The notes under the pieces were generated by a model. That model worked only from the letters and a program-made list of their open reading frames with translations, made no database searches and had not been told where the DNA came from. A stretch of DNA of 59,113 nucleotides from Candidatus Kapaibacterium sp. (lineage in GTDB: Bacteria; Bacteroidota; Ignavibacteria; Kapaibacteriales; UBA4661): NCBI GenBank assembly GCA_025363605.1, contig JANYDO010000135.1, positions 1-59,113 of the forward strand. Reading direction: 5' to 3'. Shown here piece by piece: positions 1 to 59,113 of this stretch. The stretch's first letter is position 1. Every line of letters begins with the position of its first letter. Made by a program: the position numbers and the translations under genes.

Positions 1-294
1 AAAATACACATTCTACTACTGACCACCAAAAGAACTTCGTCGCGCTATATCGCGCCGCGCCCTGCGCTCAAAGCAGCGCAGACCGTGACCGCTCAGGCTG
101 CGACGAAATGCCTTATATCCCCATGCCTGAAGGCAGGGGCTTTACGGCATACCTGGTAAAAGTGAATGTTTTCATTGATGCCTCTGAAATAAAGAAAGAT
201 ACTGATTTTTGCAATAAAATGGTAGCGGTCTCAACAAAAATCCCCGACGCACCGCTTCAAACGGCACATCGAGGAGTAAAATACTTTCACGTTC

Positions 295-2775
295 TTACCG
301 CGCAACGACCATTTTTTGAACAAAACGGCGATCAGGAAGTTGAATGTGAATCATATACACGCCGGAAGCAAGTGCGCTTGCATCTATCGGCAGAGCGTAT
401 TCGCCCGCCGAAAGCTGCGTGTTGGTTATCGTCATCACCGTTTGTCCCATCGTGTTCGCCACCGTGATTTTGACAGGCATATCATCGCCAATCGAGAAAT
501 TCACGGATGCTGTGTTCGCAACGGGATTCGGCGTAACGCCACCAAATGCAGTATTGAAATTCTCTACGCTCACCTCTTGGGCGATGGTAAAGTCCTCATT
601 CTGCGGCGGTGCTTCCGGAGCCGGCGGCGGGTTGCTGCCGGTGGAAGCGGTCTGCACACTCGTGTAGGTAGCCTTCACAAACACTCGCTGCGCAGGACTG
701 GTTGTTCCGGCATTTTTAATGCGAATGGTGTACCAGCCGGAGTTTACGGGCGTGTAGGTCAGTGTTTGGTTGCCGGTACCATTTTTGCTGGAAACTTGCG
801 TACCAGCGCTGTTGTTGATATACACCGTCAAACTCTGCATCAAATCGGTCGGATAGGTATTAAGCGTGATGGACTGACCACCTTGATTGTAGATGCGTCC
901 TACGGTACGCGGCGAGGTAGAATTTGCCGGAAGAGCGCCGCCCTGCTTGAGTGAACTAGCATGGCTATCGCCGAGATCATTCGACATATCCCATTCCTGC
1001 GTTGTGGTGCGGACTGCCGGAGCAAATGCCGCATCAAAGTTCGCTTGCTGACTGGTCGGTGCCCAAATGGAGTACCCACGGCGCGTAAGCGAACCATTAC
1101 ACGGCGGAATTTTGATGAGAACACGCTGATCGCCCTGCACGGTCGTTGTGAACCCTACATAGCTTCCACCGTAGTCTTTCAGCACCGTTCCTACCGGGAA
1201 ATCACTGTTGACCCAGATTTGTTGCTCGGTGGCAAACGCATCGGAAGCAGCAATAATAGCCTTTGCGCTGCGTTCAATCACCAACGCATCGCTGTTATCG
1301 CCTTGCACAAAGTATTCACCATTGCTTGCGGTGCGGACTTTGTAGGTTGCCGATTGGAAATCGAATTTCTTGGAACAACGAATGATGTTAGCAATATCGT
1401 CGCGGGTAGGTAAATCGGTCGTACTTGTAGGCTGGTGAACATAGCGTTTGCTCGTGCCACCCACATTGAAAAGGTCTTCAAAGAAAATCTGCGGCGAACC
1501 ATCCACCGCGAAAAGCATCGCATACGCTGCTGCTATACGCGGGTCGAAAGGGTCAATGTGCGCAGCAAGCTCTTCACCAGTGTTCCAACCGATGTAGTTG
1601 CCGTTAGCGTCCACCTGCGGGCGAAAGGTATCGTGGTTGTTCACAAACGGAACCGTGCGAGCGCGATTCCCTTGCTGTGCATTTTTAATGTCAGCCATGT
1701 AATAACCACCACCACCTGACACCATGCCATAAATAGCACCACGGAAACCAAAATCGAAGGTACCGGATCGGTTATTGACACTGGTACACCACGAGTCAAG
1801 TTGAGCGCCTCCGCCAACATATTCGCCAACGGCAAACATATTCGACGTACCGTTTGCCCAACCTGCATTGTTTTGCAAATCGTTCAGAACAGCTTCCGTG
1901 AGCCATGCGGGGAAGTGCTTGACAGCATCCAAGCGCACACCGTCGAAACCGGCTTGTTTTTTGAGCCAAACAGCCCAAGCACGAGCGCCATCGTACATAT
2001 AGTTCGATGCCTGCGCGGGATTGTAGAGCGCATTGGAGCTTGTGCCGTAGGCGTTGTTCTCATAGCTGATGTCTGGACCGAACATAACGGTATTAATATC
2101 GTTCGTGTTGACTTGGTTATTGAGTTGGTTCGGATAGAAATTTTCCCAGTTTTTAAGCCAACGCCCGGAACGCGACGTGTAATTATTTGCCGTTTCGTCC
2201 GTGGCAGGTGTAGAATAGCTGACGTAGCGGAAGTTTTTGTAGCCCGATGTTTTGCCATCGTTGTAGTTGGCAAGAGCATACGGATCTTGTCCGCCAGCGC
2301 CATTTGAAGAGCCTGCTCCGTCCATATGGTTCAGCACCACATCTTGGATGACTTCAACGCCGTTAGCGTGCATTACTGCAATCATGCGCAAATACTCATC
2401 TTTCGTGCCGAAGCGCGTTTTGAGCGTACCGCGTTGATACTTTTCGCCAAGGTCGTAGTGGTCGAAGATGCTGTATCCCATTTCATAAATAAATCCTTGT
2501 GCATCCGTGCCGGCATTAGCACCTTTGGGAGCCGACGGTATCCATACAGCATCAATACCCATTCCTTTCAAGCGTGGCGCTAAGTCTGCCAGATAATTCC
2601 ACCAACCGTTGTTGTAATTGTTATTCTTACAATTCCACCAAAAGGCTTGTAAGACCACCTTTTTCGGTTGTGCCGAAAGCTGCGCGGCAGCCGATGTCAG
2701 AAAAATTACGACCGTGATGATTGCAACGAGACGTTGCCATACGGCGCGAAGAGATTCGCGTCGAGAATAGACCAT
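295..2775 (-). CDS. Secreted GH13 alpha-amylase-family glycoside hydrolase with C-terminal T9SS (Por) sorting domain
   Basis: From ORF 295..2847, with the start trimmed to Met25 (MVYSRRE...), which is followed by a hydrophobic signal-like stretch ending AAQLSAQ. The GH13 conserved regions are visible: DVVLNH, GFDGVRLDAVKHF, FAVGEYV, FVNNHDT. The last ~75 aa (ASVNFSIG...GVYMIHIQL...VVAR) look like a T9SS type-A C-terminal domain. Confidence 0.85.
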   Translation of the reverse strand: MVYSRRESLRAVWQRLVAIITVVIFLTSAAAQLSAQPKKVVLQAFWWNCKNNNYNNGWWNYLADLAPRLKGMGIDAVWIPSAPKGANAGTDAQGFIYEMGYSIFDHYDLGEKYQRGTLKTRFGTKDEYLRMIAVMHANGVEVIQDVVLNHMDGAGSSNGAGGQDPYALANYNDGKTSGYKNFRYVSYSTPATDETANNYTSRSGRWLKNWENFYPNQLNNQVNTNDINTVMFGPDISYENNAYGTSSNALYNPAQASNYMYDGARAWAVWLKKQAGFDGVRLDAVKHFPAWLTEAVLNDLQNNAGWANGTSNMFAVGEYVGGGAQLDSWCTSVNNRSGTFDFGFRGAIYGMVSGGGGYYMADIKNAQQGNRARTVPFVNNHDTFRPQVDANGNYIGWNTGEELAAHIDPFDPRIAAAYAMLFAVDGSPQIFFEDLFNVGGTSKRYVHQPTSTTDLPTRDDIANIIRCSKKFDFQSATYKVRTASNGEYFVQGDNSDALVIERSAKAIIAASDAFATEQQIWVNSDFPVGTVLKDYGGSYVGFTTTVQGDQRVLIKIPPCNGSLTRRGYSIWAPTSQQANFDAAFAPAVRTTTQEWDMSNDLGDSHASSLKQGGALPANSTSPRTVGRIYNQGGQSITLNTYPTDLMQSLTVYINNSAGTQVSSKNGTGNQTLTYTPVNSGWYTIRIKNAGTTSPAQRVFVKATYTSVQTASTGSNPPPAPEAPPQNEDFTIAQEVSVENFNTAFGGVTPNPVANTASVNFSIGDDMPVKITVANTMGQTVMTITNTQLSAGEYALPIDASALASGVYMIHIQLPDRRFVQKMVVAR

Positions 2776-3001
2776 ACAAAAACTCCTTCGGTTTGGCGCA
2801 GCCACGAGAGGAACTGGCACCAAAAAAAACTTCAAGTGAACACACAATGGATTGAAAAGCCTGTTGAAACCGCATGGCTACGCAGCTTCAGATAAGCGTC
2901 ACAGATGGATAGTAGAAATAGAGTAAGACTACGGAACACACAAAAAGCGTAACGACATCAATAGCGTAACAACGTGATAACCGGAAAGGATTCGTGGACG
3001 G

Positions 3002-3065
3002 TAAAAAATACTGTGAGCAAGACTGAAATGGTCAGAATGGTGAAAATGCTAAAAGTCTTGCTCAC
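3002..3065 (-). terminator. Rho-independent terminator downstream of leuA
   Basis: Perfect 12-bp stem GTGAGCAAGACT (3013-3024) / AGTCTTGCTCAC (3054-3065). On the minus strand it is followed by a U-run (A-run 3003-3008 on +). It lies about 40 nt past the leuA stop. Confidence 0.6.
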
Positions 3066-3105
3066 GGGTAAGGACGCGAACAACAACAACAATTTTATTG
3101 AGCCT

Positions 3106-4752
3106 TTAGGCGGCTTTGAGTTCAAGTGCCGATGTGACATCTTGCTTATTCGTGCCGTGCGCAGCCAGCATACGGTTGATAGCGGACAAATATGCTTTTG
3201 CCGAAGCAACGATAATGTCGAGGTCTGCGCCGTGCCCGCCGAAGGTACGCGGATTTTCTTCCAGCGTTTCCAAGCGCACGGTTACTTCGCCCAGCGCATC
3301 CATGCCTTCGGTGATGGCGTGTACAGCAAACTCAAGCAGGTTACATGGTGTTTTCACAATATCGTCAATCGCCTTGAATGCCGCATCAATAGGACCGGAA
3401 CCAAGCGCCGCGACAGTAGTTTTACGCCCAGCAACGTCGCGCAGGCAGACGGTTGCTGTCGGCATACCCGTTTTACCGCAAATCACTTGCATATCTTCAA
3501 GCGAGAAGAATTCGCGCGGCTGGTAGAGTTCATCGGAAACGATAGCCTCCAAGTCTGCATCGGTAATGGTTTTCTTCTTATCGGCAAGTTGCTTGAAACG
3601 CGCAAAAGCTTTATCGAGTTCTTCGTCGTGGAGCGGATAGCCCATTTCCTTCAGGCGCATTTTGAACGCATGACGACCCGAATGTTTGCCCAAGACTAGA
3701 CGGGAAGCTGTCCAGCCGACCGTTTCGGGCTTCATAATTTCGTAGGTCTGCCAGTTTTTCAGCATTCCGTCCTGATGGATTCCTGCCTCGTGTGCAAAGG
3801 CATTTGCGCCGACAATGGCTTTGTTGAACTGAATGTTCAAGCCCGTGTAGTGCGAGACCATCTGCGACGTGCGAGCGATATGCTGCGTATTAACACCAGT
3901 AAATACGCCATACTGCCCAGAGCGCGTTTGAATTGCCATGACGATTTCTTCCAATGACGTATTTCCGGCACGTTCCCCAATGCCATTCATCGTTACTTCC
4001 ACCTGCCGTGCGCCATTGCGGACACCGGCAAGCGTGTTGGCGGTCGCTAAACCCAAATCATTGTGGCAGTGCGTTGAGAAAACAACATTTTTTGCGCCGG
4101 GCGTTTCTTCGCGGAGGTAAGCAATGAGGAAGCCATATTCTTCAGGAGTGCAATACCCGACCGTATCGGGAATGTTGAGCGTCGTAGCACCCGCTTCAAT
4201 CGCAGCTTTCAGGACGTGGACGAGAAATTCTTTATCCGAGCGTCCGGCATCTTCGGGGGAAAACTCTACGTCGGGCGTAATACCTGCATTGGTAAAGTGT
4301 GCAACAGCATACGAGACCATTTCACTTACTTTTGCAATGACCTGTTCGCGGGTCATCAAGAGTTTATACTGCAAGTGAATATCACTTGTAGCAAGAAACG
4401 TGTGGATACGCGGCTTTGCGGCATGGCGAACCGCTTGCCAGCATTTGTCAATATCGCCTTTTGTTGCCCTTGCCAAGCCCGCAACAACGGGGATATGCAG
4501 CGCAATCTGCTCGCCCGGAGCAGGATTACCAATCTCAATAGCGATACGGCGCACCGCCTCCAAATCATCGGGCGAAGCAGCGGGGAAACCCGCTTCGATA
4601 ACATCCACACCCAGCACCGCCAACTGGCGGGCAATTTCGAGCTTTTCAACACTTGTCATCGAGGCTCCGGGCGATTGTTCGCCATCACGGAGCGTAGTAT
4701 CAAATATCAACACCTTATCGTCAGCATTGACATCATTCGGGAAAATAGTCAT
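3106..4752 (-). CDS. leuA: 2-isopropylmalate synthase (a citramalate synthase paralogue is not excluded)
   Basis: From ORF 3106..4758, with the start moved to the ATG at 4752 (MTIFPND). HMGL-like/DRE-TIM motifs are present: [14 protein letters not shown] and [18 protein letters not shown]-terminal LeuA-dimer-like regulatory domain follows. Confidence 0.85.
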
Positions 4753-4769
4753 ACACAACTCTCTAAACT

Positions 4770-4810
4770 GTGAAAAATAAAGAGCATAACGTTCTCTGAG
4801 GTCGTTATGC
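4770..4810 (-). promoter_or_regulatory. Terminator-like hairpin plus U-tract in the leuA 5' leader (possible attenuator)
   Basis: 8-bp stem GCATAACG (4784-4791) / CGTTATGC (4803-4810). On the minus strand it is followed by a T-rich run (complement of 4770-4783) only ~20 nt upstream of the leuA ATG. A second inverted repeat, TTCGGTTTT...AAAACCGAA (about 4831-4866), lies upstream and could pair alternatively. Confidence 0.3.
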
Positions 4811-5000
4811 AGCGTACATTTGTAAGGACATTCGGTTTTTACTTACCAATAGTTTGAAAACCGAAAGGTTGACGAGTCATACATTAAACGTCGAAAAGAA
4901 ATATACAAACTTTGCGCTTCAAAGTCAATTCTGAGTTCAACTTCTGGTCAGAACAGGCTGTTTCTTCATAACCGATTCATCGAAAATTCATAAACAGCAT

Positions 5001-5040
5001 AAAAAAACGTGCAGTCCATTTTCAAAATGAACTGCACGTT
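5001..5040 (-). terminator. Rho-independent terminator downstream of the P5C dehydrogenase gene
   Basis: Stem CGTGCAGT (5008-5015) / ACTGCACG (5031-5038). On the minus strand it is followed by U7 (A7 at 5001-5007 on +). It lies ~25 nt after the stop at 5065. Confidence 0.7.
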
Positions 5041-5064
5041 GTAGAGAAATTGTTTGCTATGCTT

Positions 5065-6618
5065 TTACGATACTTTCTTCGTCACACTTTTGCCTTGCAT
5101 AAAGAGAAGCAAGTAATCGCGGCTTCCGGCTTTGGAATCCGTACCGCTCATATTAAAGCCGCCAAAGGGATGCACGTCCACAAGCGCACCCGTACACTTG
5201 CGGTTGAGGTACAGATTGCCAACGAAAAACTCATTGCGGGCGCGTTCCAAGCGCTCTTCGCTTTTGCTAAAGACCGCACCCGTCAAGCCAAACTTCGTAC
5301 CGTTTGCAATTTCCAGCGCATGGTCGTAGTTTTTAGCTTTGATGACCGCCAGCACGGGACCGAATATTTCTTCCTGCGCAAGGCGGGCAGTGGGCTGCAC
5401 GTCGTCAAAAATCGTCGGTTCGACGTAATACCCATTCAAACCCGCCACTTTTTTGCCGCCTGTGAGGAGCTTTCCTTCGCCTTTACCGATTTCGATATAT
5501 TCCAAAATTTTGGTCTCTGACTTGAGCGAACAGACGGGTCCGGCAATCACGTTATCTTTCGCATCGCCGATAGCGAGTGCTTTGGTAGCAGCCACAAGTT
5601 TTTCCACGAACTCCGCGTGAATTTTTTCATCCACAATCACCCGCGAACACGCCGAGCATTTCTGTCCTTGGAATCCGAAAGCCGCAGCAACCGTTCCTTT
5701 GACCGCCGCGTCAATATCGGCATCGTCGGCAACGACAGTCGCATCTTTACCGCCCATTTCCGCAACGACACGTTTCATCCAGAGCTGTCCGGGCTGTGCT
5801 TTTGCGGCAAGTTCATTGATGCGCAAACCAATTTGCATCGAACCAGTGAAGGTAACGAAGCGCGTTTTGGGATGCTGCACGAGAAAATCGCCCACTTCGA
5901 GCGGATCGGCGGAAAGAAAGTTCAGTACGCCCGGCGGCAAGCCCACTTCGCGCATAATGTCGGCAAAGAGCCAACCCATCATCGGTGTTTCGGCAGCAGG
6001 CTTTAGCACAACGGTATTACCCGCAACGATAGGTGCGGCAGCTGTTCCAACCAAAATTGCAAACGGGAAATTCCACGGCGTAACGACAAACCCTGCGCCC
6101 AGAGGAATGTAAAAATAGGAATTGTCCTCGCCTTCAATCGGAGTCAGCGCTTGCTTTTGTGCGTAGCGTATCGCTTCACGTCCGTAGAACTCAAGGAAAT
6201 CAATACCTTCGCAGGTATCAGCGTCGGCTTCCAAAAAGTTTTTTCCTGCTTCGGAAATCATCCACGCATTGATTTCAAGGCGACGCTTGCGAATCACATC
6301 GGCAGCTTTGAAAAGAAATTCGGCACGCTCGGCAGCCGGAACATTTTTCCATGACTCAAATGCCTTCCATGCTGCACTGAGCGCCTCATCTGCTTCTGCT
6401 TTGGAGGAAAGCTGGAATGTACCGATGGTCTCGCTGAGATTCGACGGATTCAGCGAAGTCAGTTTTTGCGCGGTGACGACTTCTTTTCCGCCAATAAAAT
6501 TCGGGTATTCTTTCCCAAACTGGGCGCGAACCTTATCCAGTGCGGCTTGCTGCTGTGCAGCAATAGCGGGGTCGGCAAAATTCAAATATTCTTCGGGTTT
6601 ATACGGCGGACGGCTCAT
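5065..6618 (-). CDS. L-glutamate gamma-semialdehyde (1-pyrroline-5-carboxylate) dehydrogenase, aldehyde dehydrogenase superfamily
   Basis: 517-aa ORF. ALDH motifs: FTGS, EMGGKD, FGFQGQKCSACSR (catalytic Cys). Length and termini are typical of RocA/PruA-type stand-alone P5CDH. Confidence 0.8.
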   Translation of the reverse strand: MSRPPYKPEEYLNFADPAIAAQQQAALDKVRAQFGKEYPNFIGGKEVVTAQKLTSLNPSNLSETIGTFQLSSKAEADEALSAAWKAFESWKNVPAAERAEFLFKAADVIRKRRLEINAWMISEAGKNFLEADADTCEGIDFLEFYGREAIRYAQKQALTPIEGEDNSYFYIPLGAGFVVTPWNFPFAILVGTAAAPIVAGNTVVLKPAAETPMMGWLFADIMREVGLPPGVLNFLSADPLEVGDFLVQHPKTRFVTFTGSMQIGLRINELAAKAQPGQLWMKRVVAEMGGKDATVVADDADIDAAVKGTVAAAFGFQGQKCSACSRVIVDEKIHAEFVEKLVAATKALAIGDAKDNVIAGPVCSLKSETKILEYIEIGKGEGKLLTGGKKVAGLNGYYVEPTIFDDVQPTARLAQEEIFGPVLAVIKAKNYDHALEIANGTKFGLTGAVFSKSEERLERARNEFFVGNLYLNRKCTGALVDVHPFGGFNMSGTDSKAGSRDYLLLFMQGKSVTKKVS

Positions 6619-6775
6619 AAAAAAAGTACCAAAAAAGTGAGGAAAACACGGACACTATTTTGATACAAAATTACCAGAAATTTGGCGAACATCCAACTGA
6701 GAGTTTCGCTAGGGGCGAAAGACAAGGTAGCAAGCGCTTTCCTGCACCGTGCTTAGTGCAATCAAAAGAAATAAT

Positions 6776-6804
6776 TTGGACACTATTATCAAAAGCCGTA
6801 TATT
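6776..6804 (+). promoter_or_regulatory. Candidate sigma70-like promoter for tRNA-fMet
   Basis: TTGGAC (6776-6781), 17-nt spacer, TATATT (6799-6804). The tRNA 5' end is 18 nt downstream. Promoter rules for this lineage are unknown to me, so confidence is low. Confidence 0.3.
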
Positions 6805-6821
6805 GACATTCTATTCAAGAC

Positions 6822-6894
<73 letters not shown>

Positions 6895-6907
6895 CAAACA
6901 AAGTCTT

Positions 6908-6950
6908 AAAAGCCGCTTAGAATCTTATGTTCTGAGCGGCTTTTCTTTTG
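6908..6950 (+). terminator. Rho-independent terminator after tRNA-fMet
   Basis: Stem AAAAGCCGCTTAGA (6908-6921) / TCTGAGCGGCTTTT (6931-6944), with one G:U pair, running into TTTTCTTTT. Confidence 0.75.
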
Positions 6951-6985
6951 TATTGGCAATGTAACTGCACAAAACTGTAGTATAT

Positions 6986-7066
6986 TTACCGCCCCTCCAC
7001 CACCCGAATCTCCTCCGCTGCCCAATCATACAACTCATACACCAACGCATTTATGGGTCGCTCTGT
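6986..7066 (-). pseudogene. Orphan 3'-terminal remnant (~26 codons plus stop) of a type IIG RM gene paralogous to the one at 9066..13046
   Basis: The reverse-strand translation ...TERPINALVYELYDWAAEEIRVVEGR* aligns with the intact gene's C-terminus ATDRAIDALVYGLYDLTAEEIAVVEGR*. DNA identity is ~85% over ~70 nt (6987-7053 vs 9067-9133). No similarity continues upstream and no start codon is present. Confidence 0.7.
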
Positions 7067-7235
7067 TGGTACTACTGTGAACAATATGTTGAAAATATGT
7101 GAATTTTTTGTAACTTCGCGTCCGAAGAGAGCGTCAATACAGGCGTTCAAGAATCTCTGTTTAAGAATATAGATTTTTTCGGACTTAGATTATTTTCTCA
7201 ATTTGCTTTGCCTCAATTAGCAAACTGGCTGCTGT

Positions 7236-7955
7236 ATGACCAAAATTCCCAAAAGAATCACTCCTTGTCCGATTGCCAATGCAACGGTAGAGTTTCGCTT
7301 TGCAACGGAGTGGGATGTAGAACGGCTTCGTGAAGAAGTATATTCGCGTGTAAAAGACCAATATCCACCATTTGAAGAACTTCCTATCAAACAGATACCC
7401 CAGGAAATTTTAGAACAAGAGAACGCGCTTCGGTATCAACCTTATTACCAAGCAACAACATCTTCATTTATACTGCTTCTTGGCGCTCACATGATTTCCG
7501 TTGTCAATGCCACACCATATCTTGGCTGGGAGGCATTACAATCTGAATGTCTTAGAATATGGAAGATGGTTGAGGAGCTTGATGCGGTGATAAAGATTGA
7601 GCGGCTTGGGCTGCGATATGTCAATATTTTTGAAGATATTGATGTTTTCCCTAAAACTCATATTTCGCCGACGCTCACAATAGAACAGTCTAATTTTAAG
7701 CAAGGAAAATCATACTTTCGCACGTTCTTTAGTCGTGATGGTTTTAGTTGCCTGCTCCAAGTCTCAAATGAGCTTATAGAGTCACAGCAACAACGTACTG
7801 GTTCACTCATAGATATTGATGTTTCGCTTGAAAATCCTCCTTTACAAGATACTACAACCAGTACCACACTTGACTTGGCACATACTATTGAAAAAGAGTT
7901 GTTCTTTGGATTATTGCAACCCGAATTTTTGAACACTTTTAGCCCGGAGTATTAA
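7236..7955 (+). CDS. Hypothetical protein, TIGR04255-like (function unknown)
   Basis: 239-aa ORF with no competing frame. The N-terminal PIANATVEFRF pattern and the length match my recollection of the uncharacterised TIGR04255 family, but this was not verified by search. First gene of a three-gene cassette. Confidence 0.6.
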   Translation: MTKIPKRITPCPIANATVEFRFATEWDVERLREEVYSRVKDQYPPFEELPIKQIPQEILEQENALRYQPYYQATTSSFILLLGAHMISVVNATPYLGWEALQSECLRIWKMVEELDAVIKIERLGLRYVNIFEDIDVFPKTHISPTLTIEQSNFKQGKSYFRTFFSRDGFSCLLQVSNELIESQQQRTGSLIDIDVSLENPPLQDTTTSTTLDLAHTIEKELFFGLLQPEFLNTFSPEY

Positions 7956-7957
7956 CT

Positions 7958-8464
7958 ATGCCTAATGCACTTGCATATACCACACAACCTCCGTATGACA
8001 ATGTGAGGTTTTCTCCACATCCAATCACATTTAATCTCTTTATTGATTCCTCTTTGAAAATCTCTCAGCCGAATTTTGATTTTCCACCTTCTTTGAAAAA
8101 ACTTTCCCCAAAGGCTGTTGAGGTATTGGGAGAGCATAATACCAGACGATTTGAGGAGCTGTCAGCACTAAAGGACGGCTGGGATTTTGGTCGCGGAAAA
8201 GCTCTGAATTCTGATTCATTACGGACAATAGAGTTGTTTTTGCGCTCTTACAACTCATTTCCCGAACGGTGCTCATTATTTCTATCGGCACGAGGAAATC
8301 TTGAATTAGCTTGGGATGCTGGAGATGATATGGTCAATTCTCTTGAGTTTTATCCTGAGCATATTGCCTATTACATCGAAGCCACAGACGATGAAGGTGA
8401 GGTTTCTCTGACAAACATTCATGCGCTTGTTCACAAACTTTTGTCCACAAAGAAGAATGCCTGA
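7958..8464 (+). CDS. Hypothetical protein (168 aa), no family recognised
   Basis: Starts 2 nt after the stop of the upstream gene. It is acidic, with a LKDGWDFGRGKAL...LELAWD segment. Same strand and compositional style as its neighbours. Confidence 0.6.
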   Translation: MPNALAYTTQPPYDNVRFSPHPITFNLFIDSSLKISQPNFDFPPSLKKLSPKAVEVLGEHNTRRFEELSALKDGWDFGRGKALNSDSLRTIELFLRSYNSFPERCSLFLSARGNLELAWDAGDDMVNSLEFYPEHIAYYIEATDDEGEVSLTNIHALVHKLLSTKKNA

Positions 8465-9056
8465 GATTCAACGCGGCGTACCGTGTGCGCCCGAGGAAAA
8501 AATCGTCCGTGCAATCCTGACGACTGACTATGATTCAAAAACTAATCTCCTCAAACGCTCACTTTTTGAGACCGATAACAACGGCACAGATATTTCTGTA
8601 AGCCGCCTTGCTGTGCTATCTGTATCGGAACTGTTTCCAATTTTTGCCGGCGATTTGGATACGCCACCCGATAGACTCGTTATTCAGGTTGGAACAATCG
8701 AAGTGCAAGACCTGATTCAAATGGGCGAAGACAACCTCACATCCGAAGCAAAAAAATTGGTTCGTCTGAGTGTGATTCAAGACCCTTGTCCTTTACCACT
8801 CAGAGGTCGGGATTACAAGCAATATCCCATTTCTTCATTTAATGAACTGTGTCAATGCTCCCACAATCCAAACCAACACTACTGCCCTGAAAATGCAGGT
8901 AAAGCGACAAAGCCATGCCCACGTAACTATGCCCATGCAGAAATTCGTGGTGATAAAATTAGCAAAGGACTTTCAAGTAAAATTGTTGCAGCAATCCAAA
9001 AACATCTTTATATCTATCCTCAACGAGTGGAGTACGTGCCAATAAAGACACCGTGA
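8457..9056 (+). CDS. Hypothetical protein (~199 aa) with a Cys/His-rich C-terminal segment, no family recognised
   Basis: From ORF 8421..9056. I prefer the ATG at 8457, which overlaps the upstream stop (ATGCCTGA), a classic coupled arrangement. It contains CQCSHNPNQHYCPENAGKATKPCPRNYAHAEIRG. Confidence 0.55.
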   Translation: MPEIQRGVPCAPEEKIVRAILTTDYDSKTNLLKRSLFETDNNGTDISVSRLAVLSVSELFPIFAGDLDTPPDRLVIQVGTIEVQDLIQMGEDNLTSEAKKLVRLSVIQDPCPLPLRGRDYKQYPISSFNELCQCSHNPNQHYCPENAGKATKPCPRNYAHAEIRGDKISKGLSSKIVAAIQKHLYIYPQRVEYVPIKTP

Positions 9057-9065
9057 ATCCCCCCC

Positions 9066-10736
9066 CTACCGCCCCTCCACCACCGCAATCTCCTCCGCCG
9101 TCAAATCATATAACCCATACACCAACGCATCTATCGCGCGGTCGGTCGCTTCCAGCGTGGCTTTTAGTGCGGCGGCTTCTTGCTGCTTTTTCTCGAAGTA
9201 GGTCAGCAGTTCTTCCTTTTTGTCCAGCGATAGTTGCACTTTGGCTTTTTTCAGTTCTGCTTCCAGTTCTGCCCACGTGAGCGTGTCCCATGCTTGGAGT
9301 TTTGTGCTGGGTTTCGTTATTCCCGTTTCCGTGCAAAGCAGCGTCAGGACTCGCTTGCGGAGGTCGGAAAGGCTCTTGTTTGTGGCAATCATTGTTTCAA
9401 CGTAGCTTCGTAACAAGGGAGTATGCTCCCTTGTTTCCAGATTGGACGGGATGGGCAGTTGCACCAAGTACATCGGTTTATATTCGTAGAAGCCGCCTTG
9501 CTTCGTGGCTGCGATGCTGTGCATGAAAAAGTCCGTTGCTTTCGAGTTCAGCACAGCGAGCAAGGCTTTGTCATCGACACCGATAATGCTTGTTTTGTCG
9601 TTGGAGTAAAAACCACTTACATCCACAAGGTACGATGCGGTCTGCACGATTGCCGGAACGATAATCTTCGGCTTTTCAAATTCTTCGTAATACTCACACG
9701 CTCTGAGTTCCCACCAATACTCGCCTTTGTCAGAGCGCTTTCGGGCAGCATCAGCAAATGGAGCAAGATGCTTGAAAATAGCCGGATATGAGACTTGAAG
9801 CCATTCCCACGCTTCTTCCGCAACAAGGGAGCATGCTCCCTTGTTCAATTCGTAGTGCCGTCGCGTCCAACCCTTCGGAAAGAGTATCAAATAATTCTCC
9901 GCTTCCGGCGTTGCATACCGCTTCACATCTCGCCCCGCAAGAAATGGCTTCAGTACATCCGCGCTTTTCGGGTCTTCAGCGATAAGACGGGCGCGGGTGG
10001 CTGCGTCCACCACAAATGCTTCGTTCAAACCTGTCAATACACCGCGATAAATTTTTCCCTGCACATACTCGCCAAGCGGCGTACCTGCTGCGCGGAGTTT
10101 TGCCAGCAGCCCGCTTACTGCATTGTTGGTCAGCGACCAGCCTTCATCGTGCAGTTGTGCCGTACTCACGGCAAAGCGCATCCGCTCTACTTCTGCTAAA
10201 AGGCTCTCAAAATCAAGCGTGGTGAGGTTTGCAGCCCTAAACGCTTCTTTCGGTGCGCCTTTGCGAATCCGCAGCACACACGGGTACGCAATCGCGTCCT
10301 CAAACACGGGTAAATCGCCAAAATCAATAATTTCCTCCAACGATTGCGCTTTCATCCAGCGACGAAGCGGCTCTCCGTAGCTTGCCCGCATCCACTTATT
10401 GGCAACAATGATACTGTACAAACCGCCCTCTTTCAGCAATCGGACGCTTTGCTCCATGAAGTAGGCGTATAAATCCGCGCTGCCATGCGCAACGGTGTAG
10501 TTTTGGGCAAGAAACACCTTCATTGCTTCGGGCAAAAGCTCTTGGCGAACATACGGCGGATTTCCCACAATCACATCAAAGCCGCCTGTTGTGATTGGCT
10601 CGAAAGCGCGTTCTACGGGAGTCATCACTCGTTGAACAAGGGAGCATACTCCCTTGTTTTCGGGAAGGTCGTGTTTTATGCGGTTGTTTTCAATGTAATT
10701 CAATACACTCAGCAATTCCGCATCACTTTCAATCAA
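9066..10736 (-). CDS. C-terminal RM fragment (RAYT tail, MTase motif IV NPPY, TaqI_C-like specificity domain)
   Basis: The ORF as tracked starts at a TTG and has no convincing independent start. The first in-frame ATG is at ~10625 (MTPVERAFEPITTGGFDVIVGNPPY). It is probably not expressed as a functional unit. Confidence 0.5.
   Translation of the reverse strand: MIESDAELLSVLNYIENNRIKHDLPENKGVCSLVQRVMTPVERAFEPITTGGFDVIVGNPPYVRQELLPEAMKVFLAQNYTVAHGSADLYAYFMEQSVRLLKEGGLYSIIVANKWMRASYGEPLRRWMKAQSLEEIIDFGDLPVFEDAIAYPCVLRIRKGAPKEAFRAANLTTLDFESLLAEVERMRFAVSTAQLHDEGWSLTNNAVSGLLAKLRAAGTPLGEYVQGKIYRGVLTGLNEAFVVDAATRARLIAEDPKSADVLKPFLAGRDVKRYATPEAENYLILFPKGWTRRHYELNKGACSLVAEEAWEWLQVSYPAIFKHLAPFADAARKRSDKGEYWWELRACEYYEEFEKPKIIVPAIVQTASYLVDVSGFYSNDKTSIIGVDDKALLAVLNSKATDFFMHSIAATKQGGFYEYKPMYLVQLPIPSNLETREHTPLLRSYVETMIATNKSLSDLRKRVLTLLCTETGITKPSTKLQAWDTLTWAELEAELKKAKVQLSLDKKEELLTYFEKKQQEAAALKATLEATDRAIDALVYGLYDLTAEEIAVVEGR
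9412..9435. repeat. REP-like palindrome P1
   Basis: AACAAGGGAGtATGCTCCCTTGTT, 1 mismatch to the perfect 24-mer. Read as TREHTPL in the RM frame. Confidence 0.9.
9822..9845. repeat. REP-like palindrome P2
   Basis: AACAAGGGAGCATGCTCCCTTGTT, perfect. Read as NKGACSLV in the RM frame. Confidence 0.9.
10635..10658. repeat. REP-like palindrome P3
   Basis: AACAAGGGAGCATaCTCCCTTGTT, 1 mismatch. Read as NKGVCSLV. It lies immediately after the RAYT-like ...NRIKHDLPE. Confidence 0.9.
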
Positions 10737-10745
10737 ATTACAGTG

Positions 10746-13046
10746 CTATTTCTGCGCCCAGAGATGGCGTTGTGCGAGACCTCTTCGCGTCTTGGTATCG
10801 GATGCGGTATCGTCTAACAAGGGAGCATGCTCCCTTGTTAGTACCGGGTTGTTATGCTGTCCGCTCTCGTCTGGCAAGGGAGCATGCTCCCTTGTTAGTA
10901 TCGGTAGTAATATCGAGATTTGAGGGACAGTATATCCATGTGCAATGTTGAATTTTCGTGCAGATACAGCTTTTAATTTTTGCACAATTTTATCCCGTTC
11001 ATGCTCTTCACAAACAAGTACCAAATGAACATGGTCTTGGCAGATATTATAGCCCAATACGCGCAGTTTATCTTCTCGAATAATATCTGCAATATATTCT
11101 GAAATCTCTATTTCTTCTGATTCGTTCAGTACCGTTGGCTCTTGAATTGGGTTTTGCCCCTTGTTCATGCGGAGATACTTGATAACTGCTTCGTATTCTA
11201 TCATACGCTCGCTTACACGACTGTTATGTGTTACCCACGTGATGTGATAGGCTTGAAGGCACTTCTGCGAAAACACTTCAGGAAACGCCGCCGACCAATC
11301 AAACGCCGCTTCTCCGGCTACATTCGGGTCGTCCACGAGCGAGTTCCCGCACCGAATCGTGTGGTCGAGCGTGGTAAGTTCTTTCGAGCGGTCTGCCGTT
11401 TTGAGCCAGAGCGAAAGCCGCGTAATTTCTACGCTTTCGGGGTTCACGTCCACGCCGTACAGGTTATTTTGCAGAATGTCTTTTTGCAAGTCGCCGGTGG
11501 TGGTTTGTCCGAGTTGCAGCCGCGCCAATTCAGCATTGACGCGCTGCCCGTCGGCATAAAGAAAATCAAACACCTGATTCAAAAATGCACCGCTCCCGCA
11601 CGCAGGGTCGCACACTTTCACGGCAGCAAGTTTCTCGCGGTACGCCGTCCATGCTGCGATGTGCCGTTCAATGGTTTTGTTGTACGTCAGGACGTTCCGT
11701 TTGTCGCGTTTGATGCTTTGCCAATCGGCATCGGTGATGTCGGGAAGTGCATCAAAGCCACATTCTGCCTTGCGCTCTTCCAAATACCCGCCAACGGTCT
11801 CCTGCACGATATAGCGCGTAATGTATTCGGGCGTGTAGAAAATACCGTCTTTTTTGCGCTTGCCCTTGCTTGCATCGTGCGCCGCGCCTGCGATTTGGGC
11901 TTTCAGTTCTTCAATGTCGGTGATGGACTGCTCGAAAATATGCCCCAGAATATTGACATTCAGGTCGCTGTCGAAATCATACTTTTCCAGCGCGATGATA
12001 TGCTCCAGCACGCTGTCCTTGATAACCAAAGCATCCAACTCGGCATCATCGGCAAATAAACCGCCGTTGAATTTGTTGATGTGTTCTTCGGGATAGCCTT
12101 CGTTGATAGCCACAAACAAGCCGCGCACTCTGTCCCAAATTTTCGTGTCGCTGCGGTTGAATTTGTCGCGCTTCACGTCTTTCAGAAGCCGCCGGAAGGT
12201 GCGCCGGGGAATGATTTCTTTGTCTTCCACAAAGCAGATAAAAACAACGCGGTCGAGCAGCTTTTGTGTTTTGTTCAGCACAAGCAATTCCGGTGCGGAA
12301 GGATTTGCCGCGCACAAGTGCTTGAAAAGGTCGTTGCGGGCTTGTTTGTATTCGGCGTAAAATTCTTTGGTGATGCGGTCTTCTTCCTTCACCCGCGCAG
12401 CAAAGAGTTCTTCGGTGCGAGAACTGGTCTCGTTTTCCGTGCTGCTTTCAGACAACGGCAAAAGATTGTCGCGGTGCATGAGAAAGAGCAAACGCCTCAG
12501 TTCATGCGATTCGGTGAGACGCGAAAGCTCGAATCGCTCGTATTTGGATTGGTCGGAATGATGATACAAGCGGAGTTCAAGGTAATTCGAGACAATCACC
12601 CATTTGCAGCTTCCACCAGCCTTCGGCGCGTAGCTGAATGCTTGCTCAACAGGAGTGCGTTTGTCATTTTGGCGTTTTTGCGGTTTGTCGAGGTCGTGCG
12701 TAGCGTCTTTGAGTTCAATCACAGCATAGACGCGGGAAACGCTTTCGCTTCCCTGCATTGCAAAAAAGCCCAGCACACCGTCCGGCACGGAACTATCGGC
12801 GTGAGAAGTTTGATTTTTGGTGAGCGTCCACGCGCCGCTTGCACGGTTATCGCTGAAGCCGAGCATATCCCGAAAAAAGTGCGCGAGAAATTGTCCGTCC
12901 AGTTCAGTTTCTTTGGCGGCAAGAATGCTGCGATTATCAATCATACGCTTCCACTCTTGAGCGCGAAGGAGAGCGTTTTCGGGCGGTTCGGGCAAGGAAG
13001 CAAGGTGCTGCTGGAGAGACTTCGGCGAAAAAAGCGGTGTGTGCAT
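10746..13046 (-). CDS. N-terminal RM fragment (nuclease plus MTase motif I) fused in-frame to the N-terminal two-thirds of a RAYT-like transposase; ends at TAG
   Basis: Start taken at the ATG at 13046 (MHTPLFSPKSLQQHL). The RM sequence runs to ...FPEVFSQK (to ~11262). It then reads straight into CLQAYHITWVTHNSRV...QDHVHLVLV...RHLWAQK*. Confidence 0.7.
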   Translation of the reverse strand: MHTPLFSPKSLQQHLASLPEPPENALLRAQEWKRMIDNRSILAAKETELDGQFLAHFFRDMLGFSDNRASGAWTLTKNQTSHADSSVPDGVLGFFAMQGSESVSRVYAVIELKDATHDLDKPQKRQNDKRTPVEQAFSYAPKAGGSCKWVIVSNYLELRLYHHSDQSKYERFELSRLTESHELRRLLFLMHRDNLLPLSESSTENETSSRTEELFAARVKEEDRITKEFYAEYKQARNDLFKHLCAANPSAPELLVLNKTQKLLDRVVFICFVEDKEIIPRRTFRRLLKDVKRDKFNRSDTKIWDRVRGLFVAINEGYPEEHINKFNGGLFADDAELDALVIKDSVLEHIIALEKYDFDSDLNVNILGHIFEQSITDIEELKAQIAGAAHDASKGKRKKDGIFYTPEYITRYIVQETVGGYLEERKAECGFDALPDITDADWQSIKRDKRNVLTYNKTIERHIAAWTAYREKLAAVKVCDPACGSGAFLNQVFDFLYADGQRVNAELARLQLGQTTTGDLQKDILQNNLYGVDVNPESVEITRLSLWLKTADRSKELTTLDHTIRCGNSLVDDPNVAGEAAFDWSAAFPEVFSQKCLQAYHITWVTHNSRVSERMIEYEAVIKYLRMNKGQNPIQEPTVLNESEEIEISEYIADIIREDKLRVLGYNICQDHVHLVLVCEEHERDKIVQKLKAVSARKFNIAHGYTVPQISILLPILTREHAPLPDESGQHNNPVLTREHAPLLDDTASDTKTRRGLAQRHLWAQK
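10816..10839. repeat. REP-like palindrome P4
   Basis: Perfect 24-mer, extendable to 26 nt (TAACAAGGG...CCCTTGTTA, 10815-10840). Read as TREHAPLL inside the RAYT-like region. Confidence 0.9.
10875..10896. repeat. REP-like palindrome P5
   Basis: gCAAGGGAGCATGCTCCCTTGTT, with the left arm shortened by 1-2 nt. Read as TREHAPL. It lies 35 nt from P4. Confidence 0.85.
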
Positions 13047-13225
13047 GGGAAACAGCAAAAAACATGATGAAGAATCAGAAAATTCCGATGGCACAAAATA
13101 CAAAAAAGCGAAAGAAACAGCAAGATAGCGGCTTCCAAAGATTCAAGATTCTGTTTTTGTCGGTGCTTTTGTGTATTTTGCGTATTCATTCCACATTCTC
13201 CTGTAACACCAATACAACCAATCTC

Positions 13226-14086
13226 ATGAACCAAGATATCATCAACCTCTACGACGAATACACCCACGCACCGCTTGACCGTCGCACGTTTCTCACGCGA
13301 CTTGCCGAACTCACCGGTGGCTTGGCAGCAGCAATGGCGCTCGTACCCTTGCTGGAAGCAAACCAAGCACAAGCAGCGCAGCTTGCGCCTGACGATGCAC
13401 GTCTTGAAACCGAACGCACGAGCTACAAAGGCGCAACGGGGGATGTGAAGGTTTACACAGCAAACCCCAAAGGAGCTTCCAAACTACCAACGGTGCTGGT
13501 GATCCACGAAAATCGCGGGCTAAATCCGCACATTGAGGATGTAACACGGCGGATTGCGTTGGAAGGCTTTTTTGCTATTGCGACCGACCTACTTTCTCCT
13601 CTAGGCGGCACACCAAACAACGAAGACACTGCACGCGAGATGATAGGAAAACTTATGGCTACTGAGACCATTCAAAACCTCGTGGCAGGCATAGCATTTT
13701 TTGCAAAGCAGCCCCGCAGTAATGGCAACGTCGGCGCAATGGGCTTTTGCTGGGGCGGCGGGACGGTGGGCGATTTGGCAGTGAACGCACCGAGTCTCAA
13801 GGCAGGAGTGGTTTACTATGGTCGCCAACCCAAAGCGGCGGACGTGGAGAAAATATCCGCACCGCTTCTGCTCCATTATGCAGGGCTGGACGAGCGCGTC
13901 AATGCAGGGATTCCGGCATTTGAAGAAGCACTCAAAAAAGCACAGAAAAAATACACCCTCCACGTTTACGAAGGCGTGAACCACGCTTTCAACAACGACA
14001 CCTCCCAAGCTCGGTACAACAAACAAGCCGCCGAAACAGCATGGGTGCGGACAGTAGCGTTTTTGAAAGAGCAATTAAAAGCATAA
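13226..14086 (+). CDS. Dienelactone hydrolase family protein, probably Tat-exported
   Basis: From ORF 13037..14086, trimmed to the ATG at 13226 (MNQDIINLYDEYTHAPLDRRTFLTRLA...). RRTFL is twin-arginine-like. The nucleophile motif is GFCWGG. Confidence 0.75.
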   Translation: MNQDIINLYDEYTHAPLDRRTFLTRLAELTGGLAAAMALVPLLEANQAQAAQLAPDDARLETERTSYKGATGDVKVYTANPKGASKLPTVLVIHENRGLNPHIEDVTRRIALEGFFAIATDLLSPLGGTPNNEDTAREMIGKLMATETIQNLVAGIAFFAKQPRSNGNVGAMGFCWGGGTVGDLAVNAPSLKAGVVYYGRQPKAADVEKISAPLLLHYAGLDERVNAGIPAFEEALKKAQKKYTLHVYEGVNHAFNNDTSQARYNKQAAETAWVRTVAFLKEQLKA

Positions 14087-14107
14087 CCAACGACGACGAC
14101 CATATCG

Positions 14108-14992
14108 TTATCGTTTCGACTTCACCCCGCCTTCGTTTGCTTCTGCCTTCGTGGTTAGCGTCATATTAACCGAGCGCAATTCTTCCACCAGCAGCGCCAA
14201 ATCTTTCTCTTGGGTACGTGCGCGTCCGCCGGAAAGCCGCTCCGAAAGCATATCGTATAAATTCATCGGCGTTACGCCCGGCACAAACGCGCCTTCTTCG
14301 GCAAGCGATATTTTTCCCGTTTCTTCCGATACCACCAGCACCAGCACGTCCGCTTGCTCAGAGATGCCCATAGCGGCGCGGTGGCGCGTTCCCAAGTGCT
14401 TGCCTTGAAAGCGCGTGGTGAGGCTGAGAGGCAGGATACATCGTGCCGCTTCAATCACACCGTTTTGAATGACGATTGCTCCGTCGTGCAGGGGAGATTT
14501 GGGGTTGAAAATCGAAACAAGTAGTTCTTTAGAAAGCTGCGCCTGAAGCGGGATGCCCGTTTCGATGGTCATTTTGATATTTGTCGAGCGAGCAAAAACA
14601 ATAAGCGCTCCGGTGTGCTTTTCCGACATTTCGATAGCGGCGCGGGCTATTTCGTCCAACGTTTCGTTCATCTGCGAGCGCGTGAAAGCGCTGAAAATCG
14701 GCGACCGTACAATCAGCAAAAGAACGCGCCGTATTTCCTGCGAGAACAACACTACAAACGCCAAAAGCCAGATGCCGCCCAGCGTCCGCAAGATAAGATT
14801 CAGCAACCGCAGATGAAATGCTTCGGTCAAAAAATACACACCCAATATCACGACGATGGCATAGAATATCTGTACCGCAACGGTGTTTTTCACTGTTTGG
14901 TAAAGAAAGTACAGCGTAAAGGCAACGATGAGAATATCAATCACATCAACAATCGTGACGCTGATAAACCATATTTTGAAGAGTTCGACCAT
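14108..14992 (-). CDS. cdaA: Diadenylate cyclase (membrane-anchored, CdaA-type)
   Basis: Three N-terminal TM helices followed by a DAC domain with the hallmark motifs HDGAIVI (DGA) and GTRHRAA (RHR). Confidence 0.85.
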   Translation of the reverse strand: MVELFKIWFISVTIVDVIDILIVAFTLYFLYQTVKNTVAVQIFYAIVVILGVYFLTEAFHLRLLNLILRTLGGIWLLAFVVLFSQEIRRVLLLIVRSPIFSAFTRSQMNETLDEIARAAIEMSEKHTGALIVFARSTNIKMTIETGIPLQAQLSKELLVSIFNPKSPLHDGAIVIQNGVIEAARCILPLSLTTRFQGKHLGTRHRAAMGISEQADVLVLVVSEETGKISLAEEGAFVPGVTPMNLYDMLSERLSGGRARTQEKDLALLVEELRSVNMTLTTKAEANEGGVKSKR

Positions 14993-14997
14993 AATTG

Positions 14998-15612
14998 TTA
15001 AAATTCCTTCGGTACAAAGTCTTTCGGAACGTCCAAACGAAAGGTGGTATCGCTCATTCGGGCAAGGTAGAATCCAGCTTTGTACACCCGTTCTTCTACA
15101 CCTCTGCTTGTGTGGATTGCGGCTATAACGCCGTAGAGTTTCATAGATGCATATTCCGGGAAGAATGTACGAACATCTTCCATTTTTTTGACGACTTTGG
15201 ATAATTCTTGTTGATTCAGATTACTTTTCACCTCAATCACGACACAAATATTCCGTGAACCATTGACCAGTCCTCGTGCGTCGAGTTCGATGTGCCGCCC
15301 GTCTGCCATCTCGCGCTCCACGTGCCAATCCAGCACATCGACACCAAATGTTTTGCGGACAACCCGTTTGAGCGAAGGCAGCATCAAGCCCTCAGCAAAC
15401 TTGCCGAACTTATCGTGAATGCCGCTGATTTGCTTACCGAGTTCGCGGAGTTGTTTGTCGGTTTTGCGGCGCTCTGCCTCAGTTTTTTGCCTCTCGGCAG
15501 CAAATTCTTCCTTGTAGCGCTGGGTGTCCGCCGCAAGGCTTCCTATCAGGTCTCTCAGTTCTTGGTCGGTCATGGCGTTTGAAGAAACAATAAATGAATA
15601 TTCCTGTGCCAT
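14998..15612 (-). CDS. Coiled-coil plus PD-(D/E)XK nuclease-fold protein (DUF3782-like)
   Basis: From ORF 14998..15639; the start is uncertain (ATG at 15612 or further downstream). The N-terminal part is charged and coiled-coil-like (KEEFAAERQKTEAERRKTDKQLRELGKQ). The C-terminal part has IELD...VVIEVKS (D...ExK). It ends 5 nt upstream of the cdaA start. Confidence 0.55.
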   Translation of the reverse strand: MAQEYSFIVSSNAMTDQELRDLIGSLAADTQRYKEEFAAERQKTEAERRKTDKQLRELGKQISGIHDKFGKFAEGLMLPSLKRVVRKTFGVDVLDWHVEREMADGRHIELDARGLVNGSRNICVVIEVKSNLNQQELSKVVKKMEDVRTFFPEYASMKLYGVIAAIHTSRGVEERVYKAGFYLARMSDTTFRLDVPKDFVPKEF

Positions 15613-15750
15613 TATAGCCAGAACAGCACAAAAACCCAAGACTTTTCTTCAGACTTTTCTCTGCAAAATGTATTCACATCTTGCATACTCGCTGTATCTT
15701 CGCTATTTTTCCGCTAGTTCGCTCATTCCTCATTTTCTTTGTGAGAATCC

Positions 15751-19704
<3,954 letters not shown>

Positions 19705-19744
19705 GCCTTTTTACTACTGATACTACATCTCTTCTCAGAAAATC

Positions 19745-20851
19745 ATGACCAACCACGACGAAGCACATATTCTCATCGTTGATGATATTCCGCGCAATTT
19801 GCAGGTGTTGGGCAGTATCTTGAGCGAAAACGGTTTTGGTGTGAGCGTTGCATCAAGCGGACAAAGTGCATTGGACGCAATCGCAGCAAATATGCCGGAT
19901 GTCGTCTTGCTTGATATTCAAATGCCTGATTTGGACGGCTTCGATGTGTGCAGCCGCCTGAAAGAAAACCCCGAAACGAAAGATTTACCCGTGATTTTCC
20001 TCACCGCACGGACGGAAATTGACGATATTGTGCGGGGTTTCGAGGTGGGGGCGGTGGATTACATCACCAAGCCATTTATTTCGCAAGAGCTACTGGCACG
20101 TGTCAGAACCCATTTGCGTTTAGTCCGCCAAAATAAACGCTTGCACGACCTTAATAATGAAAAAGACGAGTTCTTGGGCATTGCCGCGCACGACCTTCGG
20201 AACCCGCTCTCGAAAATTCAGTTTATTGCCGAGAAAATGGCGTATCAAGCGGATTCGTTCACGCCGGAACTCATCACGGATGCGTCTGAGGACATTGTGC
20301 ATACAGTGAACGGTATGATGGAGCTTATCAGCAATTTGCTGGACACCAACGCTATTGAGCAGGGACATCTGGCGCTGGAACTCAATCCGATTGAGGCAGG
20401 CGTGATTATAGAGCACATTGTCCGCGACTACGACGAGCGGGCTGCAAAGAAAAAAATTACGCTCGTTTATGAGCAAAGTGAGAATCTACCGCTCATACAG
20501 GCAGATGAAGTGGCTATCGTGCAAATTTTTGACAATTTACTTTCCAATGCCATCAAATACTCTACCACGCGAACGCAAGTAACGACGAGCCTTCTGGCGG
20601 ACGGTGCGTTTGTGCGATTAGAGATTCAAGACGAAGGCTTGGGCATGACCGACGACGATAAAAAACGCCTTTTCCAAAAATTCGCCCGCCTTTCAGCACA
20701 GCCGACTGGCAATGAACATTCGATAGGACTTGGTTTATCTATTGTCAAAACTCTCGTGGACAGAATCGGTGCAGAGATTTCCGTCGAAAGTGCTGTTGGA
20801 AAAGGTACGACCTTCACCGTGAAATTTCCCGTTGCAAATAGTATCGAATAA
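19745..20851 (+). CDS. Response-regulator receiver fused to a histidine kinase (REC-HisKA-HATPase_c)
   Basis: ILIVDDIPRN...LLDIQMPDLDGF...KP, then H-box FLGIAAHDLRNPL and G-box IGLGLSIVKTLVDRIGAEISVES. Confidence 0.85.
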   Translation: MTNHDEAHILIVDDIPRNLQVLGSILSENGFGVSVASSGQSALDAIAANMPDVVLLDIQMPDLDGFDVCSRLKENPETKDLPVIFLTARTEIDDIVRGFEVGAVDYITKPFISQELLARVRTHLRLVRQNKRLHDLNNEKDEFLGIAAHDLRNPLSKIQFIAEKMAYQADSFTPELITDASEDIVHTVNGMMELISNLLDTNAIEQGHLALELNPIEAGVIIEHIVRDYDERAAKKKITLVYEQSENLPLIQADEVAIVQIFDNLLSNAIKYSTTRTQVTTSLLADGAFVRLEIQDEGLGMTDDDKKRLFQKFARLSAQPTGNEHSIGLGLSIVKTLVDRIGAEISVESAVGKGTTFTVKFPVANSIE

Positions 20852-20868
20852 ATCAAACAAGTGCAGAT

Positions 20869-21606
20869 ATGAAGCGGTTTACAATGTATTGGCAAATCTT
20901 ACGACTCTCCCTCACGACCATCGGCTATTCGCTCTTCGGATTGTCGTTTTCATGGTTCGACAAAGGGCATAAACTATTCTACAAACATGGTTTGCACTAT
21001 GCCGAGGCGATATTGCGGATTGCCAATATTACGCTTATCGTCGAAGGACGTGAGCATTTGCAAGAAGGCGAAACGTACGTCTTCGTAGCTAATCACGTCA
21101 GCATTTTCGACATTCCTGCCATTTGGGTAGCCACCGCGCCATCTCTAGGCGGGCGCATTCGTATCATCTACAAACGCACCTTAGAACTGATTCCTTTTTT
21201 AGGTTGGGAGCTTATGGCAAGCCCTTTTATCCCGATTCAGCGCGAGAAAATGCGCCGGAGCGTGGAAAGTATCACCTGCGCCGTAACAGCCATTCAGGAG
21301 GGTGCTTCCGTCATTATTTTCGCCGAAGGCACACGTTCGCGGTCGGGGCGTTTGAAAGAGTTTAAGCGCGGCGGCTTCCACCTTGCAGCACGTGCAAGGA
21401 AGCCACTTGTACCGGTAGCGATTGTGGACGCGCACAAGATTCTCCGCGCCGATTCGGTAGAATTGCAGCAAGGCACCATTCGCGTCATTATCGGCAAACC
21501 CGTCCCACCGCCGGAACAAGACGACCGCATCGTAGAACGAATGTTGATGAAACACATTCACGCCGTAATAGCATCCATGCTACCGGAAGACCAGCAGCCG
21601 ATGTAA
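20869..21606 (+). CDS. plsC: 1-acyl-sn-glycerol-3-phosphate acyltransferase
   Basis: Acyltransferase motifs ANHVSIFD (HX4D) and FAEGTRS, with an N-terminal hydrophobic anchor. Confidence 0.8.
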   Translation: MKRFTMYWQILRLSLTTIGYSLFGLSFSWFDKGHKLFYKHGLHYAEAILRIANITLIVEGREHLQEGETYVFVANHVSIFDIPAIWVATAPSLGGRIRIIYKRTLELIPFLGWELMASPFIPIQREKMRRSVESITCAVTAIQEGASVIIFAEGTRSRSGRLKEFKRGGFHLAARARKPLVPVAIVDAHKILRADSVELQQGTIRVIIGKPVPPPEQDDRIVERMLMKHIHAVIASMLPEDQQPM

Positions 21607-21636
21607 GGCAATGTTACGTTTTGAATGTTGAATGGG

Positions 21637-22686
21637 TCACTCCTTCGTAACGTTTTGCACCGCCGCAAACACCTCTTCCGGCACAACACTCCGCATACAT
21701 TCATGCGTTCCCAAGGGGCAAGCATTTGTGCCGTGCGGTGAGCAAGGGCGACACGCAAGATGTGTATTTTCCACCACCACTGCCCGCGAACTACGAGGCG
21801 CAAAACCAAACGCCTGCACCGTAGGACCAAAGATTGCCACCGTCGGACAATCCACTAATGCCGCCAGATGCGCGGGAGCGCTATCGTTGCAAACCAGAAT
21901 TGATGCGCTTTGGATAATTGCCAGCATTTCGGGTAATGATGTTTTTCCTGCAAGCGAGACCGAGCCGCTTTGCCTCGCTATCCGTTCGCACACCTCAGCA
22001 TCGTCTTTTCCGCCCAGCAAAACGACCTTTTTGCCTGCTTCCTGCAGCATCTGCACTAAACGCCCAAAATGCTCCTCGCGCCAACGCTTCGTCGCCCAGA
22101 CCGAACCTGGTGCACACGCGATAAAGCCCTTTTCAAGTCCGTGCTGTCGCAAAAGTGCTTCGGAAGCAGCAAAAACACTCTCCGGCAAACGAATTGTTGG
22201 TGCCTCGGGGAGACAATTGACACAATCTTCAAAAATACTCAAAAGAGCATTATTTCGCTCAATTTCATGTACTGCCGGATATTCCACGCGCTTGTCGTAG
22301 AGCCATGCGAAACTATTTTTATCGAAGCCGACCGAAAGACGCGCTCCCGAAAACCACGCCAATAGCGCAGTACGAAACGAGCGATGCGGCGCAAGCACAC
22401 AGTCCGCTCCCCCCGTGCGAAGTTGCCGCGCTACCCGCATCATTCCCCGCAACCCCCTATGCTTGCCGCGTTTGTCGAAAGCAACGACAGTATCAATATC
22501 TGTACAATACTGCGCAAACGTCGCCGACGCAGGTGTCGTGACAAGCGTAATTCGCACTTCAGGATGCACACGCCGCACGGTTGCTGCCAAAAACAACACG
22601 AGCGCCACATCTCCGATAAATGCAGTTTGAACGATAACAATATGCCGAAAGTCTGTGAGGCGCATAATTACTTGCCTTTGAGCCAT
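21637..22686 (-). CDS. Glycosyltransferase family 9 (LPS heptosyltransferase-like)
   Basis: 349 aa. GT9 pattern: IVIVQTAFIGDVAL N-terminus, GKTSLPEMLAIIQSASILVCNDSAPAHLAAL. An alternative start at 22665 would remove the overlap with the upstream gene. Confidence 0.75.
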   Translation of the reverse strand: MAQRQVIMRLTDFRHIVIVQTAFIGDVALVLFLAATVRRVHPEVRITLVTTPASATFAQYCTDIDTVVAFDKRGKHRGLRGMMRVARQLRTGGADCVLAPHRSFRTALLAWFSGARLSVGFDKNSFAWLYDKRVEYPAVHEIERNNALLSIFEDCVNCLPEAPTIRLPESVFAASEALLRQHGLEKGFIACAPGSVWATKRWREEHFGRLVQMLQEAGKKVVLLGGKDDAEVCERIARQSGSVSLAGKTSLPEMLAIIQSASILVCNDSAPAHLAALVDCPTVAIFGPTVQAFGFAPRSSRAVVVENTHLACRPCSPHGTNACPLGTHECMRSVVPEEVFAAVQNVTKE

Positions 22687-23699
22687 GAGAATATTACTTC
22701 TGCCACTGCTTCGGGTGTAAGCTCCTCAATACACGCACACGGCTTCCCTCCTTGACAAGCGTTGCAGTTTTTTTCTTGGGAAAGCACTGCTGCTTTTGTG
22801 CCTATCGGCTTCCACCGCCCGGGGTGCATGGGGCGAATCGGCGCAAAGAGTCCCAACGTGAATTTACCAAGTGCAGCGGCGATGTGCAGTGGTCCCGTAC
22901 TAGCGGCAATCAGCCCGTCAGCATTAGCAATAAGAGCCAGTAGTTCAGTTAAATTTGTTGCACCTGTGAGGTCTTTTCCGCCAATGTTCACCACTTCTTG
23001 CCGCAAACGTGGTACTTGCTTGCCCTCCGCTTCTGTGCCGGTGAGAATGATGTTGAACTGCGAGGGTGAAGGCAATGAAGTTGAGAGCAGGCGAAGCAAT
23101 TCGACGTAACACTCTTCGCTCCATTCAGGAGCGCTGCCCTGCGATTTGGGATGAAGAATAAGATTGAAACGCGTCGCATCAAGCACCTCCCCGCGCAAAT
23201 ACTCCGGCAGTGCGGGCAAGCGTGTAAGACCGTAATAGCGCGGCACATCCCGAAGCGGCGGCGCGGCGGCGCCTATCAACTTTTGAGCGAGACGAATATT
23301 TAATTCTGCCTCGTGAAGCGGTGAATTTTTGCGAGAGAGCGGGATGAGATTATTACACGTCCACCAATGATAAAATCGGCTCATCGTGCCGAAACGCTGC
23401 TTGACTCCTGCTTTCTTTGCCAGCCGCGCAATGGCGGAACGCGGAAAAACGTGCAAGACAATATCAATGTTCTGTTGCCGAAGCTGCCGTATTTGCTCCT
23501 CTTCAGGTAAGCGTTGCAATGCACTCCAGTCCAAAATTTCATCCACATTTTCGCAAACCTCCACCACAGGGCGTGTGTATGCCGCACAAAGAAACACCAC
23601 ACGACAAGACGGTATGCACTCTTTGAGCAATCCAGCCAGAGGAAGCGTTAGAACAACATCACCAATACTATCGGTGCGAGAAATGAGAATGGTAGTCAT
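22668..23699 (-). CDS. Glycosyltransferase family 9 (LPS heptosyltransferase-like)
   Basis: 343 aa. TTILISRTDSIGDVVLTLP N-terminus, GATNLTELLALIANADGLIAASTGPLHIAAAL. Confidence 0.75.
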   Translation of the reverse strand: MTTILISRTDSIGDVVLTLPLAGLLKECIPSCRVVFLCAAYTRPVVEVCENVDEILDWSALQRLPEEEQIRQLRQQNIDIVLHVFPRSAIARLAKKAGVKQRFGTMSRFYHWWTCNNLIPLSRKNSPLHEAELNIRLAQKLIGAAAPPLRDVPRYYGLTRLPALPEYLRGEVLDATRFNLILHPKSQGSAPEWSEECYVELLRLLSTSLPSPSQFNIILTGTEAEGKQVPRLRQEVVNIGGKDLTGATNLTELLALIANADGLIAASTGPLHIAAALGKFTLGLFAPIRPMHPGRWKPIGTKAAVLSQEKNCNACQGGKPCACIEELTPEAVAEVIFSWLKGK

Positions 23700-23809
23700 G
23701 CGGCAAAACTACGAAAAAGAAATGCTCTGAAAAAGGTATGAAAAAGAAACGTCGCGGCACAACAGCACCGCGACGTAGAACGATAGAGGCTATTTCCGAA
23801 CACATACTT

Positions 23810-26656
23810 CTAGCGGAGAATCACGATTTTACCGCCTTGCTGCGCTACATTTCCCGTAAAAACTCGATAAAAATAAACACCATCGGAAACCGCATTGCCA
23901 CTTGCGTTTTGGGCTGTCCAGACGACGCGCTGCTCTCCGGCGCTCATATTCTGGTCGGCAATGGTTGCAATTTCACGCCCTGAAGCGTCGTAAATTTTCA
24001 CGCTGACGCGGGCGGTTTTTTCCAGTGAGAAGCGTATTTCTGCTGCATCGGAAGCGGGATTTGGGTATGCTGTGGAAGACAACGTAGTATTTGCCGTCGG
24101 TTCATCGCGTACGCTCGTGAGCAAGCCTGCTTGCGGCGCTGGGAATGGCGTTGTGGAGTACAGACGAAACTCGCCCGGGCGCAGCATAATAGGCGCATTC
24201 ACATCTGCTACGGTCAATGTACGTCGCGTAAAGAATTCATTCCACGTACCGGTGCGCTGGAAACTTGGCGTAACAGCTTGCGGCTGCACATCAAAATTTC
24301 CCACAATCATGACGTTATTCGTGGGGTCATTGATAGCAATTCGTTTCACTGCGCCACTGAGAGATAACGTCACGCTGTCGCTGGAAAAGACGGGCTGCTG
24401 CACTTTGAGTTTCGTGAGTTCCGAATACACGTTGTAGAGCTTTCGGCGATTTGGGTCGGCGTAGTAATCCCACCGTGCGGGCTTGATAGTCAGGCGGTCG
24501 TTGGCGCTCAATGAGGGATAATTGATGGAATAATCGTAGCCGAGTTCACCGAATTGCCAAATCATCTTTGGTCCCGGAATGGTGAAAAAGAACGTTGCTG
24601 CCATTTTCATCCGCTCCAGTGCTGTTGCGGTGTCACGTGTGGTATAGGTGTCCGCACTATTGCCGTACTGAATATTTTTGTACATGAGGCGCTCTTCGTC
24701 ATGGCTTTCCATGTAACCAAGCACATTCGGCAAGTTCCAGCCCCGCTGACGGTAATACACCCAATTGAAATTAGAATTAGAACCAGAATTATAGCCCATC
24801 GTCGCTTCGTTGTAATTATTGACAGAATTGCCCCAGAACATCAACCCGTAATTTGCAAGTTCGGTTTCCTCACTATTTTCAGCAAAATGTTCCAGAATCA
24901 GATACGCCGTCTGGTCGTATTTGCGTACTGCATCGTACATCCGCTTTAGAAGCCGTATGCGCGAGGTATCGCGGGCGCTCCATAACGTTACATTCCCACC
25001 ACTATTAAACTGCGTAAAACCCTTTGAAAGATCAAAACGGAAACCATCTGCCCGAAAACGCTGCACCCAGAATTGCAGAACACGATCCATAAACTGTTGT
25101 GTTCCGATGTATTCGTGGTTAAAATCATTAAACACGCTAAAGGGATGTGTTGCTTGAACGTTGAAATACGGATTTGACGATGCCGGGTACAACTGATACA
25201 GAGGGCACGAACCCGTTGCATGATTAAACACAACATCAAAGACAATCGCAATACCAAGCGCGTGAGCGCTGTCCACGAACTCGCGGAGATTTGTTTCCGT
25301 GCCGTAGTATTTATCAACGGCACAGTAAAATGCCGGATTGTAGCCCCAGCTATTATTGCCGTCAAACTCCGACACAGGCATAAGTTCGATACAGTTCACA
25401 CCAAGCCGTTTCAGATATTGGAGCGAGTCCATTGCGGCGCGGAAGGTGCGCTGGGTGGTAAAATCACGGATAAGCATTTCATAAACAACAAGGTCTTTTG
25501 CTGCCGGACGACGGAAGTTATTTGCTCGCCAAGCATATGGTTCGCGTGGAGCTTTGAGTACGCCCACCATACCAGTCGTCTTGCCAGTCGGATACGCCAT
25601 CAAATTTGGATAGCGGTTGTCGCGGATGACTTCGGGGTCGTTGAAAGGGTCAAGAATTTTTTCCACATAAGGGTCGGGAGTGCGCGTGGAACCGTCAATA
25701 ATGTACTGAAAGCCGTATTCCTTGCGCGGTGTAAGTCCCGAAAGTCGAACCCAATAGCGCTGCCCGTCGGGAGTACGATTCATCAGGCTATTTCCCGTAG
25801 GCTGCCAATTATTAAAATCGCCAATGGTGTAGATAAATTGCTTGTTCGGCGCAAACAGTACCAGTACAATCGTTGTGCTGTCCACAATGTTAATGCCATC
25901 CTGCACACCCGTTGGCAACTCCGCCACAGGCGTTTCGCCTCGCACAAAAAACGTAAGCGAATCGCTCAACGTCTGTCCGTTTTGCACGGCGGTGAAACGA
26001 ATTGTACGACTCACGCCGGCAGCAGAAGCCGGCACGACGTAGGTGTAGGTCAGTTCACGTCCGCTTGCTTGCGTGATCTGCGTCGTGCCGTCTGTCAGCG
26101 TCAACGTAGAAGCAAGCGAGGTAGCAGCACGGAAGCGCAGTGTATCGCCGGCTTGGTAAAAGGTCGTGCTGCCTGAGGGCGAGAGAATACGCGCAATGAA
26201 CGTACCAGAGGGATACACCGGATAGAAAATATCCGTTCCGCCCGCACCCTTGCCTTCTTGCGAACCAGTAGCATTGCGGAATACAAACGCTAATTGGCGT
26301 ACCGTATCTGCCGAAGGAACTCCGTAAAAACTGCGAATATTAAAGGACAAACTGTGCAAATTATTACCAAGCGAGGTCATTTTCACTTTGGGATTATCTG
26401 TTCCCCACGGAGCGACGACAAACTTCCAATCACTGTTGCTTGTGCTGCGATTGGTAATAACTCCTGTGTGAGCATACACAGGCGAAACCCCGCGAAGACC
26501 GCCCGTGCCTTGCGTAGCATCAAAGGTAACCGTCACACTATCTTCGGTTGTGGGAAAGGGCGGGCTTACTTGGACTTGCGCCAAAAGATGCAAAGACGCG
26601 GTGCAGGTAAGAGCAATGATACCGCAACAAAGCAAACGGAGAAAACGAGTATTCAT
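23810..26656 (-). CDS. Large secreted GH13-family glycoside hydrolase (pullulanase/amylase-like) with N-terminal beta-sandwich modules and a C-terminal T9SS sorting domain
   Basis: From ORF 23810..26797, trimmed to the ATG at 26656 (MNTRFLRLLCCGIIALTCTASLHLLAQ, a signal peptide). GH13 regions: VFDVVFNHA, GFRFDLSKGF, LILEHF, YMESHDE. The C-terminal segment YPNPASD...GVYFYRV...IVILR is T9SS-CTD-like. Confidence 0.8.
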   Translation of the reverse strand: MNTRFLRLLCCGIIALTCTASLHLLAQVQVSPPFPTTEDSVTVTFDATQGTGGLRGVSPVYAHTGVITNRSTSNSDWKFVVAPWGTDNPKVKMTSLGNNLHSLSFNIRSFYGVPSADTVRQLAFVFRNATGSQEGKGAGGTDIFYPVYPSGTFIARILSPSGSTTFYQAGDTLRFRAATSLASTLTLTDGTTQITQASGRELTYTYVVPASAAGVSRTIRFTAVQNGQTLSDSLTFFVRGETPVAELPTGVQDGINIVDSTTIVLVLFAPNKQFIYTIGDFNNWQPTGNSLMNRTPDGQRYWVRLSGLTPRKEYGFQYIIDGSTRTPDPYVEKILDPFNDPEVIRDNRYPNLMAYPTGKTTGMVGVLKAPREPYAWRANNFRRPAAKDLVVYEMLIRDFTTQRTFRAAMDSLQYLKRLGVNCIELMPVSEFDGNNSWGYNPAFYCAVDKYYGTETNLREFVDSAHALGIAIVFDVVFNHATGSCPLYQLYPASSNPYFNVQATHPFSVFNDFNHEYIGTQQFMDRVLQFWVQRFRADGFRFDLSKGFTQFNSGGNVTLWSARDTSRIRLLKRMYDAVRKYDQTAYLILEHFAENSEETELANYGLMFWGNSVNNYNEATMGYNSGSNSNFNWVYYRQRGWNLPNVLGYMESHDEERLMYKNIQYGNSADTYTTRDTATALERMKMAATFFFTIPGPKMIWQFGELGYDYSINYPSLSANDRLTIKPARWDYYADPNRRKLYNVYSELTKLKVQQPVFSSDSVTLSLSGAVKRIAINDPTNNVMIVGNFDVQPQAVTPSFQRTGTWNEFFTRRTLTVADVNAPIMLRPGEFRLYSTTPFPAPQAGLLTSVRDEPTANTTLSSTAYPNPASDAAEIRFSLEKTARVSVKIYDASGREIATIADQNMSAGEQRVVWTAQNASGNAVSDGVYFYRVFTGNVAQQGGKIVILR

Positions 26657-26745
26657 AACAAACATTGAGAAAAAGTGGTGAAAAGGAAAGCACACAAAGG
26701 ATAAGGATACCATCAAGAAACATTTATTCAACAAGCAAACAAACC

Positions 26746-27858
26746 TTAATCGCCAAAACTGATACCCAAATCTCGCGCCGTCAAAATCGTGTCGCAATCA
26801 ACAGGTACGTGGCGGACGCGGTCGGCTACTTGGTCAATAGGGATATAATTTACCGTCGGCGGGTTCAGAACGACCACCACTCCGGACTGACCTTCTTCCA
26901 GCGCTCGCACTGCGGCTGCGCCGAATCGTAAAGAAAGCAAGCGGTCAAAAGCAGTCGGAGAGCCACCACGCAAGAGATGTCCCAGCACGACGCAACGAGT
27001 TTCTTTTTGGGTCATTGTTTGGATTTGCGCAGCAATTTTTTCGCCTAAGCCTCCGAAACGCTCGGCTTTACCGACTTCTTTTTCGACCACCGAGGTTGTG
27101 CCGCCCTTAGGAATTGCGCCTTCTGCCACAACGATAATCGAAAAATTGCGTCCGGCTGCTTCGCGGGCGTTGATTTTCTCGGCAACAAGGTTCATATCGT
27201 ACGGAATTTCAGGAATAAGCACCACGTCTGCCGTTCCCGCCACACCTGCGTTCAGTGCAATCCACCCCGCAGTGCGCCCCATCACTTCCACCACCATCAC
27301 ACGATGATGCGATTCCGCCGTCGAGTGCAGGCGGTCAATAGCTTCGGTGGCAAAACTCACGGCGCTATCGAAACCAAACGTAGCGACAGTACCTTCGAGG
27401 TCGTTATCAATCGTTTTCGGAACGCCTATCAATCGGATATTGCCACGCTTGGCGAGTTCATGAGCCATACTAAGCGAGCCGTCGCCGCCGATTGCAATAA
27501 GTGCATCGAAGCCATGTTTCTTAAAGCCTTCTATAATCTCACCGGAACGGTCAACCTCTTTGATTGTTCCGTCGGGCTGCGGCATTGGATAATGGAAAGG
27601 ATTGCCGCGATTCGTAGTCCCGATAATTGTGCCGCCAAGATGCGTAATCCCGCGCACACGCGCTCGTGTAAGCGGTATCACGCCGTCGCCGTTCGGATAA
27701 CGCTCCGGCAGAAAAATACCGTTGTAGCCGTCGCGGATGCCGAAGACTTCCCAGCCGCGTTTGGTAGCTGCGTGGACTATTGCACGAATAACGGCATTCA
27801 AGCCCGGTGCGTCACCACCACCTGTGTTGACAGCAATGCGTTTAATTGGTTGAGTCAT
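26746..27858 (-). CDS. pfkA: 6-phosphofructokinase (GGDGS form, so probably ATP-dependent)
   Basis: From ORF 26746..27924, trimmed to the ATG at 27858 (MTQPIKRIAVNTGGGDAPGLNAV). Motifs: IGGDGS, PKTIDNDL, MGR. Confidence 0.85.
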   Translation of the reverse strand: MTQPIKRIAVNTGGGDAPGLNAVIRAIVHAATKRGWEVFGIRDGYNGIFLPERYPNGDGVIPLTRARVRGITHLGGTIIGTTNRGNPFHYPMPQPDGTIKEVDRSGEIIEGFKKHGFDALIAIGGDGSLSMAHELAKRGNIRLIGVPKTIDNDLEGTVATFGFDSAVSFATEAIDRLHSTAESHHRVMVVEVMGRTAGWIALNAGVAGTADVVLIPEIPYDMNLVAEKINAREAAGRNFSIIVVAEGAIPKGGTTSVVEKEVGKAERFGGLGEKIAAQIQTMTQKETRCVVLGHLLRGGSPTAFDRLLSLRFGAAAVRALEEGQSGVVVVLNPPTVNYIPIDQVADRVRHVPVDCDTILTARDLGISFGD

Positions 27859-27964
27859 AGCAATTTTTAGGTAAGTGGATGAATGAACCGAACATAAATT
27901 CAGGAAAAACAAAACTCTGAGCAAGGGGAATTTACTCAGAGTTTGGCGGGAATACTATTCTGTA

Positions 27965-28669
27965 TCACTTTTTTTTCTTTGCGCTCGGAGCCGGAGTATC
28001 GGAAAGCGTACCGGTCGGCATGGTCATTTTATTATAGCCTTGCGGCGGCTCGAATACGGCTTCGGCAAGCGGTTTTTTCTCAACGGTCATTACTTCCAGA
28101 CGTGTCATCTCGCGTCCGGCTTTGTTTTTCTCAATAAACAAAAATGGGAAGAGATTACTGTTTTTAAGGAACACTGCCATGTTATTGGAACTGATAAGAT
28201 TTACCCCCATAGCCCCGCTCGGAAGCGAGAGTTTACCGATATCGCTCGAAGCCCAGAGTTCTGTCTCAAGGTCATTTCCTTTTTCCAACCAATGCTCGCA
28301 CGGATGTCCGGCTATGGTTTGTTTGTCCGATGCTTTGGTGGGCGCTTTCGAGGCTACACCGGGTGGAGCAGACGGAGCGGGCATTTGCATATATTCGTGG
28401 CTACGGTCGGTGACCATATAAATCAACTTTTTCTTACTGTCAACGATAATGCGCGGCTGATTAGCATCCTTCACATCTTCTGCCATAAACTTATCTCCTT
28501 TGATGTAAAGGCGCATCGTTACTGAGTCCACGATACCATGCGTTTCACCCTTTTTCTTAAACACAACAACCCCCTCGAAGTTTGCTAGTTTTTGGGCAAA
28601 TAATCGGGGTGTAATGCCAATAGATATTGCGAGACACAGGATAATACCGTACTGAATCAATGTTTTCAT
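27965..28669 (-). CDS. Exported hypothetical protein
   Basis: From ORF 27965..28765, trimmed to the ATG at 28669 (MKTLIQYGIILCLAISIGITPRLFAQ, a signal peptide). No catalytic motif recognised. Lys-rich C-terminus. Confidence 0.55.
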   Translation of the reverse strand: MKTLIQYGIILCLAISIGITPRLFAQKLANFEGVVVFKKKGETHGIVDSVTMRLYIKGDKFMAEDVKDANQPRIIVDSKKKLIYMVTDRSHEYMQMPAPSAPPGVASKAPTKASDKQTIAGHPCEHWLEKGNDLETELWASSDIGKLSLPSGAMGVNLISSNNMAVFLKNSNLFPFLFIEKNKAGREMTRLEVMTVEKKPLAEAVFEPPQGYNKMTMPTGTLSDTPAPSAKKKK

Positions 28670-28821
28670 GCACGTTCCCGTAGAAGATAATAGAGTGGAA
28701 AATTGACAACAAGCGCATGGCTTGTTGTAACACAACGTAAAAACAACGCTGACACAACAAGCCATGAAATTACACTTTCAATACCGCTTTTACAAACGTT
28801 TCTTGCGCTCACGCAAAAATT

Positions 28822-30840
28822 TTATTCGTCGTTGCCAGCACGAAGTTTTTCCAGTACGGAGAAATCTTCCAGCGTTGTTGTGTCGCCCGTTACGGCATTG
28901 CCGGAAGCGACTTCGCGCAAGAGACGGCGCATAATTTTCCCACTCCGCGTCTTGGGTAACGAGTCCGAAAGTCTGATTTCATCAGGCTTGGCGATATGTC
29001 CAATTTCCTTTGCAACGTGATTGCGAAGCTCTTCCTTCAGTTCGGCAAGCCCGCTTTTGCTTGCATCGGTCGCTGTTTTCAAGGTGACAAACGCCACCAG
29101 TGCCGAACCCTTAATATCGTCTGGACGCGCCACTACTGCCGCTTCCGCTACTGCCGGATGAGATACCAATGCACTTTCCACCTCAGCCGTTCCTAAGCGG
29201 TGTCCGCTCACGTTCACTACATCATCCACGCGCCCCATTATCCAGATGTAGCCATCTTCATCCTTACGCGCACCATCGCCCGTGAAGTAGTAGCCACGCC
29301 GCTCGGCGGTTTCGGGGAATTCTTCCCAGTATGTTTTTTTGTAGCGCTCATCGTCGCCGAAGACTGTGCGCAGCATGGATGGCCACGGATGCTTCACCAC
29401 CAAGTACCCGCCTTCGTTTACACCACAAGGCGAACCGTCTTTGTTCACCACGTCCGCTAAAATACCCGGAAGCGGCTTGGTAGCTGTGCCGGGTTTGGTT
29501 GGCGTTGCACCCGGAACAGGGGAAATCATCATTGCGCCGGTTTCGGTCTGCCACCACGTATCCACGATGGGGCAACGCTTTCCGCCGATATTCGTGTGAT
29601 ACCACATCCACGCTTCAGGATTTATCGGCTCTCCAACTGTTCCCAGAAGCCGCAGCGAAGATAAATCATGCTTCAGCACGTAACTTTCGCCGGACTTCAT
29701 AAAAGCGCGAATTGCCGTTGGTGCGGTATAAAAAATTGTAACTCTGTGGCGTTCAATCATGTCCCAAAGCCTGTCTGGTGCGGGATACGTCGGTACGCCT
29801 TCGTACATAAGCAGCGTCGCGCCGTTCATCAGCGGACCGTAGGTAACGTAGGAATGCCCCGTCACCCAGCCAATATCTGCCGTGCAGAAATACAAGTCGT
29901 CGTCGCGCATATCGAAGACAAGATTCGTCGTGTACGCGGTTTGTGTCAAATAGCCACCGGTAGTGTGCAGAATGCCTTTGGGTTTTCCGGTAGAACCGCT
30001 TGTGTAGAGGATAAAAAGCGGATGTTCGCTATCCAATTCCTCCGGCGGACAGACATTGCCAACGGCTTGCACACGCTCATGCCACCAGTGGTCGCGCCCG
30101 ATAACCATATGCGTTTCCTCATTCGGAGCGCGGCGGAAGACGACTACATTTTCGACCGTCGGCGTTTGTGTCACAGCCGCATCAACGGCGGGTTTGAGTG
30201 GTGTAAAGACACCTTTACGGTATGCACCGTCTTGCGTGACAACGCAGACTGCTTTCGAGTCATTCACTCTATCACGCAGTGCTTCTGCCGAGAAACCGCC
30301 AAAGACAACGTTATGCGTCGCTCCGATACGTGCGCAGGCAAGCATTGCCACGACCGCTTCCGGCACCATGCCCATATAAATCGCTACCACATCGCCTTTT
30401 TTGATACCGAAGGATTTCAGCACATTAGCAAAACGGCTCACTTCGCCGTGAAGCGTTTGATACGTCAGCGTCCGCACTTCGCCCGGCTCGCCTTCCCAGA
30501 TGAGCGCCGCTTTATTGCGCTTCCACGAGTTTAAGTGGCGGTCTAGGCAGTTGTAGGAAGCATTGATTTTCCCGCCCGTAAACCATTTCGCAAATGGATA
30601 CTTCCACTCAAGCGCCGTGTCCCACTGCTTGAACCACGTTAGAGCGTTTGCTTGCTGTTCCCAGAAAGCAACGGGGTCTTGCTCGGCTTTATGGCAGAGA
30701 GCCTCAAGTTCAGCAGCCGATCTAATGTGCGCCTTTGCCGAAAATTCCGGCGGTGGAGGGAAAACCCGATGCTCTTGCAAGACCGATGAAATTGAGTCTT
30801 GGGCGTTGCCATTACCATAGACGGCGGTTGTAGTATCCAT
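28822..30840 (-). CDS. acs: Acetyl-CoA synthetase (AMP-forming)
   Basis: From ORF 28822..30885, with the start at 30840 (MDTTTAVYG). AMP-binding motifs [11 protein letters not shown] and [23 protein letters not shown], and C-terminal [11 protein letters not shown]. Confidence 0.9.
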
Positions 30841-30979
30841 AATGCTGAACAAAGAATGAAGATGGGAGAAAACGGGGAATTTCATTCAAACTCCCCCACA
30901 CGTTCCGAAAGAAGCTAAAAATCCCCTCAAAAGCAAGCAAAAACAGTACAAGCACAAAAATACTCTACAAAGCACTTCC

Positions 30980-31966
30980 CTACAAAGCACTTCCCTTCAA
31001 ACCCAAACCCGCCGTTTCCGGCAGTCCGAAAAGCAGATTCATATTTTGTACCGCTTGTCCCGATGCGCCTTTGAGCAAATTGTCAATCACCGAAACAATG
31101 TGCAGCATTGCGCCGTGCTGCTCCAGAGAAATCACACACTTGTTGGTATTTACCACCTGCTTCACATCAGGACTGGATTCGGTGAGATGGACAAACGGAT
31201 GCCGGGCGTAATACTCACGATAGAGAGACCGCACAGATTCAAGGCTTTCAGTACATTTCAAGTAAGTAGAAGCGAGAATACCTCGCGTAAAACTGCCGCG
31301 CATCGGCACAAAATAGATGTTCGCACTTTCACTAAACGACGGCTGAAGTGTACGCAAACTTACCTGAATCTCGCGCAAATGCTGATGTTCAAATGCTTTA
31401 TACACCGAAACATTCCCCGACCGCCACGAAAAATGCGACGTTTGCGAAAGCGCTTGCCCTGCCCCCGTTGAACCCGTAACGCCCGTGCAATGGACTTCCT
31501 TCGGCAGCAAACCTGCCTTTGCAAGCGGCAGCAAGCCAAGCTGAATACACGTCGCAAAGCAGCCCGGATTGGCGATATTCACGCCGCTAGCGCGAGCAGC
31601 AATGATGCGGTCTCTCTGCAATTCAGGCAGACCATAGAGCCACTCTGCACTATCGGCATAGCGGAAATCTTGGCTGAGGTCAATCACACGAACGCTTGAC
31701 GGAATCACGTTTGCAGCCAAAAACTTTTTCGCTTCGCCATGTCCTAGACAAAGGAAAAGTACATCCACATCCGTAAGAATCTCGCTTGTGAAGCACAAAT
31801 CCGTATCGCCCAGCACGTCCGTGTGAACGCTTGCCACAGGCTTTCCGGCATTGCTGGTGCTGTGAACAAAAGAAATGTGCGCGTTGGGGTGGTGTAGCAA
31901 AATACGAAGCAGTTCGCCGCCCGTATAGCCAGCGCCGCCGATGATGCCAAGTGAAATTGTGTTCAT
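30980..31966 (-). CDS. argC: N-acetyl-gamma-glutamyl-phosphate reductase
   Basis: From ORF 30980..32056, trimmed to the ATG at 31966 (MNTISLGIIGGAGYTGGELLRIL). Active-site motif NPGCFATC. Confidence 0.85.
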   Translation of the reverse strand: MNTISLGIIGGAGYTGGELLRILLHHPNAHISFVHSTSNAGKPVASVHTDVLGDTDLCFTSEILTDVDVLFLCLGHGEAKKFLAANVIPSSVRVIDLSQDFRYADSAEWLYGLPELQRDRIIAARASGVNIANPGCFATCIQLGLLPLAKAGLLPKEVHCTGVTGSTGAGQALSQTSHFSWRSGNVSVYKAFEHQHLREIQVSLRTLQPSFSESANIYFVPMRGSFTRGILASTYLKCTESLESVRSLYREYYARHPFVHLTESSPDVKQVVNTNKCVISLEQHGAMLHIVSVIDNLLKGASGQAVQNMNLLFGLPETAGLGLKGSAL

Positions 31967-31986
31967 AGTGTAAGCAATATTATTTC

Positions 31987-32886
31987 TTATTTCCAACCGG
32001 TAAGTTCCATCATGCGCGGCAGAAAGGATTTCAGCGCTTCGTTCCAATAATCCCACGAGTGTTTGCCGGGAGTTTCGTGATATTCATAACGTAATTTTGC
32101 TGCATACAGTGAGTCGCGGACTTCACGATTGCCCGGAACGATGTGCGAAAGCGGGTCTTGAATACCGGTTGCGAGATAAACATAGGGAAGATGCTGCTTT
32201 CGTGCCGAATCAAATGCTGTTACCGTGCGAAGTGCTGTAAAAACGCTCTGTTTCTCGCGTGCCGAGCTATTTTCCTTCCCAAAGGCTTCTTGCAGACTCG
32301 GAAGCGCAAAATCGCCGTTGTTGCCCTTTGCAGCGCGATTCCATCCTTCCCGCACACGAAGGTCGCGCGGCATCGTGAGCGCACCGCTAAAAGAGCCGAT
32401 AACGCTATACCGCGCAGGATATTTCATGCCCAAAAGCACCGCTCCGTACCCACCCATCGAAAGCCCTGCAATAGCTTGTTTGCTGGTGTCGGCGGCATAA
32501 CGGCTGGCAACGAGCGCAGGAAGCTCGGAAGCAATATAGTCCTCAAAGCGTCCGCGCGGATTCACGGCGCTATTGACATACCACGAGTTTTCACCGTCGG
32601 GCATGACGACGATGAGGTCGTACCACGCGACATCTTCGGCAAGATGCGTTTTCGACGACCAATCTTTGTAGCCGCCCCCCCAGCCGTGCAGCAGATACAG
32701 CACGGGATACCGCCGCGCAGTGTCGTAGCCCTGCGGCAGCATGATTCCAAACGTCTTCATGCGCTGCAAGACGCTTGAATAGGCGCTGTCCGCGAGAAGA
32801 AGCGTCTGGGCAGGAAGTGACAATGCCGACGCGATAAACGTCAGAACAATCGCGGTAGTCGTTACTACCTTGCAAGCTCGAGCCAT
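31987..32886 (-). CDS. Secreted alpha/beta-hydrolase, putative esterase family (esterase D-like)
   Basis: Signal peptide. Motifs YPVLYLLHGWGGGYKDW and the nucleophile elbow GLSMGGYGA. Confidence 0.7.
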   Translation of the reverse strand: MARACKVVTTTAIVLTFIASALSLPAQTLLLADSAYSSVLQRMKTFGIMLPQGYDTARRYPVLYLLHGWGGGYKDWSSKTHLAEDVAWYDLIVVMPDGENSWYVNSAVNPRGRFEDYIASELPALVASRYAADTSKQAIAGLSMGGYGAVLLGMKYPARYSVIGSFSGALTMPRDLRVREGWNRAAKGNNGDFALPSLQEAFGKENSSAREKQSVFTALRTVTAFDSARKQHLPYVYLATGIQDPLSHIVPGNREVRDSLYAAKLRYEYHETPGKHSWDYWNEALKSFLPRMMELTGWK

Positions 32887-32891
32887 GATGA

Positions 32892-34664
32892 TTACTCCAA
32901 TGCCCGTTGAATCAAAGGTCGAAGGTCTTCGTGGCGTGTTTCCGTCGCGCCATTGAGCCGCCCAACGACCATGCCGTTGCGATCAATCACAACGTGGATC
33001 GGGAAAGCCTCTACGCTATATTTCTGTGAAACTTCCGATGCCTTTGGTACAATAGTGTAGGTAAACGGTGATTTTTTGAGAAATGCTTTTAAGTCTCTTT
33101 CATCGTCGAGGGCAAGAGCAAGAAACACTACGTCTTTTTTGGCAAATTCCTTCACAAGCGTGTTCAAGCTCGGAATTTCCTGACGGCACGGCGCACAGCC
33201 AACAAACCAAAAATTCAGCACTACCGCTTTACCTTTCAATTTTGCAATATCATACGTTTTACCATCCAAACCTTTTGCTATGAAAGTGGGAGCGGGCTTC
33301 CTGCTCAGTGCTGCAATGCTATCGGATTTTTGCTTCAGAAACGCCGCAAAGCCTGAATCTGAGCCGCGAATCCGTTTATACACCGCAAGTGCTGAGTCTT
33401 TTGCTGTTTTCGAGCCAAGAGTGTATGACTTTACAAATGCCTCTTGCGCAAGCGAGGGCTGACCACTTTGCAGGAGCAGAGAACCTTCCTTGGCAACAAG
33501 TTCACTTTGTGTGTCAGCATCAAACTCAAACGTATGTGCTGCTTTGAGTACAACAAGAGCTTGCCCCGTACGCCCAGCAGCAATCAATGCGTCTGATATT
33601 TGATTGTAGTACTCACCCATGTCGTAACTATTATTCAATTGGTATCGTACTCGAATTTCGCCTTTCATCATGAGTTCAAGCAGGTGCTGGGCAAACAAAG
33701 CAATACTGTCTGAGGCGTATTTTGTCCGTTTTGCTACTTGAAGATACGCCAAGTATGCTTCAGGATTATTCGGCTCTTTTGCTATCCACGCATCAAGAAT
33801 GTTCTTGGTTGTAGCAAGAGTGAGCGTTGTGTCAGCAAAATTACGTTGTACCATTTTTCTGGCAAAGGAACTTGTTGGAAAACGGACGGCAATAGAGCGA
33901 ATCAGCGCACGAATCTCCCATTTTGACGAATCATTGCCGTACTCCATAGAACAGCGAATCAGCTGCTGCTCAGTGTATGGAGAAAGCGGAAATTCCTTGC
34001 CTAAGCGCCTCAACATTTCGTAATATTCAGGCATCTTCTCAAGCTGTTTGTACGCCGAAGCCAAAGCACTGTATTGTTCGGGACTCGCTGTATTATTCCG
34101 TGTTAGTGTAGTGAGGTCATTGATAACCACTTGCTTGAGCTTGGCTTCATCAAATTTTTTGCCATACTGAAGATATTCCCATTTGACAGGATATGCCAGA
34201 AAATAGTCAGGATACAATGCCATTTCCTTCGAGAACGCCGTACTATCATCGCTCCCAATCTTGCTTACGACAGCTCCACGAGCAGGAACTCCGTCTTTGC
34301 GGAGTGCAATACAGTCATCATTTTCCTGCAGCCATTTTTCAGGTGTCTGAATGTAAATAATTGCTCCTCGTACTGAATCTTCAACAACATATTTTCCGAC
34401 AAACATTTTATCGGTTAACACCATTTTAATACTGGTGTCTTTGAAAGAGCCATTCGTCATCGTGCAATAAAAGATAGCATACACCTCATCTCGAACGGAC
34501 AAGGTTGCTTTCGTTGCTTTGGTATTGTAATAAACAGTCAACGTGTCGCCCCAGCGCACCTCTTTGGGGGAACACCATACCACTTTTTCTTGAGCTGAGG
34601 CTGAAGGCAAACTGAAGCACACCAGCACATAGCTGGCGAAGAAACAAAACAGAAGACGCTTCAT
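32892..34664 (-). CDS. Secreted TlpA/ResA-like thiol:disulfide oxidoreductase with a long helical-repeat N-terminal region
   Basis: From ORF 32892..34736, trimmed to the ATG at 34664 (MKRLLFCFFASYVLVCFSLPSASAQ). The C-terminal thioredoxin fold carries VVLNFWFVGCAPCRQEIP (CxxC). Confidence 0.7.
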   Translation of the reverse strand: MKRLLFCFFASYVLVCFSLPSASAQEKVVWCSPKEVRWGDTLTVYYNTKATKATLSVRDEVYAIFYCTMTNGSFKDTSIKMVLTDKMFVGKYVVEDSVRGAIIYIQTPEKWLQENDDCIALRKDGVPARGAVVSKIGSDDSTAFSKEMALYPDYFLAYPVKWEYLQYGKKFDEAKLKQVVINDLTTLTRNNTASPEQYSALASAYKQLEKMPEYYEMLRRLGKEFPLSPYTEQQLIRCSMEYGNDSSKWEIRALIRSIAVRFPTSSFARKMVQRNFADTTLTLATTKNILDAWIAKEPNNPEAYLAYLQVAKRTKYASDSIALFAQHLLELMMKGEIRVRYQLNNSYDMGEYYNQISDALIAAGRTGQALVVLKAAHTFEFDADTQSELVAKEGSLLLQSGQPSLAQEAFVKSYTLGSKTAKDSALAVYKRIRGSDSGFAAFLKQKSDSIAALSRKPAPTFIAKGLDGKTYDIAKLKGKAVVLNFWFVGCAPCRQEIPSLNTLVKEFAKKDVVFLALALDDERDLKAFLKKSPFTYTIVPKASEVSQKYSVEAFPIHVVIDRNGMVVGRLNGATETRHEDLRPLIQRALE

Positions 34665-34713
34665 AAAAAAAACACGAAAAAATGAGGAGAACGTTATTTT
34701 GATGAACTGTGTG

Positions 34714-35121
34714 TTAGACATTATTGTTAGCAGCAAGAAACGTAATAATTGCTTCTATCAAAACTCGTGCTGTATTTGTTATTTCCTGCGCTTGTTCGGG
34801 GGTTATTGGCTCAATTGTTTTATAGTCCGATGCTTGGCGCAAATCAAATGCGCGGTGTAGGTCTTTGGAACGTTGCTTATCGAAAAGTCCTGTGCGAATA
34901 TACATCACATCGAACAAACCGATAATACCTGTATGCTTTGAAGGAAGCGGCGAGGTATCTTGTAATAATGCCAAAACGGCATAAAACATTGCGTAATAAG
35001 CCCGATTAACAACGCTTAAGCCACTGCGGTTATGCGAAAGCAGGAACTCCGCATCTTCCAACGCCGATTGTGCCTGCTCCATACGGTATTGCCGTAAAAC
35101 CTTGATTTCGTCCGGCTTCAT
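34714..35121 (-). CDS. HEPN-domain protein (toxin partner of the MNT/HEPN module)
   Basis: 135 aa. NRAYYAMFYAVLALL and DLRQASDY (R-x4-DY/H region). Its start overlaps the upstream MNT stop by 4 nt. Confidence 0.7.
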   Translation of the reverse strand: MKPDEIKVLRQYRMEQAQSALEDAEFLLSHNRSGLSVVNRAYYAMFYAVLALLQDTSPLPSKHTGIIGLFDVMYIRTGLFDKQRSKDLHRAFDLRQASDYKTIEPITPEQAQEITNTARVLIEAIITFLAANNNV

Positions 35122-35429
35122 AGCGATTCACCTTCCATCGTGATGGCGCGAACAAGCGGCGACAACGATTCGCGCTCATAAACCGATTGAGAATACACCA
35201 ACGGCGAAAGGATAATTCCCCGGTCAAATCCCGCTTCCCATGCACAATCGCTGATAAAACGGTCAGTTTGGGCATCAAGTTTTTCAACGACAACAAGCAC
35301 ATCCATATCTGAATCCGCTTCGGCGTTACCACGCGCCCGCGAACCAAATACTCGTATAAGAATCGGCTCAATACGCTCTAACAAAAGCGCACGAAATTGT
35401 TCAAGAATGGCTTGTTCTGTTGAAGTCAT
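35118..35429 (-). CDS. Minimal nucleotidyltransferase (MNT) antitoxin-type protein
   Basis: 103 aa. VFGSRARGNAEADSDMDVLVV (the GSxxRG...DxD polymerase-beta-type NTase signature). Confidence 0.8.
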   Translation of the reverse strand: MTSTEQAILEQFRALLLERIEPILIRVFGSRARGNAEADSDMDVLVVVEKLDAQTDRFISDCAWEAGFDRGIILSPLVYSQSVYERESLSPLVRAITMEGESL

Positions 35430-35481
35430 AGCCTTACATTCACATAATCAAAAAATGAGTGATAACGTATTTTCTAAAAAA

Positions 35482-35766
35482 TCACGGTACTTCCTCGTGT
35501 TCAAGAGAAGCGTGGATGATAGCTGTGACAAGTTCTTGTAGGGAAACACCGTGCTTTTCGGCTCGTGCTTGGAGGCGATGTGCATCTTCACTAGACAGGG
35601 CAAGATACAATTCTTTTGCCATTAAAGGCTTGACCGATGCAGCTTGTTGAAGCTCTACGAGTGTTGTTTTGCCTTTTTCCGTCCATTCGCCGCGTTCATA
35701 CGATTCGAGAATATCACGCTCCTCCTCATCAAGGTTATCACTTGGATTGTTGGGGTTAGTTTGCAT
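35482..35766 (-). CDS. brnA: BrnA-like antitoxin (RHH/CopG-type C-terminus)
   Basis: 94 aa. EEERDILESYERGEW... followed by a C-terminal ribbon-helix-helix-like LSSEDAHRLQARAEKHGVSLQELV. Located immediately downstream of the BrnT-like gene. Confidence 0.7.
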   Translation of the reverse strand: MQTNPNNPSDNLDEEERDILESYERGEWTEKGKTTLVELQQAASVKPLMAKELYLALSSEDAHRLQARAEKHGVSLQELVTAIIHASLEHEEVP

Positions 35767-35773
35767 AACAAGC

Positions 35774-36049
35774 CTATTCGGAATTAAGAAATCGTTTTGT
35801 CGCCTTGCGGCTTGGAATAATTGTTTTCAAAAATACTTCATTTTCTGATTCAACAAATGGAACAACATACGCATAGCCACGAATTTCTACCGTGAGAATT
35901 TGCTGATGAGGATATTTTTCCTGATTGGGATGCGCTTCTATGGCGAAAACACGCCCCGCGAGGATACTTTCTTGAACATCTTCAAAGGAAATATGACGCT
36001 CCTGCTTCAGCAATTCATTTTTGTTCGGATTCCATGCAAGTGGCTTCAT
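35774..36049 (-). CDS. brnT: BrnT-like toxin (DUF497 family)
   Basis: ~91 aa. WNPNKNELLKQERHISFEDV...VVPFVESENEVFLKTIIPSRKATK fits the BrnT pattern. The ATG at 36049 shares one base with the argG TGA (TGATG). Confidence 0.7.
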   Translation of the reverse strand: MKPLAWNPNKNELLKQERHISFEDVQESILAGRVFAIEAHPNQEKYPHQQILTVEIRGYAYVVPFVESENEVFLKTIIPSRKATKRFLNSE

Positions 36050-37233
36050 CAATCTCCATTCACACTATTAAACATCATCGCCTGATTCGAGACAATCTTC
36101 GCAAAGCCGCGCACGTCCTGACCCGACCACGCATTATTCATCTCGCCGTATTTACCGAATTTTGCTTGCATCAGGTCGTGTGGCGAGGAAATACCGACCA
36201 CGTGGAAACGGTACGGAGCCAGATACACCTTCACCGTGCCGATTACGGTTGCTTGTGTGCTTTCCAGCAGCGTTTCGCAGTTGCGCATGGCCGGCTCCAA
36301 GAATTGCCCTTCGTGCAGCAGCGAACCGTACATCGCGGCGGCTTGCTCTTTGAGCGCGAGTTGCGCTTTGGTGAGCGTGTGCTTTTCCAACGTGTGATGC
36401 GCTTTGATGATAATAAGCGGCGCGGCGGCTTCAAATCCCACGCGCCCTTTGATGCCGATAATCGTGTCGCCGACGTGAATATCACGCCCAATAGCAAACG
36501 GCTGTGCCAATTCCGCAATGCGCTGTATCGCTTGCACGGACGGCATCGTTTCGCCGTTCAGCCCCGTCAGTTCGCCTTTGGTGAAGTGCAGTGTCAGTTC
36601 TTCCGGCTCGTGCTTGGAAAGCTGCGTCGGGAAAGCGCTTTCGGGCAAGTATTCGTCGGATGTCAGCGTTTCTTTGCCGCCGATAGTCGTTCCCCACAAA
36701 CCTTTATTGATAGAGTATTGCGCTTTTGTCCAATCTTGACTCACGCCGTTCTGAATCAAAAACTCAATTTCCTGCTCACGCGAAAGTTTATTGTCGCGGA
36801 TAGGCGTGAGAATAGCAACATTAGGAATAAGCACCGTAAAAGCCGCATCAAACCTCACTTGGTCATTGCCTGCGCCTGTGGAGCCGTGCGCAACGAAGTC
36901 CGCACTCACTTCTTTCGCATATCCGGCAATAGCAAGCGACTGAAACACGCGCTCGGCGCTCACCGAAAGCGGATAAGTGTTGTTTTTCAGCACATTGCCG
37001 AAGACAAGATATTTGATACACTTGGCGTAATAATTGGCAGTTTCGTCGAGCGTAACGTGCTTCTGTACGCCGAGCCGGTATGCACGGGCTTCGATTTCCC
37101 TCAGTTCATCGGCAGAAAAGCCGCCGGTATTGACAATCACGGAGTGAACGGTCATGCCTTGCGCCAAGAAGTATTTTACGCAGTAGGACGTATCCAAGCC
37201 GCCCGAATAGGCGAGAACAACGAGTTTGGACAT
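36049..37233 (-). CDS. argG: Argininosuccinate synthase
   Basis: 394 aa. N-terminal AYSGGLDTS ATP-pyrophosphatase motif. Length and overall pattern are typical. Confidence 0.9.
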   Translation of the reverse strand: MSKLVVLAYSGGLDTSYCVKYFLAQGMTVHSVIVNTGGFSADELREIEARAYRLGVQKHVTLDETANYYAKCIKYLVFGNVLKNNTYPLSVSAERVFQSLAIAGYAKEVSADFVAHGSTGAGNDQVRFDAAFTVLIPNVAILTPIRDNKLSREQEIEFLIQNGVSQDWTKAQYSINKGLWGTTIGGKETLTSDEYLPESAFPTQLSKHEPEELTLHFTKGELTGLNGETMPSVQAIQRIAELAQPFAIGRDIHVGDTIIGIKGRVGFEAAAPLIIIKAHHTLEKHTLTKAQLALKEQAAAMYGSLLHEGQFLEPAMRNCETLLESTQATVIGTVKVYLAPYRFHVVGISSPHDLMQAKFGKYGEMNNAWSGQDVRGFAKIVSNQAMMFNSVNGD

Positions 37234-37433
37234 AGAGTAAAACGATTGAAAGATAGGTGAAGATGAATTTATGTTGTGATTTTGGGGACACGGATGGTAC
37301 CGATTGGAGCGGATAAAGAGGGATTCAGAACAATTTACACTCTCTGCATTTCATTTGCTCTCCAAAAAATCCTTCTTCATCTGTTTTTATCCGTCATCTC
37401 CGTGTGCTACAATGCTTGAACATCGTAGATTCT

Positions 37434-38741
37434 TTACGCCGCCACGACCCAGTCCTTAAAAATTCCCGCTTCCTCGGTCGTGATGCGGGCGGTCAGTTCG
37501 ATACCATCATCGCCGTCGTGCCGCTCCATTACTTGCCCCGTGCGATAAATTTGCGCCAGTTCGCGCATAGCGCTGTACGGCAAAAGCAGATGCACGACTT
37601 CGTGCCGTGCGTCGCCCATTTCCAGCATGATTTCTTGCAGCGTAGAGATATTGATACCGCGCTGCGCCGACACGCCCACACTCTGCGGATAATCCGCCTG
37701 AAGCGCGTGCAGAAGGTCAAGGTCGGGCAACATATCAATTTTGTTAAAGACCATCACGACGGGCTTATCGCCGGCACCGATTGCGGTCAGCGTCTCCGAA
37801 ACAGCGCGAATTTGGTCGCGGAACTGATGGTGCGACACGTCCACTACGTGCAGCAGCACGTCCGCCTCCAGTGTTTCTGCCAGCGTGCCGCGAAACGATG
37901 CCACAAGCTCTGTGGGCAGCTTCCGAATAAAACCGACGGTGTCCGAAAGAAGCACGTTTTTATGCAGTGTGTGGTCGCTGTTGGAAAGTTCGACCAAACG
38001 AACAGTCGTGTCCAGCGTAGCGAAAAGTTTGTTTTCCACGAGCACTTCTGCTCCGGAAATCGCGTTCATCAGCGTAGATTTTCCGGCATTGGTGTAGCCC
38101 ACGAGCGCGAAACGCTGCATGGTGTCACGCCCCTTGCGCTGCTCGGCTTTCTGAACGGCGACGTTTGCCAGTTTTTCTTTCAAGAACGCTATTTTGTCGC
38201 GCACCAAACGGCGGTCGGTCTCAATCTGCGTTTCGCCCGGACCTTTCGAGCCGATACCGCCGAACTGCTTGGAAAGGTGCGTCCACATCCGCGAGAGACG
38301 CGGAAGCAAGTATTGAAGCTGGGCAAGTTCGACTTGCAATCGCGCCTCGCTTGTACGCGCCCGCGAAGCAAAAATGTCCAGAATCAAGCCCGTTCTGTCC
38401 ATCACTTTGATTTCCAATTCGCGGCTCAGATTGCGGGTTTGCGCGGGTGTGAGTTCATCGTCGAAAATAGCCAATACAATATTGTCTTCTTGTACCATTT
38501 CCTTGATTTCTTCGAGCTTGCCACGCCCGACAGCCGTTGCGCCGTCCGGTTTGGCACGGTCTTGATAAATTTTACACATCACCTCTGCGCCTGCGGTTTC
38601 GGCAAGGAAAGCAAGTTCTTCTAGGTGTTCGAGTGATTCTTCACGGGAATAGGTGCGATTGCCTACGCCAATAGCAATGGCGCGTTCGCGGGGGATATTG
38701 ATAAGTTCGTGCAAAGGATAGAGCAAAAAAGGGTGAATCAA
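37434..38741 (-). CDS. hflX: GTPase HflX
   Basis: 435 aa. HflX N-domain followed by G1 GYTNAGKSTL, G3 DTVGF and G4 NKID. Confidence 0.85.
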   Translation of the reverse strand: MIHPFLLYPLHELINIPRERAIAIGVGNRTYSREESLEHLEELAFLAETAGAEVMCKIYQDRAKPDGATAVGRGKLEEIKEMVQEDNIVLAIFDDELTPAQTRNLSRELEIKVMDRTGLILDIFASRARTSEARLQVELAQLQYLLPRLSRMWTHLSKQFGGIGSKGPGETQIETDRRLVRDKIAFLKEKLANVAVQKAEQRKGRDTMQRFALVGYTNAGKSTLMNAISGAEVLVENKLFATLDTTVRLVELSNSDHTLHKNVLLSDTVGFIRKLPTELVASFRGTLAETLEADVLLHVVDVSHHQFRDQIRAVSETLTAIGAGDKPVVMVFNKIDMLPDLDLLHALQADYPQSVGVSAQRGINISTLQEIMLEMGDARHEVVHLLLPYSAMRELAQIYRTGQVMERHDGDDGIELTARITTEEAGIFKDWVVAA

Positions 38742-38769
38742 AAGGAATCTGAAGCGGAATCTTGATAAT

Positions 38770-38837
38770 CACAGACAGGAGTGTCTGTGCCACAAAAGCC
38801 AGATTTTATACAGTAGCACAGACACTCTTGTCTGTGC
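38770..38837. repeat. Nested-palindrome repeat, copy A (two units in tail-to-head order)
   Basis: CACAGACAGGAGTGTCTGTGC (38770-38790), a 25-nt spacer, then GCACAGACACTCTTGTCTGTGC (38816-38837). The units are reverse complements of each other with 1 mismatch, and each is self-complementary (CACAGACA-N4-TGTCTGTG). Located between the pnp 3' end and the hflX start. Confidence 0.85.
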
Positions 38838-38876
38838 AGGCCTGAAAATGTCCAGACTATTGAAAGAAATATGCTT

Positions 38877-38966
38877 AAAAAAAAATCGTCGCACATCATT
38901 CCACAAGCCGCCGCCATCACGAACAGAGTTCTGAAGCGGCATTGCGTGGTGAATTGTGTGCGACGA
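38877..38966 (-). terminator. Long structured terminator downstream of pnp
   Basis: Arms TCGTCGCACA (38886-38895) / TGTGCGACGA (38957-38966), with further imperfect inner pairing (CCAC..GCCGC / GCGGC..GTGG). On the minus strand it is followed by U9 (A9 at 38877-38885). Confidence 0.55.
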
Positions 38967-39017
38967 TACCAAAGTTGTCATCAATATTTGTCGTCAATTC
39001 AGACGAAGCAGCGTTTA

Positions 39018-41333
39018 TCAGCGATAACCACCGCCACCGCCATCACGTCCACCACCGCCGCCGCCATCACGTCCGCCGCCACCTCGGTAGCCGCCACCGC
39101 CGTCACGTCCGCCGCCATCACGTCCGCGGTAGCCGCCGCCGTCACGTCCGCCACCGCCGCGATAACCACCGCCATCGCTGCTACGTTCACGGCGTGGTTC
39201 TTCGACATAACCTTCCGGTGCCGGCAAAAGAACTTTACGGCTCAGACGGAATTTACCGTCCGGTTGGATTTCGAGCAGCTTCACGTCAACGCGGTCACCC
39301 ACTTTGAGGAGGTCGCCGACGTATTCCACGCGGTTGTAATCAAGCTGGGAAATATGCAGCAAGCCCTTGGTTTTCGGCAAGAACTCAATGATTGCGCCTA
39401 AGCCTTCGCGGATTTCGACGACTTTCGCGTTATAAACTTCGCCCTCTTGAGGCTTGCGTGTAAGCTGGCGGATGATAGCGATTGCTTTGTCAGCGTCCTC
39501 TTGCGAGGTAGCTGCAATGCGCACTTTGCCGTCGTCTTCGATTTCGATTTCCGTGTTGGTGTCTTTAGTAAGCTGACGAATCGTCTCGCCGCCGGAACCA
39601 ATAACTGCGCCAATAGCGCTGACGGGAATTTCGATAACCGTAAAGCGCGGTGCATACGGCGAAAGGTCAGGACGAGCTTCGGAAATGACTTCGTTCATTT
39701 TGCTGAGGATGTGCAAGCGTCCTTCTTTTGCCTGTTCCAGCGCTTTTTGGATAACATCAAACGAGATGCCTTGTACTTTCATGTCCATCTGGCAAGCCGT
39801 AATGCCGTCTTTCGTACCACAGACTTTGAAGTCCATATCGCCCAAGAAATCTTCGTCACCCAAAATATCGCTCAGAATGGCAACGCGGTCGCCTTCTTTA
39901 ATCAAGCCCATCGCAATACCGGAAACAGGCTTTTTGAGCGGTACTCCGGCATCGAACATAGCGAGTGTGCCGGAGCAAACGGTCGCCATGGAGGACGAAC
40001 CGTTGGACATAAGTACGTCTGAAACGATACGGATGGTGTAGGGGAACTCATTTTCATCCGGCAGAAGCGGATAGAAGGAGCGCTCTGCGAGGTTGCCGTG
40101 TCCGATTTCGCGGCGGCTTACTCCCATAATACGCTTTACTTCGTTGGTGCTGTACGGCGGGAAGTTGTAGTGCAAGAGGAATTTTTTATCGTACTTCGGC
40201 ATAAGACCATCTATCATCTGCTCGTCAGATTTCGTGCCAAGCGTGACCATACCAAGACTTTGCGTCTCACCGCGAGTGAAGAGCGCCGAACCGTGTGTAC
40301 GCGGTAGTAAGCCGACTTCAACGGAGATAGGACGAATTTGCGTGGTATTCCGTCCGTCAAGGCGTTTGTTGTCGGAAAGAATCATCTCGCGCATCTCTGC
40401 ATACTCAATATCGCTGGCAATTTCGCCCATGACTTTGCCGATATCGAAGCCCGGAAATTTTTCAGCGCGGGTTTCTTCGGGAAATTCTTCCTTTGCTTTT
40501 TCGGTGAGCATCGTCATCAGTTCTTTGCGGCGCGTGGTGCGTACTTCTTTCGAGGCGAAATCACGCATTTGCTTGCGAACAAGTTCTTGGGCGTGTTTCT
40601 CTACGAAGTCCGTGAGTTCTTGCGGGCGCTCTACGGGCGTGAACTCTACTTTCTCGTTGTGGACGAGCGCGTAGAGTTTATTTTGCAAATCGTTCAGTTG
40701 CTTGACAGCCTCGTGTCCGAAAGCAAGTGCTTCGATAAACACTTCCTCAGAGATTTCTTTTGCTTCGCCTTCCACCATGACGATAGAAGCATCCGTACCG
40801 GCAACCATGATTTCAAGTTCTGCGCCTTCCAGTTGTGACTTGGTCGGGTTCGCAATAAACACGCCATCTTTGCGGCAAACACGCACTTCAGAAACAGGAC
40901 CGGCAAACGGAACCGAAGAAAGCATCAACGCTGCCGACGCGCCGACCATAGCGATTGCATCACTATCGTATTCCATATCGTAGGAAAAGACGGTCGCAAT
41001 AATTTGCGTTTCGCGTCGCCATGTCTCAGGAAACATCGGTCGTGTGGGGCGGTCTATAAGGCGAGCGGTGAGAATTTCGCGGTCGGAAGGGCGACCTTCG
41101 CGTTTCAGGAAACCGCCGGGAATTTTACCTGCCGAAGCAGTTTTCTCGCGGTATTCGACCGTGAGCGGCACAAAATCAAGCGGAGAATCTTTGCTGGAGG
41201 CGATAGCGGTAACAAGCACCATCGTATCGGCGTGCCGCACCATCACCGCACCATCGGCAAGCTGCGCAAAACGCCCGGTTTCGAGCGAAAGCGTAGCGCC
41301 GTTCATCTCCATAGAAACAGTATGTTGAGCCAT
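39018..41333 (-). CDS. pnp: Polyribonucleotide nucleotidyltransferase (PNPase) with a ~60-aa Gly/Arg/Tyr-rich C-terminal extension
   Basis: From ORF 39018..41384, trimmed to the ATG at 41333 (MAQHTVSMEMNGATLSLETGRFAQLADGAV). Two RNase PH domains, a KH domain (GSGGETIRQL) and an S1 domain (GEVYNAKVVEIREGLGAIIEF), then the tail ...DGGGYRGGGGRDGGGYRGRDGGGRDGGGGYR... Confidence 0.9.
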   Translation of the reverse strand: MAQHTVSMEMNGATLSLETGRFAQLADGAVMVRHADTMVLVTAIASSKDSPLDFVPLTVEYREKTASAGKIPGGFLKREGRPSDREILTARLIDRPTRPMFPETWRRETQIIATVFSYDMEYDSDAIAMVGASAALMLSSVPFAGPVSEVRVCRKDGVFIANPTKSQLEGAELEIMVAGTDASIVMVEGEAKEISEEVFIEALAFGHEAVKQLNDLQNKLYALVHNEKVEFTPVERPQELTDFVEKHAQELVRKQMRDFASKEVRTTRRKELMTMLTEKAKEEFPEETRAEKFPGFDIGKVMGEIASDIEYAEMREMILSDNKRLDGRNTTQIRPISVEVGLLPRTHGSALFTRGETQSLGMVTLGTKSDEQMIDGLMPKYDKKFLLHYNFPPYSTNEVKRIMGVSRREIGHGNLAERSFYPLLPDENEFPYTIRIVSDVLMSNGSSSMATVCSGTLAMFDAGVPLKKPVSGIAMGLIKEGDRVAILSDILGDEDFLGDMDFKVCGTKDGITACQMDMKVQGISFDVIQKALEQAKEGRLHILSKMNEVISEARPDLSPYAPRFTVIEIPVSAIGAVIGSGGETIRQLTKDTNTEIEIEDDGKVRIAATSQEDADKAIAIIRQLTRKPQEGEVYNAKVVEIREGLGAIIEFLPKTKGLLHISQLDYNRVEYVGDLLKVGDRVDVKLLEIQPDGKFRLSRKVLLPAPEGYVEEPRRERSSDGGGYRGGGGRDGGGYRGRDGGGRDGGGGYRGGGGRDGGGGGGRDGGGGGYR

Positions 41334-41515
41334 AACTGGGGGAAATAAAGAAGTATGAATACAAATTCCCCACACCTTTGACATAAAACGAACCGCGTAC
41401 CGACTATCGGCTTCAGGAAGAAAGCCATTTCACAGAACAGTCGGAACGCGGGGCGTTTCTGGCAACAGTGCGGGGGAAGAATTGAGTTTCGGTATGAAAA
41501 TGTCAATCATCAAAG

Positions 41516-41548
41516 CGTGTAGTCCACTTGAAAAAAGCGGACTACACG
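41516..41548 (-). promoter_or_regulatory. Perfect 10-bp hairpin in the pnp 5' leader
   Basis: CGTGTAGTCC (41516-41525) / GGACTACACG (41539-41548) with a 13-nt loop. It lies ~185 nt upstream of the pnp ATG. Confidence 0.35.
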
Positions 41549-41603
41549 TGCGAATCGAATTTTAGGATTGCCTAAAAATAAAGTGTGAAAATTTCAAGGC
41601 TTC

Positions 41604-41679
41604 GGTAGCACAGACATTCTTATCTGTGAGGTTTGAAGCGATGTTCGAGGACTCCACAGACAAGAATGTCTGTGCCACC
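41604..41679. repeat. Nested-palindrome repeat, copy B (rpsO-pnp intergenic region)
   Basis: GGTAGCACAGACATTCTTATCTGTG (41604-41628), a 26-nt loop containing GTTTGAAGC, then CACAGACAAGAATGTCTGTGCCACC (41655-41679). 23 of 25 positions pair. It starts ~35 nt after the rpsO stop. Confidence 0.85.
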
Positions 41680-41714
41680 AAGAAAGACTTTACTCACTTA
41701 TTTTTGAACGGTCC

Positions 41715-41981
41715 TTACTTACGCAACGAGAGTGCAGCAACGACAGCGCGGTAGCGCGTAATGTCGTTTGACTGCAAGTAACTGAGCATCTTACGACGCT
41801 GACCGACGAGTTTCAGCAAGCCGCGACGTGAGTGATTGTCTTTTTTATGTTTGTCGAGGTGCGCGGCAAGTGCGTTGATGTGCTCTGTGAGAAGAGCGAC
41901 TTGTACTTCCGGTTTGCCGGTATTTGCTGCTGCGCCGCCAAATTGCGTAACGATTTCGGCTTTGCGTTCTAAAGTAACCAT
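41715..41981 (-). CDS. rpsO: 30S ribosomal protein S15
   Basis: From ORF 41715..42116, trimmed to the ATG at 41981 ([16 protein letters not shown]...[20 protein letters not shown]). 88 aa, the typical S15 length and motifs. Confidence 0.9.
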
Positions 41982-42021
41982 TATTTCTCCGATGTGGATT
42001 AAAGTATTGTAACAGTGATAA

Positions 42022-42978
42022 TTAAAGTGATTTTCCTTGTTTGATAGTCTCAATAGCTTGCATACATTCATCGCGGTCAGCGACGATTTGCTCAAAAAAG
42101 AGTCCGGTGCTTTCAAACTTGCGTTCGTTGCGAATGAACTTCAAGAAAGCGACCATAATTTCGCGGTCATAGAGCATTTTGTTCCAATCGAAAAAATGCA
42201 CTTCCAGACGCGGATGAATGTCGTCAGTGAAGGTCGGTCGGGTGCCGATATTCGCCATACCGTACACATTCTTGCCATCAATATACGCCGAGACAAAATA
42301 CACACCATTTTTCGGCAACAACTTTTGCGGCTCACTCGGCTCAATATTCGCCGTCGGTAGCCCAAGTTTTCTGCCGCGTCCGTCGCCTTCAATAACTTTA
42401 CCGCCCACTAAATATGGGAAGCCTAAAAGTGTATTTGCCCGTGCAATATCGCCTGCGGCGATTGCTTTGCGAACTTTGGTGCTGCTAATGGTCTCGCCGT
42501 CTAAATCTACGATTGGCGCTTTCTCAACACTAAAGCGTAGTTCGCCGCTCAATGTCGTCAGCAAATCTTCTGTACCTTGACGGTTATTGCCAAAAGCGTG
42601 GTCATAGCCGATGACCATATGTTTCATGTTGAGCTTCGCTACCAGATATTCCCGTACAAACTGCTCTGCGCCTATCTGCGAGAACTCTTTGGTAAAAGGA
42701 ATCACGAGTACGCCATCTACTCCAAGCTGACTCAGAAGCTGCGTCCGCTCACGAATAGTTGTCAGAAGCTCCACCGGTGGGCGGTTTGGCTTTTCGAGCA
42801 CAATCTGCGGATGCGGATGGAACGTGAGCAAAAGCGTTTTTGCGTTCAGCGTCTTTGCACGTTCTTTGAGCAGATTGATAAGCGCTATATGCCCTTTATG
42901 CAAGCCGTCGAATGTGCCGATAGTCAGCACAGTGGCTTGATTTTGCGGAACATCATCGAATGAATGATAAACGACCAT
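42022..42978 (-). CDS. ribF: Bifunctional riboflavin kinase / FMN adenylyltransferase
   Basis: 318 aa. N-terminal [10 protein letters not shown] nucleotidyltransferase motif and C-terminal riboflavin-kinase motifs ([21 protein letters not shown]). Confidence 0.9.
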
Positions 42979-43164
42979 AGCTAAAAGCTATCTTTCCGAA
43001 AAGGCGTTAGACAAATGACGCTTATATCAGCGCACAAAATTTTTCAAAGCTACGAATTTACGAATAGTTACGAAATTTTCCAGAGAAAATTTTTATCATT
43101 GCCCATGAAGCTCTTCATTCGGGCAGTTGGGGAAATGAATTAAATCACAGCATTGCTCTTTGCC

Positions 43165-43755
43165 TCAAAACCGAAAGCGATCATTTATTGACCGGACTAA
43201 CTTGACGAATTCCCACACTTCGCGAGTCATTTCTTCGCCAAACTGTTCTTTAATGTGCTTTTCGACATTTTCTTTTGTTCGCTTTTGAATATCCACCATG
43301 AAGCGGATATTTTTACTTTTCTCATCTTTTTCTACCGTCAGACTCTGCATCCAGTCCGCATAGACAAGGCGTTGTGAAGGCTCTACGGTGAGCATTTTGG
43401 GGAAATTAAGAGCTTTTTTGAGAGCTTGAAGTTCACTTGGCTTGAGCTGTGCGAGGATACTGTCGCGCCGACCGGATACCGTATGAAAGGCAAAATGAAC
43501 TGCACCGGTTTCCTCGATGGTCAGCAACGTTTCATACCCCTCAGGACGCGCCACAACATTACGCGATTCAAAAAAAACACGCAGGGCTTTACTTGGTTTT
43601 GCTTTAACAGTTTCTTTCGCTTTTTGCGTTGCTGACGTTGTACTACTGGCGACCATAACGGTACCTGACGATACGGTTGCGGATGTTTCTTGTGCAAGCA
43701 CATCAATTTGTGCCGTCAAAACGAATAAAGTCGCAACAAAAACAGTAATCTTCAT
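43165..43755 (-). CDS. Exported hypothetical protein
   Basis: From ORF 43165..43803, trimmed to the ATG at 43755 (MKITVFVATLFVLTAQIDVLAQ, a signal peptide). No family recognised. Confidence 0.5.
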   Translation of the reverse strand: MKITVFVATLFVLTAQIDVLAQETSATVSSGTVMVASSTTSATQKAKETVKAKPSKALRVFFESRNVVARPEGYETLLTIEETGAVHFAFHTVSGRRDSILAQLKPSELQALKKALNFPKMLTVEPSQRLVYADWMQSLTVEKDEKSKNIRFMVDIQKRTKENVEKHIKEQFGEEMTREVWEFVKLVRSINDRFRF

Positions 43756-43792
43756 AATAACCAAATTCGTGAATAACCAAATTCGTGAAAAC

Positions 43793-44560
43793 TTAGAGAA
43801 CAATTGGCTGCTTTTGAGCTTGCAATTGTGCGTGAAGTTGAGAAATTTCGCTTATTGTTAGTGCATCATCCACAGAATAGCCACCGATACTTGTTCGGCG
43901 CAAGTCTGCAAGATAGCCACCCACACCAAGCACTGCACCCACATCTCGTGCCAATGAGCGAATATACGTACCTTTGGAACACGTGATATTGATGGTGCAA
44001 AAAGGCAATGCAAGTGATTCTACATCTATTGTATAAATACTCACGCTTCGTTCTTCGCGCTCAATTTCCTGACCTTTTCGCGCCAATTTGTAGAGCGGAA
44101 CACCATTCTTCTTTATCGCAGAAAACATCGGAGGAATTTGCTGAATATCGCCAACGAAACCACGCAAGGCAGACTCTATCTGCTCATTTGTAAGCGCTTC
44201 GAGGGGCGTTACATTTTCTTCGTCGGCTTCGGCATCGTCGGTTTTGGTGGTCGCTCCAAGTTTGACCACAGCACGGTAGGCTTTGGTTTGTTCTTGAAAA
44301 TCATTGATGGATTTGGTCATTTTTCCAAAACACACTATCAGAAGCCCTGTGGCAAGCGGGTCAAGCGTTCCGGCGTGACCAATTTTTTTCATTCGCACAA
44401 TACCACGCAATTTTGCAACGACATCAAACGATGTCCAGTCTTTGCCTTTGTCCACGAGTGCAACGCCACCGCCTTCAGTAAGTGCGGAAAGCCATGCATC
44501 GTAACTGTCACTATCAGCAAGAGCCTGACGTGTAAGAATTTTCCCATCGGTTGCCATCAT
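43793..44560 (-). CDS. truB: tRNA pseudouridine(55) synthase
   Basis: 255 aa. Catalytic motif GHAGTLDPLATGLL. The start overlaps the rbfA stop by 4 nt. Confidence 0.9.
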   Translation of the reverse strand: MMATDGKILTRQALADSDSYDAWLSALTEGGGVALVDKGKDWTSFDVVAKLRGIVRMKKIGHAGTLDPLATGLLIVCFGKMTKSINDFQEQTKAYRAVVKLGATTKTDDAEADEENVTPLEALTNEQIESALRGFVGDIQQIPPMFSAIKKNGVPLYKLARKGQEIEREERSVSIYTIDVESLALPFCTINITCSKGTYIRSLARDVGAVLGVGGYLADLRRTSIGGYSVDDALTISEISQLHAQLQAQKQPIVL

Positions 44561-44958
44561 ACCTCAGAGTCCTCATTATTGCTGTCTTCACTGCTGCTTG
44601 CTTCTTCGCTGTTTTTTGCCGGTGGCGGAACATTTTTGAGAAGCCCTTCGATATGACTTATCGCATCTAAGGTATCATCCAAATAAAAATGCAACTCCGG
44701 AGAGAACCGAAGACGAACCTTTGCGTTCATCTGCTTGCGCAGACTACCGGTGCGTTCGCTTACTTTCGCTACTGTTAGCTCTGGCGAGATTTTCCCACCA
44801 AACACACTCAAATAGACCCGTGCAATCCGTAAATCAGGGGACATTCGCACATGAGTCACCGTGATAAATCCGGCATTGATTTCCGATGCAATCTCGGTGA
44901 GAGGTCGCGCCAATGCTTGGCGCAGTTCGCTGCTAACTTTTTCGGTACGAATAGACAT
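44557..44958 (-). CDS. rbfA: Ribosome-binding factor A (with an acidic C-terminal tail)
   Basis: From ORF 44557..45012, trimmed to the ATG at 44958 (MSIRTEKVSSELRQALA...ITVTHVRMSPDLRIARVY). Position after infB is conserved. Confidence 0.85.
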   Translation of the reverse strand: MSIRTEKVSSELRQALARPLTEIASEINAGFITVTHVRMSPDLRIARVYLSVFGGKISPELTVAKVSERTGSLRKQMNAKVRLRFSPELHFYLDDTLDAISHIEGLLKNVPPPAKNSEEASSSEDSNNEDSEV

Positions 44959-45093
44959 AGTTTTGATGGGTAGTATTTGCTTGCATGGGAAGCGATAGAG
45001 AGCAGAAGTCATACGCTACAAATGGGAAGTGTTGGACGCTAAATGAGCAGTAAAGCGCCATTCAACACCCAACACTACCATCATGCGATTGAT

Positions 45094-48000
45094 TTACAAC
45101 TTCCGCTTAATTTCTGTTTTGCGAACTGCCTCAATAAGGTCACCGTTTTGGATGTCATTGAAACCATCCACCGACATACCGCACTCAAAGCCCGCATCAA
45201 TCTCCTTCACATCCTCTTTCATCCGTTTGAGCGATGCAAGACGACCGGTGAAGACCTCAAAACCATCGCGGAGAACGCGAATGGTGTCATTGCGGTTAAT
45301 CTTCCCTTCGAGCATATAGCAGCCCGCGATATTGCCAAGTTTACTAATTTTGAAGACCTCACGGACTTCCGCAACCCCGACCACTTCTTCCTTAATTTCC
45401 GGTAGAAGCATACCTTCGAGAGCCAACTTGACTTCGTTAATACAGTCGTAGATGATGCGATAAAGTCGTATGTCCACACCCTCATTTTCAGCAAGTTTTG
45501 CCACTTGCGGATTCGGACGCACGTGGAAGCCTACGATAATAGCCTCAGAAGCCGCAGCCAACATCACATCCGCTTCCAAAATCGAACCAACAGCACGGTG
45601 GATGATAGAAACCTTCACTTCTTCGGTCGAGAGCTTTTGAAGCGAGTCCGTAAGCGCTTCCACAGAGCCGTCGGTATCGCCTTTAAGAATAATTTTGAGT
45701 TCTTGCACACCACCAGCTTTAATGCGGCTGGCAATATCGTCGAGCGTAACGTGGCGAACACGTTTGAAGTCTTGCTCACGCTTGATTTGCTGGCGCGTCG
45801 TCGCTATCTCACGTGCTTCGACTTCGCTTTCCATTGCCACGAATGAATCCCCGGCTTGTGGAACACCGTCAAAACCGAGAATCTGTACCGGGGTGGAAGG
45901 AATTGCTTCCTCAATCCGTTCACTGTTTTCGTTGAACATAGCGCGAACGCGCCCTGAATGAATACCGCAAAGGAACGGATCGCCGACGCGCAGAGTACCT
46001 TTTTGTACCACGACCGTTGCTACCGTACCTTTACCTTTATCAATTTTCGACTCGACGACCGTGCCGCGTGCGTAGCGGTCAGGGTTGGCGCGAAGATTCA
46101 GAATTTCCGCCTCAAGCAAAATTTTCTCAAGCAGTTGGTCAATATTTGTGCCTTTTTTTGCAGAAATCATCGCTGATTGGAATTTGCCGCCCCACTCCTC
46201 TACGAGGACATTGTGGTCGGAAAGTTGCTGGCGAACCTTGTCGGGGTTTGCATCAGCCTTGTCCATTTTATTGATTGCGACAATCATTGGCACATTTGCT
46301 GCGCGGGCGTGACTGATGGCCTCAATCGTTTGAGGCATTACGTTATCGTCTGCCGCCACGACCAGTACGACAAGGTCGGTAAGTTGCGCTCCACGGGCAC
46401 GCATTGCTGTAAACGCTTGGTGTCCGGGCGTGTCAAGGAACGTGATGAATTTGCCATCGTTCATTTTCACACTGTATGCACCGATGTGCTGTGTAATGCC
46501 GCCAGACTCACCGCTCACTACACTTGTTTTACGAATGTGATCCAAAAGTGAGGTTTTGCCGTGGTCAACGTGACCCATGACCGTCACAATTGGAGCGCGG
46601 GCTTCGAGGAATTCTTCATCGTCTTCGTCATCTTCCTCAAGAGCTTCTTCAGCAAAAGCGTCTTCAAATTCTACTTCTAAGCCGTAATCGGCTGCAATAA
46701 GTGTAATTGTATCCTTCTCAAGACGCTGGTTGATGGACACCATCAGCCCAAGACTCATACACTTGAGAATGATTTCATTCGTAGCAACGCCGATATTTTC
46801 GGCAAGTTCAGCAACGGTGATAAATTCGGTAACGCGCAAAATCGCGTCGTCCAATTCACGAAGTTCTGCTTGATGCGCTTGCTCGTCGGCACGTTCTTGT
46901 TTGCGGCTTCGGCGCAAACGACTACGCATAGCAAGTTGTGATTCTTCTTGCCCCGACAATGTACGACGAATTGCTTTATCCACCTCTACGGCACTTACCT
47001 GCTCACGTTTGCCTTTTTTGCGCTTTTTCTTATTTGCAGCACTTCCGGCAGCAGTAGTGCTGGTCGTACCACCAACTGTTCCGAATTTTTTTGCCGGTGC
47101 CGGAGCGCCGGGTTTTGTCCAATCTTTTGGTTTTGCCGCCGCAGTGCCCGGTTTGGGACGTGCATCGCCGGACTGAGCGCCGGTGCGAGGAGCTGGTTTA
47201 CCACCTCTATCGCCGCCGCGTCCACCACCGCGCTCCGGAGCCTTGTTACCATCTTTGCTGCTACCGTCACCACGACGACCGCCAAGTTCAATTTTTCCAA
47301 GAATAGTGAGACCAGTCGGCATCGGTGTTGCATACGGCGCATTGTCCACAAAGTATTCTACCTCACCAATACGTTTTTTACGCTTGCGCTTGCCTTCCTC
47401 CGTGTGGTCTTCTTGCGTATCGTCAAGTTCTTCGTCAGCGCCCAGCGCTTCTACATTAGCACCCTGAAGTATTGAAAGTGAAGTCTCATCCGGCTGCGTC
47501 ACAACGGGTGAGTCAGGACTTTGGACGACATCTATCGTTGTGGCGACAGGAGAATGTTCTTGAATGGGCTCTTGAGCAGCAGTAGCAGGCTCTACCTTTG
47601 CATCAAGCACTGGTTTCTGCTCTTCTGAGCTATCCCTGGAAACAGGTTTCTCAGTCTTGCGAATCGCGTCAACGCTTGGTTGTGGTATTTCTTCTGCTTT
47701 GGCCTTTTTCGATTTACGGCGCGAGGACGAATCGTCGAGTTGAATCACTGTGCCGACTGCGGCACCGTTATCAACTTTTGCATAGTGCGGAACATCTTTC
47801 GGCGCATCCGTATTCTCCAGCGACGGAGCGGACGGCAACTCGTTTTGATGTACTACCTGAGTACTTTGCTGCTCGGCATTATGTGAACTATCGCTCTGAT
47901 GAAGCTCAGAGCTTTGGATTGATACAACGTTTTGATGTACCTCATTATGAACTTCTTCATGCTGAGGTGCATCTTTCTCGCGCTGCTTTAATGCTGCCGC

Positions 48001-48171
48001 TGCCTCTTTCTGGAAGTTCCCCAGCACAAGGTCAACCATATCGCCTGTCAGCGTTGAGGTTGCCTTATTCTCAATAGCAAAGCCCTTCGCTTGCAAAAAT
48101 GCAACGATAGTTTCCTTGCCGACGTTTATCTGCGAGGCGATTTTGAAAAGTTTTGTTCCGGTACTTGCCAT
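45094..48171 (-). CDS. infB: Translation initiation factor IF-2
   Basis: 1025 aa. The N-terminal half is low-complexity and charged. GTPase motifs [17 protein letters not shown] and NKMD. The C-terminal IF-2 domains are conserved. Confidence 0.95.
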
Positions 48172-48237
48172 AGAAAGAGTGTAAAGTGATATATCCGAGA
48201 GGGCGCATTACTCCGCGCTGTATGCCAATAATAAAAA

Positions 48238-49704
48238 TTAAAGATTGTCTTGCGGAGACACATCTACGGGTGTTCCTGCGTGTACGTGACCATTTTGCGA
48301 TTCGCTACCTGATGCCTCGCTTACACTTTCTTGGTGTACTTGGGCGATGCCATTTGCATCAATAATAGCTTCCTTGTTAGCTGGGGCTGCCATCTGTGTC
48401 AGATCCAACGAGAGGATATAATTACGAATATCCGGATTCTCACGCTCCTCGAATTCTTCAAGAATAATGCCGCGCATTTCCACGAGTAATTCTTGGGTCA
48501 TGCCCGGAATAGCCAGAATCTTCGTCGGTTCTGTATTCAAAAACTCACGTGCCGTATCAATTTCTGCCTCAATAATACGAAGGTAGAGATCCTTACCAAG
48601 TTCATCACGGAATTCAATAAGTTCAATATCTTCAATACCTTCTTTAACAAGGGAAATGGAATATCCTGTCAAACGCGAGGCAAGACGAACATTTTGACCA
48701 TTCTTGCCAATAGCAAGTGAAACTTGGTCATCGCCGACGAGTACCGTGCAAGAGCGTGTTTCTGCCGAAACTTGGATATTCTTCACCTTTGCCGGTGAGA
48801 GCGCACGCGCGATAAACGTCGCGGGGTCTTCGGAGTAGTTGATAACATCTATATTTTCATTGGAAAGTTCGCGCACAATGGCGTGAATACGAATCCCTTT
48901 CATACCGACGCAAGCACCAACAGGGTCAATACGGTCATCGAAAGATTGTACGGCAACTTTTGCGCGTTCGCCGGGTTCGCGGGCGATGGACTTGATTTCG
49001 ATAAGCCGATCGTAAATTTCGGGAATTTCTATTTCAAAGAGTTTTGCCAAAAACAAATTATCGGCGCGAGAGAGAATAATATCCGGTCCGCCCGATGGGC
49101 TTTGCTTACGCACTTCTTTGATGATGGCACGAATCGGCTCGTTCTTGCGATAGCGCTCACGAGGAATCTGCTCTTCACGAGGAAGGCGCATTTCGACGTT
49201 GTTGTGCATCACAAACACGTCCGAGCGTCGTACATGATGAACTTCGCCAACGATGATTTCACCTGCTTTGTCGGCAAAGTACGTGTTGATATTTTCGCGT
49301 TCCACGTCGCGTACTCGCTGATTAAGCGTTTGCCCAGCGGTATTCACCAGACGACGACCAAAGTTTTCCGCAATATTGTCAAGTGTAATTTCTTCCAGAA
49401 ACTCATCCCCAACATCATACTGCTCCACACCTTGATTTGCTTCACTTTGCGCAAGTTCCAGCACGGCATCTTCGACAGTTTCGACCACCTTCATAATACG
49501 ATAAATCTCAATATCGCCTTTGTCCATATTCACGACAATATCAAACTCCGCACGCTCACCGTATTTCTTGCGCACGAGCATCGAAAGCGTTTCTTTAATG
49601 ATATTTTGAAGTGCATCGCGGTCAATTCCGCGATCGCGCGCCATTTCTGCAAATGCCTCAACGATGATACTTTTGTCGAATTTGGGTTTTGCTTTCCGTG
49701 CCAT
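48238..49704 (-). CDS. nusA: Transcription termination/antitermination factor NusA
   Basis: From ORF 48238..49785, trimmed to the ATG at 49704 (MARKAKPKFDKSIIVEAFAEMARDRGI). S1 domain, two KH domains (GACVGMKGIRI, LAIGKNGQNVRLASRLTG) and a C-terminal extension. Confidence 0.9.
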   Translation of the reverse strand: MARKAKPKFDKSIIVEAFAEMARDRGIDRDALQNIIKETLSMLVRKKYGERAEFDIVVNMDKGDIEIYRIMKVVETVEDAVLELAQSEANQGVEQYDVGDEFLEEITLDNIAENFGRRLVNTAGQTLNQRVRDVERENINTYFADKAGEIIVGEVHHVRRSDVFVMHNNVEMRLPREEQIPRERYRKNEPIRAIIKEVRKQSPSGGPDIILSRADNLFLAKLFEIEIPEIYDRLIEIKSIAREPGERAKVAVQSFDDRIDPVGACVGMKGIRIHAIVRELSNENIDVINYSEDPATFIARALSPAKVKNIQVSAETRSCTVLVGDDQVSLAIGKNGQNVRLASRLTGYSISLVKEGIEDIELIEFRDELGKDLYLRIIEAEIDTAREFLNTEPTKILAIPGMTQELLVEMRGIILEEFEERENPDIRNYILSLDLTQMAAPANKEAIIDANGIAQVHQESVSEASGSESQNGHVHAGTPVDVSPQDNL

Positions 49705-49802
49705 AGTAGAAATTGCGAATGAGGGATTAGGAATTACGAGGTTGTGCGCAGTGTCAAGAGAGTAGTGCAAAGAAAAGAAGCACAAAAGTTACTCTATTTT
49801 TT

Positions 49803-50366
49803 CTAAAACTCTAACTCTATTACTGCTTGCTTTATTGCACTCTGCGGCAAAATTACGGGGAAAATCTGCTCTACAGGTGCTTCCGAAGAAACGTTCTTGG
49901 GTAAGGCGTTCGATATTTTTGGCTGTTTGCCGCTTTTTGAGCCGTGCTTTGCTGGACTTTCGAGCGTAATCATTTCGCCCTCCACAGCACTAATGCGTCC
50001 TTTGAGGCTTTTTCCGTCAGCGAGTTCTGCTACAAGTAATCGCCCTATATTACGCGCATACTGCCAAATGTACTGAAGTGGCCTCTCTACGCCGGGCGAA
50101 GAAACCTCTAAGCGGTAGGCAGCCGGGAATGCGTTCATTTCTTCCAACATCTCGCCAAGGCTGTTTGATAGCTCACCACATTCGTCAAGCGAAATGCCAT
50201 CAGGCTTATCCACAAAAATCTCGACAATCCGCCGCTCGCGGCTACCGCGTATTTCCAATGCAACCACATATACGCCGCCGCGTAAGCAACGCTCGGCAAT
50301 GGCGGGGTACAATTGGGAATGTAACTGCGCTACGTCTTTTGTCGAATCTTTCGCCAAGTCCGTCAT
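49803..50366 (-). CDS. rimP: Ribosome maturation factor RimP
   Basis: From ORF 49803..50384, trimmed to the ATG at 50366. LEVSSPGVERPL motif. Conserved position upstream of nusA. Confidence 0.8.
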   Translation of the reverse strand: MTDLAKDSTKDVAQLHSQLYPAIAERCLRGGVYVVALEIRGSRERRIVEIFVDKPDGISLDECGELSNSLGEMLEEMNAFPAAYRLEVSSPGVERPLQYIWQYARNIGRLLVAELADGKSLKGRISAVEGEMITLESPAKHGSKSGKQPKISNALPKNVSSEAPVEQIFPVILPQSAIKQAVIELEF

Positions 50367-50380
50367 AGCAAAGTGGATAT

Positions 50381-50412
50381 ACAAAAAATGGGCTTTTCTG
50401 ACGAAAGCCCAT
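50381..50412 (-). promoter_or_regulatory. Intrinsic-terminator-like hairpin immediately upstream of rimP (possible leader attenuator)
   Basis: Perfect 9-bp stem ATGGGCTTT (50388-50396) / AAAGCCCAT (50404-50412) with a 7-nt loop. On the minus strand it is followed by U6 (A6 at 50383-50388), ending ~16 nt before the rimP ATG. No minus-strand gene lies upstream that it could terminate. Confidence 0.4.
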
Positions 50413-50712
50413 CACAACGAGAAATGTTGGTTTGAACAAGCCACTAAATTAGTGAAAAAACTTATCCTTTCCAAAAAATTTCCTCCAAAGCACGGTCTCG
50501 CCCATCAAATACGAAAAGAGCATTTCTCGGCGATGATGAACAAATGTTTGTGCGAGTGCTATTGTGTGTTTATCTTTGTTAAGCAAGCACGTTCCGCTCA
50601 GAATACGCATAACGGTAGAGATGTGTTATTGAAATAGCACATTCTTAATCCGTAGCGGTCTCGCCGTTTTCGATCAACCAACGGATGTTTCAGATTTTCC
50701 GGTGATTTTGCT

Positions 50713-52332
50713 ATGATGCAGTTATTTAATATCTATTACGCCAGTATTCTTTTTACAAGAAGAAACCGTTTTTGGATAGCATTTCTCTTTGTGGTATCAT
50801 CTATCATTGCGGGTGATATTGGGGCTTGGCTTCTTATGCCTCTATTTACGATTCCGATAGCGCAGAACGTCATTATGGATATGTCGTTTGCCCCGGAGAC
50901 GTGGCTTGGCATAGTCAGCATGATTATTGGGACGTTGGTGGTGATTATCACGATTGCTTCTCAGGTCGTTCCGCGAATGATTGATGTCTATATGAACGAC
51001 TGGCGGAGTCTGCTCTATGCGTGGTTTCTGGTACTATCTGCTCTTCACGCCATTGTTATACAAAAACTGATGGAGTTACGCCCTTCCAGCGGACTTTATA
51101 ACACGTTCATTCTCCTGCCGATGAGCCTTATGCTGGCGTTTCCCTATATCTACTACATTCTTGCGATGACCAAGCCTTCGACTATCATTCGCAAGATTTA
51201 CAACGAAAATATTAGCCTTCTCCAAAGCCTTGCTTCACCGAATCTACGCCGTTGGTTACGTTTACGTGAGAATACATCGTTGACACAAGAAGAGCTTTTC
51301 CGTTATTTGAATCAACTGGACAACATTCTCTTTTTCGTATCCTTCAAGGAACTACAAGCGCAAATTATCATTAACATCAGCTCCATTCTACGCGAGTATC
51401 TTAAAGTAAAAGAATTGCTGCACCCTGATTTTTTCAAGATGAGTATCCAAGTAGCAACCGATATTTCCTTTCAAACACTTGAAGTGCAATTCAAAGAAAT
51501 CGAAGATAAAGAGATATTTTACGAACTCAAATGTTTGCGTATCTTGGGTGATGCATACAATAAATGTTTATATGAGAACGCCTTTGATCTCGCTTCTCTT
51601 TGCGGTTCCGAGCTCAACCTTGTTGCCGAAAGCATAATGGAACTTGGCGACGACGTGCTGATGGAATACATACTTGTCCGCTTCAATACCATGATGCGCT
51701 CTGCCTTCAAGCACGGCGTTTCCAATATCGAAGCACGTAATCTCTACAATCTCGCATTCCATTACAGCACCTACATTAAACAGCTCGCGCTCAATGACCG
51801 CAAAGAGCTTGTCAAAAAAGCCATGCGCTACCTGAAAATGTATGGTTCTGAAATCTTTCGCAACAGCCAAACCCAGCAAACACTGGCGTTTATCAATGAC
51901 GTATTTACCTTCGAGATGAAAGAAGTTTTGGTTCTCATTAGTGAGCTTGGCTGGGAACGCGATACGCAGCGCCAACTTCTTTGTGAACTTCTCGAAATGG
52001 ACGATTTGCTTGTGAAAGCGCCCAATGCAACGAGTGACACCGTTTTCACTTCCGGCGTTCGCACGCTGCAAGCAGGATTGGCCCTCTTTTATATCTATCA
52101 ACAAGATTATGAACTCGCCGCTATGGTCGTGGACGATATTGCTGACGATATAGAAGGCGTAGATCCGATGAAAGCTGCCGGCATGGTGGACGTTATCTGC
52201 AAGCGCATCGAAAGCGCCGAGCCGACCTTCTGGGAAGATACTGACAGAGGAAATAATAATATCTACTATACTCCGCATAAATTGCAGATTTCCGAACTTC
52301 AATTCATGCTCTTAGAGAAAATCGAAATTTGA
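50713..52332 (+). CDS. Membrane protein, DUF2254-like (4 N-terminal TM helices plus a large soluble domain), function unknown
   Basis: 539 aa. The TM-rich first ~150 aa include ...ASQVVPRMIDVYMNDWRSLLYAWFLVL, a pattern I associate with DUF2254. AT-richer than its neighbours by eye. Confidence 0.5.
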   Translation: MMQLFNIYYASILFTRRNRFWIAFLFVVSSIIAGDIGAWLLMPLFTIPIAQNVIMDMSFAPETWLGIVSMIIGTLVVIITIASQVVPRMIDVYMNDWRSLLYAWFLVLSALHAIVIQKLMELRPSSGLYNTFILLPMSLMLAFPYIYYILAMTKPSTIIRKIYNENISLLQSLASPNLRRWLRLRENTSLTQEELFRYLNQLDNILFFVSFKELQAQIIINISSILREYLKVKELLHPDFFKMSIQVATDISFQTLEVQFKEIEDKEIFYELKCLRILGDAYNKCLYENAFDLASLCGSELNLVAESIMELGDDVLMEYILVRFNTMMRSAFKHGVSNIEARNLYNLAFHYSTYIKQLALNDRKELVKKAMRYLKMYGSEIFRNSQTQQTLAFINDVFTFEMKEVLVLISELGWERDTQRQLLCELLEMDDLLVKAPNATSDTVFTSGVRTLQAGLALFYIYQQDYELAAMVVDDIADDIEGVDPMKAAGMVDVICKRIESAEPTFWEDTDRGNNNIYYTPHKLQISELQFMLLEKIEI

Positions 52333-52353
52333 CGTTTCCTGCCAGCGCACATC

Positions 52354-52401
52354 ATAAACAGACAAGCATCGCCACATTTGTAGCGATGCTTGTCTGTTTA
52401 T
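52354..52401. terminator. Bidirectional terminator hairpin between convergent genes
   Basis: Perfect 19-bp stem ATAAACAGACAAGCATCGC (52354-52372) / GCGATGCTTGTCTGTTTAT (52383-52401) with a 10-nt loop. A/T-rich stem ends supply U-tracts in both directions. Confidence 0.7.
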
Positions 52402-52469
52402 ACGACAATATCTCATCTTGAATTTAAGTTCGATTGGTACTCTTTATTTGGAAATTTACAACAGAAACG

Positions 52470-52835
52470 TTACAACAAACCTTCTGCTGCTGCCTGATGC
52501 TCCAATTCCTCAATCTGCGTAGGCGATAAATCAAACTCTTCGGTAATCCGCCGAAGTATATCCCACGAATACAGCCCCGTATTATGACCGTCCTTCCAAT
52601 CGGCTTGAATGGCATAATTCCCAACCGTTTGAATACTCACTAAATCGTACTTACCCGGCTTCATTACTTGCATACCAAAGGAATAGGTTGTTCCCATAAT
52701 CGTTTCACCTTTGCAGGAGGCGCACGGGCACTCGTCGCGGAAGGTACGAAGAGTGATGGTTGTTTGCTTACCGTCCGACCATTCTACAGCGAGTAAATAC
52801 GGCTTGGGACGAGAGATCTTTGTAGGTGTGAGCAT
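52470..52835 (-). CDS. DUF971 domain protein
   Basis: 121 aa. LLAVEWSDGKQTTITLRTFRDECPCASCKGE and AIQADWKDGHNTGLYSWDIL match the DUF971 (gamma-butyrobetaine hydroxylase-like N-terminal) pattern. Confidence 0.7.
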   Translation of the reverse strand: MLTPTKISRPKPYLLAVEWSDGKQTTITLRTFRDECPCASCKGETIMGTTYSFGMQVMKPGKYDLVSIQTVGNYAIQADWKDGHNTGLYSWDILRRITEEFDLSPTQIEELEHQAAAEGLL

Positions 52836-52939
52836 TGCCGTTCTGCGCTAAGAGTATGTTGTCAAGAAATAAAAAAGCAGAGCCTGATACAACAAACTCT
52901 GCCTGTACGACACATAAAACCTGTGCTTATTGCCAGATT

Positions 52940-54337
52940 TTACTTCATTTTTAAGCCTTCTTCTAAAAGTTCATTGACTTTATTCATCGAATCAGCTTCG
53001 GCGTAATATCGCAGAAGCGGCTCTGTGCCGGAGGCGCGAATGAGCAACCAGCCTTTGTCAATAAAAAACTTGTAGCCGTCTTTGGTGTCAATGGATGTAA
53101 CCTTGTAGCGTCCAAGCTGCTTGGGCTTTTTGGCGCAGGCTTTGAGAATGTCTTGCTTGATTTTTTCGGTTGTACGCACATCGCGCCGACGGTAACGGTG
53201 TACGCCAAACTCTTCTTCCAGTTCTTCAACAAGTTCACTGAGTTTTTTCTTCCGTTTTGCCATCATTTCCAAGAGCAACATTCCGTTGAAAATGCCGTCA
53301 CGCTCAGGAATATGAATAATCGTCCCCAAGCCGCCCGACTCCTCACCGCCAATAAGAATTTTATCCGTTGCCATGAGTTTGCTGACATACTTGAAACCAA
53401 TGGGAAGCTCATGCAACTTGATACCGTATTTATCGCAGTATTTGTTGACCATCGAAGTCAGTGCGATAGTCTTCGCCACAGCGCCGCGCTTCTTTTTGTC
53501 TTCATAGAGATACTTCAGAAGCAGCATAAACACTTTGTGCGAATCTACAAAATGACCATTCTCATCCACAGCACCCAAGCGGTCTGCATCGCCATCGGTC
53601 GCCAAACCGACATCATACTTGCCTTCTTTGACCTTTTCGATAAGTGTCGGCAAGTATTCTGCCATTGGCTCAGGATGGTCAATTTCGCCGAAGGACGGAT
53701 TGTATTCGCCGTGAATCTCGTCTGCTTTCGGCAGAAGGTCTTTAATCGTGTTAATACCCGCACCGTGCATGGGGTCGAAGAGTACCTTTACGCCGGATTT
53801 GATGATGAGCGGCATATCAATCTTGCGCTTAACATAGCGCAAATATGATTCTTTCGAGCCAAAGGGACGAATGAGCTTTTCTTTCACATATTCGTCAAAC
53901 GTCTTGAACTTGATAGCCGGGCGCTTCTTTTCGAGCGCGGCAAGTTCTTTTTCCACCTCAGCAATCACTTCGGGGAACGCCGGACCACCGGTGTTGCTTT
54001 TCAGCTTATAGCCATTATACTCTGCGGGATTATGGCTTGCTGTGATTACTACGCCTATGGTTGCTTTTTTTTGTTTCGTCGCAAAAGATACCTGCGGCGT
54101 AGAAGCAATTGCTTCAGTAATATGCACCACGACTCCTTTGGAAGCCATAACGCACGCCGCTTCTTCGGCGAACTCTCTTGAAAGAAAACGTGCATCGTAG
54201 CCAATGACTACGCTTGCTTTCTTTTTATCAACTTTTAGGGCATACAGGGCAGTTGCAAGAGCAACAATCTGTACGTTGTCAAAGGTGAAGTCGCGGGCAA
54301 TCAGTCCACGCCAACCATCCGTACCAAAAACTATCAT
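52940..54337 (-). CDS. Phosphoglucomutase/phosphomannomutase-family phosphohexomutase
   Basis: 465 aa. Active-site loop TASHNPAEYNGYK, metal-binding loop ATDGDADR, sugar-binding loop GGEESGG. Confidence 0.85.
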   Translation of the reverse strand: MIVFGTDGWRGLIARDFTFDNVQIVALATALYALKVDKKKASVVIGYDARFLSREFAEEAACVMASKGVVVHITEAIASTPQVSFATKQKKATIGVVITASHNPAEYNGYKLKSNTGGPAFPEVIAEVEKELAALEKKRPAIKFKTFDEYVKEKLIRPFGSKESYLRYVKRKIDMPLIIKSGVKVLFDPMHGAGINTIKDLLPKADEIHGEYNPSFGEIDHPEPMAEYLPTLIEKVKEGKYDVGLATDGDADRLGAVDENGHFVDSHKVFMLLLKYLYEDKKKRGAVAKTIALTSMVNKYCDKYGIKLHELPIGFKYVSKLMATDKILIGGEESGGLGTIIHIPERDGIFNGMLLLEMMAKRKKKLSELVEELEEEFGVHRYRRRDVRTTEKIKQDILKACAKKPKQLGRYKVTSIDTKDGYKFFIDKGWLLIRASGTEPLLRYYAEADSMNKVNELLEEGLKMK

Positions 54338-54506
54338 ATCGGTACACCATTAAAAATGAAACATATCGGTAAGTTAGAGATGACAATCTTTTGGGAAGCA
54401 GCTTTCTCCAGATACACACTGCCGTTCAACCCAATAACTACATTTACACAGTGGGAATAAAGAACACACTAGGAGTCGTTAAAAATAAAGGTAAATTTCT
54501 TCGACT

Positions 54507-54568
54507 GTAGCACAGACATTCTTGTCTGTGAGAGTTTGAAGCATCACAGACAAGAATGTCTGTGCTAC
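54507..54568. repeat. Nested-palindrome repeat, copy C (perfect)
   Basis: GTAGCACAGACATTCTTGTCTGTG (54507-54530), a 14-nt loop AGAGTTTGAAGCAT, then CACAGACAAGAATGTCTGTGCTAC (54545-54568). The 24-bp complementarity is perfect, and each arm is itself CACAGACA-N4-TGTCTGTG. Located between the eno terminator and the mutase start. Confidence 0.9.
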
Positions 54569-54628
54569 CGAAGTCGGAAGATTTTGAGATGTTATTTTTT
54601 TGGACTATCCTTATCCTCAAGAAGCAAC

Positions 54629-54660
54629 ATCGCCCGCCGTATTCCCATGCGGCGGGCGAT
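54629..54660 (-). terminator. GC-rich hairpin just downstream of eno
   Basis: 11-bp stem ATCGCCCGCCG (54629-54639) / CGGCGGGCGAT (54650-54660), 8 nt after the eno stop. The downstream U-tract on the minus strand is weak (GUUGCUUCUU). Confidence 0.5.
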
Positions 54661-54667
54661 TGTTTTA

Positions 54668-56532
<1,865 letters not shown>

Positions 56533-56704
56533 TGAACACCCCACCATGAGAGGCAAGAAGTAGGATGGAGGGAGAACGATGCAGCTTTCGCTGAGACATC
56601 GGCTTTTGAAGCACAACATAGCGTATTAGCGTGTTAATTGCAAGCGAGATTTGCAAAAAAAGCGATTAGATGAAAAAATTTCTTCGTTATTCGCAGAATT
56701 TTCG

Positions 56705-57475
56705 CTAGATGCCGTTGTTTTCTGTCACGCCATGTTCACGATTGCCGTCCTCGAGCGCTTCACCATTAAGCACTTCGCCATTCAAAAGCTGCGCTGCAAT
56801 CTCCGGGCTGAGATGCTCGGCAACGCGCTCTACAATTGGGTGCGGGTCGTTGGGGTCGAAAAGCATACCCGTACAAAGGCACATTTTACGCTGTGTTCGG
56901 GAGAGAATATCATAGTTCGGACAGGAACTACAACCATTCCAAAACGTTTCGTCTTGGGTGAGTTCCGAGAACGGCGCAGGCACGTAACCAAGCTCGGTAT
57001 TGATTTTCATCACGGCATGGCTGGTGGTGATACCAAAAATTTTTGCATCAGGGAATTTCTCACGCGAAAGCTCGAAGATACGCTGTTTGATGCGCTTTGC
57101 CAAGCCGTCTTTGCGAAACTCCGGCACAACAATCAATCCTGAATTAGCAACAAATTCTTTGCCGCTCCACGTCTCAATATAGCAGAAACCCGCAAAACGT
57201 CCATCGTCTGTGAGAGCAATGACCGCCTTGCCTTCGTGCATTTTATTGATGATGTATTCTGGTTTGCGCTTGGCAATCCCTGTACCGCGCACTTTTGCTG
57301 ATGCCTCCATTTCGGCACAGATTTCCTCGGCAAAGCATGTATGCTCATCGTTTGCAACCTCTACCGTGAAGCAATCGGCAGGCTGGAGAACAGGAAGCGG
57401 AAGACTTGGAAGAGGTGCTTCGAGAGATGAATTGATCGGAGGTTCAAGTACAGGTGAAGTATCACTATTAGACAT
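56705..57475 (-). CDS. GNAT-family N-acetyltransferase (possibly the arginine-pathway amino-acid acetyltransferase)
   Basis: From ORF 56705..57526, trimmed to the ATG at 57475 (MSNSDTS). The acetyl-CoA-binding region is LIVVPEFRKDGLAKRIKQRIF. It lies next to carA. The specific function is an inference. Confidence 0.6.
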   Translation of the reverse strand: MSNSDTSPVLEPPINSSLEAPLPSLPLPVLQPADCFTVEVANDEHTCFAEEICAEMEASAKVRGTGIAKRKPEYIINKMHEGKAVIALTDDGRFAGFCYIETWSGKEFVANSGLIVVPEFRKDGLAKRIKQRIFELSREKFPDAKIFGITTSHAVMKINTELGYVPAPFSELTQDETFWNGCSSCPNYDILSRTQRKMCLCTGMLFDPNDPHPIVERVAEHLSPEIAAQLLNGEVLNGEALEDGNREHGVTENNGI

Positions 57476-57509
57476 GAGCGTAATAACGAAAGAACAATGG
57501 AGAAAAAAA

Positions 57510-58649
57510 TTATGCAACGGCTGCAAGTGAACCTTTATGAGCGTTCATTGCTTCGACAAACTGACGGAAAAGATAGTCTGAGTCGTGCGTTCCGGGAGCA
57601 GCTTCGGGGTGGTATTGCACACAAAAGATGGGTAAAGTGCGGTGCCGGAATCCCGACACGGTATTGTCGTTCAGATTGATGTGCGTTAGCTCAATCTCCG
57701 GCGGCATAGACGCTGCATCTACGGCAAAACCGTGATTTTGCGACGTAATTTCAATTCCTCCCGTGAGAAGATTTTTCACCGGATGATTCACCCCTCGATG
57801 CCCGAATTTCATTTTGTAGGTGTTTGCCTTCAATGCCAACCCCAAAATTTGATGTCCCAAACAAATACCAAACACGGGTTTTTCGGTGATGAGTTCGCGT
57901 ACTGCATCAATGTTCACCGCCGCCGGATCGCCGGGACCATTAGAAAGAAAGATTCCATCAGGGTTGTAGGCGCGAATATCACTTGCCGTTGCGTTCGATG
58001 GGAACAGCATAATTTCGCAACCGTAACTTGCAAGACGACGAAGAATGTTCTTTTTGATACCATAATCAATTGCCGCAACGCGCAGTTTCTTGGGCGAACG
58101 GTAACCGTTGACATTGAGAATGTAGGGTTCGTCGGTTTCTTGGTACAAATGTGCTTCTTTGCAGGTCACGTAGCCCGTCAGGTCAAGCCCGTCCATACTT
58201 GGAATAGCGCGAGCGCGGTCTATGAGTACATCGGCATTCGTTTCCTTTGCCGAGACAATACCCCGCATCACGCCTTCGCTCCTCAGCACACGCACTAATG
58301 CTCGCGTGTCCAGTCCCTCAATACCAATTTTGTGGTTAAGTTGCAAAAACTCTGCCAGCGAGTGCGTTGCCCGCCAATTCGAGTACGTTTGCGAATACTC
58401 CCGTACAATCAAGCCCGCCGCTTGCATAATTGCAGATTCGACATCGTGGACATTCACGCCGTAATTGCCAATGTGCGGATAGGTAAAAGTCAGGATTTGT
58501 CCGTAATAGCTGGGGTCAGTGAGTGCTTCTTGGTAGCCGGTCATGGCAGTATTGAAAATTACTTCGCCACGTGCTTCTGCATCCAAATCCCCAAAAGCAA
58601 AACCGCGAAAGGTCATTCCGTTTTCGAGCGCTAAGAGTGCTGGTGTCAT
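57510..58649 (-). CDS. carA: Carbamoyl-phosphate synthase small (glutaminase) subunit
   Basis: 379 aa. N-terminal CPSase_sm_chain pattern (LENGMTFRGFAFG...GEVIFNTAMTGYQE) and a class-I GATase with GICLGHQ and VQYHPEA. Confidence 0.9.
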   Translation of the reverse strand: MTPALLALENGMTFRGFAFGDLDAEARGEVIFNTAMTGYQEALTDPSYYGQILTFTYPHIGNYGVNVHDVESAIMQAAGLIVREYSQTYSNWRATHSLAEFLQLNHKIGIEGLDTRALVRVLRSEGVMRGIVSAKETNADVLIDRARAIPSMDGLDLTGYVTCKEAHLYQETDEPYILNVNGYRSPKKLRVAAIDYGIKKNILRRLASYGCEIMLFPSNATASDIRAYNPDGIFLSNGPGDPAAVNIDAVRELITEKPVFGICLGHQILGLALKANTYKMKFGHRGVNHPVKNLLTGGIEITSQNHGFAVDAASMPPEIELTHINLNDNTVSGFRHRTLPIFCVQYHPEAAPGTHDSDYLFRQFVEAMNAHKGSLAAVA

Positions 58650-59027
58650 GTAGTTGTATTCAGAGCAAAAATTCGCCGCTATTGATCTGTCGTATTGCTA
58701 GAGCGCGGGCGTTACGCCATAGCACACAGGCGTATAAAATACGGAATTAACGGGACTTTGCCAACGACGAATATGTTGTCTTCACGACTATCGTTTTATC
58801 TTTCCGTAACAGTCTGACACCTTCAGACATCGAATCTTAGTTCTGTATCGTAAAAAAAAACGTAGGGCGGTAGTTTTTTATTTGGAGATTGAAAAGAAAA
58901 CCCTATTTTCGTGCTGTCGAATATGCAGATAATGATGCATCCTGTGTTCAATGTCTCTGTGAATTTCCAAATACAAATAATGATCAAATTGTAACCTTGT
59001 TCTTTGGGTTGGTTCTATACGTCGTGA

Positions 59028-59113
59028 GCGGCTTCCCTTTTCGCGGCTTCCCTTTTCGCGGCTTCCCTTTTCGCGGCTTCCCTTTTCGCGGCTTCCCTTT
59101 TCGCGGCTTCCCT
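59028..59113. repeat. Perfect 15-bp tandem repeat (GCGGCTTCCCTTTTC), 5.7 copies, truncated by the window edge
   Basis: Five identical units plus 11 nt run from 59028 to the end of the window. On the minus strand one frame reads (REAAK)n...REAAHDV and then a TAG at 59015-59017. It may therefore be the 3' end of a gene entering from the right. Confidence 0.9.

Follow-up and report, generated by a model that had tools for sequence, protein, structure and literature searches.

PDC-M32, a PADLOC phage defence candidate, was predicted by 'guilt by embedding', its component PDC-M32A having been found via embedding in BREX, DISARM or type I RM systems (bioRxiv 10.1101/2024.01.29.577857). The sensor–effector systems of prophage and satellite hotspots, such as P2 old/tin, combine a conserved component with swappable partners, and the portal-adjacent site is a P2 defence hotspot position (Rousset et al. 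2022, PMC9122126). Further points of comparison are provided by type II and tripartite toxin–antitoxin (TA) modules, by islands integrating at gene 3' ends, classically those of tRNA genes, and by integron-like arrays. The NCBIfam family TIGR04255 is described as 'sporadically distributed' and uncharacterised, and a search of the literature library for this name and its synonyms returned no paper. Here we describe a three-gene cassette headed by a TIGR04255 gene, which represents a new candidate system and a member of no described one, in line with the first-pass annotation, which could assign the trio to no characterised family.

The cassette lies in a 59,113-nucleotide stretch of Candidatus Kapaibacterium sp. 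DNA, analysed as a whole and termed the window, in the following arrangement:

6822–6895, plus strand: tRNA-Met (CAT), initiator-like (ARAGORN; Rfam tRNA, 65 bits)
6987–7079, minus strand: left repeat, in which the final ~31 codons and the stop of the RM gene recur as an orphan copy (peptide ending in INALVYELYDWAAEEIRVVEGR, then stop)
7080–7235, plus strand: non-coding leader, conserved in the alignment of 7 loci
7236–7955, plus strand: g1, 239 aa, acidic, TIGR04255 family; candidate sensor or regulator
7958–8464, plus strand: g2, 168 aa, acidic, constant partner of g3; candidate neutraliser or adaptor
8457–9056, plus strand: g3, 199 aa, unnamed family; candidate effector enzyme
9067–9159, minus strand: right repeat, formed by the RM gene's own functional 3' end
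9066–13103, minus strand: MmeI-like type IIG RM gene (Pfam MmeI_N, MmeI_hel, MmeI_Mtase/N6_Mtase/Eco57I, TaqI_C)

The three open reading frames occupy exactly the positions first assigned to them between 7236 and 9056, on one strand, and their tight coupling was borne out, with a gap of 2 nt between g1 and g2 and an overlap of 8 nt between g2 and g3 (ATGCCTGA, 8457–8464); a longer g3 starting from the ATG at 8421 finds no support in the homologue alignment. This spacing is maintained elsewhere, ranging from −8 to +11 nt between the g2 stop and the g3 start in 32 of 33 non-identical loci and from −4 to +3 nt between g1 and g2 in 18 of 20. For each of the three genes homologues exist, and purifying selection acts on all of them (dN/dS 0.12–0.39). 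Compared with the other six close loci, the window copies of g2 and g3 show dN values of 0.34–0.40 and g1 of 0.14–0.24, so that, at the sequence level, g2 and g3 appear to co-diversify, both being more diverged than g1 in this copy. The AT-richness noted by eye was confirmed, as the GC content of the cassette (7080–9066) is 41.5% against a window mean of 48.8% (sd 2.8), a value below that of every other 2-kb window in the 59 kb. The repeat remnants reported on both sides are also real and could be identified as diverged copies of the RM gene 3' end: 6987–7079 and 9067–9159 form a 93-nt direct repeat with 80% identity, matching RM 3' ends in six other loci at the peptide level and by blastn. 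The lowest GC content in the window together with this bracketing points to a foreign origin. The cassette is thus a real, horizontally acquired three-gene operon with defined boundaries, a self-contained block spanning 7080–9065.

Bracketing by direct copies of a gene 3' end is the trait that the cassette has in common with 3'-end-integrating islands and integron-like arrays. The cassette departs from these in that what has been duplicated is the stretch encoding the C terminus of an MmeI-like RM gene and neither a tRNA gene nor attC, in that the copies are between 46 and 175 nt long, and in that the window is devoid of an integrase. The tRNA-Met, with its initiator-like 1:72 mismatch and GGG/CCC in the anticodon stem as read from the sequence, is followed by a strong terminator hairpin at 6908–6944 (terminator scan). 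Its adjacency, emphasised in the first-pass annotation, stands insofar as the three genes begin 340 nt downstream, but as a landmark the tRNA is probably incidental, and the informative one is the RM gene 3' end. Within the leader, a block of 44 nt (7104–7147) is almost invariant across the 7 aligned loci, and we presume that the leader acts as promoter or operator. A scan for sigma-70-type promoters detected none in it. No structured RNA or riboswitch was detected either, the leader giving no Rfam match and showing negligible covariation in the 7-locus alignment, which supported no fold.

As initially reported, the cassette abuts a type IIG RM gene, the g3 stop lying 9 nt from the stop of the MmeI-like gene. 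In the window, the RM gene retains its MmeI_N, MmeI_hel, MmeI_Mtase/N6_Mtase and TaqI_C domains, in a frame interrupted by one in-frame stop and carrying an in-frame IS200-like (Y1_Tnp) segment with REP-like palindromes; the orthologue in locus L003 is an intact single ORF of 1387 aa. Gene order and strand of the trio are preserved in all seven distinct close loci, each of which holds an MmeI-like RM gene, so that a lack of synteny among homologues, named beforehand as a refuting outcome, was not observed; a metagenome scan for further close-subfamily loci yielded none beyond these seven. Besides the RM gene, integrases, HEPN pairs, GmrSD and DUF3800 are encountered near the trio in the close loci. 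A further RM 3'-end copy stands between each cassette and the next in L007 and L010, where tyrosine integrases are found nearby.

This linkage raises the question of whether the trio is an accessory of the MmeI-like enzyme, for instance its modulator, a control element, or a second line that acts on DNA once it has been restricted. The seven RM-linked loci span at least 3–4 chromosomal contexts (DLH-DAC; histidine kinase; DUF494-YbeY; RuvC), and in four of them the g3 and RM stops lie 1–9 nt apart, both as expected for such a role. Yet other cassettes, namely DUF3800, GmrSD, or an M78 peptidase with a 321-aa protein, can separate trio and RM gene, the window trio survives despite the stop in the RM frame, and the 105 neighbours of the wider family include a single N6_Mtase match, rendering an accessory role highly improbable. 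We regard the RM gene as a neighbour in the same island and at most a candidate part of the functional unit.

Beyond the close subfamily, the g2–g3 pair was found in ~30 further loci of at least six phyla with near-zero spacing. A g2-like gene stands directly upstream of the g3-family gene in nearly all loci, namely in 19 of 23 genome loci (Verrucomicrobiota, Acidobacteriota, Desulfobulbaceae, Longimicrobium, Methylomirabilota and Planctomycetia) and in all 10 informative metagenome loci. The first gene encodes a TIGR04255 protein in most loci, an unrelated family of ~230 aa in L025, L029, L040 and L049 (hhalign probability 0.3%) and a 327-aa protein in prophage L044. Conversely, TIGR04255 is as a rule the first gene of a three-gene operon, and the genes behind it belong to at least two unrelated sets: different trios, with products of ~95–115 aa and ~200 aa following it, were observed in phage Dobby, in phage VW-6S and on a circular Phocaeicola element, and TIGR04255 is the sole component that the Dobby and VW-6S trios have in common with the window trio. 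The first gene is therefore interchangeable and has been swapped between unrelated families.

The initial guess that g1 belongs to TIGR04255 proved correct over the full length, with an NCBIfam score of 119.5 bits against a cut-off of 30 (E = 2.1e-34; residues 7–235 covering model positions 1–251 of 252); g1 also matches phrog_5464. Relatives are present in temperate phages and mobile elements. Its AF2 model (pLDDT 81) adopts a two-repeat β-sheet/helix fold, for which Foldseek returned matches to AdoMetDC/prozyme and TBP at the level of topology alone (TM ~0.3), and for this reason we claim no homology to either. The conserved residues are E19, R21, Y95, G97, W98, R123, R127, Y128, D193, D195, H216 and K220. 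We infer g1 to be a candidate sensor or regulator.

The small and acidic character ascribed to g2 was confirmed by its pI of 5.3. In the alignment, a variable amino-terminal region of ~45 aa is followed by a highly conserved carboxy-terminal domain of ~120 aa, and it is this domain that links g2 to PDC-M32A, residues 62–146 matching PDC-M32A positions 259–343 of 375 (5.3e-09); distant g2 homologues match PDC-M32A likewise. The likeness is confined to one domain, as g2 comprises 168 aa versus 375 and gave no full-length PDC-M32A match, g1 and g3 match no PDC-M32 component, and no PDC-M32B partner is adjacent. A check with PADLOC (v2.0.0), proposed at the outset, did not recognise the system, returning only this partial g2 match and none for g1 or g3 at E ≤ 1; the short g3 relatives and the phage TIGR04255 trios were likewise unrecognised by PADLOC-DB v2.0.0. 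We consider g2 a candidate neutraliser or adaptor of g3.

Close homologues of g3 are rare, only 10 being present among 5.8 billion proteins, and a profile search yielded 131 cluster representatives among 1.8 billion, outlining a family of ~130-aa proteins from which g3 differs by a Cys-rich insert of ~50 aa. The Cys-rich segment noticed in the first pass is real, with five Cys invariant in the close subfamily, but the insert is specific to that subfamily. Across the family S47 and H160 are invariant, and E14, R18, D26, R50 and N157 are at least 90% conserved. No match to g3 was found in Pfam, NCBIfam, PADLOC, PHROG or the PDB. The family has no gene in the isolated-phage or plasmid collections, and the close subfamily no relatives in IMG/VR. 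An AF2 model from 10 sequences reached a pLDDT of 39 and was unusable. One 2657-aa protein (P0131) contains g3-like stretches; a search for its domains gave nothing informative.

Several enzymatic assignments of g3 were considered and rejected. An R-S-E ADP-ribosyltransferase (R18 / S47-x-S49 / E162) is contradicted by the lack of conservation of E162, H160 being the conserved position, and by the absence of an ART family match. The stretch 'AHAEI', with its HAE motif, had suggested a zinc deaminase; short members lack the Cys ligands and PCxxC, and the Glu is variable. A MafB19-deaminase match of one g3-family member (E = 0.045) is noise. A papain-like Cys-His enzyme employing C10 is at odds with the absence of this Cys from many members. 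We regard g3 as a candidate effector enzyme with a putative Ser/His-centred active site.

With its small, adjacent, translationally coupled genes and an acidic partner upstream of an enzyme-like protein, the cassette resembles type II and tripartite TA systems, as it does in its sporadic occurrence, its location on mobile elements and the co-diversifying pair. It could accordingly be an addiction module that stabilises its integrative element or island and is not directed against phages, with g3 as toxin, g2 as antitoxin and g1 as regulator or chaperone. Such a role would suit the overlapping reading frames, the sporadic distribution among ordinary genes and the position of the trios in L005, L009, L010 and the Phocaeicola circle, where they directly adjoin integrases of small integrative elements. 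Unlike TA systems, the cassette has a large interchangeable third gene upstream and no sequence relation to known toxin or antitoxin families: sequence searches of Pfam, NCBIfam, PHROG and the PDB with g2, g3 and 60 g3-family members returned no match, and so no homology to a known toxin or antitoxin superfamily, and g2 has no DNA-binding antitoxin domain in Pfam, NCBIfam or PADLOC. Moreover, neither an integrase nor an element to stabilise is left around the copy in the window, which nevertheless keeps its three genes intact under purifying selection. We consider a purely stabilising module rather unlikely, while noting that addiction and defence roles are compatible with each other.

The prophage and phage loci bring the cassette close to the P2 hotspot systems. 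In L044, a P2-like prophage, the g2–g3 pair has tail gene D on one side and the umuDC/repressor genes on the other. The related Dobby trio adjoins the portal gene, at the cos-proximal hotspot, and in VW-6S the TIGR04255 gene follows the cI repressor gene, a moron site. The cassette has a conserved component with swappable partners as these systems do; it differs from them in that no cassette protein matches any system validated in that work (PMC9122126). The same positions bear on the proposal that the cassette is counter-defence or element-benefit cargo, helping its carrier element or prophage to overcome host immunity such as the adjacent RM enzyme. In favour of this, the MmeI-like gene always adjoins the trio in the close subfamily, trios are found at the edge of integrative elements as well as in a prophage, and g1 and g2 are acidic like many anti-restriction proteins. 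However, post-cI and P2-hotspot positions are typical of lysogen-expressed defence morons and not of early anti-defence genes, the cassettes of the window, L001 and L003 persist without any element, and the wider family occurs mostly away from RM genes, so that we judge a counter-defence role improbable.

With respect to the proposed enrichment near defence genes, the close subfamily and the wider family give different pictures. The closest relatives all reside in defence or mobile contexts, whereas in the wider family (Verrucomicrobiota, Acidobacteriota and others; raw counts) the neighbours within ~4 kb are mostly ordinary genes, such as MoaC, MoeA, acyl-CoA dehydrogenases and glycosyltransferases, with a minority of defence type (DUF5131 three times, SNF2/PLD twice, type I and type III methyltransferases, and Drt4). 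By these counts, defence-island enrichment does not seem to be general. These metabolic neighbours, and the loose resemblance of the g1 fold to small-molecule- or DNA-binding scaffolds (AdoMetDC, TBP), could point to a niche housekeeping, metabolic or regulatory operon outside genetic conflict. We hold this to be very improbable in view of the extreme sporadicity and rarity of the trio, the foreign composition of the cassette, its carriage by mobile elements and a prophage, the interchangeable upstream partner and the lack of co-occurrence with any single pathway; none of the three proteins maps to a housekeeping or metabolic family.

The cassette recurs in several bacterial phyla, next to restriction genes as well as within mobile elements and prophages, which makes it a credible candidate for a phage-defence or TA-like module. 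The first-pass proposal of a candidate defence system is strengthened by the conserved trio, its non-housekeeping nature, the defence and mobile contexts of close relatives, the prophage moron and hotspot sites of distant ones, and the presence of the g2 domain in PDC-M32A; it is qualified by the blindness of PADLOC, by the apparently restricted island enrichment and by the argument for defence being one of guilt by association. At about even confidence, we favour the block 7080–9065 as a modular conflict system with a g2–g3 core, formed by a partner and an enzyme-like effector, and a swappable upstream sensor, most likely acting in abortive-infection anti-phage defence with TA-like logic. Points that speak against this reading are the failure of g3 to match any known protein, the lack of g3-family genes in the isolated-phage and plasmid collections, the mostly ordinary neighbours in the wider family and the pI of g3 (~6–7), which is not basic and makes it a poorer fit to a nucleic-acid-targeting toxin. 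The translationally coupled g2–g3 pair would be the constant core, in which g3 may serve as a small enzyme-like effector built around the invariant Ser/His and the conserved Arg, Glu, Asp and Asn, and g2, its obligate partner, may keep g3 inactive or position it. The interchangeable upstream module, here the TIGR04255 protein g1, would sense or transmit a trigger upon which the effector is released, and the cassette would be served by its own conserved leader. Arrival in this lineage may have proceeded by insertion or recombination at the MmeI-like RM 3' end, where other defence cassettes also gather. The defence role, the assignment of effector, partner and sensor, and any catalytic activity are put forward here as predictions.

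A more far-reaching reading, which we offer tentatively, is that g2–g3 forms the core of an undescribed phylum-spanning immune system with a new effector fold and chemistry and with interchangeable sensors, of which TIGR04255 would be one, employed by temperate phages together with other effector pairs. Here it would be one of the cassette types of an integron-like array, itself undescribed, in which defence cassettes gather at MmeI-family RM 3' ends, each insertion regenerating the enzyme C-terminus.

Taken together, g2 and g3 define two new protein families, the putative site of g3 being compact and the protein having no relative with a known structure that could be detected. Should the trio prove to be an immune system, it would provide the first functional context for TIGR04255, a family annotated by NCBI across bacteria, archaea and phages. 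The occurrence of the same g2–g3 pair with unrelated upstream genes, and of the same upstream gene with unrelated pairs, constitutes a natural experiment separating sensing from execution. Finally, this cassette and its neighbours (GmrSD, DUF3800 and others) are delimited by repeated copies of the RM 3' end, which point to a specific, searchable hotspot architecture that may be used to harvest more defence cassettes from poorly studied phyla.

We located three same-strand genes, g1, g2 and g3 (the trio), at exactly the coordinates where the first-pass annotation had proposed a candidate new defence or toxin-antitoxin-like system, with the claimed 2-nt gap between g1 and g2, and with g2 and g3 overlapping in ATGCCTGA. 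The g3 start at 8457 is backed by the homologue alignment, which does not back the upstream ATG at 8421. As likewise claimed, the trio is adjoined by a type IIG RM gene, which is MmeI-like and convergent, 9 nt separating its stop codon from that of g3.

Features of the window
6822-6895, tRNA-Met (CAT)
6908-6944, strong terminator hairpin 3' of tRNA-Met
7236-7955, g1, 239 aa
7958-8464, g2, 168 aa
8457-9056, g3, 199 aa
9066-13103 (-), RM gene

Homologues of the trio proved clearly syntenic, contrary to the first outcome that the first-pass annotation had named as refuting its proposal. The g1-g2-g3 arrangement was found in every close g3 or g2 homologue with a readable contig, in agreement with HMM searches, yielding seven distinct close loci: the window, L001/2 (a Kapaibacterium MAG), L003/4, L005/6, L007/8, L009 and L010-13. 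Purifying selection acts on each of the three genes (dN/dS 0.12-0.39). A wider-family scan with the alignment of short g3 relatives, using one genome per species, returned 23 loci from Verrucomicrobiota, Acidobacteriota, Desulfobulbaceae, Longimicrobium, Methylomirabilota and Planctomycetia. A g2-like gene lay directly upstream of the g3-family gene in 19 of these, preceded in 14 of the 19 by a TIGR04255 gene, and the g2-g3 pair was present in 10/10 informative metagenome loci. The distance from g2 stop to g3 start was -8 to +11 nt in 32/33 non-identical loci, and that between g1 and g2 -4 to +3 nt in 18/20. Among 105 wider-family neighbours scanned, most were ordinary genes, with a defence-type minority comprising DUF5131 (three), SNF2/PLD (two), type I and type III methyltransferases and Drt4; that the trio is itself an ordinary operon we regard as highly improbable.

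The suspected AT-rich block was borne out, as 7080-9066 has 41.5% GC, the lowest among all 2-kb windows of the 59 kb (mean 48.8%, sd 2.8). The bracketing repeats are a 93-nt direct repeat (6987-7079 and 9067-9159, 80% identical) that corresponds to the RM gene's final ~31 codons. The tRNA-Met has initiator-like features, as read from the sequence, and the terminator hairpin following it suggests that the cassette would need its own promoter. A leader of ~160 nt 5' of g1, kept in 7/7 close loci, begins exactly at the repeat end and the conserved unit in the close-locus alignment stops at the g3 stop codon, together delineating the cassette as 7080-9065. Upstream of g1, a 44-nt non-coding block (7104-7147; TTTTTTGTAACTTCGCGTCCGAAGAGAGCGTCAATACAGGCGTT) with three GCGT(C/T) direct repeats is almost invariant in 7/7 close loci, in contrast to the trio proteins, which are only 50-75% identical; the block showed neither an Rfam match nor a covariation-supported fold.

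The MmeI-like RM gene is convergent with the trio in 7/7 close loci and directly adjoins it in four, whereas DUF3800 intervenes in L010, an M78 peptidase plus a gene encoding 321 aa in L005, and GmrSD plus a further three genes in L007. The loci are flanked by different housekeeping genes (DLH-DAC; histidine kinase; DUF494-YbeY; RuvC), indicating that the RM-trio linkage is not one inherited locus, and L005, L009 and L010 have tyrosine integrases together with HTH_17 genes upstream. Of all readings considered, that of the trio as an accessory to the RM gene is the least probable. Copies of the RM 3' end occur on both sides of the trio in the window, L003 and L010. The order in L007 is trio, copy, GmrSD, copy, three genes and RM, and in L010 integrase element, copy, trio, copy, DUF3800 and RM.

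RM 3'-end copies in three other close loci
L003: 156-234, 2227-2422
L007: 7912-7988, 9896-10070, 11936-12116
L010: 5985-6056, 8044-8089, 9020-9207

The 3' end of MmeI-family RM genes thereby looks like an accretion hotspot or an integron-like array. Diverged copies (46-175 nt) are recurrent separators of successive cassettes, namely the trio, GmrSD, DUF3800, a DUF4325-containing three-gene set and the integrase element.

Within the Eco57I methylase domain of the RM gene itself lies an in-frame IS200-like/RAYT (Y1_Tnp) insertion, surrounded by REP-like palindromes (AACAAGGGAGCATGCTCCCTTGTT; 9412-9435, 9822-9845, 10635-10658, 10816-10839, 10875-10898) that are translated through as 'TREHAPL'/'NKGACSLV' peptides. 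One in-frame stop divides the window gene into ORFs 10746-13103 and 9066-10736; the L003 orthologue also has this insert, within one ORF of 1387 aa. Syntenic relatives harbour a 96-aa gene and a HEPN-domain gene between the RM and DLH genes (L003 6445-7103; L010 12362-12951 and 3416-4074), resembling MNT-HEPN toxin-antitoxin modules; the window lacks this pair, its RM gene abutting the DLH gene at ~13100.

The g1 protein is a full-length member of TIGR04255, as had been guessed (119.5 bits, cut-off 30), an uncharacterised family of which we found no mention in the searchable literature; phrog_5464, a group without known function, is a second match. AF2 modelled g1 well (pLDDT 81, pTM 0.81), showing two beta-alpha-beta repeats. 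Foldseek returned topology-level resemblance only, to AdoMetDC/prozyme and TBP (TM ~0.3), and one unnamed viral protein (TM 0.55), for none of which homology is claimed. Across 28 diverse members E19, R21, Y95, G97, W98, R123, R127, Y128, D193, D195, H216 and K220 are conserved, several alternating along predicted strands, which suggests one charged sheet face as a putative binding surface.

In g2, the N-terminal ~45 residues are variable and the C-terminal ~120 highly conserved. Its sole library match was the C-terminal quarter of PADLOC PDC-M32A (5e-09), PDC being 145 untested candidate systems predicted from embedding in BREX, DISARM or type I RM loci (bioRxiv 10.1101/2024.01.29.577857). 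This one domain is common to both proteins; tested for membership, the trio falls outside PDC-M32.

Searches of Pfam, NCBIfam, PADLOC, PHROGs and PDB sequences left g3 without a match, and no more than 10 close homologues turned up in 5.8 billion proteins. When 1.8 billion cluster representatives were searched with a profile, 131 members were recovered, mostly of ~130 aa; none of 60 scanned matches a Pfam family or PDB profile. S47 and H160 are invariant and E14, R18, D26, R50 and N157 at least 90% conserved, which looks like a putative active site. With its shallow alignment, the AF2 model (pLDDT 39) was not usable. The Cys-rich segment noticed earlier is present (residues ~101-160, window 8757-8935), with C111, C132, C134, C143 and C154 invariant in the close subfamily. 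Most members of the ~130-aa family lack this ~50-aa insert, which is probably a metal-binding addition rather than the catalytic core; the distant members P0034 and P0079 have a similar insert.

The constant part of the cassette is the g2-g3 pair. In four Acidobacteriota-type loci the first gene belongs to a different, unnamed ~230-aa family with no Pfam or NCBIfam match, for which hhalign detected no relation to TIGR04255 (probability 0.3%), and in the P2-like prophage L044 it encodes a 327-aa protein. Conversely, TIGR04255 leads a second operon type, followed by a ~95-115-aa protein and a ~200-aa protein with a conserved 'LSN(S/T)CD' motif, both unrelated to g2/g3 and unrecognised by PADLOC, NCBIfam and Pfam.

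Exchanged components
~230-aa first gene: L025 4774-5472; L029 4796-5476; L040 4560-5252; L049 6631-7347
Second TIGR04255-led operon: L041 1108-2786 (Pseudomonas phage Dobby); L042 3501-5150 (Pseudomonas phage VW-6S); L058 3606-5321 (15-kb circular Phocaeicola element, directly after the integrase); L014 6001-7629

Between the window and the other six close loci, dN was 0.34-0.40 for g2 and g3 and 0.14-0.24 for g1, as expected for an interacting pair. The window g2/g3, in contrast to g1, are outliers relative to L003, L007, L009 and L010, among which g3 dN is 0.04-0.16; the partial contigs P0012, P0013 and P0163 carry the window's variant.

In L044, g2-g3 lies between tail gene D and umuDC/repressor genes. 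The Dobby operon abuts the portal gene, the gpA-to-portal gene region of P2-like phages being a documented defence hotspot (PMC9122126), and the VW-6S TIGR04255 gene comes after that for the cI repressor. Carriage of the trio as counter-defence cargo appears unlikely to us.

Conserved, coupled, modular and mobile, with defined boundaries, the trio is best read as a mobile conflict module. Small and enzyme-like with invariant polar residues, g3 would be the effector; g2, acidic, always adjacent and coupled, and co-diversifying with g3, would be its obligate partner; and the upstream gene may act as an exchangeable sensor or regulator. We give even chances to a conflict system of defence or abortive-infection type. 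The trio is akin in logic, though not in sequence, to type II or tripartite TA modules and to modular sensor-effector defence systems; an addiction module is conceivable, if rather doubtful. Its proteins having no characterised relatives, the trio is best filed as a new candidate in the broad class of defence/TA-like cassettes. Such new candidates are numerous, and the interest of this one is raised by the breadth of its conservation, its two-way modularity and the cassette array at the RM 3' end.

What the first reader, a model, noticed from the sequence alone, without database searches (positions are those of the whole stretch)
9066..13046. One 3,981-nt reading frame: a type IIG restriction-methylase gene with a RAYT-like HUH/Y1 transposase spliced in-frame into its methyltransferase fold, broken by a single TAG
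Seen directly in the sequence:
- The RM protein reads normally through the PD-(D/E)XK nuclease, SAM motif I (DPACGSGAFL, ~11600) and FDWSAAFPEVFSQK.
- With no stop or start codon, it then continues into CLQAYHITWVTHNSRV...QDHVHLVLV...RHLWAQK-TAG-HCNLIESDAELLSVLNYIENNRIKHDLPE.
- It returns to ...GGFDVIVGNPPYV (motif IV, ~10555) and a TaqI_C-like specificity domain.
- Motifs I and IV are therefore ~350 codons apart instead of the usual ~130-150.

Established knowledge: the inserted ~220 codons carry the hallmarks of REP-associated tyrosine transposases (PF01797-type). These are the YH-x-T strand, the HUH motif, the W-Q-x-x-(F/Y)-x-x-H-x-I block and the Y-I-x-x-N-x-x-K-H catalytic-Tyr block.

The only defect in the whole frame is the TAG at 10746-10748. 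It sits exactly where an aromatic residue (TAT/TAC, Tyr) is expected, one substitution away.

Inference: this is either a very recent inactivation of an RM gene by a Y1-transposase element, or a maintained in-frame chimera. Y1/HUH elements of the IS200/IS605 type excise seamlessly, so a reversible on/off switch for the restriction enzyme is conceivable. I know of no description of a RAYT embedded in-frame in an RM catalytic domain.
Basis: partly seen in the sequence, partly recalled or inferred. Interest (0 to 1): 0.8.

Follow-up and report, generated by a model that had tools for sequence, protein, structure and literature searches.

The report
REP transposase living in-frame inside restriction gene
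A restriction-modification gene carries a complete hairpin-associated (RAYT-like) DNA-cutting enzyme and its small palindromes fused in-frame inside its methylase domain; the same intact arrangement recurs in dozens of bacterial species and appears undescribed, and only this copy is broken by one stop codon.

Summary
Minus strand 13046-9066 is one 1,327-codon frame with a single TAG (10748-10746). It reads MmeI/Eco57I-type restriction-methylase, then a 225-codon Y1/HUH nuclease, then the rest of the methylase and its specificity domain.

It is not a one-off accident.
- 64 of 80 related loci from GTDB species genomes, spanning many lineages including cultured isolates, carry the same Y1 family inside a type IIG gene.
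- 63 of these sit in the same loop, between FPEVF and GGFDxxxGNPPY.
- 55 of the 64 keep one open frame across everything visible.
- The catalytic HUH and Tyr residues are conserved and dN/dS is 0.06-0.29.

It is not a fixed domain either. Orthologues 83-86% identical to the window's enzyme lack the insert, the Y1 and host-gene histories disagree, and free-standing, hairpin-flanked copies exist.

This is the family's REP-like hairpin.

Best reading: an in-frame "REPtron" translated only as part of a still-functional restriction enzyme. The window's copy was recently knocked out by TAC/TAT→TAG. How the element moves is inferred, not shown. I found no prior description.

The parts
11262..13046 (-). 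N-terminal part of the type IIG restriction-modification enzyme. It comprises the MmeI_N nuclease (AVIELKD at 12725-12705), the helical spacer, and the methylase from motif I (DPACGSGAFL, 11609-11580) to FDWSAAFPEVFSQK (11303-11262).
   Evidence: Pfam hits to MmeI_N, MmeI_hel, MmeI_Mtase and Eco57I profile 1-69. The whole enzyme (insert removed) is 83-86% identical to insert-free orthologues P0098, P0100 and P0102; this part is 93% identical to P0099 and 84% to P0103, which carry the insert. Coordinates.
10587..11261 (-). In-frame Y1/HUH (RAYT-like) nuclease ORF of 225 codons, with no start or stop codon of its own. It contains the beta-1 strand YHITWVTHNSR (from 11249), the HUH motif DHVHLVL (11036-11016), LWAQK, the catalytic-Tyr motif LNYIENNRIKH (10703-10671) and the tail ERAFEPITT (10613-10587).
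   Evidence: Pfam Y1_Tnp E 1e-13. 97 homologues, most of them 140-260 aa free-standing proteins. Alignment invariants H77, H79 and Y189. GC content is 43.7% against 52% in the flanking RM sequence.
10746..10748 (-). TAG, the only stop codon in the 1,327-codon frame. It replaces the conserved Tyr/Phe of the LWAQK[YF] motif.
   Evidence: The closest intact allele, L083, has TAC here. Across the loci the codons are TAT 21, TTC 20, TTT 18 and TAC 8.
9066..10586 (-). C-terminal part of the RM enzyme. It comprises motif IV (GGFDVIVGNPPY, 10586-10551), the rest of the methylase, the TaqI_C specificity domain and the helical tail ending IDALVYGLYDLTAEEIAVVEGR.
   Evidence: Pfam Eco57I profile 69-171 and TaqI_C; alignment A2.
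10635..10658 (.). REP-like 24-nt palindrome AACAAGGGAGCATACTCCCTTGTT, read as NKGVCSLV. It occupies the conserved C-terminal hairpin position of the Y1 family and marks the right end of the replaced tract relative to L083.
10792..10904 (.). Tandem 57-nt duplication (10792-10847 and 10849-10904). Each copy holds one palindrome (10816-10839 and 10873-10896, both read as LTREHAPL). It lies in the variable loop between the HUH and Tyr motifs, and the two copies can pair into one long REPIN-like hairpin.
   Evidence: families D2 and I3. One search gives a folding energy of -31.4 kcal/mol with z -7.5. Alignment A1 shows the stretch is an insertion relative to most family members.
11156..11165 (-). 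Half-hairpin relic: only the left arm, AACAAGGGGC, of the N-terminal REP survives (read as RMNKGQNP). It marks the left end of the tract in which the window's Y1 differs from that of its nearest relative.
   Evidence: The window/L083 nucleotide alignment drops from about 92% identity at the centre of this hairpin (coordinates).
9822..9845 (.). REP-like palindrome inside the specificity domain, read as NKGACSLV. It is an 8-codon insertion relative to alleles P0108 and P0104.
9412..9435 (.). REP-like palindrome AACAAGGGAGTATGCTCCCTTGTT inside the C-terminal region, read as TREHTPL. It is absent from most orthologues.

Best explanation
**What it is.** The locus is a type IIG (MmeI/Eco57I-family) restriction-modification gene hosting an in-frame 'REPtron'. 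That is a complete RAYT-like Y1/HUH single-strand DNA nuclease ORF, stripped of its start and stop codons, together with its cognate 24-nt REP-like palindromes.

**Where it sits.** The nuclease lies in the surface loop immediately before methylase motif IV. The palindromes are 8 codons long and, as read here, contain no stop codon, so they lie in-frame in both the nuclease and the host gene.

**Shown.**
- The arrangement is recurrent and the frame is usually intact.
- The catalytic residues are conserved and selection is purifying across the whole gene.
- The insert is present or absent among close orthologues.
- The window's Y1 differs from its nearest relative's by a tract bounded by two REP hairpins.

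**Inferred.**
- The Y1 is made only as part of the host polypeptide and folds as a separate domain.
- The restriction enzyme still works with the insert in place.
- The cassette spreads or is exchanged between RM alleles. This could happen by Y1 action at REP hairpins, or by recombination through the conserved FPEVF and GGFD...NPPY flanks.
- It behaves as a tolerated passenger rather than a gene disruptor.

**The window's copy.** One recent nonsense change (TAC/TAT to TAG) splits the protein into 766-aa and roughly 556-aa pieces, so this particular gene is probably dead. Alternatively, the base call is wrong.
For: **Anatomy.**

**Recurrence.**
- A GTDB scan found 190 loci encoding a relative. 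Of the best 80, 64 have the Y1 inside a type IIG gene and 55 of those have the frame open across all visible RM parts.
- Gracilibacteria copies are intact under genetic code 25.
- Isolate genomes are included: Gelidibacter, Mariniflexile, Haloflavibacter and Kordia.

**Same loop in different hosts.** The Y1 occupies the same loop in RM genes with different N-terminal architectures (MmeI_N, HSDR_N and a long N-terminus). In L002 it sits at a second site and is flanked by REP doublets.

**Selection.**
- HUH and Tyr are conserved in 63-67 of 67 embedded copies.
- dN/dS of the Y1 is 0.06-0.29.
- dN/dS of the downstream methylase half is 0.04 between filled alleles.

**Mobility.**
- Insert-free orthologues at 83-86% identity, and orthologues carrying the insert whose RM parts are 84-93% identical, sit side by side in the search results.
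- N-half and Y1 distances correlate only at r 0.37. Examples: L075/L051 0.04 vs 0.50; P0105/P0114 0.31 vs 0.11.
- At least about 20 solo/embedded switches are needed on the Y1 tree.
- Solo copies sit among housekeeping genes with hairpins on both sides.

**REP link.**
- Five palindromes in this gene against 0.01 expected by chance.
- Hairpin density is 10-fold higher in host genes than in their flanks.
- Hairpin-coded peptides occur at 2.5 vs 0.08 per 1,000 aa in Y1-bearing vs Y1-free RM proteins.
- The consensus over 158 copies is AAC-AAGGG-N8-CCCTT-GTT, with conservation ending beyond those 24 nt.
- The replacement tract ends at REP hairpins.

**Structure.** An AlphaFold2 model of the intact chimera P0229 has pLDDT 85.8. 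The Y1 domain is confident, the linker is disordered, and the overall fold matches BrxX, CamA and MmeI.
Against: - No experiment shows that a filled enzyme methylates or cuts DNA. Function is inferred from purifying selection only.
- The movement mechanism is not demonstrated. There is no target duplication and there are no defined cleavage sites.
- Empty alleles read FPEV-MQQ-GGFD while filled alleles read FPEV-FSQK..., so empty alleles are not simple excision products of the known filled ones.
- Much of the module shuffling, notably C-half swaps right after GNPPY, also occurs in insert-free genes and needs no Y1.
- The hairpin is not confined to RM genes. 69 of 80 metagenome contigs carrying the exact 24-mer have neither Y1 nor RM nearby.
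- Strong conservation and long-term intactness would equally fit a domesticated domain that is useful to the host.
Confidence: 0.62

Rival explanations
1. **Domesticated accessory domain.** The HUH nuclease has been recruited by the restriction enzyme for a host function. Candidates are nicking or binding single-stranded or hairpin DNA of invaders, or driving recombination that reshuffles RM modules and specificities. On this view it is maintained for that function rather than as a passenger.
For: - Frames are intact in 55 of 64 embedded loci.
- Catalytic residues are invariant and dN/dS is low.
- The same loop is used in at least three RM architectures.
- Embedded copies cluster on the Y1 tree, with 20 state changes against 63 expected at random.
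- N-half, Y1 and C-half recombine as modules, and the tract boundaries fall at hairpins.
Against: - Most close and distant RM relatives do without the insert. 112 of the 120 best hits lack it, including orthologues 83-86% identical to the window's enzyme.
- Free-standing family members carry the same motifs.
- C-half swapping also occurs in insert-free genes.
- No co-divergence with the host is seen.
Confidence: 0.2
2. **Reversible switch.** Insertion turns the RM enzyme off, and seamless Y1-mediated excision turns it back on.
For: - Presence and absence occur at one precise codon-level site among close orthologues.
- Y1 transposases of the IS200/IS605 type excise precisely. This is established knowledge and was not tested here.
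Against: - The insert lacks start and stop codons, and the downstream half of filled genes evolves at dN/dS about 0.04. This is expected if the fusion protein is the selected product.
- Empty alleles differ from filled ones in the three codons before the junction (MQQ vs FSQ), so they are not simple excision products.
- No excised form or circle could be looked for in the data to hand.
Confidence: 0.1
3. **One-off recent accident or artefact.** A transposase happened to land in-frame in this one gene, or a mis-assembly joined unrelated sequences.
For: Taken alone, being in-frame at both junctions has roughly a 1-in-9 chance. The window comes from a metagenome-type contig and carries a stop codon.
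Against: - The same junctions occur in 63 other species genomes, including cultured isolates, and in metagenome proteins carrying the insert whose RM part reaches 93% identity.
- The Eco57I profile is split at the same position, 69/70, in the window and in L015.
Confidence: 0.02

Closest known systems
REPtrons: RAYT (TnpA-REP) genes with flanking REP/REPIN palindromes (Nunvar 2010, Bertels and Rainey 2011, Ton-Hoang 2012, recalled from memory; Quentin et al. 2018, PMC6006769, read here)
   Same: - A single-domain Y1/HUH nuclease with a Y---N type Tyr motif.
- It is tied to a short palindromic repeat found next to and inside the gene.
[quoted passage not shown]
- Free-standing family members are flanked by hairpins.
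- The exact hairpin is also dispersed, mostly between genes, in metagenomes.
   Different: - Here the nuclease gene has no start or stop codon and is itself embedded in-frame in a host ORF.
- It scores below the NCBIfam RAYT cut-off (44 vs 80 bits).
- The hairpin foot is AAC/GTT rather than GTAG or CGTC.
- The HUH motif is DH[VI]H rather than NHxH.
- Quentin et al. discarded long 'fusion' proteins, so this arrangement was not covered.
IS200/IS605 insertion sequences (TnpA Y1; ISDra2 and IS608 structures 2XM3 and 2A6M)
   Same: - These are the closest solved structures by sequence.
- They share the HUH plus single-Tyr chemistry.
- They leave no target duplication and use hairpin-dependent ends (established knowledge).
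   Different: - The score is below the IS200 equivalog cut-off (37 vs 55 bits).
- The Y motif is not Y---Q.
- There is no separate element with its own ends, promoter and ORF, and no tnpB.
- The window holds a single copy.
Intragenic in-frame palindromes: Rickettsia RPEs and 'REP-decorated' proteins (Ogata 2000, recalled from memory; Di Nocera et al. 2013, PMC3733652, read here)
   Same: - Short palindromic repeats are inserted in-frame in functional genes, adding a few residues in loops.
- They are present or absent between orthologues.
- Hosts are often enzymes that act on DNA.
   Different: - Those cases concern only the small repeats, never the transposase gene itself.
- Here the unit is exactly 24 nt and is concentrated in one gene together with its nuclease.
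Inteins and homing-endonuclease genes
   Same: - A selfish ORF lies in-frame at a conserved catalytic motif of a conserved enzyme and depends on host translation.
- It is present or absent among close alleles at one exact site.
- Neighbouring flank codons differ between filled and empty alleles, which resembles co-conversion.
   Different: - There is no Hint or splicing domain and there are no splice-junction residues.
- The insert stays in the mature protein.
- The nuclease is an HUH single-strand enzyme, not a LAGLIDADG or HNH enzyme.
MmeI-family type IIG/IIL restriction-modification enzymes (PDB 5HR4) and BREX PglX/BrxX
   Same: - The host gene has the full architecture: nuclease, spacer, gamma-class N6-adenine methylase and TaqI_C specificity domain.
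- The model of a filled homologue matches BrxX, CamA and MmeI.
   Different: - Described members have 2 residues where this gene has 225.
- Motifs I and IV are 349 codons apart.

Membership tests
Type IIG RM enzyme, MmeI/Eco57I family | N-terminal nuclease domain plus helical spacer | tested here: met
   Pfam MmeI_N scores 28.9 bits (cut-off 27) and MmeI_hel 28.2 bits (cut-off 27).
Type IIG RM enzyme, MmeI/Eco57I family | Gamma-class N6-adenine methylase with motif I (DPACGSG) and motif IV (NPPY), plus a TaqI_C specificity domain | tested here: met
   Eco57I profile positions 1-69 and 69-171 are both matched, TaqI_C scores 55.9 bits, and both motifs can be read directly.
Type IIG RM enzyme, MmeI/Eco57I family | Restriction and methylation activity of the single polypeptide | not testable with these tools
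   The window copy is split by the TAG. For intact filled relatives only purifying selection is available as evidence.
Y1/HUH transposase superfamily (Pfam PF01797) | HUH motif, catalytic Tyr on the C-terminal helix, and a profile match above the cut-off | tested here: met
   Y1_Tnp scores 52 bits against a cut-off of 23. H77, H79 and Y189 are conserved in 63-67 of 67 embedded copies. The closest PDB entries are the ISDra2 and IS608 TnpA proteins. The domain is confidently folded in the model.
RAYT (REP-associated tyrosine transposase) | Match to the curated RAYT model above its cut-off | tested here: not met
   NF047646 scores 44-50 bits against a cut-off of 80.
RAYT (REP-associated tyrosine transposase) | Cognate palindromic REPs adjacent to the gene | tested here: met
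   Five palindromes lie in or next to the insert. Solo relatives are flanked on both sides, and L002 is flanked by REP doublets.
RAYT (REP-associated tyrosine transposase) | REPs dispersed through the genome, mainly between genes | tested here: inconclusive
   No copy lies in the other 55 kb of the window. The exact 24-mer is mostly intergenic on unrelated metagenome contigs.
RAYT (REP-associated tyrosine transposase) | GTAG or CGTC tetranucleotide at the hairpin foot | tested here: not met
   The consensus foot over 158 copies is AAC...GTT.
IS200/IS605 insertion sequence | TnpA matching the IS200 equivalog model; Y---Q motif; autonomous element with its own ORF and subterminal hairpins; multiple copies | tested here: not met
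   NF033573 scores 37 bits against a cut-off of 55. The Tyr motif is Y---N. There is no start or stop codon. The window holds one copy.
Intein | Hint or splicing domain and conserved splice-junction residues | tested here: not met
   No Hint family appears in Pfam. The first insert residue is C, R, Q, H, S or N among relatives, and the last residues before GGFD are variable.
Self-splicing intron or IStron | Group I or group II intron RNA structure | tested here: not met
   Rfam at gathering thresholds finds only one tRNA in the window.
Intragenic in-frame REP/RPE-type repeats | Short palindrome whose length is a multiple of three, free of stops as read, present or absent between orthologues | tested here: met
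   The unit is 24 nt and is read in two frames within this one gene (NKGACSLV and TREHAPL). The 8-codon indel is seen against P0108 and P0104.

The most novel reading that the evidence does not exclude
This family would be a distinct kind of in-frame selfish element.
- It is a hairpin-dependent HUH nuclease cassette that homes to the loop before motif IV of N6-adenine methylases, across several restriction-enzyme architectures and many bacterial lineages.
- It relies on the host gene for transcription and translation and stays in the mature enzyme without destroying it.
- By cutting and joining at its in-frame REP hairpins, it would also promote exchange of modules between restriction genes.
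- That would make it a non-splicing, DNA-level counterpart of inteins.
Probability: 0.3. Interest if true: 0.85.

Novelty: new variant of a known kind. Interest (0 to 1): 0.75.

Why it matters
**For mobile-element biology.** RAYT/REP systems are common, but what they do is still unclear. Here one sits inside an enzyme with an easily measured activity, in cultured Flavobacteriia. Its nuclease activity, hairpin specificity and mobility therefore become directly testable.

**For restriction enzymes and engineering.** The finding shows that the catalytic domain of a restriction-methylase tolerates a 160-300-residue domain in the loop before NPPY. That matters for enzyme engineering. It also matters for annotation, because gene callers and earlier surveys split or discarded such 'fusions'.

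**For restriction-system evolution.** If the nuclease promotes exchange at its hairpins, it would be a new driver of diversification in restriction systems.

Tried and rejected
- **Intron or IStron.** Rfam finds nothing apart from one tRNA.
- **Intein.** No Hint domain and no junction residues.
- **Other assemblies with TAT/TAC at the TAG.** A 30-mer with N at the variable base gave 0 hits in metagenome contigs, so the TAG cannot be checked against reads or sister assemblies.
- **'Hairpins occur only in RM/Y1 genes'.** Rejected. 69 of 80 metagenome contigs with the exact 24-mer have neither gene nearby.
- **Y1 vs C-half discordance as evidence of Y1 mobility.** Rejected. The breakpoints lie right after GNPPY and also occur in insert-free genes. 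Only the N-half vs Y1 discordance is used.
- **8-bp inverted repeat across the right junction.** Not followed up in other loci; treated as probably chance.
- **Plasmid or phage carriage.** No tblastn match at E 1e-8 in PLSDB or INPHARED.
- **First structure alignment (A4).** Its free-standing homologues were misaligned, so it was not used. A5 was used instead.
- **A1 for the exhaustive profile search.** A3 was used instead.
- **Literature.** Searches for RAYT with restriction-modification, for Y1_Tnp with Eco57I, for HUH with type IIG, and for the hairpin peptides found no description.

Full report
**1. The observation**

The reverse strand of 13046-9066 translates as 1,327 codons with one internal stop, TAG at 10748-10746.

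Pfam places the following along the frame:
- MmeI_N, MmeI_hel and MmeI_Mtase, with Eco57I profile positions 1-69, upstream of the insert.
- Y1_Tnp on the insert (E 1e-13 when scored alone).
- Eco57I profile positions 69-171 and TaqI_C downstream.

The methylase profile is therefore cut cleanly at position 69/70. Motif I (11609-11580) and NPPY (10562-10551) are 349 codons apart.

**2.

A perfect 24-nt palindrome, AACAAGGGAGCATGCTCCCTTGTT, occurs five times in the window.
- The copies are at 9412, 9822, 10635, 10816 and 10873, with up to two mismatches.
- All lie inside this gene. None lies in the other 55 kb, and chance expectation is 0.01.
- They read in-frame as NKGxCSLV or TREHxPL.

Two copies sit in a tandem 57-nt duplication inside the nuclease, in the loop between the HUH and Tyr motifs. 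As single-stranded DNA one unit folds at -11.8 kcal/mol (z -7.1). The tandem pair can form one long REPIN-like hairpin (z -7.5).

**3. The insert is a member of a defined Y1 family**

- A search of 5.8 billion proteins found 97 relatives. Most are free-standing proteins of 140-260 aa that JGI names RayT.
- Their alignment has invariant HUH histidines, an LWAQK[YF] block and a Y-I-x-x-N-R-x-K-H block.
- Many carry peptides coded by the same kind of palindrome, such as NKGLQPLV and EQGxxxPC.
- A profile search of 1.84 billion cluster representatives found 202 at E<=1e-30. About 63 of the best 150 are longer than 350 aa, with the Y1 at around residue 550-580 in the full-length proteins of 1,100-1,270 aa.
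- NCBIfam scores are below the cut-offs of both the RAYT model (44-50 vs 80 bits) and the IS200 model (37-40 vs 55 bits).
- The nearest solved structures are the ISDra2 and IS608 TnpA proteins.

The insert belongs to the Y1/HUH superfamily and behaves like a RAYT. It is not a curated-model RAYT and it is not an IS200 transposase.

**4. The arrangement is recurrent and intact**

*Frequency.* A scan of one genome per GTDB species found 190 loci with a relative, and the best 80 were kept.
- They come from Ignavibacteria, Kapaibacteria, Bacteroidales, Flavobacteriia, Balneolaceae, Chlorobiota, Gracilibacteria/Patescibacteria, Gastranaerophilales, Trueperaceae, Neomarinimicrobiota and Methylomirabilis.
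- In 64 of the 80, the Y1 lies between the two halves of a type IIG gene.
- In the canonical cases, alignments to the window's N-part end at its last residue a few bases before the Y1, and alignments to the C-part start at GGFD.
- In 55 of the 64, one frame is open across all RM parts that can be seen. Many are complete ORFs of 1,150-1,380 aa.
- Two Gracilibacteria loci look broken only because TGA codes for Gly there. They have 34 and 36 in-frame TGA codons and no stops under code 25.

*Junctions.* The junction residues are stereotyped...EFPxVF-xxK-xKK-A[YFW]H[IV]T... on the left and ...AF-x-x-E-Y-K|GGFDVVIGNPPY on the right. Insert-free relatives have only two residues between FPE[VI][FM] and GGFD.

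*Different hosts and a second site.* The same loop is used in RM genes with different N-terminal architectures: MmeI_N, HSDR_N and a long third type. In L002 the Y1 sits at another site, after motif I, flanked on both sides by doublets of the palindrome. That gene is also intact at 1,258 aa.

**5. The insert is functional and so, apparently, is its host**

- In 67 embedded copies the HUH histidines, the preceding Asp, the Trp, the catalytic Tyr and the following N-R-x-x-H are conserved in 63-67. The position of the window's TAG is Tyr (32) or Phe (31).
- dN/dS of the Y1 between embedded pairs is 0.06-0.29.
- dN/dS of the methylase half downstream of the insert, between pairs of filled alleles, is 0.04.
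- Almost no embedded copy has a Met at its start (only L016). Solo copies begin M-(K)-x-L-K-x-YHITW and end ...AF-x-P, so the embedded form is the whole ORF minus its start and stop codons.
- An AlphaFold2 model of an intact chimera (P0229, 1,188 aa) has mean pLDDT 85.8 and pTM 0.79. The Y1 domain (about 556-690) is confident, the linker (700-744) is disordered, and the methylase strand resumes at 758.
- The overall fold matches BrxX/PglX, CamA, MmeI and M.TaqI.

I infer that the fusion protein is the expressed product and that it still works as a restriction enzyme. That is not shown.

**6. It is not a fixed domain**

*Polymorphism.* With the insert removed, the closest relatives of the window's enzyme (Candidatus Kapaibacterium and relatives) fall into two groups:

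| State | Proteins | Length | Identity to the window's enzyme |
|---|---|---|---|
| Insert-free | P0098, P0100, P0101, P0102 | 1,084-1,095 aa | 83-86% over the whole enzyme |
| Carrying the insert, complete ORF | P0099, P0103 | 1,272 and 1,282 aa | 93% and 84% over the aligned RM part |

Five further hits carry the insert: P0107, P0108, P0111 and P0114 (1,267-1,307 aa) and P0105 (1,208 aa, which lacks its N-terminus in alignment A2). Their aligned RM parts are 74-86% identical. Of the 120 best hits, 112 lack it.

*Junction at the nucleotide level.* The empty allele reads ...CCTGAAGTC ATGCAGCAG GGCGGCTTTGAT. The window reads ...CCTGAAGTG TTTTCGCAGAAG [675 nt] GGCGGCTTTGAT. There is no target duplication.

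*Discordant histories.* Distances in the methylase N-half and in the Y1 correlate only weakly, at r 0.37.
- Near-identical hosts carry very different Y1s: L075/L051 0.04 vs 0.50; window/P0099 0.06 vs 0.44.
- Different hosts carry similar Y1s: P0105/P0114 0.31 vs 0.11; L008 vs P0103 0.72 vs 0.39.

*Y1 tree.* On a tree of 192 Y1 sequences, embedded and solo states are clustered but still need about 20 changes. The window's nearest Y1 is that of L002, which sits at a different site in a different RM gene.

*Solo copies.* These lie among unrelated housekeeping genes with hairpins on both sides.

*Caveat.* The swaps of the C-terminal half break right after GNPPY and also occur in insert-free genes. 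They reflect recombination at motif IV and say nothing about the Y1.

**7. The palindromes are the family's REPs**

- Over 158 copies in 83 loci the consensus is AAC-AAGGG-N8-CCCTT-GTT. Conservation stops sharply outside those 24 nt, and the centre is variable but self-complementary.
- The unit is 8 codons long and, as read here, has no stop codon.
- Density is 0.58 per kb in the host genes against 0.059 per kb in the flanks.
- Hairpin-coded peptides occur at 2.5 per 1,000 aa in Y1-bearing RM proteins against 0.08 in 111 Y1-free relatives.
- Individual units are present or absent between orthologues, even in a Y1-free allele (P0104).
- The repeat is not confined to these genes. Of 80 metagenome contigs with the exact 24-mer, 69 have neither Y1 nor RM nearby, and most of those copies lie in short open frames, like ordinary extragenic REPs.

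*Mosaic Y1 in the window.* The window's Y1 is about 90% identical to that of its nearest relative (L083) at both ends, but only 41-66% identical in the middle. The switch occurs at the centre of the N-terminal hairpin, where only the left arm AACAAGGGGC survives (11165-11156), and at the C-terminal hairpin (10635-10658). In L072/L024 the only divergent stretch is the hairpin-bearing loop. The hairpins therefore behave as joints for cutting, joining or recombination.

**8. Comparison with what is known**

- Quentin et al. [quoted passage not shown] They state that unexpectedly long proteins, 'gene fusions or annotation errors', were discarded. Their subclass 1.2 (DH[IV]H, Y---Q--HH, Bacteroidetes and Cyanobacteria) is the nearest by motifs, but it is not the same.
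- Di Nocera et al. 2013 (PMC3733652) list in-frame intragenic REPs, many of them in DNA repair and replication genes, and recall the Rickettsia RPEs.
- In-frame REPs are therefore known. A RAYT-like gene that is itself embedded in-frame in a host gene, recurrently in restriction enzymes, was not found in five literature searches. Absence from a partial library is not proof of novelty.
- The family has no match on sequenced plasmids or phages.

**9. The window's copy**

- The TAG is one transversion from the TAC of the closest intact allele.
- Both RM halves have no frameshift and are 83-93% identical to intact relatives.
- The lesion is therefore recent, or it is a base-calling error. No sister assembly was found to decide between these.
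- The insert has 43.7% GC against about 52% in the host gene, consistent with a foreign, recently exchanged core.

**10. Verdict**

The sequence facts are solid. The best explanation is an in-frame REPtron tolerated inside a working type IIG enzyme and exchanged between RM genes, with the window's copy freshly inactivated.

Two rivals remain open:
- A domesticated domain that serves the enzyme.
- An excision-based on/off switch, which is less likely.

The mode of movement is the main unknown. It could be Y1-catalysed, or it could be recombination through conserved flanks.

Noticed in passing
window 6986-7150 (-), next to the tRNA at 6822-6894 (+): A 54-aa ORF ends ...PINALVYELYDWAAEEIRVVEGR. 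It is a relic of the C-terminal tail of a second type IIG RM gene, 52% identical to residues 467-506 of the C-part. It lies beside a tRNA gene, which suggests an RM-carrying island with turnover at this tRNA.
   Followed up: partly
protein P0142 (1,274 aa, metagenome relative; not in the window): The same loop before GGFD holds an unrelated insert of about 190 aa (EEIPKVCVDSNILFDY...). It has no Pfam match. The loop may be a general landing site for in-frame insertions.
   Followed up: partly
L077/L056, L007/L010, L063/L044; proteins P0106, P0146, P0166: The C-terminal halves of these RM genes (after GNPPY, including the specificity domain) are exchanged as blocks, whether or not a Y1 is present. 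Motif IV acts as a recombination joint.
   Followed up: partly
L039:5306-5573 (Subsaximicrobium wynnwilliamsii); L005:32-803: Hairpin units can expand into arrays while staying in-frame. L039 has eight tandem copies inside its Y1. L005 has about seven hairpin-coded repeats between its Y1 and GGFD.
   Followed up: no
L014 and L016 (both contigs of Bacteroidales MAG15, JAEINX01): One genome bin has two different type IIG genes, each carrying a Y1 at the same loop. This would fit spread within a genome.
   Followed up: no
L078:3296-7084: A free-standing family member with flanking hairpins lies between two ORFs that, by eye, resemble a Cas3-like helicase and a Cas4-like nuclease. Neither ORF was run against Pfam.
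   Followed up: no
window 8421-9056 (+) and 7958-8464 (+): Two ORFs of 211 and 168 aa, directly downstream of the RM gene, have no Pfam match. Their function is unknown.
   Followed up: partly
window 10586-10625 (-): An 8-bp inverted repeat (CAATCACA / TGTGATTG) spans the right junction of the insert. It was not examined further in other loci and is probably chance.
   Followed up: partly
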